The notes under the pieces: generated by a model
Seen by the model: the letters and a program-made list of their open reading frames with translations, nothing else
What the model was told of the DNA's origin: nothing
The model's database searches: none
Made by a program: the position numbers and the translations under genes
DNA from: Mayamaea pseudoterrestris
Lineage: Eukaryota
NCBI GenBank assembly: GCA_027923505.1
Contig: BROI01000004.1
Span: forward strand, 930,001 to 994,000
Direction of reading: 5' to 3'
DNA length: 64,000 nt
Part shown: piece after piece, positions 1 through 64,000 of the stretch
Numbering within the stretch: position 1 is the stretch's first letter
Layout: the number at the start of each line of letters is the position of its first letter

Positions 1-248
1 TCGCGAGGGACGCGTCGCGACGGAGCTTTTGTTTCTCCGATTCCTTCATGCAACGCTGCAAGCAAGGTTCCACATTCCGCCGCTATTTCCATGGAGGATG
101 ACGTGGCCGGAGAAATAGATGCGCGCGGGGCCGTCACCCCATCCTCATCGGTTCGAATTCGCCAAGAGCTTCTTTGTTCGATGCTTGCTTCTTGTCACAT
201 TTAAAACTGCATCCGTTCTGCAACTATTGCACTACCTTAGTTACCGAC

Positions 249-1445
249 ATGGAAGCCATTCACCTTTCATCCGACTATCGCACCGACAAGCTCGCTATGA
301 GCAAGCAACGAGACGATTCATCATCAACGACTCCGACATCCGCAATCGACGATTCATCCACGTCCATCTCATCGTCACGCACACCTTTGCCTACAACAAC
401 AAGGTCGCTTCCCAATCAGTTGGAGTCAGCCTTGTCAAACAAAACTATACGCAAGCGCAGCGTAAGCCCTTTACCTCCTCGATCTCCTCCAAGAATAGCC
501 ACCACCGCGACGAGAGAGCAAATTCCAGTCCAAGATCCATTGGAGATCAGCACCGTGGAAGAATTGTCAAATGTTTTGACACGCTACCACCGCAAGTTCG
601 GCAAGCATTCGGTTCAAGTAGCCCATGTTCATAATTTGATTGGCAATGCATACTTTCGTCAAGGTCAGTATGAAGCGGCGCTGGATGCCTACAAGCGAGC
701 CGTGCAGTGCACTCCAGGCGAACCTCTCGGAGACTCGTATGCAAACATTGGAACTGTGTACTGGACCATTGGTCAAGTGGACAATGCCATTGACTTTTTG
801 AAGCGGGCACATGATGTGCACGAGTTTACGGCGGTGGCAAACAGTCAGAATCCAAAAGAGTCACTGCTAATTGCCACGGTAGCTTACCAGCTCGGCATTG
901 CTTACACGCTCAAGACAAACTATCGCAAGGCACTCAAACACTTTGCCGTTTGTCAGGATATTCGTGAGCGAGTGTTGCCGGCGAATCATATTGACATTGC
1001 TCGCGTCATGGATGCCACTGGCAAGGTCTATGGCTTGCGCAAGCGTCCGGGCGATTTGGAGACGGCGCTCAAATATCACGAGGAAGCCTTTCACGTCAAG
1101 CATAGCCTCCCGAAACGCAAGCGCGATGCAGCCATGCTAGTCACGACCTTACAGTCCATTGCGGCCTTGCACTTGCAGCTTGCCGACTGGGAATCTGCCA
1201 CGTACTCGCACCAGCTTTTGCTCAAGATGCAAAAGAAGTTGCTGCAGAGTAACAAGAGGCGCAGCAATAATCATGACGATTCGCTTCGCAGTGACATTCG
1301 CAGTGACATTCGCGATACATACATTACGCTGTGGCGGCTCTATCAGACGATTCAAGACTTCGAGCAAGCCAAGTGTATACGTCGAGAAGCCTGCCTTTAC
1401 TTTAAGGATGATTTCAAGTGCGACAGCTGGTCTGACAATGAATAA
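249..1445 (+). CDS. Tetratricopeptide-repeat (TPR) protein
   Basis: Intronless ORF from ATG 249. Ser/Pro-rich N-terminus followed by several TPR-like units (VHNLIGNAYFRQGQYEAALDAYKRAV, SYANIGTVYWTIGQVDNAIDFLKRA). Confidence 0.8.
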   Translation: MEAIHLSSDYRTDKLAMSKQRDDSSSTTPTSAIDDSSTSISSSRTPLPTTTRSLPNQLESALSNKTIRKRSVSPLPPRSPPRIATTATREQIPVQDPLEISTVEELSNVLTRYHRKFGKHSVQVAHVHNLIGNAYFRQGQYEAALDAYKRAVQCTPGEPLGDSYANIGTVYWTIGQVDNAIDFLKRAHDVHEFTAVANSQNPKESLLIATVAYQLGIAYTLKTNYRKALKHFAVCQDIRERVLPANHIDIARVMDATGKVYGLRKRPGDLETALKYHEEAFHVKHSLPKRKRDAAMLVTTLQSIAALHLQLADWESATYSHQLLLKMQKKLLQSNKRRSNNHDDSLRSDIRSDIRDTYITLWRLYQTIQDFEQAKCIRREACLYFKDDFKCDSWSDNE

Positions 1446-1501
1446 TTGTGTTAAAACCATATCTCAAGGATAATTTATAAACATTTTTTTACACCTAAAA
1501 T

Positions 1502-3259
1502 TTACTCTTCATACTTGTCGTCGCCCTCCTCCTCTTCATTTTCTATTTGATATTCCATTGCCACGTCCCAACGCGAACTGGGCGCTTTTGCGCTTAAATA
1601 CTTGACAAACCGCAATGTTCCAGGATCTCGATAGACGATTGAAAGGGTATTAAAGCCAGCCGACACACTGAGAAGCTCCGTGTCATCGTCCTGGTTATAC
1701 TCATCAGCTGGAGTAGATCCTTGCCCATTCTCGTCCTCGTCATCTTCCGCTTCAATGTAACACTCAAATCCTCCCACGTCGCCCGATTGCCACGCCACAT
1801 CCGCTTCATCCAGCGGTGCACTTGTTTTCTTCACAGTGTCATTCTCATCACTCTCATCATTGTCGTCCATGACTTGCTGCTTGCCCGACCCAGCGACAAA
1901 GCATAGAGTCACATCCAGAACGGCCGATTCGGTGAGCAGACCATGGTGCGCCACAGTGTAGTCGAGCCCCGGCCGAAAACGACGAATATGCCCCTTGCAG
2001 GCAGTAGGACGCAAGCCAGTGAGAATGGAAAGGAACCTAGCAAAGGGTTTCGACTGAAGTAAATCGCGACGAATGTTATACAAGTTGTCGCCCAGTGTAT
2101 CGTTCTTCATAGCAGCAGTTGCGCTGCTACCTTCTCGGTCGTCAACAACTCGATGATACTCGAGAAATCGCTGCATATGCGTGGGACCAGTCATACTCCA
2201 GTTCTTGTCAACTCCTTGCTCGTAGTAATTAGCGTCCGTTGTCTTAAGTTTCGTCTCCTGCAAGTCAATCTTAAGAATCATCGCATCGTTCAGAAAGGAT
2301 CGTAGCTGAATGCTGGAATCTTCGGAAAAGGATGCTCGCATTTCCTTTAATGCTTTTGGTTGCAAATAAGTCGAGTCCATGAATTGAGCTAAGTGCAAAC
2401 GGTCGCTTTCGGAGAGTGCGGCATCATCGTTTTCAATGCCCACATTGTCAATCTCCAATGGTTCATAAGTTGACGATTGCGACAAGTCTGCTTCACCTTT
2501 TAGTCTCTGCAAAGTAGCATCATGTATATTGTCTGGAGGATCATTGGCATGGTACCATCCCTGCAGGCTCAATCTTGGACGATCTCCTAGGACTTCCTGT
2601 ACCGAGTGAAAGCTTACACCCGGTTCAACCGCAAAAAAGGCCATGCTATTGCGCGTCGGAAGCAGTAGTTTGCTTGGCACCATTGTCGGAAGACCATCAT
2701 TGTCGGCACTATATAGTTCCAATGCTCCTCCCTCTTCCAGCTTCCAATCAACATCCGTCAAGTATAATATGTAGCTGATTCTTCGCGTATGAATCACATC
2801 GTCGTGACAAAGCAAGTGACAGCCTGAAATGTGGCAGTTGCAAGCGCAGTCCACTTGCTGATTTAATGTATTTGGAGGTAGTCCAGATACTTGTTCGATA
2901 AAGTGCCGCCAGTCATTGCTATACAAGACTTGCCGCAGCTGAAGGACGCATGGCATGTGTGTGGACGAATTCTCGTCAAGGTTGGCCAAGTCAATGCTTT
3001 GATAAAACTTGAATAGATCAGACTCTTTGAAATTCACTTTGGAGTTTTGCTTTATTTCCTGTATCAGATCATTTATGAAGGACTCTTGAAAGACGTTTGG
3101 TAGGATGCAGTGAGGAAAAGGTTGCGCCAAAGCGTATTGTTCCGTGAAGGCCTGGCGGTCGTCCAGAATATGGCTAGAGACAACATCCTTTAGCAAAACT
3201 TCAATTTTGGAGCGCTTGGCTTTTGGATCTGATGCATTATTCCCATCCTCCGTCGTCAT
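1502..3259 (-). CDS. OGFOD1/TPA1-like 2OG-Fe(II) prolyl hydroxylase
   Basis: HLLCHDD iron motif, ISYILYL, GGALELY, SFHSVQEV..RLSLQGWY, then a degenerate second dioxygenase domain (RRFRPGLDYTVA, LSIVYRDPGTLRFVKYLS) as in Tpa1/Ofd1. Confidence 0.88.
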   Translation of the reverse strand: MTTEDGNNASDPKAKRSKIEVLLKDVVSSHILDDRQAFTEQYALAQPFPHCILPNVFQESFINDLIQEIKQNSKVNFKESDLFKFYQSIDLANLDENSSTHMPCVLQLRQVLYSNDWRHFIEQVSGLPPNTLNQQVDCACNCHISGCHLLCHDDVIHTRRISYILYLTDVDWKLEEGGALELYSADNDGLPTMVPSKLLLPTRNSMAFFAVEPGVSFHSVQEVLGDRPRLSLQGWYHANDPPDNIHDATLQRLKGEADLSQSSTYEPLEIDNVGIENDDAALSESDRLHLAQFMDSTYLQPKALKEMRASFSEDSSIQLRSFLNDAMILKIDLQETKLKTTDANYYEQGVDKNWSMTGPTHMQRFLEYHRVVDDREGSSATAAMKNDTLGDNLYNIRRDLLQSKPFARFLSILTGLRPTACKGHIRRFRPGLDYTVAHHGLLTESAVLDVTLCFVAGSGKQQVMDDNDESDENDTVKKTSAPLDEADVAWQSGDVGGFECYIEAEDDEDENGQGSTPADEYNQDDDTELLSVSAGFNTLSIVYRDPGTLRFVKYLSAKAPSSRWDVAMEYQIENEEEEGDDKYEE

Positions 3260-3575
3260 ATTGGTCGCTAATAGTTTCAAGAAGGATGGTTTGACAAACA
3301 GCAGAGGTGGGCTGTGATCTGTGATGGGCAGATTCTTCTTCGACGAGTCGGCGTTCCATTTTTGTTTGGATGAACGCGGCGCGATCAGGTTATGCTGCTT
3401 CGCGTATTAGCTACTTTACAATTCCCTTCTAGGAAACCGGCACCCCTCCACGTACACTGTTTTAAAACACATACAGTTCTACTGATGTGGTCTATTGATT
3501 ACGCTCTCTCTAAATTTTAACTAAAATGTGTGTGGCTTTTTCGCAGCATTGTGACGACGTGGAGCTTGTTTTAAC

Positions 3576-4829
3576 CTAGCTTGGCCCAATCATGTTCCAA
3601 AAGTTGGTCGTGTCCGACTCTGGCAGCTCGCAGGGATACAAGTACAGAAACTCTCCCTGCCGCGGATGATGTTGCTGTGTCACGCAATCGTTTGGGTATG
3701 GCTGGGCGCGCAACTCGAAGCGGTTGTTAAATTCAGCCACTCCATTCACTCCTCTCCAGTTTTGACTGGGATTGGACAAGTCACATGGCTCCACTGTCAC
3801 GCGCGCAAACCCATTGGCCTGCATGCAAAGGTCGGCATCTCGAAGTCGCAGTGAAAAGCTACCATCTGCCAAGTTCAAGTATTCCCAGTTGGTGGTCATG
3901 TCAGCGTCGCAATTCGTAACGTAGATGCCGCGACCGGACGCGCACTCTTGCTGGCTCGAGTCGCATCTCATGCACCTGACAATATATAAAAGGGTTAGAG
4001 AAAAGTTAGCAATGTCATCATACCCTTTCATCATTGACGTTCGGCAGCAATAGGTCAAATCCTTTTTCTCGTCAATGGCGACCTACCATTTTCTTTCAAA
4101 CGTTTCCTGCTGCCAGCGGTAACCTTCTTGCCAATACATTTTCAAAACGAATGGATCTGACACCGTGTAGTCAGCCTGGTTATTGTCGTCCATAATGTTG
4201 TCGTCGGCGTCGTCGGTCGTGTCGTCATTGGTGGCAGGAGGACCATCGTCGCCATCAACGTCATCGTTATTATAATAGTCGTCCGCTTCACCGACAGTGT
4301 CGCCGCTTGCACTACTGTATGAGGTGGAAATATAGTAGGTAACCGGCTTGTCTTCCTCCGCATAGTAATCCGGCAATGGTGCTTCCGTCGGTGCTTGTGT
4401 ATCCACGGAAACAACATTTACATTTACAGAAACAACGGCATTTGGGTCAACGCAGTAGTCGTAACCATACACGTCTTCTGTTCCACTGCATCCTGGCACT
4501 GGATCACCGGCGTTTCGCTGGAAGCAAATTAAGCCAGGCATGCATTCGGCGTCAAAGTCACAGTCGGCTTGGCACTCTTCAAGTGGAAAAACTCCGCCCT
4601 GGCCATTGTTGCCCATGTACGCAAGCACTGGTAGGGAAGCAACATTTGTAGTTGTAGATGCTGCAGCTGCAGCTGCAAATGTAGTCTGCAAAGATCGATG
4701 GCTATGGTCGTCCTGTCGTTGCAACGAAGAGGTGCGTGACGATGAAGGCGACGAAAGGAGCATCAAGACACCAGCCAAGGCAGCAAGGACACAGCCAAAT
4801 GCTAGAGCGACGACAGACGGACTTCTCAT
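3576..4829 (-). CDS. Frustulin-like cell-wall glycoprotein (acidic Cys-rich repeat plus Trp-rich/ricin-like C-terminal domain), 2 exons
   Basis: Hydrophobic N-terminus. ECQADCD..C..GLICFQR..PVPGC..DYC matches the frustulin ACR pattern. A GT-AG intron (4086-3976) joins LKMYWQEGYRWQQETFERKW to CMRC. Confidence 0.7.
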
Positions 4830-5205
4830 CGTGATTTTCCCTTATATGGTCTGATATAGTAAAAGGTTGGAGAAGGATTTGTGACGTGAAGAGTTGCCAA
4901 TTATTTTTAGAGATGCACACTGCGTTTCGCAGGTTCGATGTGTGCCGGCAAGCCAGCTGTCAACCGTCGCATGGTGCTCTAAGTAATTGAGCCAACGTCG
5001 ATTGTGCCGGTATCCGTGGGTTGCTTGTACCAATCAAAACGCTTTTTGAGTCACGGTTGTTTCTGTTGCAACTCATTTTTGAATTTGAATACGCGGGGCG
5101 GCACGCATTCTGCCACATTGCTTGTTGTTTCAGCAGTCTATTCGGGTCCATCCATTGGCTGATATCGCATCCATCCACTTGTTCCATTTCTCTCTCATTT
5201 TGACC

Positions 5206-6273
5206 ATGGCAAACACCACCAAAATCTTGATTGAAAAAGCTACAGCTCGCGTCTTTTGCCAGCAGCACGGTGCAGGCGGCAATCCCGTTACCATTTTTTC
5301 CAGTGCAACTGCAAAGCATGCTCTTTCATCAACGACCCAACAAACTCTGGCGCAAACGTGCGAGTGGGAATCTGTCATGCTTGATCGTCATCGACAAAGC
5401 ATGAACTTCTACATGCCAACGGGAGAAGAAGTTTCCTTTTGTGCGCATGCCGCTATGGGCGGCGCAGGTCGCATGATGCAGCAAATAAAATCTGCGCAAA
5501 GTGGTGACACGACAAGTACTGCCACAGGACATCGAGCATCGTCGCTGTCGTTTAGTGCCGAGTTGCAACCCAATCAACCCTACAAGGCATTTCTACACGA
5601 TCATGGTATTGTTTCGCTCGACATGGAGGTACCATTCATTGAGCAAAAGCTTCAGCACCCGCCGCAACTGCAGCGCATTCTTCGCGATGCCTTCCATCTT
5701 CAAGCACCAAACTTGCAGCAGCTTCGTTCCATTGCCGACAACTTTCAGTTTCCAACCTTTGTTAATGCATCCGTTGCTCGATTAAAGACGTTGGTCTATG
5801 TCAATGATCTTGATGTGTTACATGCAATTAAAGCACCGCCCGTGGGTGATGCCTTTCGCAACGCCTGCGACGCAGTAGAAAGCACTGGATTATATTTGTA
5901 TTCGCCGCTACAAGACAATGATCAAGACGAAGAAGGTGAATGTGTATTCGAATGTCGGCAATTTCCTCGAGCGTCAGGCTATCCCGAAGATCCAGCCACA
6001 GGAATTGCGGCGGCAGCCCTCGCTGTGAGTCTATATGAACGTGGAATGAAAAGGCCGTTTTACAAGTTTCATCAAGGCACTGCCATGAGTCAGCCGAGTT
6101 TGATCATGGTGGAAAACATCAGCAGAGTCGAGATGGAGTGCGGTCATACTAATGAGCAGACTGTAAATGCGAATGATTTGGACAATGTTGTTGAAACGAA
6201 ATTTCGATTCCGACTGACTGGCAAGGTTGAGTATGACAGTCGAGAAGAGATTGAGGTAGTGCTGGAGGAATAA
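5206..6273 (+). CDS. PhzF/PhzC-like (diaminopimelate-epimerase fold) protein
   Basis: Family motifs GGNP, EVSFCAHA, RQF and EDPATGIAAAAL, plus HQG..M..PS near the C-terminus. Confidence 0.85.
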   Translation: MANTTKILIEKATARVFCQQHGAGGNPVTIFSSATAKHALSSTTQQTLAQTCEWESVMLDRHRQSMNFYMPTGEEVSFCAHAAMGGAGRMMQQIKSAQSGDTTSTATGHRASSLSFSAELQPNQPYKAFLHDHGIVSLDMEVPFIEQKLQHPPQLQRILRDAFHLQAPNLQQLRSIADNFQFPTFVNASVARLKTLVYVNDLDVLHAIKAPPVGDAFRNACDAVESTGLYLYSPLQDNDQDEEGECVFECRQFPRASGYPEDPATGIAAAALAVSLYERGMKRPFYKFHQGTAMSQPSLIMVENISRVEMECGHTNEQTVNANDLDNVVETKFRFRLTGKVEYDSREEIEVVLEE

Positions 6274-6959
6274 GTGAGTCGTCATGCTCAATATCTTGTG
6301 CAACGTTTCTTGGCTCATCCCTTCTTTACTGGCAGCTCGGCGATTGAAATTCTCCATTGGCAAATGTTATGGACGCCAAAAGCTTAAGTTCCTGCCTATT
6401 TATATCAAACGAATCTATTTGTATCATTGTAGTAGTAACATTTTTACTTTTTACCGGCAGTTGTCTCTTGATCCCAAGGAAAGCGGCCAATGACGGAGAT
6501 TGGCGCAGGAAGGTGATCGGTTACATTCAAACCTCCATCCCTGGCTTCATAAGCATCCTTCTTGATGCTAGTCTCTTTATCAGTACGTTAAGGGTATCTG
6601 TCTTTCCCTAAAGGTACTGTACGTTCCTCCGATCATTGCGACAATCGCGTTGAACGTCGCCACGAGCAAGTAAATACGTAAGTGATCCAAAAGACTTGCA
6701 GTTCTTGACCTTTAACCCTAACTGTAAGTCATTTCGGCTGCGACGGCCGACGGACAGACAATTGGCGAACCGCATCGCAGCGTCACCATGACGAGCGAGG
6801 AGTCGGAAGCTGCCGCTCGCTGCACCATCAGACCAACCTCTCCTATAGTCTTTGAAGCAGCGAGAGAGAAAGAGTTACAAATACAGTAGTTATAGCCGTC
6901 AATTTTTGAATAATAGACCACCAAAACACACAATCACTCCACACAAGCAGCACTAACAA

Positions 6960-8231
6960 ATGAGTTTCATTTTGGATGGACTCAAGTCACTGGCCGGCTC
7001 GGCCGGCACGGTCATCGCCGACACTGGTTTCAAGGGCAAACTCCGCGCCGACATGCTGCTCATTGACCGCGACATGAGAGCCCGCAAGGCAAAGTTTGGC
7101 GTTGAGTTGTACGATTTCGTGGCTCCCTTGGCGGCTCGGCCAGACTTTTTTGCCGCAAACGATCGCATGACGGAAACGATTCGGGGTCCCTTTCTGGCGG
7201 CGCAGCGAGAGATTGCAGCCTTGGCCATTAAAAGAACCAAGATTAAGGAAAAGGCGGCGCAAGCGGAGATTGTCAAAAAGTCGGCCTTTCCAACGCCGGC
7301 GGAAACAATCGCTGGACAAGTCTTGAACGCTGGCAAGGCGGTTGGATATGCCGGCAAGGATGCGGCCATTGCGACGGAGCTCAGCATGTGCGACTCGCGG
7401 ATCAAGAATGAGAAACAAGAGTTTGGTATTGCGTTCTTTGATGTGTTGGTGCAACTAGAAGACAGTGAAGGGTGGTTGCCGACGGTGCGAGACATTCGAA
7501 CCATGTACGATCAGGTGCGACGAGATTTGGAAAAGCTGGAAGCGGCCAAGGTGGAAAAGCAAAAGGAGATTTTAGCTGTTGGCGGATCCAACGATGACAT
7601 GCCTCCGACGTCAGTGCAGCCAAAGGCTCCTATTGTGCCACTGCCGCATCAAAATGGCACGCCAAGAGTGACTGATCCATTTGCGAATGAAGGACCGATT
7701 GATCCTTGGGCCAATGCCAGTTCGAGTTCGAATCGCAGCAGCAACGTTCCCGTACAAACTGTGGCGGCGCCAGTGTCGGCTCCGTGTCCGCTCGCTCCGC
7801 AAATGTCGGTGGAGAAGCTTGCCATGTCGGCAGCTGGAAGGGTCACGCCGGGCGTTGCAGGGTTTGTCATGTCGGCAGCGGCAAGGGCACCGGCTGCTCC
7901 ATCGACTGGCTTGTTTAGCTATCCGACAGACAATGGTTCGACGAGCAATAACATTGGGTACGGATCGAGTGGCTACGCTCCTCCGCGAGTGGCCGCTCCA
8001 GTGCTACCAGCTCACACCCAATCAGCCTTTGCGGATCCCTTCGCTGTTGCGACTACTGCTATATCTGCGACACCATTTGCAACACCAAGTTACGATCCGT
8101 TTGCCGCCCCAGCCACACATATGCAATACACACCAGCATGGGATCCGTTCGCAGGATCTGCTCCAGCCAATGCACCACCCGCGGCGCAGCCACCAAGCAG
8201 TGTGGAGTATGATCCGTTTGCCGGTCTCTAG
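6960..8231 (+). CDS. Hypothetical protein: coiled-coil N-half and Pro/Ala-rich tail with DPF/DPW motifs
   Basis: 423-aa intronless ORF. The tail carries DPF five times and DPW once. Confidence 0.7.
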   Translation: MSFILDGLKSLAGSAGTVIADTGFKGKLRADMLLIDRDMRARKAKFGVELYDFVAPLAARPDFFAANDRMTETIRGPFLAAQREIAALAIKRTKIKEKAAQAEIVKKSAFPTPAETIAGQVLNAGKAVGYAGKDAAIATELSMCDSRIKNEKQEFGIAFFDVLVQLEDSEGWLPTVRDIRTMYDQVRRDLEKLEAAKVEKQKEILAVGGSNDDMPPTSVQPKAPIVPLPHQNGTPRVTDPFANEGPIDPWANASSSSNRSSNVPVQTVAAPVSAPCPLAPQMSVEKLAMSAAGRVTPGVAGFVMSAAARAPAAPSTGLFSYPTDNGSTSNNIGYGSSGYAPPRVAAPVLPAHTQSAFADPFAVATTAISATPFATPSYDPFAAPATHMQYTPAWDPFAGSAPANAPPAAQPPSSVEYDPFAGL

Positions 8232-8775
8232 TTGCATTACTAGTGTAAGCGAATAGACAGGTATTTATAGATTCTTGGTTTGGGAAACATCCTGGTTAAG
8301 TTCAGGTTTCTTCACACTTAACAACGTTGAACTTTGGCAGTTAGTGACAGTAATCCAGTGGTTTTTCGGTGTCCATGGACAACCTGCTTTACATAGTCCA
8401 TTATATTCTATTCAAGCCGCTCAATTTTCTGGGAGCGTTGCTAACTAAGACCACCGTACGGTATATAGCTAATATCATGCCAAGGTTACCAATCATGGCG
8501 CGCCAGGATGACAGAAACGGTGCGACTTCTGTTTCTCTGGTGATTTTTCGCTTTGCCGTCAACCATCAACCATAATATGAATGCTCCATAGTTTGTGGCT
8601 TTGTTTGCTTACAAGAGAGAGAACGATTTTGCAGCAGCAAGAATACTTGAGAGTTGCAAAAGTGTCTACGTAGCTATTCACTGAAGCCCGAATTTGCGCT
8701 TGCTTCATCCCACTCGTTCATCGGCCGTCGACCATCGATCCCTTTCTTGACGCATTTACTGAAACTGGCATCACC

Positions 8776-9576
8776 ATGGAAACTGCAATTGAAACTCCGG
8801 AAGTGATGAAAGCTCCGCCATCAAGAATAACGTGGAATGAACCTCGTGAACTGCGCTATGCTGTCGAGGAAGCTCCTGCGTCTTTGGGTCCCACAATAAG
8901 TGCCTGTTGTTTTCATTGCAAGGGGACGACACTAGTTTCAGACAATGAGGCGAATGCCACATTGCCGCTACTGGCTTGCTCCAAGTGCCAAGTCGCTCGC
9001 TACTGTCAAAAGGAATGTCAGGTACTCGACTGGAAAAAGTCACCCGGCGGCCACAAGCAAACTTGTCACTTGTACCAGCGTGTCGGTCCCAACATGCTCA
9101 TTTCTAACGCACAAGATCAGGAGGAAGCTCGAAACCTTATTTTTGCGAGAATTCGCTTCTATGCATGCCCCTATGCCGTTAACAAAACCAGAACGTTGGG
9201 TCGGGGCTTTTTGATGGTGCAGAGCTCGGGCTCGTTGGCACTCATGTCCCTACTTGGGACGCGGCTCGACTCGCTTGGAAGGCCAACACCCATGAGATCC
9301 GTCCTGCTGCACTTTTTGACCATGGGAGAATATGATCGCGACGTGTGTCGGGACGACTTTGAAATGACCATTGTTCGAAGCGAGCTGCAGGAAGCAGTCA
9401 ATGAATACGATGAGGAGACGCAAGTCGTACTGTTGATGAAGTTTCGATGTGGGCATTTGGTTGTTGGAGTCGCTCCTTTGGTGCCAGACTATGGAATTTG
9501 CACAAAACTGGGCATGGACTATTTTGCGAGCAACGAGTCGGAAGCGGCGCTGCAATTAAACTTGGATGACATGTAG
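8776..9576 (+). CDS. MYND zinc-finger protein
   Basis: CFHC..CSKCQVARYCQKECQVLDW..HKQTC. Confidence 0.85.
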   Translation: METAIETPEVMKAPPSRITWNEPRELRYAVEEAPASLGPTISACCFHCKGTTLVSDNEANATLPLLACSKCQVARYCQKECQVLDWKKSPGGHKQTCHLYQRVGPNMLISNAQDQEEARNLIFARIRFYACPYAVNKTRTLGRGFLMVQSSGSLALMSLLGTRLDSLGRPTPMRSVLLHFLTMGEYDRDVCRDDFEMTIVRSELQEAVNEYDEETQVVLLMKFRCGHLVVGVAPLVPDYGICTKLGMDYFASNESEAALQLNLDDM

Positions 9577-9806
9577 TGCACAAACGACTCTTGACGAGAT
9601 CTTTTGACGGTTTAGCATAATTGAAATTAAACTGTCGTTCATGCATGCGCTTCCAAGTGCTGGTACTATAGCATATATATTGTGATTGACAGCGACAAGG
9701 TGAAGGCTATCGTAAATGAAGACTATTTTTGACTTGTATAGGAGATGCACAGCTTGCATTGTCAAGGTCAGTCTAGGCACTGTTATTTGATAGATGCAAG
9801 TAGCAA

Positions 9807-11608
9807 TCAAGGTTTGAGGTTCTCGAACAACTCTTGTGGGCATTCTCTTAAGAAACTCTCCAATGACTCGCCTGTAAGCCCATCTCCGTCAATTGGAGTA
9901 AAATTGCCGGAGCCATTCAAATCTGCGGGAGCAGTCTGGTGAGTCAAGCCGTTTTCAACATCCGTCAGGGTACTTATTTCCCACGAAGCCTCATGGTCGA
10001 TGGGCAGGGGCATGTCGTCCTCCTGGCCAATCTTGACGTGGCTCTCAAGCCCAAAGAGCTGCTGGTTAGTTTGTGTGGAGTCAGTACTTCGTTGTGGCAC
10101 TGGCTTTCCGCCCCTGCGATCATTGGGAGTGCCATGCGGCGTATAAAACCCTTCTCCCGCGGAAAGTCGCGAGTGAGACGGCTCCAAGCGCGGAAACAGT
10201 TGATCGTCGTCATTACTGCGAATCTGTCCAACGCGCTCCTCGTCTTCGCTGTCATTAATCTCTTCGGCATTTTCTGCCGTCGAACCTACAAGCGTGGTGG
10301 GGCTTTGACGGAAGGGACGCGCACTTGCAGTCGGACATGGCGTCGTGATAGGTGTCGGATGGTACTGAATGACGGGAACGTAGGCGATGCTTGCATTCAA
10401 GCTGGGTGTATAGGGAACCTGCATCGGCAATTGGCCGTGATGCGCAGGCAACGTCGTAGAGACCGATGAAATCACAGTTTCGCCCGCGGAGCAAGCAAGC
10501 TGTGGCTGAGAGCAATGATGGTAGCTACCCACTGTATAGTGTGGAACGGGCATGGGCACATGCTGCTGCACCTGCCAGACATTCGTGGGCAATGTAGGCC
10601 TAGCGATCATTAAGCCAGGAGTGCTGTAGTATTGTTGCAGAGTCGGCTCAAATGGCTGGCGATGTATGGTAACAAAAGCGTGCTCTTGCACTGTAGTGGG
10701 CAAGGAATATGATCGTAAAGCTCTCGCTTTGCGCTTCTGCCGAGGAGAAGGTTGAGAAATCCATGCGGGTGGTGATGGATGACTATGCTGAGCACTGTCG
10801 CGCTTCATAGTCAATGAAGAGTTTAAAGATTGCTGACTCAAACTTGCCACTGGTAATAAAACATCTTCAACACCGCACATCCATTTTAAAAGCGAGGTTG
10901 CTCCTTCCTGCTTTACCTGCGAGTAGATGGAAGGATGTGCACAAATTGGATGACGAGTCAAATACATGTTACTTTCATTCTCTGAATAGGCCTCACTATC
11001 AAGCCTCTTTTGTCGATATCGGTACACACCTTTTTCGAGCTGCCTATTGACGCCATTGATCCTTCGTCAAGCTGATCGGCGTCATTTGTCAAATCCACAA
11101 CCGCAGCACTTTCATTATATAGACTATCGCGAAGTGCTTGAAGCGTCTTCTCCGTCGCCTTGTTGTCGCCAACGTCAACGTAGCGGCCAGATGCGTCGTC
11201 CTTGACCAAGAAGCGTCCCTTTATGGAGCGTACGGCAAATACAATTGATTTTGCAATGGTAACCTTTTGACAGTTGTGACTACAAGCGTACAATTCCTGC
11301 AATGTAATATAGAAATGTCATGTGAGACGCTTGCGTACAAAAGGCTTCGGATGCTCAAAAGTAACAATTCCGAAGTTTGCATTTATCATTGTTTTACGCC
11401 TTACCTTGTTCATTGCAACGAGAGCCTTGAATCTTTTGTTTCCAGGATGATTGTTATGTATGACTGCAAAGCATTCGTCGTTGAGTGTATGATGAAGAGG
11501 AATGTTGCGTGAGGTTCGACGAATTGGTGTGCAACGATGCAACTCAAAACTCCATCACTTACCGCCTCGACCAAGCATCACATCGTGAACTTGTGGCTCA
11601 ACTATCAT
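9807..11608 (-). CDS. DUF6824-domain protein (diatom-expanded family), about 4 exons
   Basis: Splicing GT-AG introns gives HDVMLGRG/VIHNNHPGNKRFKALV..KVTIAKSIVFAVRSIKGRFL..VGDNKATEKTLQALRD, followed by a long low-complexity exon (10916-9807). Confidence 0.75.
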
Positions 11609-12295
11609 GGCCTGCTGTATGAATGCATTCAAAGGCATGGACGGGATGCCAGTGATCATGGTGCAGCTACGATTTCAATGGACAATGGATGGCGCAATGC
11701 TTCTTCGGCGGAGTGTGAGTCTGCAAGCAGTTTTAACGCCAACATCTTGGCGTGCCTCCAGTCATTGCTGCCTTGTGAGACTGCATTGACACGACTGAAT
11801 TCTATTATTTTATTGCCCCCACGATACAATTCCAAACACTTTCGCACAGGGTTATGTATCTTGAAAATAGCCTTCTTGAAATGCCTGCTTTAAGAATAGC
11901 CAGCTAAACTGGTACTGCCATTTGAGTAACTTTGCCGTCATTAACAACGCCAAGAGTCATCAGTCGTGCAGATGAGTCATGCTCCGTTCGAACAAGATGA
12001 CGCGCTGCCGCTCAAAGGAAAATGACTTGCATCAAGCTTCGAAAGACCGAACGTTTGATCGCTCTGGTTGCACTACAAACACGAGGGGAGAGTAGCTTGC
12101 CGGTTATCAAGGTCTTTATACTTAAAAGGAGGAATTTGGATTGAGATTCGATATTGGAGCAAGCTGCACCGAAACTTGTTATCTCGCGCTTTTCGCTCAG
12201 CAACCACCACCCACCACAGCAGTCGACAGTCATTATCAACAGCTGCTTCTCCCTCGCATCTATCTCCCGTCACATATTACATCACGCACCTAACA

Positions 12296-14980
12296 ATGTA
12301 TCGTAACGATACCGAGTATTATAAAGATCATGACGACGACGACGTTGAGTTTGTTCCCTCCAACTTCCAAGGCACCACGACAGCAGAGCAGGAAGCCTAC
12401 GCGCGTGAAGAAGTCGGAGATGTCATGATTCAAAATGACCATCTGATGGATGAATACTACTATGAACAGCAGCAAATGCAGAGTCAAGGAGCAGATGATA
12501 TTGTACTTGATGACTTTGACGCTGACGCGCTCCACGAACGACTTGGATCGCGATCCTTTCAAGTTGGCGGTGGGTTCGATAGTCGGTCATCCTTTCACTC
12601 GGTGGATGATGCGCATGACCCTGCATATTTATTTGCACTACTGGAGGAAGCTTTACCAAAGACGGCTGCCGAAACGACTCTTCAGCAGCAAGCCGTGGCG
12701 CGAGAGCAATTGGAACAAGTTTGGGACGTGGTTCGTCGCTGGCTGTGGAGTCATTCAAGCATGGAGGAGCGGGCCGAAGCGGCGCATGTGCGCGGGCAAG
12801 CGGATGCAACCAGTTTGCATTTGATGTGCAAATTGACGCATCCACCGCAAGACGTGATTCAAACCATGGTAGAATGCGCTCCTGAGACAGTGTCCTGGGT
12901 GGATGCGCATGGGTGGTTGCCGTTGCACCACGCATGCGCTAACGGAGCGTCGCCAGATGTCATGCGCATTCTGATCGAAGCCTATCCGCAAGGCAAGTTG
13001 CGCCAGGACAACCAGGCGCGTACTCCGCTGCACTTTTACGCGACGCGCAATGTGGATCATGTTTCCGCGTTGGTGCTGAACACCGAGATGTTGGCGGATA
13101 CCGGGGCGGCGCAGTTGGCCGACAAGGGAGGCATGCTACCTATGCACTATGCGTGTGCCTATGGAACTAAACCAGAAGTGCTCAAAGTATTGGCGGAAGC
13201 GTATCCGGAAAGCTTGGTGGCGACCGAGCAGCATGGTCGAACACCGATGCACTTGGCCATGGTCAATGCTCACCGGGAAGCAAGTCCAAATACCATTGGC
13301 TTTTTGCTGGCCCATGCAGAAGCCAAGGAAACGATCAATGCGCGCGACCGTGATCGTTATACACCGCTGCACTTGCTGGCGCTAGGCTTAAAGGGATATC
13401 GGGCGTCGTCTGACAATGACAAACGTGTCAATGTTTCGGAGAGTTTGAGCTTATACTTGGCGGCGGAGCCAAAGGCGAGTCCCGACTTTTTGACGGCCAT
13501 TCAAGACTTGCCAGACTGGCTGCAAGACACAGCCGTCGTCTCCAAGCATGTTCGTAACGTGCTCAACAAGAAGATTGCCCAACGTTTTCCAACTTCGATT
13601 CTTATTCTTGATGGATACGTGCTCATCACCTTGATTGTTTGCTTTGCCTTGACAACCAAGAACAACATTGACATGCGATTCGATCCAGTCAATACAGACG
13701 ATACAAGCCAAGTTGCTCTCATCATTCTCCTTGTGGCCGTTGTTTACTTTTTCTGGCGCGAGGTCATTCAAATCGCGTCATTAATTAGCTTGGGAAGTTT
13801 TAACAACTGGATCAAGGACTTGACCAACTGGATTGACATTTGCGTCATCATTTTGGTTATGTACTACGCTGCCCTCATGGCGCAAGGCAGTGCAGCCGCG
13901 ATTGACAACAATGCTTTTCGAAGCGGAGCAGCCTTTACGCAGGGACTCTTGTGGGTTTCCATCATCATGTTTCTTAAAAAGACCTTAGTCCAATTCGCTG
14001 TCTTCGTTGGAGGCTTGAGCTTCGTTTTGCGACAACTCGCTGCCTTCCTCCTCGCCGTCGGTGTTATCTTGTTGGCGTTCGCGCAGATGTTTTATTTTGT
14101 TTACGTGAATACTCCATTGTGCGACCAATCGACGGATTCGATTTGCGACTTTCCGCACTGTACCTTTCAGTCGTCGTTGCTGAAGGTTTATGTGATGATG
14201 ATGGGAGAAGTCAACACGGAGACGCGGTACTCGGACAATCTCACGGCCCAGATCTTGTATGTTGCTTACGGATTTCTGGTCGTCGTCTTGTTGTCCAATG
14301 TGTTAATTGCTATCGTTACGGACAGCTACGAAATTATTCAAAACGACCGAGCAGCCATTGTCTTTTGGAGTAATCGACTCGACTTTTGTGCCGAGATGGA
14401 CGCCATCACTTACGCACTCAAGAAGCGACTGGCATGCTGCTTCACCAGCAGCAGCGAAAAAAAGCGGCGCGATAACGCCAAGAATGCCATGGAAGGACCC
14501 GAGAGTTCAGAGTTCCATTCAATCCATGACCCAGTTCAAAACACGGACATGGACATCTTTCGCGAATACTGGAAGCAAGTCATGTACTTGTTTGATTCAA
14601 ATTTGTACGACGAAGTTGATTGGCTGGAAACGGTCATTTACAGCATCTTTCGCATCGTCTGCCTCATCATTGTCATTCCCATCTGGTTGGCGATTGGAGC
14701 CATTACGGCGGGCTGGCTCTGGCCGCCGCAGGTTCGAGAGTATTTGCTGGTGCAAAAGGAGACTGTCACCTCACGCGCCGAACAGGAGCGGCAGAAACTT
14801 TTGCAACTAAAGGGCATTCAGATTGACTTGAACAGCTTCAAAGATGAAATAATGAAGGAGCTTGCAGCGGATCGCGATGACATGGTCCGAACGCGGAACG
14901 AGATTGAAGTGGTTCAGAGCGAGGTGCTTGCTGATTTGTTGCAAGTAAAGGAGCTCATGGGCTCCTTGCTGGGAGAATAG
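12296..14980 (+). CDS. Ankyrin-repeat TRP-like cation channel
   Basis: Five or more ankyrin cores (LPLHHAC, TPLHFY, LPMHYAC, TPMHLA, TPLHLL), six hydrophobic segments, a pore-like MMGE, an S6-like LLSNVLIAIVTDSY and a C-terminal coiled coil. Confidence 0.8.
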   Translation: MYRNDTEYYKDHDDDDVEFVPSNFQGTTTAEQEAYAREEVGDVMIQNDHLMDEYYYEQQQMQSQGADDIVLDDFDADALHERLGSRSFQVGGGFDSRSSFHSVDDAHDPAYLFALLEEALPKTAAETTLQQQAVAREQLEQVWDVVRRWLWSHSSMEERAEAAHVRGQADATSLHLMCKLTHPPQDVIQTMVECAPETVSWVDAHGWLPLHHACANGASPDVMRILIEAYPQGKLRQDNQARTPLHFYATRNVDHVSALVLNTEMLADTGAAQLADKGGMLPMHYACAYGTKPEVLKVLAEAYPESLVATEQHGRTPMHLAMVNAHREASPNTIGFLLAHAEAKETINARDRDRYTPLHLLALGLKGYRASSDNDKRVNVSESLSLYLAAEPKASPDFLTAIQDLPDWLQDTAVVSKHVRNVLNKKIAQRFPTSILILDGYVLITLIVCFALTTKNNIDMRFDPVNTDDTSQVALIILLVAVVYFFWREVIQIASLISLGSFNNWIKDLTNWIDICVIILVMYYAALMAQGSAAAIDNNAFRSGAAFTQGLLWVSIIMFLKKTLVQFAVFVGGLSFVLRQLAAFLLAVGVILLAFAQMFYFVYVNTPLCDQSTDSICDFPHCTFQSSLLKVYVMMMGEVNTETRYSDNLTAQILYVAYGFLVVVLLSNVLIAIVTDSYEIIQNDRAAIVFWSNRLDFCAEMDAITYALKKRLACCFTSSSEKKRRDNAKNAMEGPESSEFHSIHDPVQNTDMDIFREYWKQVMYLFDSNLYDEVDWLETVIYSIFRIVCLIIVIPIWLAIGAITAGWLWPPQVREYLLVQKETVTSRAEQERQKLLQLKGIQIDLNSFKDEIMKELAADRDDMVRTRNEIEVVQSEVLADLLQVKELMGSLLGE

Positions 14981-15090
14981 TTGTTCTCGTACTCGTTTTT
15001 CTACATTTAATGCTGCTGCTTACAGCAGTAACACTTTATATATATTTGATATTGATTCTATAAGTGCTTTTACTACTAACCGCGCAGTCA

Positions 15091-16464
15091 TTACCATTCA
15101 CCGGGACGAAGATCGATCATGCTCGTGCAGTTGTCGCATGTTGGGTCAATCATGGTCCGCCGCAGCTGGTCGAGTAATCGGCTCCAGTTGCTTTTCGTCG
15201 TCAACACAAAGTAGTTTGCTTCAAGCGCCACTAGCAACGATCCAAGCGCCACCAGACCAGCTCGGCCATGCGTATTCTTTGCGGTCCACGACGCTCGATT
15301 GCCTCGCTTTGGACGATGAGCGTCAAGCTCAGCAATGGTGCGGTCAACGTAAATGTTCCAGCCTCTGGGAGCCGCCGTTGTGAAAGCTTCTACGGCTCGA
15401 GGATCCTCGGTGGACAAGTATACATTGGCAGATTGATTGGTGGCTCGTCCAACAAGCAGCTGGGAGACGGCGGAAACGTATTCATTTTCATGTGGCAGGT
15501 CCATCTCCCAAAACTTGTCGCCCCACCGCAAATGTACCGTGATCAAGTCGTTCGGGACGGTTGCATCCGGCCCAAACAGGGCGCCCATTTGCCGCTCCGC
15601 TTCCTGAATCACTAGTGGAGACAGCGATTGAAATAAGTACTCCATGGACGCTTGGCGAAATTCTGTGAGCTTTCCGTGATCTCGAATGAGCGAGCATCGC
15701 AAACGAATATTCTTGGGATCTGTAACATTCGATGTTGCGACTTGTGGCGCATGTAACTGTCGAAATGAAGAAGCTACTGATGACTTTCTTCCAATGTCAC
15801 ATCGATCTTCCGACAGCGGAAAGTAGCATAGCAGGGGTGATCGCTCGGCTTGTTCGTGGCTGCAGTAGCTTTGATCCAACCACAGCCACTCGGGATTCAC
15901 CGTTTGCACTCGCTGCGAAAACTCCATGGCGTTGCACATGGCTTGCGACCAAACGTGTAAATGTGAGCCGAATCCAAACGAATTGTCCATGTAAAAGGTG
16001 GCGACTGGAATGGAGCAGTTTGATTGCTGTGCTTCAATCATTCGCGCCATGGGCGACTGAACTGGATTGAAGCTCCAGTTGCGTCGTAGCTTTCCGCATG
16101 TACCAGTACTAGTTGATTGAACCGTATCTGATGATTGTTCCGTTGATTTGTTGTCGGCATGCGAAATGTTGAACCGTTGCATCGGAGCAGCATGGCGCAA
16201 GCATGTCGTAGAAGCATTATTAACAAAAGGCGACCGCGCCAAGCGATGCCCCTGAGATACAGTTGATGCACGTGTATGCGTATACATTCGCAGCATGGGT
16301 ACGTCACTGCTGCAGCAGTTGAAACCATCAAGGACCGCCTGCAAATATTGAATGCGTTCGACCGTCATAATGCTGGCGACAAGGACGGAAAAGACAATCA
16401 CTATTCGAATCAAGTCAGTTGTTCTTCTTCTCACAGCCACTGGAGACGATGAGTGACTTCTCAT
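15091..16464 (-). CDS. Type II membrane fucosyltransferase-like protein (GT23/alpha-1,6 type)
   Basis: N-terminal TM segment. GFGSHL, VHLRWGDK, VYLSTEDP and FVLTTKSNWSRL correspond to GT23 motifs. Confidence 0.7.
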   Translation of the reverse strand: MRSHSSSPVAVRRRTTDLIRIVIVFSVLVASIMTVERIQYLQAVLDGFNCCSSDVPMLRMYTHTRASTVSQGHRLARSPFVNNASTTCLRHAAPMQRFNISHADNKSTEQSSDTVQSTSTGTCGKLRRNWSFNPVQSPMARMIEAQQSNCSIPVATFYMDNSFGFGSHLHVWSQAMCNAMEFSQRVQTVNPEWLWLDQSYCSHEQAERSPLLCYFPLSEDRCDIGRKSSVASSFRQLHAPQVATSNVTDPKNIRLRCSLIRDHGKLTEFRQASMEYLFQSLSPLVIQEAERQMGALFGPDATVPNDLITVHLRWGDKFWEMDLPHENEYVSAVSQLLVGRATNQSANVYLSTEDPRAVEAFTTAAPRGWNIYVDRTIAELDAHRPKRGNRASWTAKNTHGRAGLVALGSLLVALEANYFVLTTKSNWSRLLDQLRRTMIDPTCDNCTSMIDLRPGEW

Positions 16465-16872
16465 AACTTTGAATGGGCGACGAATCGTCGCATGATGAAG
16501 CGGGTCGCCTACCTACACAGTAAAGAGTAGATGAATCGATGAGGCGTGTCGTCGCGCCGCGCGTAGTTTTGTCGGAGCGGTACTGATTGTGACCGGCGCG
16601 CGATACCGGCCGACGACGAGACCTCCCTCCGCATCGGCCACTGACTCTCGTTACATATTGTTGAGACGGCCATTGTCACCTGCATTTACAGTTAATCGGT
16701 GTTTCGAGCTTCAGTCTCATCTCCTTGACAGCCTCATCGACTTTGATCTCCGAGACTTGCTCCACTGCTGCGCTGACTTGAGTAGCGAGCTGGATCACAC
16801 AAGCCGACGAATCAGACATCTCTAGCAGCCAACGGCTACTTCGCCGGCGAAAGACTTGTTTCGCCGCCCCAT

Positions 16873-18050
16873 ATGAACCGCGACGACTGTGGTACTGATA
16901 GCGTGCCATCCATCCACAGACAAGTTGTTTCAAAAATGGATTCAAAGTCTGATAACGAACATGATTTGCGCTCTCCAAGTTCCGTTTGCATTCAACGCAA
17001 ACTGTCGGTTGCCGTCACAACGAATGACGACGTCGAGCATGAATATCTCGAGGGACGGCCAAAGATTGTTGTACCACAAAAAAGCAATAAACTCAAGCTG
17101 GCTGGGTTGACGAGACCTGGTTCTCTCTTTAAGCGTGCTAGTACAGTGCCCATGGACCAAGACCGTGAGCGGCATTTTCGCCCTCATGGTGTTCAAGACT
17201 TTTGCAGAATTCCAGCGCCGCTGAATGTGGAGTATTGGTCGGAACCAACTGCCGAGACGTTCAAAGTAAGTACCGAGGAATTGATAAGTATGTTAAGAGA
17301 AGGATTGAAACGGGGCTGTTGGGCTGACGTGTGTTTGCTTTGCTAATACTTTAGGTGAGATCAAAGCTTTACTTGAATACTCGATTGAAAGCTCCTTCCG
17401 ATGCCTCGGTCTTCCAGTTTCTTGCCTGCGACTTGGTACAAGTCAGTTCTCCCATTTTGACTGGACTTTGCGCTCACCCTCAAGAGCGTGTTCAGCAAGC
17501 CCTAAGACGCCAAGGACAAACTGGTCTGAAGGAGCTTCCAGAATTTATATTTGCCGTCAATTACTGTCTTCCTGCTGGGGCTGCAGCCGGTGGATTCACT
17601 CATTGGGTTGCCTATTTTGGCACTGACAATGTTGCGCAGCTCAATGACGAATCGACACCGCTTGGACGTGTCTGCAAGCCATTTTTCTTTGGAGATTCGG
17701 ACCAGTTTCGGCGAGAGCGATTCAAGCTCATTCCGCACGTTGTGCAAGGCAACATTATCATTCGAAAAGCTGTGGGAAGCAAACCTTCTATTCTTGGCCG
17801 AAAGTTGAAGCAGTACTATGTCCGCAATCCTAGATTTTTTGAAGTCATTGTTGATATTGCTTCCGACCCTGTGGCGGAGCGCATTGTCAAACTAGCTCTC
17901 GGTGGTGCTCGGCATTTAGTGGTGGACATGATGTTCCTTCTCGAAGGCACTTGTGCCGAGGAGCTACCAGAACGAATTCTAGGAGCCACTCGAATTCAAC
18001 ACCTAGACTTGAAAACAAGCTCGCTGCAGAGGTTTGTGACAAACGTTTAG
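16873..18050 (+). CDS. EDR2 C-terminal (DUF1336) domain protein, 2 exons
   Basis: WSEP..FK/VRSKLYL..K across intron 17266-17354, then RFKLIP, KPSILG, FEVIVDI and ELPERILG. Confidence 0.85.
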
Positions 18051-18308
18051 TGTCAGTCTCAGGTGGTTTTGCAAGGTGTTGGTTTGTGTTGTATGTGTCA
18101 GGTTAAAATTGTGCAAGTCATAAGAAGTAGTAGCAAAAAGCTCCAACTATGCGCTCATTTGACAGTCCGGCAGAAGTACAATACATATCTAGGGTGGGAT
18201 AGTATAAATATCGCTCATCTGGCAATCAAGTTGAGACACAGAAACTATCCTCCATATGCCTGTTATCTAAAACAGGCTCCAAGTGTAAAGAAGGTGCGCA
18301 TTAGCTAG

Positions 18309-18476
18309 AAGTATCTAGTGGAATGCCAGATCTGCAATCGTCGAGTGGCAGTGTCGCGCTTTGCTCCGCATTTAGATGAATGCATGGGTTTGGGAACGGT
18401 CCGTGGAAATGTTGGAAATGGCTCAACGAGAGGGAGAAATGTCAATAGACAACTGATCCAACAATGTATAATATGA
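18309..18476 (+). other. Sgf11/ATXN7L3-type zinc-finger coding segment (terminal exon or gene remnant)
   Basis: Translates as KYLVECQICNRRVAVSRFAPHLDECMGLG. It is preceded by an in-frame TAG that could be a splice acceptor. No upstream exon was identified, and it is absent from the ORF track. Confidence 0.6.
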
Positions 18477-18517
18477 ATTATAAGTTAATTTCATAAAAAA
18501 GTACTGGTCGTTCGGTA

Positions 18518-20260
18518 CTATCCTTTTGTATCCAGTAGCGGCTTCAAGTAGTCCTTTGGACAAGGTTCATTTCTCATTGAGTATGCTGGTGACGACCCTA
18601 GCAAGTTCTCTCCAAAACTAGATCGCAGTTTGCTAAAACTAACATGTTTCAATGCCTGCAACGTTTGCATCTCCCCAAGTCGCAAATGTGCAGCCATCCA
18701 TTGCGCTGTCCCGGGCTCAAGCTCTCGAATGAGTTGCTTCTCCAGCTCTATTGTTGTCGCAAATCGTTCCATACCCGTTGAGGCCATGCGCGACATACAG
18801 AATAAAGTTCGAAACTCAAGGGCATTGCGCGTATCTGGTAACACATAGTCCATATCCAGCATATAATGTTCCAAGAGACTCGTCGCGTCGCCCTCATAGT
18901 CTTCATGTGTGAGCGAAAGCACTCGACACGTTGAAAAGACTGCCGTCGCGTTGAATTGCACTTGACTAGGGTCCAACGCGGGAATACCGTGCTGCCTTTC
19001 CTTGTTCCGTGGTGACATGGTGACGATCCAATGCTTCGGTGAATGCGCGCGCTGCAACAGAAACTGGTACTTGAGTTGCTTTAGTCGCCAAGCATTGTGC
19101 ATGTATGAATCCTGCTCAGCGTCAGTTTGTGTCACACATTCAGAATAGCCATCATCGTATTGCAAATACCGAAGAATGGCCAAGCGATATTGTTCCTGTA
19201 CTGAGGCGCTAATTGTCATTTGAGTCGAGTCCTGGAGCTGCACCGGATGCCACAAGTTGATGCCAGCCTGCGTCAAGTCAGTTCCATCGCCATTGACGAA
19301 ACCGTAGCGTGCAAACAGGTTTTGATCGGAACGCTTGCCGTAACTATCATGTATCTCACCACGAAAGTTTACCAGCGCCGTCACCACGAAATCGCCATTG
19401 GCCTGCGTTGTGAATCCCACGTTTGGCGGTGACTGATGATTGAACGAATCCAAAATGGGAACCATGGCATACGACCCGTTTGCTTTTCTTGACAACGACG
19501 TACCAAATGCACGTGTCAGTACGGATAATCGAGCGGCATAGTAGTCGTTTCTGTCGACATGGTCAACCAATTTGCTGTATTCGTCATGTAACTGACGCTG
19601 CATATCCTTGACGTATGCGTAGGAAAGCGACGACCGCCGGAGCAACTCGGCTAGCATATTGTCGTCCCAGAGTATCGGATGATAGCTGTCAAAGTGCTCA
19701 TATGTTGGAAGTTGATGCAGCAAGTAGTGCAGCAGTACAGGATGTTCAACGAAACTGCTTTCGTAAAAGGAGCTATTTTCGCGAAGTCGTTTTTGCCAAT
19801 GAGCAATATACAAGGCAAGGATCGTGGCGCCATCCAAAGAATCCTCCATACTGGCAATAATATGCTTTATGTAATCATCTTGACGAGCATCTTCCTCCCA
19901 TATTTGCAGTCTTCGAGGAATTTGAAGTACAATGGTACCCTTTCGAACTGGTTGTTTCGTTTCGATGGACGTTCCCGATGTCAATGATTCAACGGCTCGC
20001 ATGCTTCCGAGACACGACGTGTCTGGCTGTCCACAAACAAGGTCAATGAATGATTGCTGTTGTTTGTGTATCAGATCCGGTCTCATGTAATTATAGAGCC
20101 AAGCTGTCAGCATTGCAAGAAAGAGGATGGCAGACGCTTCCATTGTCATTGGATGAAGCATGTTGTGGCCGTTGCTCCGCTGTTCCGTCTTTGCAGCTAT
20201 TTGTCCTTTGTCTGGAGATTTGGCAAGCCCGTCTCGGCGTTTACGACTTTTAACTGGCAT
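18518..20260 (-). CDS. SET-domain lysine methyltransferase (Rubisco LSMT/SETD3-like)
   Basis: VLTRAF, MVPILDSFNH and DSYG..LFARYGF motifs, with an N-terminal hydrophobic segment. Confidence 0.8.
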   Translation of the reverse strand: MPVKSRKRRDGLAKSPDKGQIAAKTEQRSNGHNMLHPMTMEASAILFLAMLTAWLYNYMRPDLIHKQQQSFIDLVCGQPDTSCLGSMRAVESLTSGTSIETKQPVRKGTIVLQIPRRLQIWEEDARQDDYIKHIIASMEDSLDGATILALYIAHWQKRLRENSSFYESSFVEHPVLLHYLLHQLPTYEHFDSYHPILWDDNMLAELLRRSSLSYAYVKDMQRQLHDEYSKLVDHVDRNDYYAARLSVLTRAFGTSLSRKANGSYAMVPILDSFNHQSPPNVGFTTQANGDFVVTALVNFRGEIHDSYGKRSDQNLFARYGFVNGDGTDLTQAGINLWHPVQLQDSTQMTISASVQEQYRLAILRYLQYDDGYSECVTQTDAEQDSYMHNAWRLKQLKYQFLLQRAHSPKHWIVTMSPRNKERQHGIPALDPSQVQFNATAVFSTCRVLSLTHEDYEGDATSLLEHYMLDMDYVLPDTRNALEFRTLFCMSRMASTGMERFATTIELEKQLIRELEPGTAQWMAAHLRLGEMQTLQALKHVSFSKLRSSFGENLLGSSPAYSMRNEPCPKDYLKPLLDTKG

Positions 20261-20576
20261 GGTAGTACGCTAGAGTATGAACCAGGAAAAGGCAACCACG
20301 AGTTTGCATTGTCCTTTTGTGATGGTCGTCGCTCATTTTCAACGTCGTAGCGGTTATCGTTGTCCACGCTGCTATCGTACATCATCTGGTCTTAGATGTG
20401 ATGCTCGAGCAGCATGTACTGTTGTCCCTACCTTCTTCCATCCGGTGTAAAGTAGAAATTATTATATGTAAAGAACTAGTTACTTACTGGTTGGCTTAGT
20501 CGAATTCAAAAGTACATGACATGATCAACTGCCAGGGATCCAAGCTATGCATGCATGCCATCAATCTCACTTTTTC

Positions 20577-21674
20577 CTACATGAACCCCCGCCGACTGCG
20601 AAACGAATCATGCTTGTTGGATGTTCGTGGCTGCTGCGCCACGGCAGCCGCATCCGCTTCCTGAACGACTCGAAACTTGTCCACGTATAATTGGCAGGCA
20701 TCCACCGCGTGACATAGGGCCGCCAAGTGTTCCACCAAACAGTTCAACGTAGTTGTTGCAGCCGCAGTTGTAGTGATAAAATCATCTCCTTGACTTTTTG
20801 ATTGCGCCAATGGACCCATATGCAGCAACACTGACTGTATGTTGCGAAGCAACGAAAAGGGAGGAGCTGCTGTTGTGGCATTCTCAACGTGCTCCGTCTG
20901 CACCTGCTCCAAAAATGCTTCCAGCATCATGATTCGTTCCTGAATGGCTTGCAGCGAGTGCGACAGCTCGGTCACATGATGCTGGAAGCGACGGTCGGGT
21001 GGTTGCAAGACGGACAGTGTAATTCCAGCTGCCACTTGCTGATGCGGCTGGTCGCGCATGACGCGCTCCACGGCGATGCGCTCCGCATCGGCCGTGTCGA
21101 GGTGCCAATGCTCGCAGGCTTGCAACACGGTGCCGTTGCATAGTTGGTAGAGCGTAAACGGCAAGTCGTCGTCGTCCTTCTTGGTGTGTTCCTCTTTTGG
21201 AGCTGCTGAATCGTTTAAAACTGCCGCCTTCTTCTTGTCTGCATTTGCGGCAGCTGCTTCCAAGACGCAGTAGACGAAGTGTAACGCCTGGTAATGTTGC
21301 TGCAGCTTGATGGTCAACTCCAAGTCCGTCTTGGTTGGTTCCGCGTTGCTATTGACAACGCGATACCATCCCACCACGTGCAAGTCTGGATAAACGGCTT
21401 GGTGCAGCGACACTTGCGTTTTGGCTGTTTCCGATGCGTCGGTGGGAATATCGTCAGCGTCATTGATTTGTAAACAATATTGATTACTGCATTCTTGAAG
21501 CCTTCCAAACAGTAGCCCAACGACTGGATCCGACCGTGTCAGCGGAGAACCACCGAGGGAAATGCGCGTGTACTGGTCGCTCATGTTCACAATGGCGAGC
21601 GGATGAATGGAAATTTTCATCGCGTCATTAAGCGTAGCAGCAGGAGGAGGATCAATTTCCATGCTAGTAGTCAT
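20577..21674 (-). CDS. CSN6: COP9 signalosome subunit 6 (MPN domain)
   Basis: ISIHPLAIVNMSDQYTR, VVGLLFG, VVGWY and AERIAVE. Confidence 0.8.
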   Translation of the reverse strand: MTTSMEIDPPPAATLNDAMKISIHPLAIVNMSDQYTRISLGGSPLTRSDPVVGLLFGRLQECSNQYCLQINDADDIPTDASETAKTQVSLHQAVYPDLHVVGWYRVVNSNAEPTKTDLELTIKLQQHYQALHFVYCVLEAAAANADKKKAAVLNDSAAPKEEHTKKDDDDLPFTLYQLCNGTVLQACEHWHLDTADAERIAVERVMRDQPHQQVAAGITLSVLQPPDRRFQHHVTELSHSLQAIQERIMMLEAFLEQVQTEHVENATTAAPPFSLLRNIQSVLLHMGPLAQSKSQGDDFITTTAAATTTLNCLVEHLAALCHAVDACQLYVDKFRVVQEADAAAVAQQPRTSNKHDSFRSRRGFM

Positions 21675-22067
21675 GGTTATGATGTACAAGAAAGGACAGG
21701 GAGAGAATAATGATAGAGAAGAAGCGAAACAGATCCTTTGTTTGGTTGCAGCGCGGCGTTCGTGAAAAGACACAAGTAAGAACCGTTACGACACATTCGC
21801 GGAAGCTATCCATGCAACAAGTCATCCATGCGCTGCTTCGTCACAATGGCGGTCCTCCGTCGCGAGACGCAAACGCTTGGACAATTTTGGCGAGCATTCA
21901 ACAGCAGCTAGTTGCTTAAGAGGCTCGACGAGTCTCGGTGCAGTCCAAGAAGCGGCGAAGCAGACAGCAGTGACGTGACAACATTTGCTTTGAACGAGCT
22001 ATCAACAGCTTTCTTTGACGAAACCCTTTACATTTCAACACTATTACACTCTCATATATATTGCAAC

Positions 22068-23342
22068 ATGGGACGATCCAAAGTTTGTGGAATTGGAACA
22101 TCATTTGACGCAAAACACTGGCTGTCGCTCGATCCATGCGGCTTTTTCGGAATATCACTCAGTTGGGGCGTTCACTTATATGCCCTCGTCACAATCTTTT
22201 TATTGCTGCTCAGCAACTCCAACGTTTCACTCGTCTTGTTTGCCTTTGGATACTTGCCGTGCAGCGTACTGGCCATGATTTCGCTATACATGGCGTCAAC
22301 GACGAATCCAGGAGCCGTTCCCATGGGTGCGCGACCGCTCGTCACGGTGCGGCCGTCACAATCAGCAGCAACATCCAATGGCGGCTCGCACGCTTCCGCT
22401 TCATCGTCACGCAATCGGCCAATGCGACGCTGCCACAAGTGCAACGACAATTTTAAACCGGCGCGAGCGCACCACGACAGTGTCACGGGACGATGCATCG
22501 TCAAGTTTGATCACTACTGCCCCTGGGTCAACAATAGCATTGGAGCGCTCAACCACAAGTTCTTTTGCCTGTTTTTATTTTATACAGCCGTTTGCTGCCT
22601 GATGAGTCTTTTTCTGCTGGCCATGCGGGCGTATCAGTGCAGTAATCTAGTGCCGGAACATGCGGAACAAGTGGCATCGCATGGTGCCGCCGACTCGGTT
22701 TCGCAAGCTGACCGCGTCACACCCGACGAGCGTCTGTTGCTGGCGACTTTGGGACTGTCACCACCAAACCATTTGCTATACGCCGAGTGCAGCCACTTTT
22801 ACGACAATTACTATATTTGGGCGCTGGCCGGATCCAGTATCTTATTCTTTCTGTTTACGAGTGTCATGAGTTGCGAGCAGCTGGATGCAATTGCCACGGG
22901 GCGGAGCAAGATTGCTCGCATGAAGGTGGGTGTCGGACAAGGGGGTACCGAGTACGTTTGCGTCAGTGAGGAATTCAACGAAATGTTTGGAGGCGACTCG
23001 CCCAAGCCAAGTTGGCACTGGTATCTGCCAATGCAAGTGGTCTTTCCGCGGGGCATGAAAAAGGTGGTTTTGGGTTATGACTGGGATGAAACGTTTGACG
23101 CTGCTCCGTATCGAGACGCTGATGATGAGGAGGAGGATGAAAGCAGCAGTCAGCAGCTTGACGATGATAATGACGAGGAAAGCGGTCTGCAAATGACGGC
23201 TGCCTTGTCGTTGCCGCAGCAACCAAGGAGAAAAAGCATGGGATCAAGAGAGACATCCACAGGCTCGGTGCATAGCTTGTCGGCTGACGGACTGAATCGA
23301 AGAAGGCATGATTCTGGAGACAGTCGCCTGCAGATTGTTTGA
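22068..23342 (+). CDS. DHHC-family palmitoyltransferase (DHYC variant)
   Basis: Four TM segments, TNPGAVP, and CHKC..KPARAHH..CIVKFDHYCPWVNNSIG..NHKFF. Confidence 0.9.
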   Translation: MGRSKVCGIGTSFDAKHWLSLDPCGFFGISLSWGVHLYALVTIFLLLLSNSNVSLVLFAFGYLPCSVLAMISLYMASTTNPGAVPMGARPLVTVRPSQSAATSNGGSHASASSSRNRPMRRCHKCNDNFKPARAHHDSVTGRCIVKFDHYCPWVNNSIGALNHKFFCLFLFYTAVCCLMSLFLLAMRAYQCSNLVPEHAEQVASHGAADSVSQADRVTPDERLLLATLGLSPPNHLLYAECSHFYDNYYIWALAGSSILFFLFTSVMSCEQLDAIATGRSKIARMKVGVGQGGTEYVCVSEEFNEMFGGDSPKPSWHWYLPMQVVFPRGMKKVVLGYDWDETFDAAPYRDADDEEEDESSSQQLDDDNDEESGLQMTAALSLPQQPRRKSMGSRETSTGSVHSLSADGLNRRRHDSGDSRLQIV

Positions 23343-23501
23343 GCGCGAACGATCAATTTTGTGAGTAGTGAGTGTGGCAATGACTACTAAGTAACTAGAT
23401 GTACACGAGTTCAAGAGTAAAATATCCTTAGATTGACGAATAGCTATGCTATTAGGTGACCTTCTTCGTCGACGAGCAAGAAGTACATGACGAGCCTGCG
23501 C

Positions 23502-25704
23502 CTAGGGCTCAACAGCAGTAGCATGACTTTGCGCAACGGCAATGGTCGATTCCGTTTCTTCCTCGTTCATGTCCACGTCATCTTCCGCAACATTGTCAAT
23601 AATCTTGGGGCGACTATGAGCACTGCGGCTGAGGGACGCATCCTTGTCGCGCTTGGGGTAAGCCAAGGCGTACAAGAGATCCAAGTGCTTGGACGACTGC
23701 TGCGACAACTGTCCAGGAGTTGGAAGCGAGCGCATGACTTCATCGCGCGTGCGACGAGTCACCGTTCTGGTGACCATTCCAGTTGCGCCGTCCGTCACGC
23801 AAACGTCACCCTCGGTGCTTCCAATCGAGCGGTCATCAGCTTCATCCTCCTCGTCCTGCTGAGACCCTGTGGCTCCCGAGCGACGAACGGCCCGAAGCAA
23901 GCGGCGGTTCCACTTGTTGACCACTTTCATAGAAATCATGGATCGGCCAAGGCGAAACTGGACTGGCTGTGAAGCCGTCAGCATTAATGGTCGTCGCAGA
24001 TACAAGTAGGAGCCATTGGACGACCCCGCATCCGTAAAGATAAACTCCCCATTCTTAAACTTGATCGATGCATGACGCGCCGAGACGGTGCGATAATCAA
24101 GCACCATGTCCGAACCAGACGAACGACCAAGTAAAAGCGGCCTCGTCGAGTTGCGGCCGTCCGGCTTGAGCAAGGTGCTAAACGACAGCTGGAAGCGCGT
24201 GTTAAAGAGACGCTGTGCCATTTCGTGCTTCGTTGCGACAAGGAGCGACACATAGGGCGGCTCTAACGATGACTTGAATAGCTTGACCTGACGCCCGTCG
24301 CTCAATTTAAAGTCCGACTTGAACGTGCTCTTGCAGACCGAGCACGTTGCGTCGACCGACGAAAGAAAGCAAATCTGATTGTCCGCTTCCGCAGTGTGCC
24401 ACTTGCGAAGACATTCCACGTGAACGTATTTGGTATCACCACTGCACTTGCATGGGGCTGCGAATAACAATGAAAGGTTACAAGTCATGGTTAGCCACGT
24501 GTTGCGATTGGAAGAGGCAAAAAACCATGGCATCTCAAATACTTACTAATCATGGGATTGGTCTCCGAATCTTCCTCGTCAAAACACATGTAGCAGACCG
24601 GATTGTCTCCCTCATGATGCAAATGCGCCGTCGGCGGTGACTTCTCCTTGCGCTCGCGGTGGCCACCCTCATCCTCCATGGAATCATCCGAGTTCTCTCC
24701 ATCAGTCTCCTGCAGATCCAAAAAGCCGCCATTGGAGTTGGTCGTATCCTTCATAATCTTTTGAATCTTTTCCTCCGACAAGACATGATTCTCGACCCCG
24801 TCATGCGTCTCAATGACTACAACGCCAACGCTTCCAACCCGCAAAAAGTCTCCAACTTGCAGAGTATGCGTGGCCGGCGGATGCTTGCGGTCCCCCAGCA
24901 ACCGACACGTTCCAGAGTGACGACTAAAGGCTTCCGGCGCCGGAACGACCCAAAAGTTTTTGGTATGCGTCGTCACCAAGAGCTGACAGGCTCGCGTGTC
25001 GCTCAGCTCGTAGCGCTGCACCTTGCGTCCAATGTGCATGGCATACTCGGCGCCAAGGTCCACCGATGGAGCGCGGTTGCGTCCACTGCCCTGAATGAGG
25101 CAGCCTTCCGGTTTGATGGTAAAGCCAGTGTACTTCTTCTTGCCGCTCTGACTATTGTTGCAAGGGTAAACCCGGACTTCGACCTGTATAATTTTATGTG
25201 ATTATTAGTAAGTGTCACTGGAGAATCATTATGCTCGCACACCAAACCCTCTCGTTTTTACGCCATACATACCTGGGTATCCAGTCTCGAATTGATTTCC
25301 GACGCTGGATTGATGCAGCGCACTGGAGACGGATGGTCGCGTTGCTGCGGCGGACGTCCTCGTGGCGACTCCTTGCCAGCAGCCGCCGCCGCCGCCTCCT
25401 CCTCAAGTGAAAGGTCGGCCAAGTCGCGGCTCAAACGATTGTTATGGTCGACGTTTGCGTCATACTCTCTCGTTCTCGCGACAGACTCGGCATTGCTCAT
25501 GCTTGCATCAATGGCAGGAAATTCATCCTCTCGTACGTTGAAACCATCCGCCGCCGCAACGTCGTCTTGGGCTAAATGGCCCTCCTCCTCCTCCACCTCC
25601 ATCTCGTCTGGCATTTCCTCGCTCAATTGCGCGGCAGGCGCAGGAATCATTGCTGGCGACTGCGATTCACTGCTGGCGTTGGGACTACTACTCGACTCCG
25701 TCAT
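23502..25704 (-). CDS. RINGv (MARCH-type) plus FHA domain protein, 3 exons
   Basis: CYMC..PMITPCKCSG..YVHVECLRKW..CSVCK, and FHA LGRS..VSARHA..DAGSSNGSY. Introns 25272-25184 and 24546-24458 preserve the frame. Confidence 0.85.
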
Positions 25705-26285
25705 GCTGCTGCTGCAATGAGGGCATTCGTATAGTATTTTGGTGAGAAATGTTCAGTCCAGCTAAAAATTGGCCCGACCCAGACTTTCCGGCAAACCAGC
25801 GGCTGCCAATGCACTTTAATTTCATGTGCAAGCCGATTGACCCTTTCTTTCAAATTATGATGTGAACAATTACATACCTGCAACGATCAATATCCGTATA
25901 CTATTACAAGAGATGAACTGTGTCAACTTTTGAAACAGACGACAGCGGCTCCAACGCCGGGATGACTGGCGGTTGCCTTGGAGTCGCAACGATCGCTCTC
26001 ACGTTGAAAAAGACCGCTGGGAGGATTATATACTTAGAGGTACCTGTTGTTCGCGTAGTGTTGCTACGAGGCGCGTCACTGGATGCGGGGTTACATGATG
26101 ACGTCGACAAAGCCGAAACGGCTTCGTTTCTCTCGCGTTTTCACAAGGACGAATGACGACTCCACCTTCCGCGCGTGCGTCCATCCGCTCGACTCGACTC
26201 GCTCATGAGTGCATCGTCAACGAAGCAGAGCCAGCGGGACCACAAAAGTCTAGCAAGAAAGCAGAAAAGTCACTTAGCTGAAAGC

Positions 26286-28376
26286 ATGTTGGGAAGGAAT
26301 TGCAGCAATTTACTTTTCATGACAATGGCGCTTGGACTCGTTCACTGTCGAACCGCTGTTTCCGCCTTTGGATTACGTACATCACGTTTTTCTCGTCGTT
26401 GTTTGCCTCGACGACAGTTGGCCACCAAGTCACCCGTCGAAACGTTCTCCTTAAAAGGAATCGAATGGTTGCAGGAAACGGTTGTGGAAACGCTCAATGA
26501 ACTGTATGATCCAAACCAAGTGGCCAAGGCGAATCTTCTGAAGAAGAACAAAAAGCAACAAAGTAACGACGAAACAACGAGCCAAGCTGCTACATTAACG
26601 ACTACTCCTGAGTTACCTTCTTTACAATCCTTTACCAAGCAGCAAGCCATGGTGACTCCTGCCACGAAACCAGAATTTGGCGACTACCAAGTCAACGCCG
26701 CCATGGGCTTGGCCAAGGCGCTCCAATTGTCGCCTCGAACCTGCGCGCAACAGATTGTGGCGGCGCTGCAACCAAAGATCACCGGGTACATGATGGATCC
26801 AGAGATTGCGGGTCCTGGCTTTGTCAATCTGAGATTCAAGCAAGACTACTTGACGAGAGCCGTGGCCAGCATGGCGCAAAATGCGCATGGACGCGTCGGA
26901 GTGCCAATCACGAAGCAACGACTAACAATTGTCGTTGACTATTCCTCACCCAACATTGCCAAGGAGATGCATGTTGGTCACTTGCGGTCAACAATTATTG
27001 GAGATACCTTGGCCAACGTGTTGGAGTTTGTCGGACATGACGTTGTGCGTGTCAATCACGTTGGCGACTGGGGCACGCAGTTTGGCATGCTGGTGGAGCA
27101 TTTACGAGACGAGTATCCTGCCGCTTTAAACAAGGAAACTTCACAAGACGTTGACTTGGGTGACTTGGTGCAACTGTACAAGGCGGCCAAGAAACGGTTC
27201 GATGTAAATGCCGACTTTAAAGTACGAGCGCGCGAAGCCGTGGTCAAGCTGCAGGCGGGTGCATCCGAGGAGCGGGCGGCGTGGGAGTCGCTGTGTTTGG
27301 CCAGTCAAAAGGAGTATGAACAAATTTACGAGCAACTCAACGTCAACAAGGGTTTGCAGGTGCGGGGTGAGTCGTTTTACAATCCATTTCTGCAGGGCGT
27401 TGTGGACGATTTAAAGAAGCAGGGACTGGCGGTCGAAAGTGACGGTGCCACTGTCGTCTATTTGGACGGCTACTCAAACAAGGATGGAGAACCATTGCCA
27501 GTCATTGTTCAAAAGACGGATGGTGGCTACAACTACGCCACGACAGACCTTGCGGCCATTCGTCATCGAACGCTCATGCCCAAGGCAGAGTCGGGTGAAA
27601 AAGCCCAGCGAGTCCTGTATGTGACGGACGCTGGACAAGGCCAGCATTTTGACATGGTGTTCAAGTGTGCGCAGCTGGCTGGTTTCTGTGCCCCGGACGC
27701 ATCGCTCGAGCATGTCCCGTTTGGCCTCGTGCAGGGTGAGGACGGAAAGAAGTTTGCAACTCGATCCGGCGAGACGGTCAAGCTGAAGGATCTTTTGAAC
27801 GAAGCTGTTCGCATCGCGGGTGAAGACATGAGATCTCGATATGAGAATACCGCAGATAGCAATTTTCTGGAGCGATTAGACTCGGTGGCCCAGATTGTTG
27901 GAATTGGAGCAGTCAAGTACGCCGACTTGAGCATGAACCGCGAGTCAAACTATCGATTTAGCTATGCACGCATGCTCAGCTTGAATGGCAACACTGCACC
28001 ATACATGCTGTACGCATACGCACGCATTTGCGGCATTATACGAAAGGCGACTGGGCAAGACGATTCAAAACCCATTGTTTGGCCAGAAGCGTCGGAAATA
28101 ATCGTATCCCACGAATCGGAGATAGATCTTGCTCGCAATCTAGTTCGACTGCCCGATATCATTGCAGACGTAGAGAAGGACCTGTACCCGAATCGGATGT
28201 GTGATTACTTATTTGAGACTTCTCAAAAGTTTAATCAGTTTTACGAAAATTGTTCCGTCAAGAATGCGGCCACGCCAGAGTTGAGGGACAGTCGACTTTC
28301 GCTCTGCGTTGCAACGGCAGCAACCATCCGAATGTTGATGAACTTGCTTGGACTAGAAGTCGTTGAAAAGTTATAA
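26286..28376 (+). CDS. argS: Arginine--tRNA ligase, probably organellar
   Basis: FGDYQ, AGPGFVN, DYSSPNIAKEMHVGHLRSTIIG, KFATRSG and GNTAPYMLYAYARI. The N-terminus has a signal-like peptide followed by VSA-FG. Confidence 0.95.
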   Translation: MLGRNCSNLLFMTMALGLVHCRTAVSAFGLRTSRFSRRCLPRRQLATKSPVETFSLKGIEWLQETVVETLNELYDPNQVAKANLLKKNKKQQSNDETTSQAATLTTTPELPSLQSFTKQQAMVTPATKPEFGDYQVNAAMGLAKALQLSPRTCAQQIVAALQPKITGYMMDPEIAGPGFVNLRFKQDYLTRAVASMAQNAHGRVGVPITKQRLTIVVDYSSPNIAKEMHVGHLRSTIIGDTLANVLEFVGHDVVRVNHVGDWGTQFGMLVEHLRDEYPAALNKETSQDVDLGDLVQLYKAAKKRFDVNADFKVRAREAVVKLQAGASEERAAWESLCLASQKEYEQIYEQLNVNKGLQVRGESFYNPFLQGVVDDLKKQGLAVESDGATVVYLDGYSNKDGEPLPVIVQKTDGGYNYATTDLAAIRHRTLMPKAESGEKAQRVLYVTDAGQGQHFDMVFKCAQLAGFCAPDASLEHVPFGLVQGEDGKKFATRSGETVKLKDLLNEAVRIAGEDMRSRYENTADSNFLERLDSVAQIVGIGAVKYADLSMNRESNYRFSYARMLSLNGNTAPYMLYAYARICGIIRKATGQDDSKPIVWPEASEIIVSHESEIDLARNLVRLPDIIADVEKDLYPNRMCDYLFETSQKFNQFYENCSVKNAATPELRDSRLSLCVATAATIRMLMNLLGLEVVEKL

Positions 28377-28505
28377 CGTACATTTACTATTGTATTAACA
28401 GGTACTTTTAAACGAAGTTTGATTAGCGCAAGTTCCACCAGAGTGAGCAACCAAGACAACATAGACTCCTCGTCCATCCTCGCCACATACACCTATCCTG
28501 TGCAT

Positions 28506-29483
28506 CTAACCTGGAATAATCAATCGCTTCTTCTTCATTGCTTGCTCCACTACGTAGTCGGCTTTTCCCTTATTCATCGTTTGCGCCAAATACTCGAGAC
28601 AATCCTCGTTCAATGTCTCGTCCAAATCCTTGGTTGGATTGCAAACCAGCACCGCCGCGCCTTCAAGCTCGGCTTTTCCAACGATGATACTACAAAAGTA
28701 TCGTCCAACCGACGCCTTGGCCTTGGCCAGTTCCTTCATGGCTGCTGGAAACGAGTAGCGTTGTCGATGGTCGCGAATCAGTGGAATGACCATGACAATG
28801 CAGCAATCCGGTTTTCGCTCCAACAACCCATCGACCAATTCCTTGGCGTAGTAGAAGTCGTTATCCTCATTGTACGGCGGGTCAATCAAAATGATATGCT
28901 GTCGATTGGATACTTCGTCGCGAGGAATGTAAAAGTCAATTGACGCTGGATCGTACGCGCTAATTTTGCGAAAGTCGGCATCCTCGTACAAGCCTTCCAC
29001 GTCGTCAACATTGACATCCGAGAGTCGATGAACGTCATTGTCCTGCATGAGTTCTCGGCTAAACAAGGCTGTTCCAGGGACAGTTTCGTTGCCAAACTCG
29101 GCGCGAAGTTTGTTGAGAAGAGCCACATACTTTTTGGTTGGAGCTGGAACGTTGGGTGCGTTGTTCTTTTCAACCATCTTGCCGGCGCCCTTGTAATATT
29201 CCTCTTTGACTCCATCGTGGACTCCCTGTGGAAATTATTGGATGTTTTAACCAAGAAAAGGTGAGAAATATTGCTGCTGTCGAATCATCGGTGCGATGAA
29301 CCTGCACTGTGACGACAACGACATCGTTTGACGACTTACCGGCCCGGAATGAGTCTCTACCAAAGTAACACCCTCGGGATGTTCGGCTTGGAAGGCTTTG
29401 ACAACGGAAATGTAGACGACATTCTTCAAGACGTCCATAAAGTTACCTGGAACATGCTCGTGCACGTAATTTGTTTCGGGCAT
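28506..29483 (-). CDS. RlmJ-like adenine-N6 methyltransferase, 2 exons
   Basis: Intron 29339-29226 joins NYVHEHVPGNFMDVLKNVV..VETHSGP to GVH..EYYKG..PGTALF..IILIDPPY, collinear with the motif order of bacterial RlmJ as I recall it. Confidence 0.75.
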
Positions 29484-29839
29484 GGTGATGCTGGAGATAG
29501 GTGGCTGGTTGCTGATGGCTGATGGGGGATTGGGGATCACTGATTAAGTACGTTGACAATCGCAACGACGATAGCTTCAAAATAAGGTCTTTCTTTCACT
29601 TTAGATCGCTCACTCGTTATAATGGAGACAAGACGAGAGGCAAGGTCGTGTGTAATGAGCAAGGACATGATGTTGATCTTGCCGCAAGATCATCAATGAC
29701 CCTCGCGCGAGAACTGTGACCGGATGTCAGTGTACCGGTGTGACAGTATCTGTATAGCGGTGTGACAAGAGCCGGTACTCGAAGGACGACCACGACTTTT
29801 TTCTTTGGATCATTGTCCTCGTCGACAAGCTAACTTGCA

Positions 29840-30820
29840 ATGAACATGGTCCAAACAGACGCTGCTACGACAGCTATAACTTGTCAAGAATGCAATAAAG
29901 ACACTGCCGTCTATGCTTGTCCTCGTTGTCGACGACGAACTTGTTCGCTGGCTTGCTGTCAGTCGCACAAGGTTCGACAAAATTGCAACGGCAAGCGTGA
30001 CCTGACAGCCTTCGCTCCACTCTCGCGCATGACGGATGCGACAATACAAAGTGACTATCACTTTTTGGAGAGTGTTTTGGGGACCTTGGAGTCCGGGAGG
30101 AAGCTGGTGCAGCAGCATGGAGATTATGCAACTAGCAGTAGCAGAAGCTACAATCATAAGCGTCAACGAGTCGAGCCATCAGCTCCAACTCTTCCACCGG
30201 CATGGCTCTTGGAAAACTCGGAAATACGGCAGCAGCAATCGCAATCGTCAAACATGAACGCCAAGCAGAGACACTTTGTGCAGCAAGCAGCACATCGAGG
30301 CGTCTCAGTGCTGGTGCAGCCGTCTTTCATGCAGCGGCACCAGCAGAACAAGTCACATGTCACCAAGCAAGGAGACTTGTATTGGACGATTGAATGGCGG
30401 ATATATAATAAGGCTTGCGAGAATAATGTTCATGAATCGCCAGAAACGAGTCTAACATGCCATACTCTGGTCAAAGACACGACATTGATGCAGGATGCGT
30501 TCGAACAATGTATGACGGCACTGAATGGCAATGCATCGTCATTGTCCTCATCCCTATCCAAAGACGACTTGTCCTCTTTTCGTTTGCTGCTCAAGCGAAT
30601 TCCATGTCCCGCCAATCAACCACTTTACAGCGAGCTCTCTCGAACAGTTTCTGTTGCCACTTGCTTGCAGGATCGAACCGTCATTGAGTATCCAACGATT
30701 GACGTTGTCCATACAGATTGCTTGAATGACTTTCCTTTGCTCCTGCAGCACATGGATACGGATCGTATGACAATAGGGAATGATGAGTCGGAAGAGACGA
30801 TGAAAGCGGTCGCAAATTAA
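29840..30820 (+). CDS. BCD1: Box C/D snoRNA protein 1 (BCD1/ZNHIT6-like, zf-HIT)
   Basis: CQEC..YACPRC..TCSLACCQSHK..CNGKR, SDYHFL, WTIEW and VIEYPTI. Confidence 0.88.
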   Translation: MNMVQTDAATTAITCQECNKDTAVYACPRCRRRTCSLACCQSHKVRQNCNGKRDLTAFAPLSRMTDATIQSDYHFLESVLGTLESGRKLVQQHGDYATSSSRSYNHKRQRVEPSAPTLPPAWLLENSEIRQQQSQSSNMNAKQRHFVQQAAHRGVSVLVQPSFMQRHQQNKSHVTKQGDLYWTIEWRIYNKACENNVHESPETSLTCHTLVKDTTLMQDAFEQCMTALNGNASSLSSSLSKDDLSSFRLLLKRIPCPANQPLYSELSRTVSVATCLQDRTVIEYPTIDVVHTDCLNDFPLLLQHMDTDRMTIGNDESEETMKAVAN

Positions 30821-30933
30821 GACTAAATGCTTCAGGCATTGGCGTTCTAGTACTACTTATCTTGCAAGAGTCACAATTCAATTGTTTGTGACAAAATCTA
30901 ATAATATAAAAATTTGGTACTGCGGCATTACAT

Positions 30934-31641
30934 TCACTTGAGCAACTTGTTGTTAAACTCGTTTTCCAGCTTCATATGGTCCACCGTCAGCTTGCTCACC
31001 GCCTTGAAACGTTCATGATCCGCCGATCCCATGAGCATGAATGCGGCCGACTGCGCCGTAGTTACAAACGCTCCCGACTGTTTCATGCGCTCGAGAGCCA
31101 TCAGACGATCGTAGGCTTGCTGCGAGGAAACTGCGTCAAGAATTAAATGCACATGTTTGCCTTGCTCGAGCAAATCCAAACAAGTTTGCTGGACGCATAC
31201 ATGAGCCTCAATGCCGACAATAATGTAGCTCTGTCTGTCTAGATTTTGTAAATGAGCTTGCACTTCGTCTGTCAGCATGCTAAACTTTTTCTTCTCAAAC
31301 ATTGGCGTTGATTTCAAGTCGTCTGGATTTGCAAAACAGTCAGGAAGCGTTTCGCCAAACACCTTGGTATATTGCTGCGTAATTACGATTGGTATATCCA
31401 GTGCTTTGGCAACGCTTGTCATGTACTGAGTCGTGCGAATGACTGTTTCGCCGTGATGTATGAGTGGACGAAACCTTTCCTGCATGTCGCAGAGTAAAAG
31501 GCATGTTTTGGATGGATGAAGCTTTCCAATGGAGCGAGCGGCAGTGACGGCTGCAGTAGACATGCTATATGCAATTTCTAATATACAAACAACGATAAAG
31601 ATGGTTGTAAATGAGCAAGCCAGCAAGGATCTTGCGGCCAT
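30934..31641 (-). CDS. Isochorismatase domain-containing protein (ISOC1/2-like)
   Basis: LLCDMQERF, KKKFSM and GIEAHVCVQQTCLDL. The start is either 31641 (with signal-like peptide) or 31563. Confidence 0.9.
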   Translation of the reverse strand: MAARSLLACSFTTIFIVVCILEIAYSMSTAAVTAARSIGKLHPSKTCLLLCDMQERFRPLIHHGETVIRTTQYMTSVAKALDIPIVITQQYTKVFGETLPDCFANPDDLKSTPMFEKKKFSMLTDEVQAHLQNLDRQSYIIVGIEAHVCVQQTCLDLLEQGKHVHLILDAVSSQQAYDRLMALERMKQSGAFVTTAQSAAFMLMGSADHERFKAVSKLTVDHMKLENEFNNKLLK

Positions 31642-31824
31642 GGTCGAATGTGCCAGAGAATTTGGATCGCGCAATGAATGTTGCGCAGTCGAAGCGGCAC
31701 TGAATATAAGTCCCGCTATGTTCGTGACTCCCTCAGCCAATCAACGTCCTCATCAGGATTCGCCTTCAACAGCAAGCAGCAAGCAGCACCGTCGGATCTT
31801 CCCTCCACAATTCCCCTCTCCACC

Positions 31825-33860
31825 ATGGCGCGTTCCTCTCTGCGCGTCAGGCTCGTCGCCTGCGTTGGGGCAGTAGCCTTGTTAGCCTGCAATGTGGAGG
31901 CCTTTCAGTCGACTCCAGGGTAAGTGAATCATCATGAATGAGTCCTTGGCCTCAGTGATGATCCATAACTGCACTTGTGCGTTTCTAACATTGATTGAGT
32001 CGTGGCTGCTTTTGACCGTCTATTCGGTGCTTTACAGTCCACGATTTGCTCCAGTGTCGATTCAGCCTCAGCTTGGCCATGGTTTTTCTGCGATTCGTCC
32101 GCTTTCCCAGGCGACAAATGTAGTACCTCGATCATCACTCCATGCGTCGAACGCAAGCAGTGATGCCAATGCCGCCGAAGTTCCATCCAGGCGACAAGCG
32201 GCAAAGAAGGTACGCGATAAGATTTATATGAGGTTTACTATAGTGTTGATTATGCTCTCTTAAACTTTCGCAGATTCTTTCACGCGCCGCAGTTTGCGTG
32301 GCGGCACTCGCCCTGGTGCAGCTTACGTTTGCCGTCGCTCCAGCGCACGCCCGCAAGGTTGCCAAGGTTGTTGGCGAGCACTTGCATACCGGCCAAAAGG
32401 TGGCCAACTTTTTTCGAGGCTTTGGAATTCCGGATCTTGCCGTCTTGGCCATTATTTCGGCTCTGCCGGTCGTGGAGTTGCGAGGTGCCGTTCCAGTCGG
32501 CGTTTGGATGGGTTACCCAATCTCCACCGTTCTACCAGTTTGTGTCCTGGGAAACATGGTTCCAATTATTCCGCTAATATACTTGTTGAAGAGTAGTTCC
32601 TTGATCAATAAGCTCATGTCGCCCATTTTGAAGCGCGCCGAACAAAAGACCAAGGAACTTGGTTTGGGAAGTCCCTCCAAGCAGTGGGTGTCATTGGCTG
32701 CCTTTGTCGGCATTCCACTCCCCGGCACGGGTGCCTGGACGGGGGCAATGGGCGCCTTTTTGCTCGGAATGCCAACATATTGGGCATTAACTTCCATTTT
32801 TACTGGCGTTGTTTCAGCTGGCGTGATCATGTCGGCCATTACCCTAGCTGGTCGCAAGGGAGGCATCGCCGCCTTGGCTGCTTTGTTTTTATTGACCGGA
32901 ATAGAGTTGATCAAGGGTGGCGGAACTCGCAAGCAAGACTTTTTGGAAGCGAAACCTCACTGGGACCAAACCAACGTGCCGGTGAACGTCTACAAGAACA
33001 AGGATCCGTTCAAAGGCAAGGTAGTCTCCACTAAGCGCATTGTCGGTCCCAAGGCAACGGGCGAGACATGCCATATTGTCATTGATCACAAGGGCAACTT
33101 TCCTTACTGGGAAGGCCAGTCTTGGGGTGTAATCCCTCCTGGCGTTCGCGAAAAAGATGGCAAGCCTCACTCCGTCCGTTTGTATTCCATTGCATCAACA
33201 CGGTATGGTGACGACATGACAGGCAAGACGGGAAGCCTTTGCGTTCGTCGAGCAACCTACTGGTGTCCGGAATTGAAGGCTGATGACCCGGCTAAAAAAG
33301 GCGTTTGCAGCAACTTTTTATGTGACACCAAGGCAGGCGACGAGGTCATGATGACTGGTCCAGCCGGCAAAGTCATGTTGCTTCCAGAGGAGGATCCAAC
33401 AACCAATTATATAATGGTTGCGACGGGTACAGGTATTGCTCCGTACCGAGGGTTTATCCGGCGATTGTTTGTTGAGGCAACACCAGCGGCGGAACGCTAC
33501 AAGGGTCAGGCCTGGCTGTTTTTGGGTGTCGCCAACAGCGACGCACTACTGTACGACGATGAGTGGCAGGAAGTGAAAAGTAAGTATCCAGACAACTTTC
33601 GTCTGGACTACGCATTGAGTCGCGAGCAAAACAACAAAAACGGAGGCAAAATGTACATTCAGGACAAGGTTGAGGAATACGCTGATGAAATCTTTGGAAA
33701 ATTGGAGAGTGGAGCCCACATCTACTTTTGCGGTTTGAAGGGAATGATGCCTGGCATCCAGGATATGCTGAAAGCGGTCGCAAGTAAGAAGGGATTGGAT
33801 TACGAGGAATGGCTCAAAGGTTTAAAAGCCAAGAAGCAATGGCACGTTGAAGTTTACTAG
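31825..33860 (+). CDS. petH: Plastid-targeted fusion of a small-multidrug-export-type membrane domain and ferredoxin-NADP+ reductase, 3 exons
   Basis: Bipartite presequence (..NVEA-FQ). Introns 31920-32037 and 32210-32273. Membrane domain [27 protein letters not shown] is in frame with FNR motifs [32 protein letters not shown] and WHVEVY-stop. Confidence 0.9.
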
Positions 33861-34160
33861 CTGTTGGGTCATGCTTTAAATGTTATTAGGTACGAGTATG
33901 ACGCATTGGGAAAGGTGCAGAGACTTTAAATTGGTCTGGGTGTTTGGTTAGAAGTATAATACTTACTGTTAAAGCAACTATAAACGTCAGTATACGTAAA
34001 CTAAAAGATGCCGGGTAGTTTGAGAGCGACCTGTAAAAGATCGCATCGGTATTCGGCGTCGCGAAACCGACCTTTCGCAAGCTCGACTCATTGCTCATTG
34101 GCCTTACCTTGGAATAAAGCAGCACTTGCGTCAAAAAGATCATTATTTAACACCCTTGAC

Positions 34161-36116
34161 ATGCCAAGCAAATGTCGAAGCAGTAGCAAAGGAAATCACT
34201 GCTTAATTCGTAAGCGACCTGTGAGCTTTGGCAATCCTCGCACGGCGACATATCACGGAAATGTATTCACCACGTATAACGGCGCCAAGACCTTGCCTCC
34301 CATCGTTCAGAAATGTTCGTATGTGCAAAACATGGTAGCCATGGTCCATGTTCCACCGGAGCAAGTTCCGGAAGGAGTCCTCAATCTTGTACGATCACAT
34401 CGACCTTGGATTGATCACATTCGCATCGTTATCGAACAAGTCGATGATTCTTCATCGAATCTTGATAATGAGGAAGAAGAAGACGTATATGCCAATGAAG
34501 AAAAGATAAAAGAAGAGAAAGAAGAAGGAGGTTTGCAGTCACAATCATTGAAAGCAGCATCATGTACATCCATTTCCGCAGCATCCAATTCGCTGACTGT
34601 CCCAGCAATGGAGAATGTTGCTTCCGTTCACGATGCGGAAGAAGACGAAGTAGCTGGAAGTCAATTGGATTTAGTGGCCAGTGACAATCGTCGACAGCCA
34701 GTCAAGAATGAACCAGTCATGCGGACGTATTTGATCTTGTTTCAACTCGACTCGGATGCTGCAGCGGAGCAAATAATTCAGTTCCTGCACAATCAGCCTT
34801 ATTCATGCTTGGACGAAACGCAAATTTGTAACATTTATCCTGTCGTTGCGTTGCAGACGGATGATGACGCAGTTTCGCTCATGTCCCCGTTTCTGGCAGG
34901 AGTCGTGCCATTGTCCAATGCCAGTGTTGACCCCGCTGTAATGGCGAATACATCGGCAGTCGCTGGAACTGAGCGTGCATGTCAATCAATGACTGCAGAC
35001 GACTATCACAACTGCGCCGTGTGTCTCGAGCATTTGCAGTGGGGGCGGGACGACCTGATATCATCATCAGCGGCTGCTTCTGCTGCTGCTCCAAGTAGCG
35101 ATGAGCAGCGTTCCATTTTGACGACGGTTTGCAACCACAGCTTTCACATCGACTGTCTCCTGCAGTGGCAAGACTCTCCATGTCCTGTCTGTAGATATGA
35201 TCATTCTGGATTGAATGGTGCTGTATTAACTCAGTGTTCGCAGTGCGAGCGGACGGATCAAGTCATGGTGTGCTTGATCTGCGGGGTGACCTCGTGCGGC
35301 GGTGCTACTAGTGCTACTAGCAGTGACCAATCCCTGTCAACAGACGCAGGTGCATCGACTGCTAATGGGGACGTGGACGAACTTCAAGTGTTGGCGAACA
35401 ACATGTCAACCTCTCACGCTCGGCGGCATTACAATGAAACCTTGCATGCATATGCACTCGACACGGAGACGCAACACGTTTGGGACTTTGTTGGAGGTGG
35501 CTATGTTCATCGGCTGCTGCAAAACAAGGATGACGGCAAACTTGTGGAAGTGAGTGACCCGAACAATGCGTCAACTTTTGAGCGGACCCAGAATCCAGGT
35601 TTGAGCGACTCGCAGGAAGGTGAAGTGGTGCACCGCAAATTGGAAGGCTATGCGAGTCAGTACTATACACTGTTAAAGTCACAGCTGGAGCAACAGCGTC
35701 TCTACTACGAAGGCCGATTGGAGGAAGTTCGTCGCGAGTACGAGCCGCCGCCTGCGCAGTTGGGCAGGCGCAAAGGAGAATCCACATGTTCCACTTTGAG
35801 AACGACACCCGACCTCATCGCCGCGTTGAAGCAAGAGCGCCGACAATTAGCACAGCGTCTGGAGCGATTACAGGAGCGAGACGACCGTTTACGCAGCGAT
35901 GTATCCGCTCTCAAATCAATGAATGAAAGCATTAGTGAAAACATTGTTCAGTACAAAAATGAGCTTGCCAAGGTGCAGAAGGAGCGACTAGAGTATCAGA
36001 AGTCGTTTCAGGAAAGTTTTCCGGCTCTGGAACAAAGGGTGACACAGTTAATGCTGCAGTTGGAGGCGGGCGATGGCGCGCCGCCCGAGGATGATCGGAA
36101 ACCAGCAGCAAAGTGA
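34161..36116 (+). CDS. BRAP2/ETP1-like E3 ligase (BRAP2, RING, UBP zinc finger, coiled coil)
   Basis: CAVCLE..TTVCNHSFHIDCL..CPVCRY, CLICG..HARRHY..HAYA..VWDFVGGGYVHRL, and YYTLLKSQLEQQRLYYE. Confidence 0.9.
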   Translation: MPSKCRSSSKGNHCLIRKRPVSFGNPRTATYHGNVFTTYNGAKTLPPIVQKCSYVQNMVAMVHVPPEQVPEGVLNLVRSHRPWIDHIRIVIEQVDDSSSNLDNEEEEDVYANEEKIKEEKEEGGLQSQSLKAASCTSISAASNSLTVPAMENVASVHDAEEDEVAGSQLDLVASDNRRQPVKNEPVMRTYLILFQLDSDAAAEQIIQFLHNQPYSCLDETQICNIYPVVALQTDDDAVSLMSPFLAGVVPLSNASVDPAVMANTSAVAGTERACQSMTADDYHNCAVCLEHLQWGRDDLISSSAAASAAAPSSDEQRSILTTVCNHSFHIDCLLQWQDSPCPVCRYDHSGLNGAVLTQCSQCERTDQVMVCLICGVTSCGGATSATSSDQSLSTDAGASTANGDVDELQVLANNMSTSHARRHYNETLHAYALDTETQHVWDFVGGGYVHRLLQNKDDGKLVEVSDPNNASTFERTQNPGLSDSQEGEVVHRKLEGYASQYYTLLKSQLEQQRLYYEGRLEEVRREYEPPPAQLGRRKGESTCSTLRTTPDLIAALKQERRQLAQRLERLQERDDRLRSDVSALKSMNESISENIVQYKNELAKVQKERLEYQKSFQESFPALEQRVTQLMLQLEAGDGAPPEDDRKPAAK

Positions 36117-36173
36117 TAAATGGCGACATTAAGCGACCAAGAGGAATGTATAAAATTCTTTAGACCATTACAA

Positions 36174-37052
36174 TTACAGTATACTCTTCGTATCCGCACG
36201 CCCGGAAACATAGAGCCTTTCATTCTTCAAGAAACAGGCAGTCGCGTGAACATGCTCATCATCGTACGGAATATGCATGTAGGGACGTAGTTCGGAGACG
36301 AGTTTGCATGTAGGAGCGACAATGGGGTTTGGAAATATTTCTCGTAGGGCAGGCAAAACGAAAGACGAGAAGCGTTCCTGCACGTCGCTTCGGCGGGAGA
36401 GTGGTATTGCATCAAAGCGACAAAAGGTCGAGTGAATGATATCGGGTATTCCAAAAATAGTCACCTGTAAATGCGATAACTCCTTTACAGCTTGTATTAA
36501 GCACTTTCGAACGGCTTGAACACCGCCGGTGATGTCCTTTAAAAGTAAAATGCAAGCAACCGTTCCAACTTGTGCCGACTCCAAAACAAGTTCAAGCGGT
36601 CGCGTCGGCCAATCAGGCAACCTCGTGGCATGTTCTAGAATCGTCTTCCACTTTTGCACCAACGTTGATCTTTCCTCAAACAAAACATCGCGTGTAATGT
36701 CGCGAAAGCATGTTGCAATCGTCACGTGCAAGTGTGACAGCGGATAAACGTAGAGTGCAGGGTTTTCTGAACACCAATCAGACTCGTCCTCCCAACATGA
36801 CATGAATGCTTCCACGAAGCGTTCGTATGAATGACCCCACTGCTTCTCATCCACTGGCCAGGCGGCAACCAAAGGCATGGTGAAACCAGGTGCAGTGTGA
36901 CCGTCGCGAAAAAGGCATTTCACGAGCGGATCTGCATAAAACTCGGACGTTTGAGTAGTGCAGTCTTTAGCAGCCTTTTCTTGATTGGACTGCATCTCGT
37001 TTGTAGTTAATAATAGGCTTATTCGTGGTAAGCAAGCTATGGTGGTGCGCAT
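36174..37052 (-). CDS. 2H-phosphoesterase-like protein
   Basis: Two HxT motifs (LHVTIA and IHSTFCRF) at typical spacing. Confidence 0.6.
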   Translation of the reverse strand: MRTTIACLPRISLLLTTNEMQSNQEKAAKDCTTQTSEFYADPLVKCLFRDGHTAPGFTMPLVAAWPVDEKQWGHSYERFVEAFMSCWEDESDWCSENPALYVYPLSHLHVTIATCFRDITRDVLFEERSTLVQKWKTILEHATRLPDWPTRPLELVLESAQVGTVACILLLKDITGGVQAVRKCLIQAVKELSHLQVTIFGIPDIIHSTFCRFDAIPLSRRSDVQERFSSFVLPALREIFPNPIVAPTCKLVSELRPYMHIPYDDEHVHATACFLKNERLYVSGRADTKSIL

Positions 37053-37270
37053 GTAGGAGATTTGTCAAGAAGCTGCAGTGAAACCGTCGAAACGGCGAAA
37101 TGTCGACCTAAAACCGGTAAGACGTTTTGACGAATATTATGATCCCGCAGTCGATCAGAAACATGTGGATAGTACACTTTTATGTCCTCGCACAGAAATT
37201 AGCAATAGATTGATATAATTTTTTATAAAGTGCAGGAAGAGAAGAATAGCAGACAAGCGCAGCCTCGTGC

Positions 37271-39695
37271 TCATCGTTTTTGGGCTCGCTTCTTAAACAA
37301 AGGATGTTGCTTGCGACCCGCCGAAGACGTCTCCTTGTATCGCATGCCACTCCCACCGCTCAGCTGCGACATGGTGGTGCCGGCTGATCGCCTCGCGTCC
37401 GCGAGATTAGCTCCATCGCTGTTCGTCTTGCGAATGGCCGTGTCTTCAGCTCGTTGCTCTCGCTCCAGATCGGTATCACTGGTCAAAACAGTGCGCAGCA
37501 AGTCGCGCTCGTCTTCTGGAGTCGCGTACTTGTAAGACTGTTCCTTTGCTTCCTGCTCCGCCTTCAAATGAAGATTATTGACAATTTTAAAAGTGTAGCC
37601 TTGGTCTATCAAATACTGCTGCCGCTTGGCTGAATAAAACATTTCTTGTGTGTCAGTGCTGACAAGTGTGTAGAAGAATGCATTGAACGACGACCGATTG
37701 CTGCCGTCTTGTTGTGTCCAAGACTTTGGACGAAGAATTCGACCAAGACGCTGGGCTTCTTGACGACGAGAACCAAAATGAGACGAGACTTGAATAATCA
37801 CATTGGCTTCGGGTAAATCAATTGAAGTGTCTCCAACCTTAGAGATGCAAATGGTTCGAATTGCATCCGTGGTGCGAAAAACTCCCAGGATTGCTTGACG
37901 CTCTCGCTCCGGCGTTTCGCCGCATATGAATGGCCGCTCAAGCATGCGTGCGTATAGCTTAAGGCTGGTAACTAGATCGGAAAAGACAATAATCTTGTCG
38001 CCGCGGGCCTCGTGGAAGCGAACTAAGAATTCAGTTGTTCGGAGCTTGTTTGGATTCATCACGTAAAGCAGCTGCTTCAGCCTCGAGTTAGTAGCCATCA
38101 GATACTCCTTCATAAAAGGGCCAGTCATGGGACACCAGGTCTCCACGCACTGAACATTTGCAAGGTACCCCTGAGCCGTCAAGTCCATCCAGTTTGCCTC
38201 GTACAGTTTAGGACCAATCAAAAAGTTGAGGTCAGAAATGAGGTCGTCCTCGCGGACTGAAAAAGTATAGAACACGTGATATATGTAAGCACTTGCAAAA
38301 GCTTCACAGCGATACAAAAGTCCTCCACTTACCAAGTGTCGCGGTCAAACCTAATCGGCAGTGCGCCTTGACGCTACCAATGACGCGACGAAACATCTTG
38401 GCTGGCACGACATGCACTTCATCCATGAGCAAGAGTCCCCACTCGCGGCCTGTAATGACATCCATAATCTCCTGCGACTGCGCCGACCGCTTGCCCGAAA
38501 ATGACACCATCGTATAGGTGGTTACAAGGACACAGGCATCCGGATGAATCGTATCCTTACGATCCGATGTAAAGACGGCAATGTGCTCGTCCGGAATTGA
38601 CGTCCATAACTGAAACTGATGTTTCCACTGCAACACGCTCACCGAGTTTGTGCACAAGCAAACGACCGACTTTTTGATAGTCTGTGCCGCCGTCACGCCC
38701 GTCAACGTTTTACCAGCTCCACAAGGCAAGACGATGATACCACTTCTCGCGCGACCATTGCCAAACATTTTAGCCAACGACCGTTCCTGGTAGCGACGAA
38801 TCCGCGTTTGCGGCTTTAAATCAAAATGAGGAACGTTCGGATTGGTATTGTCGGCCCGAAACTCGTATTCATCTAAAAGTGGATAATCCATTTCAATCGC
38901 CTGCCGACGTACTTGCTCCACCGTTTCACCGCGAATCTGGAACGAAACGACAACGTTCGGACGTGACTGCTGCATCTGTTGCTGCGTTCGACCATTTGCG
39001 TCACCACCATGCTCCTCATCGTCGGAATCGTCATCCGGCTCGAGCATTTGTAAATTTTCTTTCATTTCCTCCGCCTTGCTTGACGTCAAGAATCCATGTT
39101 CATCAACTGCCATGTTACCATTGCCTTCGGCATCTTCGGCAACACGAGCCTGTGCAATGGTCGGATCACGCAGCAACTCACGCAAGACCATGGGATGTTC
39201 GCTCTCCACAAAGAATTTATTGTCACGCAACACCAACTTGGCCTTGCCGTACTTTTGCGTGCAGTCTCTCACAAAGCGATCAACTTGCTTGGGCAATGCA
39301 TTCTTGGAGAGTCGCTCCAGTACAGTGATAATGCTTTCTGTTGGAATCTGCGTCGCGACTGCCGCATACAGCGAGTATGGCGTGAGCTTGTAGACGTGAA
39401 TCAATTCTGGCCTCGACACTGGTTCTGAAATGGCCACCAAAAAGTCGTACGCTTGCACGTATAAATCGTGAAACGCTTCCAAGTAAATGAATCCATCTGG
39501 ACATGTCCAGCAGGGCCGTTGAATGTGATCTGGCTTGAGGCTCATTTTGGAAAAATCGGCTCCAAGGAGTGGGTCGCCGCCATCCTGCTGCAGTTTGGAT
39601 GTTCCGCCAGCCGTCAAAGCCTTTTCGCGACTGGCGGCTCGCTCGACAAGCTTTTGAGCGCTCGTGTACTCGGCTTGACCTCTCTCTGCCTCCAT
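37271..39695 (-). CDS. XPB: TFIIH helicase XPB (ERCC3/SSL2), 2 exons
   Basis: SGIIVLPCGAGKTL, DEVH, GLTATL/VREDD across intron 38332-38257, and QEAQRLGRILR. Confidence 0.97.
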
Positions 39696-40140
39696 TCTTA
39701 ACTGCTTGAGTCGATTCAAAATACAGTTGCTTCTGCAATTGATGGAACTGTTGGCAGTGTGGGCAATCGCGAAACGTGCCGCCGTGAAGGCGCGAAATTG
39801 TACTGTTTGCTTAATACTGCGGTTCACTGTATGGGAAAATGCGTCAAGAGGCAATACTGTGAAACAAAGCCACGTGAAAACTGCGTGACAAGGCTCTAGT
39901 ATATATCGCACGCCAGTGAAAACAGCGTCATTAGGCTTTAGTATGAAACGAGTGCCACGGAAAACTGAGTCATTTCTTCGAGAACCGCTACGATAGAATC
40001 TTCTTGTCCAAGAAGCTCATCGTTTTCGACGAACCACATCTTACATGCCGACCGGCGGAAGATCCTGTGCAAACATAGTCGCGGATCAAGCAGGTCCACC
40101 TCGCTGAAGTTTTGCATTAATTGACTCATTCACACCAATC

Positions 40141-42694
40141 ATGTCGCGACGTTCTAGCTATACCGAAATTGGAGGCGTGTCTACATCGGACAGTGGTAAT
40201 GGACATGGTGATGGCACAAGAAATTACAGCAACAAAATGAATCTTTCGCAACTTCATTACATTGGCGCACTTGCGGCGCTAATACTTATTGGCGCAGCTG
40301 TCTACAAGTTGAATCCTTTTGCCAAGGATCAAGTCATTGTCGTCCAAGATCATCCGGTCAACGAACCACTTCCATCTATTGAGTATCGGCCATACTGTGA
40401 GTCGCACAGTCGCCTCAAGAAGACCATTCAACTCATTCAAACGAGCATGAGCGAACCATCCCGACAATGGGCTCCGTTGCCATGTCTACCTGCCGCGCAA
40501 AGGCGTGTGACGCTCAATACAGCCTTGGCGCCCGACGCGAGAATCATGGTGGATTTTAGCAAGACGCCGTTCAATCATTCGGTGCTTGGATTTGGAGGCG
40601 CGTTCACCGACAGCAGCGCATTGAACTTTCATCGGCTCTCCAATCGCGGCAAGGATCAAATCATGGAACTCTTATTTGGCAAATCGGGGTTGGGTTACAG
40701 CTTGGGGCGAGTTCCTATCAATTCGTGCGACTTTTCTGTCGACAGCTACTCGTTCGACGAAACGGTGGACGACTTTGATTTGGTAGATTTTGACCTGGCC
40801 GTCACGCAGAATGTCGAGAATGGCATGGTTGACATGATCATGCGGGCATCAAGCAAGCTCAAGACGGACTGGAATCTTGATTTGAAGCTCATGGGTAGTC
40901 CATGGTCGCCTCCGGCCTGGATGAAGCATCCAACCCAGCAAGACTCCAAGCATGCCGTTCATGCGGCTAAAATGACGGGGTCACACGAGCCATCCTGTCT
41001 ACGAGATGGTGTCGGAAAGAAATCCAAGTACGCAGCGTCATGGGCATTATACTTGAGCAAGTTTCTGACCGCCTACGAGGCGCTGGGCTTGCCCTTTTGG
41101 TCGCTCACCGTGCAAAACGAACCAGAGTTTGCCGCGCCATGGGAGGCTTGCGCTTATACGGCCGAGGTGCAGAAGGACTTTGTCGCGCATCACCTTGGAC
41201 CGCGACTCAAGGATGACCATCCAGACGTGAAAATTTTGATCTTTGACCACAACAAGGATCATGTGAATGACTGGGTTGAGGAAATTATGAATGCGAGCAG
41301 TAGCGCCGCTGAATATGTTGATGGCACCGCCTATCATTGGTACGCGGGTGGCATGGATCGCTTGCTAGATGGTGCGCTCGGGACGCCAAACATGCATCGC
41401 CTCCAGCACAAGCTTCAGAAACTTGGTATCCACATTGACCACATTGTAATTGGTTCCGAGTCCTGTCACTGTCCGACGACGGCGTATGCTGGTGGCAGCA
41501 AGGAGATCTCTTGGGCGCGAGCCGAGCGATATGCGCATACTATACTTGCCGACTTGGCGGCGGGGAGTCACGGTATGTACAGTGACATGCCAATGCATTG
41601 TGTGTGTTTTGAATGTAGATAGATTAAAACTGATTCCCTCACTTTTACTCAATCATCAAGGTTGGATGGAGTGGAACCTTATACTGGATGGCATCGGTGG
41701 ACCAAACCATCTCGGAAACCTTTGCGAGACGACCCTCCTGTCAGTCCCACACCGAGCGATGGATGCGACCATTGACGCGTCTCCTCTACCTCATTTTGAG
41801 TTGCAGCAACCCATGGGTAACATTAGTATGGGCGATGGCAGGACGCGGGAAGAACTGAACGCACTTGGATTTCCAGCCAGTTTTCTGGATGTGGGCATTG
41901 CTGTGCAGCCAATCTACTTTTACATGGGACACATTTCTCGCTATGTTCGACCCGGATCGACTGCCGTCATGGGCTTGGTCCATCCTGCATCTGGAGATGG
42001 TGGTGATATCTTCATGCCAGAGGGACAAGACGTCCCAGGTGGAGGCTTGAACGATCTGGCGAAGACGGGTATAGAGCTGACTGTCTGGCCATGTGAAGGA
42101 TCGACACGCCAGCAATTCAAATGGGATGACATTACGCGGAATATCAAAGTGCATGGCCATGACTGGCTGGGCAATCCGACTGCTTCTTGCGTTGACGGAA
42201 AAGTTGACAGCGATTTTCATGGTTTGCGACTCGTTGAATGTGACGACCAAGCGGGAAAATTTGGTTTCAGAGACATTGGCAATAGTACGTTTCAAGTGCT
42301 GCTGGAGAGTGGGCTTCGCACTTCGAAAGACCATTGTTTAGTAATTGAGCACCTTGGCAATGACGGTGGATCGTACGGACGTACTGGCGGGGCTCAAGTA
42401 AGTCTTGGTAAATGCTCTCACCCGTCTGCCGAGTGGATTATCAATCCTGTCACTGGTGAAGCTTCTTCGCTGTACTTCAAAAATGAAGAGGCTGAAAACA
42501 GGGTTTGTATGACGACTGGTTGGCCCTTCCTGCAGGTAGGAGCATTCTTGACTCCCGAAGGCGATGCGCCTCAGACTGTCGTAGTACTTAACGAAGCAAG
42601 TCAGTCGGCAAACTATGCTCTGCAGGATGAGAATGAAGTTCTTGTGACTGGCATGATACCGCCGCGATCCATACAGACGATTACGATAGGCTAG
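40141..42694 (+). CDS. Glycoside hydrolase family 30 (glucosylceramidase-like), 2 exons
   Basis: GFGGAFTD, SCDFS, SPWSPPAWMK, QNEP (acid/base), SESC (nucleophile) and GWMEWNL across intron 41573-41660. N-terminal TM anchor. Confidence 0.9.
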
Positions 42695-42756
42695 CCATAT
42701 AAAAGTTAAACGTCAAGTCTATTGATAACCTCTTCTAGTTATTTTTCGATATCTAT

Positions 42757-44213
42757 TTATGGCCCAAAGTCGTGATGTCCGACACATAGTGCAGTTGCCA
42801 AGATTCCAAAGACAAGGAAGGGTTGTGAGCTCGCTTGGTACTTGACATCATTGTTGATTGGATCGGGCAGCAAGAGCGTCGCTTGGAAGTAAACCTGCGG
42901 CAAAAGCAAAGCGAGCATAATGGCTGCATACGTGGGTTCTCCAATGCTCAGCAGATAAGCAGCAACGCCCAACTGGGTGAGGGTAAGGCCTCCGGCGCAT
43001 ATGTATTTGGCGGTGTCGACGCCAAAGGCGACGGGAAGTGATTGCAAACCAAGTGCGCGATCACCTTCAATCGATTTAAAATCGTTAACGATGGCGACCG
43101 ACAAACCCGCAATGGAGTAGAGAATTGGACTGTAATAGCGAGATGATATGCTTGTGTAAGCGATACACACATCGGGGAATCTGCAAACCAAGCAATATGA
43201 CTTGTGATACGTACAGAATAAAGTAGACCGGCCGGTCTAGGTCTCCAAAGACTGCCTGCCCACACCACCAAGGCAAGGAAATGTAGGACGCGCCAAGCGC
43301 AAAGTTACCAGCCCATCCATTCTGCTTCAGCTTTAGAGGAGGAGCTGAGTAAATATAACTAATGAATGAACCAAAGATGGACAGCAACAGGACGGTTGGA
43401 ACGTCGTGACCGGCCCACACGTCAAGGCCATAGGCAATTCCTAGACCTCCAAGCAGCAAGAACCAAATCTGCGCAATAACTTCCTTCTCTGAAATGGCTC
43501 CACTGGGAATCGGACGGTAAGGTTCGTTAATAGCGTCAATCTCGCGGTCGTACCAGTCGTTGATGGTTTGTGTGTATCCAGTAAGAAATGGACCAGCGAG
43601 AATCTACGGCAGTGCAGAATATCAAAAACATTGAGTGAGAACTGGATGCGATAAACGAAATGAAATTGTTGCGGCAAGTGCAACGCTTGACGTACCATGG
43701 CGACGAATCCTTTCGCCGCATCCGTCAAGCCGAGCATGACGTCGCGATCGTTTGGGTCAAACGGATTCCAGATCCAGTGATAGTTGCCAGACGCGGCTGC
43801 CCCGCACATGACACCCCTGTGGTTGCGTCACGATAAAGTGTTAGAGCAAAATTTCGGCATATCATTGTACTCCATGATAGTGTGTTCATTCTGACGTACC
43901 AGACGAGTGGTACCCATGTGACAGGCTTAGTCAATTGCAGTCGAATCTTCCAAATATTCGTCTCTGAAGCAGCTCCTTTAACTCCCAACAGTTGTCGAAG
44001 ATTTCCGTTATTGTCTGCGTCTTGCTTCGCTTGCAACAGCGTTTCACTGGAACGAGGTGACGGTTCTTGTTGAAAGGGAAAGAAAGAATCTTGTCGTCCG
44101 GGAAGCAGTGAAACTTTGGACAATGACGATCGACTCGTCAATTTTGACGCGAAACTCTGGAAGCCATTTGCTCCAACAGCTAGTAGAAGAAGAAGCACGA
44201 TTTTTGACGACAT
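42757..44213 (-). CDS. chlG: Chlorophyll synthase, about 4 exons
   Basis: Presequence ANG-FQ, then IWKIRLQLTKPVTW, TGYTQTINDWYDREIDAINEPYRPIPSG, YSAPPLKLKQNGW, VNDFKSIEGD and NDVKYQASSQPF. Confidence 0.95.
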
Positions 44214-44898
44214 GGTTGCCTTGGCCGGTCTCGGGTTGTGAAAGAGCAAGGCCAAGTTGATGTTTGGATCGGTTTATGGAACCTTGTGACGTGCGGCTGC
44301 AATGATTCGTCGTATCGGTAATGGTTTTAGTCGTGGTACGACGGCGACTACCGGTTAGGTAGAGTAATGTATGGACCGGTTAAGTATCACGAAGGCACTA
44401 ATTTTCGTCGAAGCTAAAAGACGCTGATGGTTGGCAATGCCGCCTAACGACTTCAAATGCTGTAACAGTACAAAGTACGATGATCAGGCAACGTGAGTGT
44501 ATACTTGCACTTGACGCATAGCTACCGGTAGGCGACTTAACAACAGCGTCAAACGCCAGTCTATGGTATCCAGCGTGGCCACGGCATTGCCTCTCCACAA
44601 GGCAATTGACATTTGCTCCAACGGAAACGGATGATGCCAAATGATATTTGTCATTCAGGAAAACTACAAATGCCGGAAGTGAATTTTATAGCCCTTGAAG
44701 TCAAGTCAATAGCTTGACATCATTCAGTATTGAATACTTGACGCTGCATCATTAGTCTGAATGAAAGAGTACTGAAAGGCTTTTGGATCTTCCGCACCTG
44801 CCCGCTCACCTTGAAGTATTTTTCTCATTCGACAGATCGATCACAATTTTCGATCCTCGCTTGCGATACAATAGCAACCCCAAGGATCGAACAAAACC

Positions 44899-47671
44899 AT
44901 GTCGCTCTCTGTTGCCGACTTTCAAACTCCACCAGAGTTCAGCACCTATGCCGGGCAGGAATCGTTCTTTGAAGGGAGCCCTCCGCGTAAGTGAAGATCG
45001 AAGGAATTACCCGTTGTGTCGCGCGATGCTCATCTTCCGAAGATCCAGAGAGAAGTTTCACGACGTCCACATAATCGATCATGCATCATGCCTTACCAAC
45101 GCTCTTCTTGCCTGTACAACAGTCTCTCAAGGAGTTGGATACGCGGTAGTGTTGGGCTTCGGTGTTGCCTTCTCCGTCCTTACGACTCTTCTCGTTTACA
45201 TCAACCGTTGGTTTAGTGATCAGGGAAATGTGACCTCCGAACATTTCAAGTGAGTTTACATTGGATCCTCTCAAGAGTAGAACTACTGCAGGATGCCTTT
45301 GCGGGCTTTTTATCTCCTATTTATGCTCACATCATCATTTTTTCGTTCTGCAGCACCGCTGGGCGCATGATCAAAACGGGTTTGACTGCCTCTGTCGTTG
45401 TCTCCAACTGGACATGGGCTGCGACCATTCTTCAGTCCTCCAACGTTGCCTGGGAGTATGGTGTCTCGGGACCTTTCTGGTACGTTCAGCAAGCGCGATG
45501 GCGATCCATGCATGAATGGAGATTACAAGTGCCGTCATGAGAGAGGGAACTTTCGTGATTAGCTAACCCTCTCTTCGCTTTCTACGAACAGGTACGCTTC
45601 AGGAGCTACCATTCAAGTACTTTTGTTTGGTGTCCTTGCTGTCAACATCAAGAAGGTTGCTCCAAGCTCTCATACCGTCTGTGAGATTGTCAATGCCCGT
45701 TGGGGCAAGGCGGCTCACATCACCTTTCTCTGCTTTTGCTTCGCGTAAGTGACAGCGCTGGCAGTGTCGCATATTGTTGCCGTCTCTGTGCTCATTGATT
45801 TGCTTAACTTCTTTCGCCATCAGCGCGAACATTATTGTCACGTCGATGCTTTTGCTCGGTGGCGCCGCCACCATCGAGGCGCTCACCGGCATTGACTACC
45901 GTCTCGCTGCGTTTCTCATTCCGTGGGGAGTAATCTTGTACACGGCCAGTGGTGGGCTCCAGGCTGCCATGCTTTCTGCCTACGTCCATACGGTTGTCAT
46001 TTACGCAGTCTTGGTCATTATGGTCTTCCTTGTCTACATTAAACTCTACTCAAGCGATCAGATCTACGATTTCCTCCAACAGACCGTTAGCTACACTGAA
46101 GATGAATGTAAGGCCATCTTCTCGTCAAACGGAACGGTGGATTCCACTTTCTTTGAAGCAGATACGTACGCCTGCGGACCTGTTCCGGGTAACAACGAAG
46201 GTTCCTACTTGACCATGCTGTCCGGCGGTGGATTGATGTTTGGTGTGGTAAGTACCCAGTCATCTTCATTCCGCTGCACACAAAGAACAAGCTAACTGCT
46301 ATACGCCCTTATTCTCCTCCAAAGATTAATCTGGTTGGTAACTTTGGTACTGTTTTCGTGGATCAAGTGTACTGGCAATCAGGTATCGCGGCGCGTCCGT
46401 CATCAGCTGCTCGTGGGTACTTGCTTGGCGGGTAAGTGGAGGACTTTTTACGGTGTAGTACTTTATGAAAACCATGCCTCACCTTTTGTATCTTTCGCAT
46501 CTATTATAGACTCTGCTGGTTTGCCATCCCCTTCTCCCTTGCCACTTCGCTCGGCTTGACTTCGGTTGCCCTCATGCTCCCCTTGACAAAGGACGAAGCG
46601 GGCAGTGGCTTGGTGCCACCTGCTGTGGCCTACCAGCTCCTTGGTAACGCTGGGTCCGTCCTGATTCTTGTCATGCTTTTCATGGCTATTACTGCCACTG
46701 GAGCGTCAGAGTCCATCGCAGTTGCCTCTCTGATTACGTACGACATTTACCGGACGTACTTTAACCCGGATGCCACGGGAGACCAGATTCTTCGCGTCTC
46801 GCAAATCTGCATCGTCGTCTTTGGCATTTTCAGTGGTGCCTTTGCCATCATTTTGCAAACGATTGGTTTAACTCTTGGATGGGTCTATCTCTTCATGTAA
46901 GTGCATGTTAGCTACAGAGTCTCCAACGTCAAGCGCCATTCTCATCGTTTTGCTTTTCTCAGGGGTATTGTCATTGGATCCGCTGTCTGCCCATTGTGGA
47001 ACATGATGACCTGGAAGAAGGCCAGTGGCACCGGCGCAGTCATTGCTGCCTGGGGTGGCTTTGCGCTCGCCCTGATCACGTGGCTCGTCGCTGCCAAGAT
47101 CCAAGGCGGAGAGGTGACGGTCGCCACCCTCGGCACGAATGAGGTCATGCTCGCAGGCAACTTGGTCGCCATCTGCATGTCAGGCACCATCCACTTTGTC
47201 TGGAGCATGTGGATTGACCCTCAAGATTACGACTTTTCCGAACTCGACAAGCGCATTTCTCTGGTCGAGGAGGACAATCGCGGCTTGACGGAGGAGGAAC
47301 GCGATCCGGTGCTCTTGCGTCGCACCGAGCGTTGGATCAAGCATCGCGGATACGCCATTAGTCTCATTCTCATTGTCGTCTGGCCAGTGCTTTCCATTCC
47401 GGCTGGAGTCTTTACCAAGTCTTACTTTGCGTTCTGGGTCCTCGTGTCCGTCGCGTGGGGCTTTGCCGCGGCCATCATCATCACCATTCTCCCTCTCACG
47501 GAGAGTGCCGAAGATATCAACCGCGTCTTGTCGGGCATGTTTAACAAGGTCTTGGGTCGTGAGCCAGATATTCGCGGCCCCAAGCCCGGTATCGAGAGTA
47601 CGGAAGCTGTCGAGGAAGCGCCACACAAGGTGGATGAGGACGACAGCGTTGAAAAGGTTGTGGATGCCTAA
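44899..47671 (+). CDS. DUR3: High-affinity urea transporter (DUR3, sodium:solute symporter family), 8 exons
   Basis: [47 protein letters not shown] and SGLVPPA. Seven GT-AG introns start at 44987, 45250, 45480, 45745, 46248, 46432 and 46897. Confidence 0.93.
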
Positions 47672-48042
47672 TTGAGCGACGGGCAGTGCGCAATTCTCTT
47701 GCGCATGTTCATTTTTGTTTTGAAGATTATTTTGTGGATCTTATTATTTTGAAGGAAAACAATTTAGTAATTTTGCCTTGTTTTTGACGCTTGCGCTATC
47801 GAACATATTTGTAGTATTGCCTGAGCTAGCTGAAGAAGTGTTTACGATATCCTACTTACAACGACTCAGAAAACATTAAAATAAACAAGTACCAGTATAC
47901 GGCACAATTGCTGCTATTAGAAAAAAACAAAGCGTCGTTCTTTGCAAAACATGCATTCGTCCAGTGGCATCGACAAATTTCACTACCAGTAGCACCGGCA
48001 ATCAAACAAAACGACGCGCTGCGTTTTATTTGCCTTGCATAG

Positions 48043-48546
48043 TTAGGAAGTAGTTCCAAGGTAAAAGTACTGCTGGTACTTGGGGTGATGCTGCACCTCA
48101 ATCATCTTTTCGTAGACGGATAGGTCAACATCCGGCGAGAGCTCTCGAACGACAAAGACCTGACGTGGCGACGAATGCAACAAAGCATGGAAACATTAGA
48201 AACGATATTATGACAGAGAGTCAATCAATCAATAAATCACTCTTAGACTGGTCCGTTTCCTTGCTGTTACTGTGTATCATCAAAATGCATTACTCACCGT
48301 CAGTGCATTATCCGCATACTGTCCCACCATTTCCATCACCATGCCTTGCCCCGAAACATCAAGATCCGCCGGCGGTTCAATGTATTGCGTACTCAATGCA
48401 ATGGTTCCGCCGTCACTGCATTGAAACTGCGTGGAACTTTTGTAGTAACGGCCAACGACGGAAACAATCAGGCTTGCGTCAATCTTTTGCGAAGTAAGCA
48501 TCGCAGCGTTGGCGCGGACGAAACAACCTTCCGGGCCAGCGGACAT
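48043..48546 (-). CDS. RPA3: Replication protein A 14-kDa subunit, 2 exons
   Basis: RANAAML..IVSVVG..CSDGG..MEMVG, intron 48297-48160, then VFVVRELSPDVDLSVYEKMI..PKYQQYF. About 121 aa. Confidence 0.75.
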
Positions 48547-48620
48547 GGTATATGAGCGTTTATAGAATAGACAGCAATGTTGTGGAGGTGAATTTTTTGC
48601 AGCGTCGTCGAGAAGCTGCG

Positions 48621-48670
48621 GTTGTCGGTTGTCGAATGTCGGCTGTCGGTTGTCGGTTGTCGGTCGTCGG
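48621..48670. repeat. Imperfect 7-bp tandem repeat (TGTCGGT)n, about 7 copies
   Basis: gttgtcggttgtcgaatgtcggctgtcggttgtcggttgtcggtcgtcgg, lying between two divergent genes. Confidence 0.85.
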
Positions 48671-48895
48671 AGGCGTCCATGGCATGGCGCGGCGGTGCAA
48701 CAACGTTTCCAGGAGATCGTACCGGTACTCACTCCACGCCAGGCGAGCCACCCGCGAGTGGACGACATCATTCGAATCTTTTGCGATCTTGATTTTCTTC
48801 AACGAAAGTCAACTCATTCATTCATCGCCTTATCTGCTGCATATCCAAGCTGCTACTCTTCCCGTCAATACAGAGAAAATCGAGTAGAAGCGAAC

Positions 48896-50788
48896 ATGCA
48901 TTCATCTTCTTCCGACGCGATGAAAGATTCATCCTCATCTTCTCCCGCTGAACCAACTTGCGTCTTGGATCAAACCGTTGTCAACGCCGACACGCTGCCG
49001 CTCATGAAGGATCTTGGCTTGAGCTTTTTTGCCTCCCTCTGCGGAATGAACCGAGGAGCTTTTGTCTTGCAGCCAAGTGACAATCAGACGTACAGCTGTC
49101 TGCATTTTCCAAAACATTTTCCATCTTTGGCTGGCGTGAACAAGCACCGTTTCATGAATGTTACCAGTCAAGTGAACGTGACGGATAGCAGCAGCAGCAA
49201 GTCATCGGATGACAACAGCACTGCAACTACCAAAGAAGTCACGAAAGAGATTCCTTACGATTTAATCATCAAGGATGCCAACGCCATCAAGGAAACATAC
49301 CAGATGCACAACGTCACAGCCAACGAAACGGTTCAACTCTTGGACTACTTGATCAAATCCGTCTACCATAGCACGCCTGGCAAAGACATGGATCCGTACG
49401 CCTGCAACGTGAACGGTTTGGCGACTTTGCAGTGCGCGCCTGTCAATACGATTCGCACCATTCGCGCCGTGACATTGGCTGGCTTGTACGTTCCGGCGCT
49501 GTGGGCGACCAACGGCAAGGAACTGAGTATAAACGAGCAAGATGACTTTTACACGAGACGCGACTTTGAAGACATGCGCGCGCTCGGTTTGAACACGGTG
49601 CAGATTCCAGTGCCAATGGAAGCCTTTTCGGAACATGATCGCGACAAGGTCAAGTCGAGACTCGCAGACCTGTTGCACGAGGTTGGCAAGGCTAACCTTC
49701 AAGCCATTTTAATGCTCGTGGGAGAAGACAATGACGACGCCGTTGCGGCTGCGGCGCACTATGCTGCGGATCACTCGTCGACCGTCTTTGCACTGACATT
49801 GCCATCCATGCAGAGTATTGGAGCGGCGCGTGCGGCCGAGTCGTCGCTCAAGCTCATGGTTCCCGTGAGTCAGGGCGACTTGTCGCGTCTCAATTTTCAC
49901 GGCGATGCCAACATTTTTGCGGCACTGGATGTGGATCACACATCGACAGTGGCCGATGTTGCGTCGTCCAACGCGGAGGATGACCGCAGTAAGCTCTTTT
50001 ACCACGAGTCGACAGCCTGCGTCGCTAGGTCGCCCTTGGAGTTTACGCATTGCTACAAGCGCATTCCCGTCTTTGTTGCCAAGGGCTTTGACTTGAGCAT
50101 TGACAATTGCTTTCGTAAAGAATTTGACCCAAAGTTTGTCGACTATGGACAATGTGGACGTTTTGATGAGACGGTGGATTCCGGTTGGTGGAGTCGGCAC
50201 CGTAGCTCGTTTGCGGTCCGGCAGTTGTTCTCCTACGAGCATGGGCTAGGCTGGAGCTTTGCTACGTGGAAGTTGCATGGTGGCGATAAGAGTAGCAGCA
50301 GCAGTGGATCGACGCTCGATTCGCCAGCTTCGTTGTTGGCGCTCAAGAATGTGGCTGCTGCCGGCTTGTTTCCTTCGTTGGACGGAGATGACAAGGCCGC
50401 TGTTCATGAAATTGCTGCCGCTTGCTTGAATGGCCCAGAGGCCGACTTTATTCTCGGGGATCGAACGCTAGCGCCTACAATGGGTCCTCCGCCGGCCTGT
50501 CCGAACAACGGTTGGTGGAACTATACAGCCGAAGCATGTGAGTACTGGGTTCCGCCGCCGACGGATGCCCCGTCAGGTCGGCCCACAGTGGCTCCAGTGA
50601 TTTGTCCGGAGGTTTCACCGGCGACAATTGTTTGCAACACTAGCTCATCAAGTTCTGGTCACAAGGCAATTCTTCTCTCGGCCGGCGCTGGTAGCGTCAT
50701 GACGCTCGTGTTAATCGCGATCTTGACCAAGGTGTTCGGGCGAAAGAGAGAGGGATACACAGCCATTCCAAACTCGAACGTAGTCTAA
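48896..50788 (+). CDS. GH5 exo-beta-1,3-glucanase-like membrane protein, catalytic glutamates apparently absent
   Basis: IRAVTLAGLYV, FYTRRDFEDMRALGLNTVQIPV, RQLFSYEHGLGWSFATWK and a C-terminal TM segment. The true start is uncertain. Confidence 0.7.
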   Translation: MHSSSSDAMKDSSSSSPAEPTCVLDQTVVNADTLPLMKDLGLSFFASLCGMNRGAFVLQPSDNQTYSCLHFPKHFPSLAGVNKHRFMNVTSQVNVTDSSSSKSSDDNSTATTKEVTKEIPYDLIIKDANAIKETYQMHNVTANETVQLLDYLIKSVYHSTPGKDMDPYACNVNGLATLQCAPVNTIRTIRAVTLAGLYVPALWATNGKELSINEQDDFYTRRDFEDMRALGLNTVQIPVPMEAFSEHDRDKVKSRLADLLHEVGKANLQAILMLVGEDNDDAVAAAAHYAADHSSTVFALTLPSMQSIGAARAAESSLKLMVPVSQGDLSRLNFHGDANIFAALDVDHTSTVADVASSNAEDDRSKLFYHESTACVARSPLEFTHCYKRIPVFVAKGFDLSIDNCFRKEFDPKFVDYGQCGRFDETVDSGWWSRHRSSFAVRQLFSYEHGLGWSFATWKLHGGDKSSSSSGSTLDSPASLLALKNVAAAGLFPSLDGDDKAAVHEIAAACLNGPEADFILGDRTLAPTMGPPPACPNNGWWNYTAEACEYWVPPPTDAPSGRPTVAPVICPEVSPATIVCNTSSSSSGHKAILLSAGAGSVMTLVLIAILTKVFGRKREGYTAIPNSNVV

Positions 50789-51196
50789 GTGGACCATGGC
50801 GTAATAAATTAGTAGTGACAACTTTTGCCTATTATTACGCCAGTCATCCATCGTACAGGACTTGGGCCATGGAATAAAATTGTTCGCTAGACGCACCGAG
50901 TGTCACCTGCTCTGCTGTTTCCACGTAACACGAGAACTACGATAGAACGCTGCCTCTCTGATGCATCCTCCTGATCACGGTAGATTGAATGACCGCTGTA
51001 TTGCATTGATATGATAGCTTGAACTGGTTCCAGTCCATAAGCTACGGTAGCCACTTGCCCGGCGCGGCAGGCGGCTCGCCGCGAGCCGGCCATTCCTGCG
51101 CTCACAAATTCGTCCATGCCAAATGCCAACAACTTTTTCGCGAATCGATACCGTACGTACCATGCAATTGAAACGCTTTACAACACAAGCGATGCA

Positions 51197-52102
51197 ATGA
51201 TTTTTAAACTATGGTTCATCAGCTTAGTAGTTGCTGGTAGGGCGGTAGAGGTTTTGTCAGAATGGACATGCCCCGCCGGACGAGCTGCTATCAATGATCT
51301 GCTTGACTCGGAGGATGATGAGTTTGATGTTGATGCAGGTCCCTTGTCGAAACATGGCTTCGAGCTCTTTATATCCAATCAACTAATTGATCCAAACAGG
51401 CACACGGTGCTGCAAGTTGGGATGGATTATGTCCTACGGATCAAGGTCACAGAGGATCGATTTCGGGGCGCGTTTCTACGTCTCGAACCATTGAGCGAAG
51501 TCAGCGACACGTCGGGTGCGCTGCAGCCCCGCGATGCCACGACACAAGTCAGCAAGTATTGTGACGAGCCCGTGGTTGGTATTGGGACAATTGACTTGGA
51601 GTCAAAGCCGGGTGTGACGGGCATTCTTCGCATGGACGAAACAGCGAATGCCATGTTGGATGTGACAATCGTCAAAACGTTCACAGATAATCACATTACT
51701 TATGCGTATTCGCAATACAAGATCAGGTTCGTTAACGACATGCCCCTGCCTGCGATCCCTACGTCTAGTCCTACCATGCTACCAGATATGGAGCAGCCGG
51801 CATCATCTAGCTTTTGTTCCTTCCATCGTGTGCAGCAGTGCCAGTCTGACTACTTGTCGACGCAACAGACGGACGATTGTAATAGCTGTATCTCCACAGC
51901 CCACTCTCAGCAAGTGTCAAGTTGCGATCAAATGGAAAACACGTTATGTGCAGCTTTAAAGAATTGCTCCTGCGGTGCTTGTAGCACGCATTTGGAAGCC
52001 TATCTGAGCTGTGCCTACAATAAGTTGCTAGGATGCGACATTGATTGCAGCATCTCCAGTCATACAGCATCTATTCTTGATGAGTTCGCTTTTACAGCAT
52101 AA
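51197..52102 (+). CDS. Secreted protein with a Reeler-like domain and Cys-rich tail
   Basis: Signal peptide, CPAG, FRGAFLRL, LDVTIV, a PTSSPT linker and a C-terminus with about 10 Cys. Confidence 0.55.
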   Translation: MIFKLWFISLVVAGRAVEVLSEWTCPAGRAAINDLLDSEDDEFDVDAGPLSKHGFELFISNQLIDPNRHTVLQVGMDYVLRIKVTEDRFRGAFLRLEPLSEVSDTSGALQPRDATTQVSKYCDEPVVGIGTIDLESKPGVTGILRMDETANAMLDVTIVKTFTDNHITYAYSQYKIRFVNDMPLPAIPTSSPTMLPDMEQPASSSFCSFHRVQQCQSDYLSTQQTDDCNSCISTAHSQQVSSCDQMENTLCAALKNCSCGACSTHLEAYLSCAYNKLLGCDIDCSISSHTASILDEFAFTA

Positions 52103-52191
52103 TGTGTCTTGTCGGCACAGTATGCGATTCAGTTTAAACATGTAAATTTAGCTGTTACTGTAGCGTTTAGCTCTAAGTTAAATAGCATTTG

Positions 52192-53298
52192 TCAATGACG
52201 ATTTGCATCGTCCTTGCCCACTTTTTGCAGCGATTGAATCTGCTGCCGAAAGAATTCTCGCTTCATGCCATTGATGAACGGCCAAACAAGACGTCCCATG
52301 GTAGTCTTTGGCTTTGCGATTGACATAATCTCCACGTCAATGCTATCATCGCTGCGAAGCGCCACGGTCAGGCGCTCCTCCCCCTGTAACCAGTGACCAC
52401 GAAGCGTCGCAAACGCCGTGGATGTGTAGGTTCTCGTCAGGGGCGACCATGATGCATCGACAGCCGGAAAAGGGTCTTGGTCAACCACGTTGTAAACAAC
52501 TGACACTGGATTGACGGCAAAGACAATTGGGAGAAACTTGGATCGCACAAACGTCACCAATCGCTTGCTCGGCCCCTGCCATATTTGCTGCGTCGACTCG
52601 GATGTTGCAGCAAATGGGTGATTGCTAATGTAATCGTCATTGTCAACAGGTCGGACCGAGTATATGCCGCGCAAAGCTTCGGGCGGATGCACCTGCGCAA
52701 TTCCTTGGCGTTGCGTGCTAAATTCCCAGTCCAGCGCAGCGTCTCGGATTCTTTCATAGCAAGACAGACCATGACCAATGTTTCGTTGTTGAACGCGACA
52801 AATGTTCCAGTCGGCTTGCTCGAGAACGCTTTCCGGAATGGCAGTCCCTGGCCACCATTCATTGTGTTCTTGCTCTTGCTGCACAACACCGCGAGACACT
52901 GAAACAGTCTCGCTCAGATTAGCTGCCTGACTAGTCGATGCTGCAATGGATGGATTCGTCATGCCGACCATATCGTGGTTGTAGTATTGTCGTCGCGTAA
53001 TACAAGCTTGTGGTGAAGCCGTTCCAACGTTGCCTCCAAACCACTTTGTCAATTGTTGCCTCGATGGCTTGCCAAATGACAGGACTGTTCCCCTTTGTCG
53101 CACTTTTTCGTGTATTCTGCTCGTTGATCGTTGTCGAGCCTTGCTGATGTAGCGTTCCTTGAGTCGCGTCAACTTGCGTTTGGTCAGGCGCAAGGAAGGT
53201 TCGCGTCGAATGCGATGCGACGGTAATTCTTTGGCTGATGCAGCAATAAGCAGCAGCAGTAAACAAAATAAAGCTCCTCGATGATTAAGTATCATCAT
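52192..53298 (-). CDS. DUF1990-like protein
   Basis: IGHG..YERIRDAALDW, NPVSVVY, FATLRGHWLQGEERLTV and EIMSIAKP. Signal-like N-terminus. Confidence 0.7.
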   Translation of the reverse strand: MMILNHRGALFCLLLLLIAASAKELPSHRIRREPSLRLTKRKLTRLKERYISKARQRSTSRIHEKVRQRGTVLSFGKPSRQQLTKWFGGNVGTASPQACITRRQYYNHDMVGMTNPSIAASTSQAANLSETVSVSRGVVQQEQEHNEWWPGTAIPESVLEQADWNICRVQQRNIGHGLSCYERIRDAALDWEFSTQRQGIAQVHPPEALRGIYSVRPVDNDDYISNHPFAATSESTQQIWQGPSKRLVTFVRSKFLPIVFAVNPVSVVYNVVDQDPFPAVDASWSPLTRTYTSTAFATLRGHWLQGEERLTVALRSDDSIDVEIMSIAKPKTTMGRLVWPFINGMKREFFRQQIQSLQKVGKDDANRH

Positions 53299-53693
53299 GC
53301 AATTTGTCACCTAAAGAGCAGATTGCCGTAAAAATCATGAGGACTGGACGAGGAGATTCCGTGGTCCATGGTGCAACTGAGCGCTGTCATGCTCAAGAAC
53401 AACCCGGAGCTGTGAGTCTTGCAACTCCGACTGTGAATCAAACAGTAGTGCTAAAAGCTACGTAGACTAATACATGCGCAGCTCGTTACTATAACAATTT
53501 ATAACGGGTAAGAGTTTGTTTAGCGTTTTGCTGCACAAGCGACAAATGTGCATGGGCTTGGCCATCAGTATTAGCTGACTGACGCGCTGGTTGCGTATTC
53601 ATTGCATCTTTAACTGGCTGCATGGGACGCGGTGATCTTTTGGGCGAGATCGCGTCCTGTTGCCAAGAGTTTGGACGAGCCTTGCGAAATCAT

Positions 53694-56600
53694 TTATTGA
53701 ATCTCCTTGGGCTGTGTTAACTTTGAATTCGTAATGTTGGCAATCTTGTCATGCTCTTCTTTCTTATTGTGATGCGCCCAGCACGAAGCGTCCAAGTCAA
53801 AGGCATCGGCCATGATAGTCCCAGCGAGCGGATCCGTAATGTTTATTTCCACCAAATGATGCGACGGATGGTTCTTCACAAAGGCACGTATCATGTCCGT
53901 GTGCTCCTGGTAAATCTTTGCGAAAAAATCGCGTCGTTCGTCGCCATATCCAATGTCGGCGAGCGTAATGCTGCTATTCTTCGCCATGTACTCGTTCATC
54001 AGCCATCGCTTCATCATGAACCAGTGCATCACGGAATACGCCCATACTTGTGGCTCCCGGAGAGGAAGAACAAACGTTGCATCAGGATAATCGGAATGGA
54101 TCTTGTCGAGACTAAAATGTTGGGGCAAAAAGTGTGCGTAGGGCGCGTCGAGAGACCTGGTGCCGTTTTCAAAAAGCATTCCGATACGTTTGCGCTTGTC
54201 CCTGGGGCGCTCTCCGTCAATTTGCGCGAACACTTGATAGTCGCCACATCCTTCTAGCATCTTGTTGCCCTCCGCCATGTTCATGAGAATACACTCAGCC
54301 ATTGTACCCTTTTCGCAAGGCGGAGCGTCGCTCGTATCTCCATAGGCGCAGTAATGTTGGGTGACAACGTCAGAGCAAGTGAAGAAATTGTAGATGCTTG
54401 TGGTTCCAGATTTTGGATAACCGACGACAATGACTGGAAGCGATAATGGCAGCTTTTTCTTAAACTCAGCAACTGGCGCAGGAACGTCTTCAATCGACTC
54501 GGCATCGATAAATTTGCCCTGCGAGAGGGCGCCAACGACTCTATCGGCAATCTTGGCGTGCTCCTCCTTCTTGTTCTTGTGGCCCCAGCAAGTCTCGCTT
54601 AGCCCGAAAGCGTAGCTCATGATCTTGCTAGCATTTGGATCAGTAATGTTTACCTCGACAAGCTTGTGAGATGGATGCTTCTTGACAAATTCTCGAACGT
54701 TGCGTGAATGATCGTCGTAAACTTTCGCCAGGAACGCTCGCCGTTGATCGCCGTACCCAATCATATCAAACTCGAGACTGCTATTCTTGGACATGTACTC
54801 GTTGATGATCCATCGCTTCATCATGACTGGAAGCAATAGAAAAGAAGGAAAGCGTTGTCCTTAGCGCATCGTCAAAAGAACGCCAAACACAAAACTCGTA
54901 GAGCATGCATTACTTACACCAGTGCATGACCGAGTACGCCCACACCATTGGTTCTCGAAGAGGAAGAACGAAAGTTGCATCCGGGTAGTGCCTGTGAATG
55001 TCGTCCAAATTGAATACTTGTGGTAGAAAATGCGAAAATGGAGCTGCCAGCGACCAAGTATCATTTTCAAATCGCATGCCAAGACCAGGTTGCTTAGGCC
55101 GTTCTCCGTCAATTTGGGCATACACCTGATAATCTCCGCACTTGTCAAATAATGGTTTATTTTGTCCCATGTTGTTGATTATGCATGACGCCATCGTCCC
55201 TCGCTGGCAAGGCGGTGCATCATTAATTTCTCCATAGGCACAATAATGCTGAGCCACAACGTCCGAGCAGTTAAAGTAATTCCATATACTTGTCGTACCA
55301 GACTTCGGAAAGCCTACAACGATGACAGGCTCGGGCAGACTTAGCTTCGTTCGATGAACCATTCGCTCGGCCGCCAACTCGTCCTCTTTTTGTCGCTTTC
55401 GTTCCGCAGCCTTCATTTCACGCTCCACTGCCTTTGCAATGGCGAGTTCTCCAACCTTTGACAAATCAAGCTTCTTCAGCTTGGTCTTCTTCGGCACGTC
55501 CTCCTCCTCGGTTCGAGTTCCATTGGTTCCCCAACACGATGAATGCAGATTGAAAGAGCTGGCCAAAACCTTGCCGGCATTTGGATCGGAGGTGTTGACC
55601 ACAATTAACGTGCTTTCCTTATCTTTAAAGAAGTGCTGAACGTAGTCATTGTGCTCTTGATAAATTTTCATGAGAAAATCCTTTCGTGGCTTGCCATAAT
55701 CGGGAAATTGAATGCTGCTGTCGTGGAGCATATACTCGTTTATGATCCATCGCTTCATTGAAAAGAAGCCCAAAACTGATAAAGCCCACTCTTCTGCGTC
55801 CTTTACAGGTAGTAGGAAGGTGGCGTTGGCATTCTCTTGATGGAGTCGCTCCAGCAGGTGATGTTGCGGCAGAAAGTGTCCAAACGCAGCATCTTTGCGG
55901 TGGCTTCCATCGTTCATGAGCATGCCCAGCCCAGGCTGCTTTGGCCGCTCGCCATCAATTTGCACAAAGACTTGATAGTCGCCGCAGCCTTCAAGCATGG
56001 GGCGCTCGTCGGCCATGTTGTTGAGTATACATTCCGACATGGTACCCTTGTCGCACGGACTTGCGTCCGAAACATCGCCATAGGCGCAACGACGCTGTGT
56101 TGGCATGCCTTCGCACGTAAAGTACGCCCAAAGGTCGGCCAATCCACTCCGCGGATATCCAAGACTGATGATTGGTGACGCCAACTTGATTGGTTTCCAT
56201 CCATTCGCCTGCTGCTCTGCTGAAATCGTATCGACTGCTTTTGCTTTTGGAAATCTGACAAGTTTGTCATGCGACTCCTTCTTGTTGTGGTGCCCCCAGC
56301 ATTTGTCACTCAAGCCAAAAGATTTGCTCATGACACTACCAGCATTTGGATCGGTAAGGTTAACTTCGATGTACGCATGGCTAGGATGTGTGGCTACAAA
56401 ATCTCGAACAACTTGAGTATGCTCCACGTAAACGCGCTGCAAGAATGCATCCAAAAAGCCAGCTCGCTTGGCTGGAATGGTAATACTTGAATCGTGCGCC
56501 ATGTACTCATTCAAAATCCATCGTTTCATTTGAAACCAATGCATGACACTCTTGGCCCAATCGGCTGGATCACGCAGCGGAAGTATAAAGGTTGCTTCCG

Positions 56601-57678
56601 GATAGTCGTTGTGAATAACCTCTAAATTGAAATGCTGAGGCAAAAAGTGTCCAAAGGCAACATCCTTGATGCGCGTTCCATTCTCGTACAAGGTTCCCCA
56701 GCCTCGGCTCTTTGGTCGTTCGCCATCAATCTGAGCATATACTTGGTAGTTGCCGCAGCCGTCAAACATTCTGCGCCCTTCGGCCATGTTGTATAACACG
56801 CATTCAGCCATGCTGTATTGTGAATGATAAAGTTTGCCAAGCAAAGGCAGATTGTATGTTTGAACAAGGCGAGTCATGCGAAAGCACAAGTAAAGTGAAG
56901 GAGTAATGAATGTGAGAAACTTATTAATATCAGATCTCGCGACAAGCCTTTTCCGAAGATCATTTATTCAAACTCAAGTATGTCTCTCTCACTCAAAGAA
57001 TACAAGTCTATTTACTCACGTCGCTTTACTGCAGGGCGGCGCATCCTGCAAGTCGCCATAGGCGCAAAAATGCTGGGCGCGAACATTGCTGCAGTTAAAG
57101 TAGCTCCAAATGCTCGTCGTTCCAGACTTTGGAAAGCCAAGCACAATGACTGGAAGCTTTTGCGAAAGTTGCACCAACGACGAGGAATCGCTGTCTGTCA
57201 TGGCTTGACCAAAGTCTTGGTGGGCGAAGCGGCGAGCGACAGTGTTTGCTGCTGCGGATGCTGTCGACTGCTTGACGTTTCGTTGCTGCTTCTCTTTGCG
57301 TCCAGTTCGTGACTGCTGCCTCAAAAAAGCATCCTTGCTCGGAACTCCGCCACTACCGTCATGCATAAAGCTATTCAAGTAGTCCATGGCGTCTTGTGTC
57401 GAAGAGTGTTTGCGGCTGTTGCTTCGTCGGCTGCTATTTGAATAGAAAAGCACGATGGATCCAACGACACAGGCAAGCATGAGCGTTCGTAATCGAATAG
57501 CGAGACATTTTTGAATCATTCGTTGAATCAAGCCATGTGATCGAGCTTGTCCCTTGGAAGAAATACTGCTAGCATGATGTTGATGCTGATGTTGTTGATT
57601 GATTGTGCTTCCATTCGATGGATGACTCGAGGGCAGTTTCTTTCCACTGCCGCTTCCATTGCCTGCAAATCGCTGCAT
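53694..57678 (-). CDS. Type II membrane protein with four tandem P-loop sulfotransferase-like domains, 3 exons
   Basis: Four units of G[FY]P[KR]SG..C.YGD..PC..GCG.YQV..QIDGERP..HFLPQ..ATF.LP..W..S..KRW..CW. Introns 57019-56813 and 54917-54827 preserve the frame. Confidence 0.8.
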
Positions 57679-57812
57679 GATACAATAGATTAGAGTCTTA
57701 TTTGTTCCTGTTAGTCTATGATGACTATGAAGAAGTGGAGTGGACGACAGGGATTTGATTGCAGGCACGTCGGCCGCTCGAAAAGGAATTGGAATCTCAT
57801 GGTCATTCTCGA

Positions 57813-57992
57813 GAACAAAAACTAAATATCCAGCCACAGATTCTTCCGCTTACTACACAAAGACGGCGATTGCTAAAACTTGGGTAGCTATGTGTAGCAA
57901 CCCAAGCACCCCCGCTGGGCTAGCAGAGCAGGTCCAGATCCGCGCCAAAGGGCGGGATGCTTGCCAGCTGCAGTGTGCTGCTGCTGAACCCA
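57813..57992. repeat. Split direct repeat B2 (180 bp)
   Basis: Matches 58212-58391; I found one mismatch (ggtcc vs gggcc). Confidence 0.95.
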
Positions 57993-58211
57993 GGGATGGG
58001 CTAGGGTGGGAACTTTAATCTATCTTACAGTCCTCGAACAAGAGCTTCGAGGCAAACAGACCAAGAGAATGACAAGCAAGCAAAGATTGCGAAGCAATCC
58101 TTGGAGAGGACCCATGACCTCTGGAAACCAATGCGCCAATGCCGTCATCCGATGACGTCACCATTGGCCAATCAAATCACCGCTTTCCTCCGGCTCTCCA
58201 GAATCCCACAT
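57993..58211 (-). repeat. Putative A2 repeat of the retrotransposon
   Basis: Inferred from its position between B1 and B2. It has several CCAAT motifs and TGACGTCA (58153-58160). The A1 partner is expected beyond 64000. Confidence 0.55.
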
Positions 58212-58391
58212 GAACAAAAACTAAATATCCAGCCACAGATTCTTCCGCTTACTACACAAAGACGGCGATTGCTAAAACTTGGGTAGCTATGTGTAGCAAC
58301 CCAAGCACCCCCGCTGGGCTAGCAGAGCAGGGCCAGATCCGCGCCAAAGGGCGGGATGCTTGCCAGCTGCAGTGTGCTGCTGCTGAACCCA
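58212..58391. repeat. Split direct repeat B1 (180 bp)
   Basis: Copy of 57813-57992, beginning about 30 bp after the YR stop codon. Confidence 0.95.
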
Positions 58392-58422
58392 TGAAGGAAA
58401 TGCAAGGAGGCCGCGCCAGGAG

Positions 58423-60165
58423 CTAAGCGCCCCAGGCTTTGCGTAGTCCAGAGGAAGAGGAATGCCTGTAGCCCGTAAATGGAACGGTGGTGGACACTGG
58501 CGAAGGACTGGTGGACTGGAGGTTGTTGTTGTGGTTGTTGTTGGTGGGAGTCGTGGAAGGTTGAAAGCGAGTAGCGCTAATGGTGTTGAAGTTGGTGACA
58601 GTGAGCATCTTCTTGGAGACGCCGGCTGAGAATAGATCAACTTGTTTGCGTATGTATTCCATAAAGGCTTCACTGCGCCAGCGGCCTTGTAGCTGAATGG
58701 TTGTAATAGGGACGCCCGACATGTACATTGCCATGGCGGCAGAGGCGCGTATAGAATGGAGGCCAATCGTGTCAACTGATAAACCAATGGACTCGGGATT
58801 GTTAAAGCTGATAAAATCGCGTAGAAAGGCGAGCGCCATCTTGGTATGGAGAGCAGCAAGCTTGCCGTCGTCTGCCTCGTAATAGTAGAAGTAGTCGTCA
58901 TCCTCACTCATGAGTCCCTTGTCAATAGCAGGTATGCAACAGAAAGTAGTATCACTATGCCGTTAAAAGTAGCGCACCTCGGAATCGAACCAAGGATAAC
59001 CGGCTATATCACCTCTAAACACGCTGCTACTTTTCCGTCTGCTAGTGTACTATATGCTGCATACAAGGCACCATGCACTATGACAAGTAAAGGTATCGCT
59101 CTGGTTGCTGTTTTTCGTGTGCAACCTGCTACTCCCCTAGCTTTGCGCGTCATAGTGCTAACTCGTCTTCCGTTTCAGCTGGCATTTTCGTCTCGCGGGG
59201 GAATGTCACTTTTCAGTTTTTCCTGCGGCGTTTCGGGCTCGGCGCATCTTTGTGCACTCCCCAGGGTCCGCGACTCCCCATCGTTCGTTCGTGACAAACC
59301 CGTGCAACCAGTGAATTTTTGCTTTTTCTTCGCTTGATTCGATCGCAACTCGAACCAGCAGCCTCAGTCCAGATCTCTCGATAGGGACGCTACCATAGCA
59401 GGTATGCAACAGAAAGTTTGCAAAGCGGTAAAAGTGCGCATGTGCTACTTTTCGTCTGCTAGTGTACTATATGCTGCAACAGGCACCACGGGGCAGAAGC
59501 GGGATTGCTGCATCGAAGAGATCGCCAGAGCTATGAGTTGTAACGCTATCATCCTTTACTTGATTCTTTTGCGCTCGAAAGACGAGAGACACCGAATTGG
59601 AAAGATGGAGCGAAGGGGAAGAGTGTGACACGAGCACGCCGTCTTTCCAGAACCGCGTATCGCAAACTCGAATAGGAAGAGTCCTTCTTTCAACTTTGTC
59701 TCCTTTATGGATCTTGAGGTATTCACAAGAGCGAAGAGCAAAGAAGAAAGCGAGCGTAATGATCCTTTGAAAGTGACGGTAGCCAGCGGAGGTGGCTTTC
59801 TCGGCGGCCATCTTCATGAGCAACGCCAACGGAATCGCCTGTTGATGCCCCGTGGTAGGATCCTCGTTATTATAGCCGCGAAACAAGCGTGCTAACACTG
59901 GGAGAGTCTCTCCTTGCGCGTTGTGACGGGGATCGGGATAACCAGCGGCCGTAAAGGCCTTAGCCACACCTCCGACGGTGGTAGAGACAGATCCGGCCAC
60001 CAAGGTACTTGGTCCTTTAACTGGCTTTGAATAGTCGCCTCGACGGACGGATTGAACAAAGGCGATAAAGAGATGCGCTCTGTCCGTTGGCGTGCCGTCG
60101 ACGAGGAATGGATCGTGCTGGAGACCAACTCGTTCAAGGAAGAGCAACCAGCGTTTCCAAGCCAT
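58423..60165 (-). pseudogene. Tyrosine recombinase, interrupted by a non-coding insertion
   Basis: The N-half has FFFALRSCEY and RAQKN. The C-half has HSIRASAA..GRWRSEAFMEYIR, completing the R-K-H-R-W-Y set. The halves are in the same frame but separated by about 555 bp containing stops. Confidence 0.88.
58925..59488. mobile_element. Putative nested non-autonomous element bounded by degenerate direct repeats
   Basis: Units 58925-59073 and 59395-59488 share a 23-bp identical block and a ~47-bp near-identical block. There is no convincing ORF between them. Confidence 0.6.
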
Positions 60166-63100
60166 GTCTTCTCGAACATGAGTGGCGCGTGTGACTCCAA
60201 CAAACTCGGATTTAGATGCATCAACGAGGAGAGAGCGGACAAAATCTTGTTGGGCAGGGGTCGCATCGTGAAGGATGCCGGTACCTGCAGCGCCAGAGAT
60301 GAAGAGAGGATGAGCTGGGTGAGAGACTCATCTGAGCTGGATGTATCGCGTGATATAAGATCAGGTACGACGTTATCCAGTCCCATCTTCCATTGCGAGT
60401 AGAAGCAGATGCCTTGGTGCGAGCAAATAGCGGAGAGGAGTCGTGCCAACAAAAGAGTTTGCGGCGTTGACGTTTCATCCGAAAAATTCGACCGACGCAT
60501 CCATCCTGCTGCAGTAGTGTTATCGCCAATAGCGAGAACGCAATCGCCTCGTTTCAATCGGCCTTCTGCCACGGCGAGCCAAATGCCGCAGACGGGGCCG
60601 AGGAACTCGAGAAAGTTTATATGATGCGCTGGCGACCCTTGTGGCACTGGCAGACGCCAGCCAAAACCACCGGGCATATCGTGTCCTCCAACCTGAGCCA
60701 AGCAGGCGTCTGTAGGAACGATGAGGTCAGGGTAGCGAGGAACGAGTAGATTGATATCAATGCCGTCGCGGGCGACGGAAAGAAAGCGTAAACATTCCGT
60801 CAAATCCTGGCGCTCCGCCCGAGTTAATCGCGTGCTTTTGCGATGCTTGCCAGTTGTTGCCTCAGCGCGAGATTTGGCTGAGTGTATACGGCCAAGGAAA
60901 GGTCGCATTTCAGTGACAACCACAGCAACGTGGACGAGTCGTCCGTAGAGCGTGGCGAGGATTGCTGCCGCAACTGAATAGCCTTGACGATCCAGGAGGA
61001 GCTGAATATCCTCTGAATAGATGCGATACTTGTCCTGCGGTAGGCGAATGATAAGAGTGCGCGAATCAACCTCCCATCCAAGGATTACTTGAGTCTCCGT
61101 TAAACACCCTTCTGCAATGAGCTTGGAGACTGCAATTAAAGCGTTTCGCGGTAGAGGTTCGTCCGCTCGCAACGGTCGACCCATCACATCAAGCATCAAA
61201 GGAATAGCATGAGCACCACGAAGAACGGCGTCGTCACTAGTATGAACAATGAGCCCCAGATGATCGTCAAGGAAGACGTCAAAGAAAGGAAGACCGTCGA
61301 CTGGAATGAGATGCTTGACCGTGGTTTGTCGAGCAATAGCGAACGGCGTGGAGGCATCGGAATACACGACTGGATTGGTGTCAATGTGTGCAATAAATTG
61401 CGACTGAACCAAAGCAGGATCCCAAGACTGGTCTCTAACCAAATGGTTGGCTGCGTCTGTAACTGTCTCTGATAGATCACTGAAAATTGTAGGGCAGGGA
61501 GACCCGCCAAACGTCATTCTCAGAGCTAAAAGCGCCAGCGTGGAGTCAGTCGTGATGCCTTTGGTTGTGGTTGCCGCTTGGACAAGTGTTTCGAGGCCAA
61601 AATGACAGTTTTTGTAGGCCGACTTCCAGTCATACTTGGGTAAATAAATAGGAAGCTGGATGTAAATCAATCTGGTTGCAATGAGGCGATTCAATAGACG
61701 TTGTAGAGCAAATCCGTAGAAGACGGGTGGTAATTCATCCTCCCGGACTCGCTTGTTGACAGAGGTGCCGGCGTGCCGTTGACAGAACGTTTGATCGTGC
61801 GTAATTCGACCGGCTTCCTTGCGGGATCCATCAGCTTGTAGCTTGAGTTGTTTGACATATCCAAATGGAGCAGCAGCTACATTAGCAAGCTGGTGTAAAG
61901 CGTCGACTGGCAACGGGAGATGCCAGCCTTTTGCCGTTTCCTCTTGGAGAGTTTCGAGTACCGCTGCGCGTTCCTTGGTGGCCGACTTGTGGTTTCCGTA
62001 CTCGATGATTGCGTCCAATTCTTCCTTGCGCGTTGCCTCATCAATAGGATACAATGGAAAGGAGGCTCCAGTTGTAAGAGTTTGGCGAACACGAAGCCAG
62101 CGCGGGTGGCCGTGAAAGAGCGGATCGAGGAGCTCAATCGGGCGGAAATTGGAGCCAGGGCAAGTCGGCAAATCCTTGTTGGAGAAGAGCAAATGGCGCA
62201 AGTCCATGTTATTGGCGGAAAGGACGGCCAAGTTATGGTTAGCAGCATCGTCCGTTAACTCAAAGCGAAAGAATGACGGAATCAAAGGAGGAGGCGACCA
62301 TTGAAGAGCGCGTTGAAGGGATTGAAACCAAGACGACTCGACGGCTGGCCAAGGAGCTGGAGCGTAATCGAGGCCAGGATCCATTACTTCAAATGGAATG
62401 GAGAGCTCATCGGTTGGTGTAGCGTCGAGGTGAAAGGCGATGGAGGATGGTGGGTTGGCGATGGTGATGGCGTCGTAAAGGGTAGGTTGCTCGACTGACG
62501 GAGGGACAGACGGAGCTGTAGAAGAAGAAGGAGGAATTGAATCTGAAGATGGTTGGCAGTGGAGCGCTTGAAAAGTGTTCCAGAAGAGGGATGGAGGCTT
62601 GGAAGAAGGACTGGATAAAGGATGCTCTGGCGACGCCAGAGGCAACTTACTCAAATCGTTGTCAATCTTGTCTTGACTCAAATGGAGAGACATTGGATGA
62701 CGGTAATTGGAGCGTGAACGGGGAGGATCCCCTTCCGTTGGATCCAGTATGGGTTTCTCAGGTGGCGCTGATGGAGGAACGAGGCGTTCCCACAAAGGCG
62801 TTCCTCGTGGCTTGAAAGACTGAAGTAACAAGGAGCCACGTGGCTGCGAAGAAGAAGGAGGAGAGCCTCCAAAGGGTAGAGGAGAGCCTCTGCGGCCAGT
62901 TAGAGAGCCAACTGGATTTGGGAGTAAATTCCCGGAAGGAAGAGGAGAGCCTCTTGAACCAAGCAGAGAGCTACCTGGGGTTGGAGGAGAGCCTCCGGGG
63001 TTGAGCAGAGAGCCGCTCGATGGAGGAGAGCCTCCGGATCCAAGTGGAGAGCCACTTGGTAATGGAGGAGAGCCTCCTAGTTGATTTAAAATCGCTCCAC

Positions 63101-63548
63101 GTGGAAGACGGCGAGTTGGAACATAAAGAGGCTCCAAAGGCGCAGTGTCGCTCTCAGGGATTGGGGATCCCGTCATGACGCGAAAACTGGCTTTGGAGCG
63201 CCCTCCAGTGCTCCGTCTGCTATCTCCAGTGAAAGAAGAAACCTCCGCAGGACACGCGAGTGTTGTGTCGGTTGCCATTATAGATGTTAATGGCGAGTTG
63301 CGGGGACGGTTTGTAGTTGATGATGTGCTGCGCACCGATGTCGCTAGAGAAGTCGTTGCGGTTTCGAGTTGTTGGCGAAAGACTTGCAATTGATTATGAA
63401 GAGGCGCAAGATCGAGGTTTGTAGGAGTCACTAGCCTACTCGTAGCGTTTAAAGAAGCATTGGAACTGGACGCTACTAAGTTAGACGAGTCATAACTAGT
63501 AGGAGGTCCTCCAACGTGGATTCCCGCCGGCCACGTGGAGGAGGCGAC
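59892..63548 (-). CDS. pol: Pol: reverse transcriptase plus RNase H (frame open from the gag stop codon)
   Basis: RITHD, KYDWKSAY, MTFGGSPCP, FLDD and ILGWEVDS, then RNase H TDAC, HINFLE, GDNTTA and NVVPDLISR. Confidence 0.93.
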   Translation of the reverse strand, partial: VASSTWPAGIHVGGPPTSYDSSNLVASSSNASLNATSRLVTPTNLDLAPLHNQLQVFRQQLETATTSLATSVRSTSSTTNRPRNSPLTSIMATDTTLACPAEVSSFTGDSRRSTGGRSKASFRVMTGSPIPESDTAPLEPLYVPTRRLPRGAILNQLGGSPPLPSGSPLGSGGSPPSSGSLLNPGGSPPTPGSSLLGSRGSPLPSGNLLPNPVGSLTGRRGSPLPFGGSPPSSSQPRGSLLLQSFKPRGTPLWERLVPPSAPPEKPILDPTEGDPPRSRSNYRHPMSLHLSQDKIDNDLSKLPLASPEHPLSSPSSKPPSLFWNTFQALHCQPSSDSIPPSSSTAPSVPPSVEQPTLYDAITIANPPSSIAFHLDATPTDELSIPFEVMDPGLDYAPAPWPAVESSWFQSLQRALQWSPPPLIPSFFRFELTDDAANHNLAVLSANNMDLRHLLFSNKDLPTCPGSNFRPIELLDPLFHGHPRWLRVRQTLTTGASFPLYPIDEATRKEELDAIIEYGNHKSATKERAAVLETLQEETAKGWHLPLPVDALHQLANVAAAPFGYVKQLKLQADGSRKEAGRITHDQTFCQRHAGTSVNKRVREDELPPVFYGFALQRLLNRLIATRLIYIQLPIYLPKYDWKSAYKNCHFGLETLVQAATTTKGITTDSTLALLALRMTFGGSPCPTIFSDLSETVTDAANHLVRDQSWDPALVQSQFIAHIDTNPVVYSDASTPFAIARQTTVKHLIPVDGLPFFDVFLDDHLGLIVHTSDDAVLRGAHAIPLMLDVMGRPLRADEPLPRNALIAVSKLIAEGCLTETQVILGWEVDSRTLIIRLPQDKYRIYSEDIQLLLDRQGYSVAAAILATLYGRLVHVAVVVTEMRPFLGRIHSAKSRAEATTGKHRKSTRLTRAERQDLTECLRFLSVARDGIDINLLVPRYPDLIVPTDACLAQVGGHDMPGGFGWRLPVPQGSPAHHINFLEFLGPVCGIWLAVAEGRLKRGDCVLAIGDNTTAAGWMRRSNFSDETSTPQTLLLARLLSAICSHQGICFYSQWKMGLDNVVPDLISRDTSSSDESLTQLILSSSLALQVPASFTMRPLPNKILSALSSLMHLNPSLLESHAPLMFEKTWLGNAGCSSLNELVSSTIHSSSTARQRTERISLSPLFNPSVEATIQSQLKDQVPWWPDLSLPPSEVWLRPLRPLVIPIPVTTRKERLSQC
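62855..63080 (-). repeat. Imperfect coding repeats (GGAGAGCCTC core; GSPP/GSPL peptides) in the N-terminal part of pol
   Basis: ggagagcctc or close variants recur at least seven times. Confidence 0.75.
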
Positions 63549-64000
63549 TCAGGCGCCGCCAGCTGCCTCCTTTTGAATCTTGACAAACGCCTTGAGCTCA
63601 ATCATCTTAGCTCCATTAAGGTTGACATGCGCGCGGTTGCACTTCTTGATCGTGCACTTGTTCAAGCAATAGAACTTGAGGCAGAGAGCGACCTGCTTGC
63701 CTTTGATGGAAACCTTGGGGACCTTGGTCCAGCAATCGGGCGGAAACACCACGTTGTAATCCTTGGAGATGGTCAAAGCAGGATCAGGATTTGGATTAGT
63801 TCCACCAGCTTTAGAAGCAAAAGAAGAAGAACCACCATTGCCGCCGCCATTGCCGCCGCCGCCGTTGCCGCCGCCATCGCCAGAATGATGGTGCTTGGGT
63901 GAAGGACCGTCGTTGCCGCCGCCATACTTGCGCTTGGATGGAAGACGAGAAACCAAACAATGAGGAATGGCTGTTTGAATACCAGCTTCAGAATCAATTG
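63549..64000 (-). CDS. gag: gag-like ORF, C-terminal part
   Basis: Frame is open to the window edge. Gly-rich tract and CLKFYCLNKCTIKKCNRAH zinc finger, upstream of pol. Confidence 0.8.
   Translation of the reverse strand, partial: IDSEAGIQTAIPHCLVSRLPSKRKYGGGNDGPSPKHHHSGDGGGNGGGGNGGGNGGSSSFASKAGGTNPNPDPALTISKDYNVVFPPDCWTKVPKVSIKGKQVALCLKFYCLNKCTIKKCNRAHVNLNGAKMIELKAFVKIQKEAAGGA

Follow-up and report, generated by a model that had tools for sequence, protein, structure and literature searches.

Several described systems come close to the DNA segment that splits the tyrosine recombinase (YR) gene of a retrotransposon in the diatom Mayamaea pseudoterrestris. Satellite-type tandem repeats have units of a few hundred base pairs that close head to tail, reach roughly 100-fold abundance, exist as variants and insert at microhomology without target duplication; pieces longer than one unit are occasionally captured at breaks, via extrachromosomal circles or array fragments. 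Diatom mitogenomes, in the portions of the published descriptions used here, typically contain one large species-specific tandem-repeat region whose neighbour is trnQ or a fragment of a tRNA(UUG) gene. Such regions bear hairpins and show high depth, and the same portions describe 75-bp double-hairpin arrays in T. pseudonana, elements A-E in P. tricornutum and blocks of 345-943 bp in F. solaris. Retrozymes and small circular-RNA retroelements are non-coding, span a few hundred nucleotides, occur in head-to-tail or circular forms and carry repeats at both ends of their genomic copies. Helitrons, Replitrons, IS200/IS605 ends and attC sites have an imperfect hairpin near an end and terminal direct repeats, and read-through copies of more than one unit are possible; for Replitrons, the part of the source used here describes a hairpin at the right end, 'fuzzy' ends and terminal direct repeats that are short.

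We analysed the locus within a 64-kb stretch of forward-strand sequence (64,000 nucleotides, hereafter the window). With a probability that we put at about 0.55, the insert was captured from a 470-bp non-coding head-to-tail repeat that has roughly 100 times the abundance of single-copy nuclear DNA; it amounts to about 1.2 units of that repeat, and its arrival would have inactivated the YR gene. We found no description of the repeat in the literature, and the part of the M. pseudoterrestris genome paper available to us, supplementary repeat table aside, is silent on it. For diatom genomics, the result points to a 470-bp repeat family that had not been described and is very abundant in this species, with an unusual hairpin-plus-tRNA-like module. 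Its candidate homes are a nuclear array, an rDNA-type spacer, a mitochondrial repeat region or a free circle. The data do not establish a new type of mobile cassette.

The host retrotransposon and its split YR gene

The host element is a Ngaro-like retrotransposon on the minus strand of the window. Its RT/RNase H ORF (59892-63548, minus strand) had no match in Pfam, NCBIfam or PDB sequences. The reverse transcriptase family, missed by Pfam, is revealed only by structure prediction: the AF2 model of residues 480-1100 (pLDDT 89.3) retrieved with Foldseek the RTs of MMLV, foamy virus, CaMV, Ty3 and HIV (E 6e-12 to 1e-8), and the ORF is predicted to encode an enzyme of this kind. Because the end of the RT ORF overlaps the start of YR, there is no space for a methyltransferase domain. 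The retrotransposon tail, 3' of YR (57813-58391, minus strand), contains two 180-nt direct repeats (57813-57992 and 58212-58391, 99%). Co-oriented RT/RNase H and YR, the lack of room for a methyltransferase and direct repeats 3' of YR are all features of Ngaro/PAT-type elements (DIRS order); unlike those elements, this one has an RT that is invisible to Pfam. The 5' repeat A1 would lie beyond the window edge.

The YR gene is split by 564 bp of non-coding DNA (58925-59488). Its N-terminal part (59489-60327, minus strand; ORF 60327-59467) contains the Arg of ALRSCEY and the Lys of FRAQKNQ. Its C-terminal part (58423-58924, minus strand; ORF 58962-58423) contains HSIR, GRW and the catalytic-Tyr region EYIRKQ, and matched PF00589 with an E value of 0.012, below the cut-off. 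An earlier, sequence-only reading of this DNA had described two YR halves in the same frame with an interruption between them. Both ORFs were confirmed, in one frame, and each half aligns with the uninterrupted homologue P0001, at 58% over 214 aa (E 3e-89) and at 49% over 126 aa (E 2e-40). There were 2314 relatives; in metagenome contigs, 68 pattern matches for YR relatives yielded 0 confirmed ones.

The interruption itself is not clean. The conserved YR motif FCPVV (codons at 59484-59498, minus strand), of which CPV is present in 24 of the 30 homologues among those listed, reads in frame +1 with respect to the YR ORF upstream of it. It is separated from the SGD codons by 22 nt (59499-59520, minus strand), compared with 6 nt in homologues, and these 16 extra nucleotides before FCPVV produce the frameshift. 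No template for the 22-nt filler was found within the window. After FCPVV, about 10-12 YR codons are missing by comparison with 31 homologues.

The insert holds about 1.2 units of a 470-bp repeat

From contig depth and closure, 58925-59394 (minus strand) is a complete 470-bp unit of an abundant head-to-tail repeat. It consists of L (58925-59073, minus strand), a module of 149 nt that forms an imperfect hairpin and has a tRNA-like apex, and the unit body U (59074-59394, minus strand), 321 nt of non-coding DNA with a GC content of 52.6%. The remainder, S (59395-59488, minus strand), is the start of a second unit, and its alignment with L shows a degenerate version of that module that is 55 nt shorter and has an altered 3' arm. 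The two related direct-repeat units of the sequence-only reading were real as relatives, with 59395-59417 (minus strand) identical to 58925-58947 at 23 of 23 positions and 59025-59073 matching 59443-59488 at 93.9% identity over 49 columns (E 1.5e-12). Their arrangement around a unique sequence had to be redrawn, as the window holds about 1.2 units of the repeat and what looked like two 'flanking hairpin units' is the stretch in which its head-to-tail order overlaps. The insert appears to be flanked by direct repeats because a piece longer than one unit carries this 23-nt overlap. More generally, what seems to be a 'cassette flanked by hairpin repeats' can arise where a piece of a tandem or circular repeat is longer than one unit and so overlaps itself.

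Within the 64-kb window there were no other copies of 58900-59500, and similarity to the rest of the host element, the 180-nt tail repeats included, was at chance level only (at most 20 nt). TRF made no call on the 1.2 copies. The GC content of the unit is 50.2% and that of the nuclear window 49.8%. No open frame runs around the unit, and its translation found no relatives among 5.8 billion proteins. A YR-family profile found nothing on the unit, with six-frame scores of 0 or below.

Abundance and closure of the unit in public-run contigs

Summed contig depth, which the tool itself warns is not equal to copy number, placed 58925-59417 at 50-400 times the flanking host DNA and 10-100 times the retrotransposon in contigs from public runs. 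Across 58968-59423, depth was 11,280-49,610 in run X1 and 2,277-5,293 in run X2, compared with 110 and 40, respectively, for the host flank 57600-57713 and about 210-650 and 57-174 for the retrotransposon. For U alone, the X1 depth was 11,000-35,000 and the X2 depth about 5,300. The high depth ends at 58925 and 59417. The S-specific bin (59424-59537) had a depth of 33 in X1, 9.4 in X2 and 0 in both X4 and X6; S is specific to this locus and present at single-copy depth.

In general terms the earlier view is supported: the segment is foreign, repeated, non-coding DNA, highly multi-copy, and it is not a local duplication of YR sequence. The further suggestion of a parasite of Ngaro elements gained no support: the unit resembles no other part of the element within the window, it is 10-100 times deeper than the element, and the YR profile finds nothing on it.

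Two contigs of 500 nt, a length equal to 470 + 30 (470 + k-1), bear on the order of the unit. In X6, the contig leads from 58925 back to 59394 (going back 470, with 23 shared letters and 0 differences), and the X4 contig spans 58925-59414 with 0 differences; these two runs may contain the same organism at a low level and would then not be independent. Because 58925 is closed onto 59394, 58925-59394 is one head-to-tail unit, tandem or circular. As a de Bruijn cycle, it looks the same for an array and for a circle, and many L-U-L elements with pruned flanks would be a residual source of it. By summed contig depth, the X2 bins across the unit were 4008, 5265, 5293 and 2277, so that L and U were about equal (4008 against 5265-5293), a ratio that agrees with a tandem or circular arrangement but not with L-U-L. 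By the same measure, L was 3-4 times deeper than U in X1. The most abundant X2 piece was a single 206-nt contig covering L and the next 58 nt (58926-59131, depth 3938).

The contigs also show 58925 preceded by two or more other sequences, and 59072/59131 followed by three or more. A conserved 207-bp module is joined in them to different bodies, pointing to a modular family. The excess of L in X1 and the varied neighbours are also the pattern of a dispersed element with a conserved end, and this observation speaks against capture.

Other copies of the retrotransposon appear to lack the insert. One X2 contig, at a depth of 59.5, follows 58723-58926 with 2 differences before it diverges from the window. 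A joint from 58926 to 59520 is present in X1 and X2 contigs, and the similarity of a paralogue stops at 59520. Both observations are consistent with insert-free copies of the element, although the exact empty-site letters did not appear in the contigs. None of the contigs displayed spans the junction between L and YR. No match to a 25-nt core of the unit turned up in viral, metagenome and prokaryote-genome collections.

Folding and the tRNA-like core

For the L hairpin folded as DNA, z was -1.95 for the minus strand, with 10 of 200 shuffles doing as well, and -1.72 for the plus strand, with 11 of 200. The three stems that the sequence-only reading had named in the long unit were reproduced, but the fold is only modestly better than that of shuffles. 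The short unit, which it had also drawn as a hairpin, folds no better than chance (z -1.06 and -0.25, with 25 and 80 of 200 shuffles as good), and the 3' arm of S has lost its pairing with the middle stem. For the whole unit, linear or circular, z was about -1 to -2 (circular fold, -1.9 and -0.9). Rfam returned chance-level matches only (for example 16.4 bits against a gathering score of 88), with no match to a tRNA model and no ribozyme family at E <= 10. The structured-RNA module that had been offered as one explanation gained no support.

The tRNA-like core (58970-59033, minus strand) has an acceptor-like stem with one bulge and a T-arm-like hairpin with GGTTCGATTCC (58981-58991); after the core comes the single TTTT that this strand of the unit contains. 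ARAGORN reported nothing for it at default settings; it took the relaxed -ps80 setting to call the core, as a pseudo-tRNA whose anticodon has 4 bases. A tRNA gene or tRNA-derived SINE was considered and rejected: a B-box-like 11-mer is present, but there is no A box, no A-rich tail and no cloverleaf at defaults, the A and B boxes being judged by what we take to be their consensus.

CUGANGA, presumably the hammerhead core, is absent from both strands of the unit dimer. The CRESS nonamer, in the form that we assume for it, is absent from the unit; the closest stretch, TAGTATCAC (58947-58955, plus strand), matches at 8 of 9 positions and lies within a stem, with about 0.1 such matches expected by chance. 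The unit differs from retrozymes and small circular-RNA retroelements in having no self-cleaving motif (hammerhead or other) and no rod-like fold, and it is known here from DNA alone.

Junctions and a proposed route of capture

At the insert borders there is no target-site duplication, and the flanks share only 1-2 nt. The last 5 nt of the FCPVV codons overlap the first letters of the repeat, a microhomology of TGGTG, or up to 7 nt with CC, and the other junction shares AT, giving 2-7 nt of junction microhomology overall. This microhomology, the lack of duplication, the missing codons and the extra nucleotides fit capture by end joining or template switching.

Under such capture, the repeat would occur elsewhere in the organism in head-to-tail form, whether arrayed in tandem or closed into a circle, and a piece of it would have entered the YR gene of one Ngaro-like copy by a route that needs no transposase. 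This could have been end joining at a break, or a polymerase or RT switching template onto a multimeric or circular molecule and back, and either route would use a few bases of microhomology. The event would have removed about 10-12 YR codons and left the 16 extra bases, while the duplicated part of the unit would stem from the piece exceeding one unit. The insert would then have no function in the retrotransposon, its recombinase being simply inactivated, and for annotation it would mark this copy as dead. We infer both the capture mechanism and a home for the repeat that is either nuclear (satellite or spacer) or mitochondrial.

The locus departs from satellite-type repeats in its modular family, in which the 207-bp module meets several bodies, and in the long hairpin with its tRNA-like apex; the array itself was not directly seen. 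Also counting against capture, S differs from L beyond a deletion, while U and L are identical to the consensus, and this would mean that the donor carried a rare variant or that the event was error-prone.

Other origins of the insert

A mitochondrial source is possible, though we consider it unlikely. In that case the insert would be a NUMT, with the 470-bp repeat being a mitochondrial tandem-repeat region captured by the same mechanism, and it would offer a datable NUMT inside a mobile element. The hairpin module, the tRNA-like fragment, the modular variants, the depth of about 100-fold and the NHEJ-like junctions all resemble the repeat regions of diatom mitogenomes. However, the GC content of the unit is nuclear-like, compared with about 28% in the Fistulifera solaris mitogenome as given in the part of that source used here. 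The S-specific sequence also stands at nuclear single-copy depth.

Somewhat less probable, and rather doubtful in our judgement, is a self-mobile, non-autonomous element ending in the hairpin module, whether rolling-circle (Helitron- or Replitron-like), TRIM-like or an integrating small circle. Rolling-circle read-through past the end would yield a more-than-unit copy with terminal direct repeats, and one crossover within the 23-nt identity, bringing together an L+U circle and an S already in place, would give the exact order L-U-S (plus strand). The joining of the conserved 207-bp module to different bodies and the position of the insert within another mobile element also favour such an origin. 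On the other side, the single-copy depth of the S-specific sequence indicates that S-U-L is not the propagated form, L and U stand at about 1:1 in X2, and no other copies lie in 64 kb of gene-dense DNA. No Pfam transposase, HUH, Rep or recombinase domain was found in the 32 ORFs scanned of the 35 window ORFs of 220 aa or more. Unlike Helitrons, Replitrons, IS200/IS605 ends and attC sites, the insert has no Rep, HUH or integrase partner found in the window, a degenerate second hairpin, no defined target (neither A^T nor RG) and an inserted form that is not the abundant one. An attC- or IS200-like single-stranded cassette had been among the first suggestions; the poor folding of S, the closed L+U form, the empty domain scan and the lack of a target or duplication all speak against it.

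Known families of short elements, a match to which had been named as a competing outcome, were also tried. A MITE was rejected, as the insert ends are direct repeats, the inverted repeats are internal to L and target-site duplication is absent. A TRIM or LTR-type element was rejected as well: the repeats differ by 55 nt and the 3' arm, TG..CA ends and a 5-bp duplication are lacking, and L is not preceded by a polypurine tract. Under the PBS motif rule that we assume, inspection by eye gave a single PBS-like feature, the 8-nt TGGTAGCG that follows the repeat.

More speculatively, and improbable in our view, the 470-nt unit could be a small autonomous-looking replicon or a rolling-circle or circular DNA or RNA element, non-coding and with no known ribozyme. 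Its 207-nt module (long hairpin, tRNA-like acceptor/T-arm minihelix and the strand's only T-run) would then serve as a replication or priming signal, and it would enter genomes, retrotransposon RNA or cDNA included, as more-than-unit copies by template switching. If the repeat were a circle, it would represent a new small replicon.

It is very improbable that a long-read assembler mis-patched a repeat read into the retrotransposon. The repeat is very abundant and the assembly is Nanopore-based, according to the portion of its description available, but the S-specific sequence occurs in short contigs of two runs at the depths given above; these runs may include the window's own sample. A spliceosomal intron or introner, spliced out so that the recombinase stays functional, has next to no likelihood: the YR halves share one frame, 564 is a multiple of three and introners are known in stramenopile algae (from the part of that literature used here), but by a hand check the GT sites before the in-frame TAG (59489, 59486 and 59480) have no frame-keeping AG partner before or just inside the C-terminal half, the conserved FCPVV codons fit the frame of neither half, about 10-12 codons have been lost, and the repeat is head to tail, far above the abundance expected of a genic introner, with no other copies among more than 30 window genes.

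An origin of the hairpin arms from YR coding sequence, suggested by echoes such as 'ADGKVAAC' and 'RHSDTTFC', was rejected as chance. The best single match was equalled by 237 of 1000 shuffles, and at the DNA level the arms had no similarity to the window's own YR. Protein Smith-Waterman comparisons were mostly non-significant, the best being the 3' arm against P0002 (11 of 2000 shuffles; 1243 of 2000 against P0001). In a post hoc test, the clustering of echoes near the break was equalled by 10 of 1000 and 2 of 1000 shuffles. The TAGCAG/CTGCTA pairs and the 534-bp removal that keeps the frame are as first described.

The insert is part of an abundant head-to-tail repeat

The best reading of the 564-bp insert in the tyrosine recombinase (YR) gene (58925-59488, read on the minus strand) is that a fragment of an abundant head-to-tail repeat, longer than one unit, has been captured in a retrotransposon gene and inactivates it. 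We compared Logan contigs from four public sequencing runs (X1, X2, X4 and X6) with positions 57600-61000; X4 and X6 possibly hold just traces of the same organism, and the best runs may include the assembly's own sample. Summed contig depth is not copy number, as the tool itself warns; by this measure the host flank reached ~110 in X1 and ~40 in X2, divided between two haplotypes, the retroelement ~210-650 and ~57-174, and 58968-59423 a depth of 11,280-49,610 and 2,277-5,293, respectively. A single X2 contig spanning 58926-59131 had a depth of 3938. The high-depth block starts at 58925 and ends at 59417, and the bin 59424-59537, which holds the letters specific to the short end unit (S, 59395-59488) and the YR junction, had depths of 33, 9.4, 0 and 0 across the four runs.

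One X6 contig of exactly 500 nt runs from 59131 to 58925 and then from 59394 to 59102, a step back of 470 with 23 letters in common. X4 gave a separate 500-nt contig over 58925-59414, and both have zero differences from the window. A length of 500 (470 + 30) is what a cycle leaves in a graph with k=31 (k being deduced from the overlap). By these cyclic contigs, in which 58925 joins 59394, the interval 58925-59394 is one unit of a repeat that closes head to tail on itself, either as tandem arrays or as circles. The window thus holds one 470-bp unit, made up of the long end unit (L, 58925-59073) and the body (U, 59074-59394), and then 94 nt that begin a second unit of aberrant sequence. Similar depths of L and U in X2 argue against an L-U-L element, for which 2:1 would be expected. 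L together with the adjoining 58 nt was 3-4 times deeper than the remainder of the unit in X1. The repeat family is modular, given that loose contig ends carry two or more other sequences before 58925 and three or more after 59072/59131. No prior description of the 470-bp repeat was found in the literature searched, including main-text passages of the M. pseudoterrestris genome paper.

The sequence-only reading had described two YR pieces in one frame, separated by related hairpin units, and this observation was largely right. The pieces do share a frame, and each matches one half of an uninterrupted homologue. The end units are true direct repeats (23/23 identical positions and 46/49 columns). 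The fold drawn for L was reproduced on either strand, although its energy is only ~2 sd better than that of dinucleotide shuffles (10 and 11 of 200, one count per strand, fold equally well). S keeps the 5' arm of L, but its 3' arm differs, so that the middle stem is lost and not compensated, and it folds no better than shuffles (25/200 and 80/200 equally good). Folding the complete insert, one 470-nt unit or that unit as a circle gave z-scores from -0.8 to -2.7, with nothing viroid-like.

Junctions and proposed capture of the insert

On the minus strand the insert starts with TGGTGCC and finishes with CTGCTAT. The YR motif FCPVV, of which CPV is conserved in 24 of the 30 homologues displayed, is encoded at 59498-59484 (minus strand), and the last five bases of its codons are the first five of the repeat. 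Its frame is +1 relative to the upstream YR ORF: SGD and FCPVV are spaced by 22 nt (59499-59520) vs 6 nt in homologues, and the 16 extra bases shift the frame just upstream of the insert. They have no template within the window and may be filler that arose with the insertion, or a separate lesion. The C-terminal half restarts at IDKG, 10-12 residues past the FCPVV position in homologues; two bases (AT) are common to both sides of this downstream junction, and the insert has no target-site duplication. In X1 and X2 a diverged paralogue joins 58926 to 59520, the intervening sequence being unread, and an X2 contig is 99% identical to 58723-58926 and thereafter diverges from the window. Both are consistent with insert-free copies of the element.

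Microhomology, filler and a small deletion without duplication are typical of end joining or of copy-choice template switching and are not what a transposase leaves behind. The insert may have been captured by either route without a transposase and, because the captured piece exceeds one unit, the donor would have been multimeric or circular. Alternatively, an L+U circle might have recombined with a pre-existing S by one crossover inside the 23-nt identity; the product, L-U-S, would have the order observed.

Identity and home of the repeat

Nothing in the unit resembles the retroelement, which speaks against the earlier suggestion of a Ngaro parasite, and the other mechanistic readings (a YR/HUH-mobilised cassette or a structured-RNA module) likewise lack support. 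No protein relatives of the unit were found, an Rfam search gave chance-level matches only, and a hammerhead core, A box and CRESS nonamer are absent from it. An intron was rejected by hand check, as no GT-AG pair restores the frame, and an echo of YR peptide in the hairpin arms failed profile and shuffle controls. ARAGORN found no tRNA at default settings and a pseudo-tRNA at a relaxed threshold only. The L apex, however, carries a perfect B-box/T-loop 11-mer, the sole one in 64 kb (~0.1 expected by chance per window), within an acceptor-like stem that is followed by the strand's sole TTTT. From this combination, the apex is likely a degenerate tRNA-derived piece, not a tRNA gene. The minus strand of the unit has one T-run of 4, just after this tRNA-like core, and the plus strand has seven; plus-strand AT skew falls to -0.57 within 59100-59249.

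The repeat may reside in a nuclear satellite or spacer, as its GC content (50.2%) matches that of the window (49.8%), which is nuclear DNA. It may instead belong to a mitochondrial repeat region. Diatom mitogenomes typically have one large, species-specific tandem-repeat block next to trnQ or a tRNA(UUG) fragment; in T. pseudonana it contains hairpin elements, and in Fistulifera solaris, a related species, blocks of 345-943 bp. Such tandem repeats offer a precedent, and the ~100-fold depth of the unit also fits, but the GC content speaks against this home, as the F. solaris mitogenome has ~28% GC. Finally, the repeat may be a free circle or rolling-circle element, with a parallel in Replitrons, whose copies show direct repeats at the termini, a hairpin at the right end and ends extended by read-through. 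However, S-U-L is the inserted form, not the abundant one, and no Rep/HUH protein, transposase or integrase was found among the 32 of 35 window ORFs of at least 220 aa that were scanned.

The host retroelement and its neighborhood

The retroelement occupies the minus strand between 64000 and ~57813. In order, it comprises a Gag-like ORF that the edge of the window truncates, a 1218-aa ORF (63548-59892), the split YR gene (60327-59467 and 58962-58423) and, downstream, two 180-nt direct repeats that are 99% identical (57813-57992 and 58212-58391). The 1218-aa ORF had zero matches in Pfam, NCBIfam and PDB sequences, as did its 19 relatives (33-81% identical). An AlphaFold (AF2) model of residues 480-1100, built with 19 sequences as input (pLDDT 89.3), retrieved retroviral, Ty3 and caulimovirus reverse transcriptases with Foldseek (E 6e-12 to 1e-8). 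The model clearly predicts a retroviral-type RT, from a divergent family to which profile libraries are blind. For the YR, 2314 relatives were found at E <= 0.001, and it shows the Arg, Lys, HxxR, GRW and Tyr regions expected of such a recombinase. Measured against the Ngaro definition in the literature, the layout fits, with RT/RH and YR, no methyltransferase space and direct repeats 3' of YR; the 5' repeat would lie beyond the window.

Toward its N terminus the RT ORF has a repetitive stretch rich in Gly, Ser and Pro, encoded by imperfect 21/39/42-nt repeats (GAGGAGAGCCTC…) at 62856-63077 (minus strand). P0010, a 72%-identical paralogue from the same genome, is annotated as an RT-YR fusion that stops a few residues past its own CP motif (…YFSCPCALLLVR); the end of this model (last 35 residues) lies near the site where the window's YR copy is broken.

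Gene density in the window is high, with ordinary host domains among the scanned ORFs. The large ORF beside the insert is 100% identical to a protein recorded by NCBI for the diatom Mayamaea pseudoterrestris, and of eight host ORFs four have exact database entries, on a 1.27-Mb contig. Sulfotransferase-like domains (PF17784/PF13469) are repeated in three neighboring ORFs (53694-57849, minus strand) directly downstream of the retroelement tail. In two runs the host flank at 57687-57762 was present as two haplotypes of about equal depth with seven differing sites and one indel, in agreement with a heterozygous diploid genome as reported.
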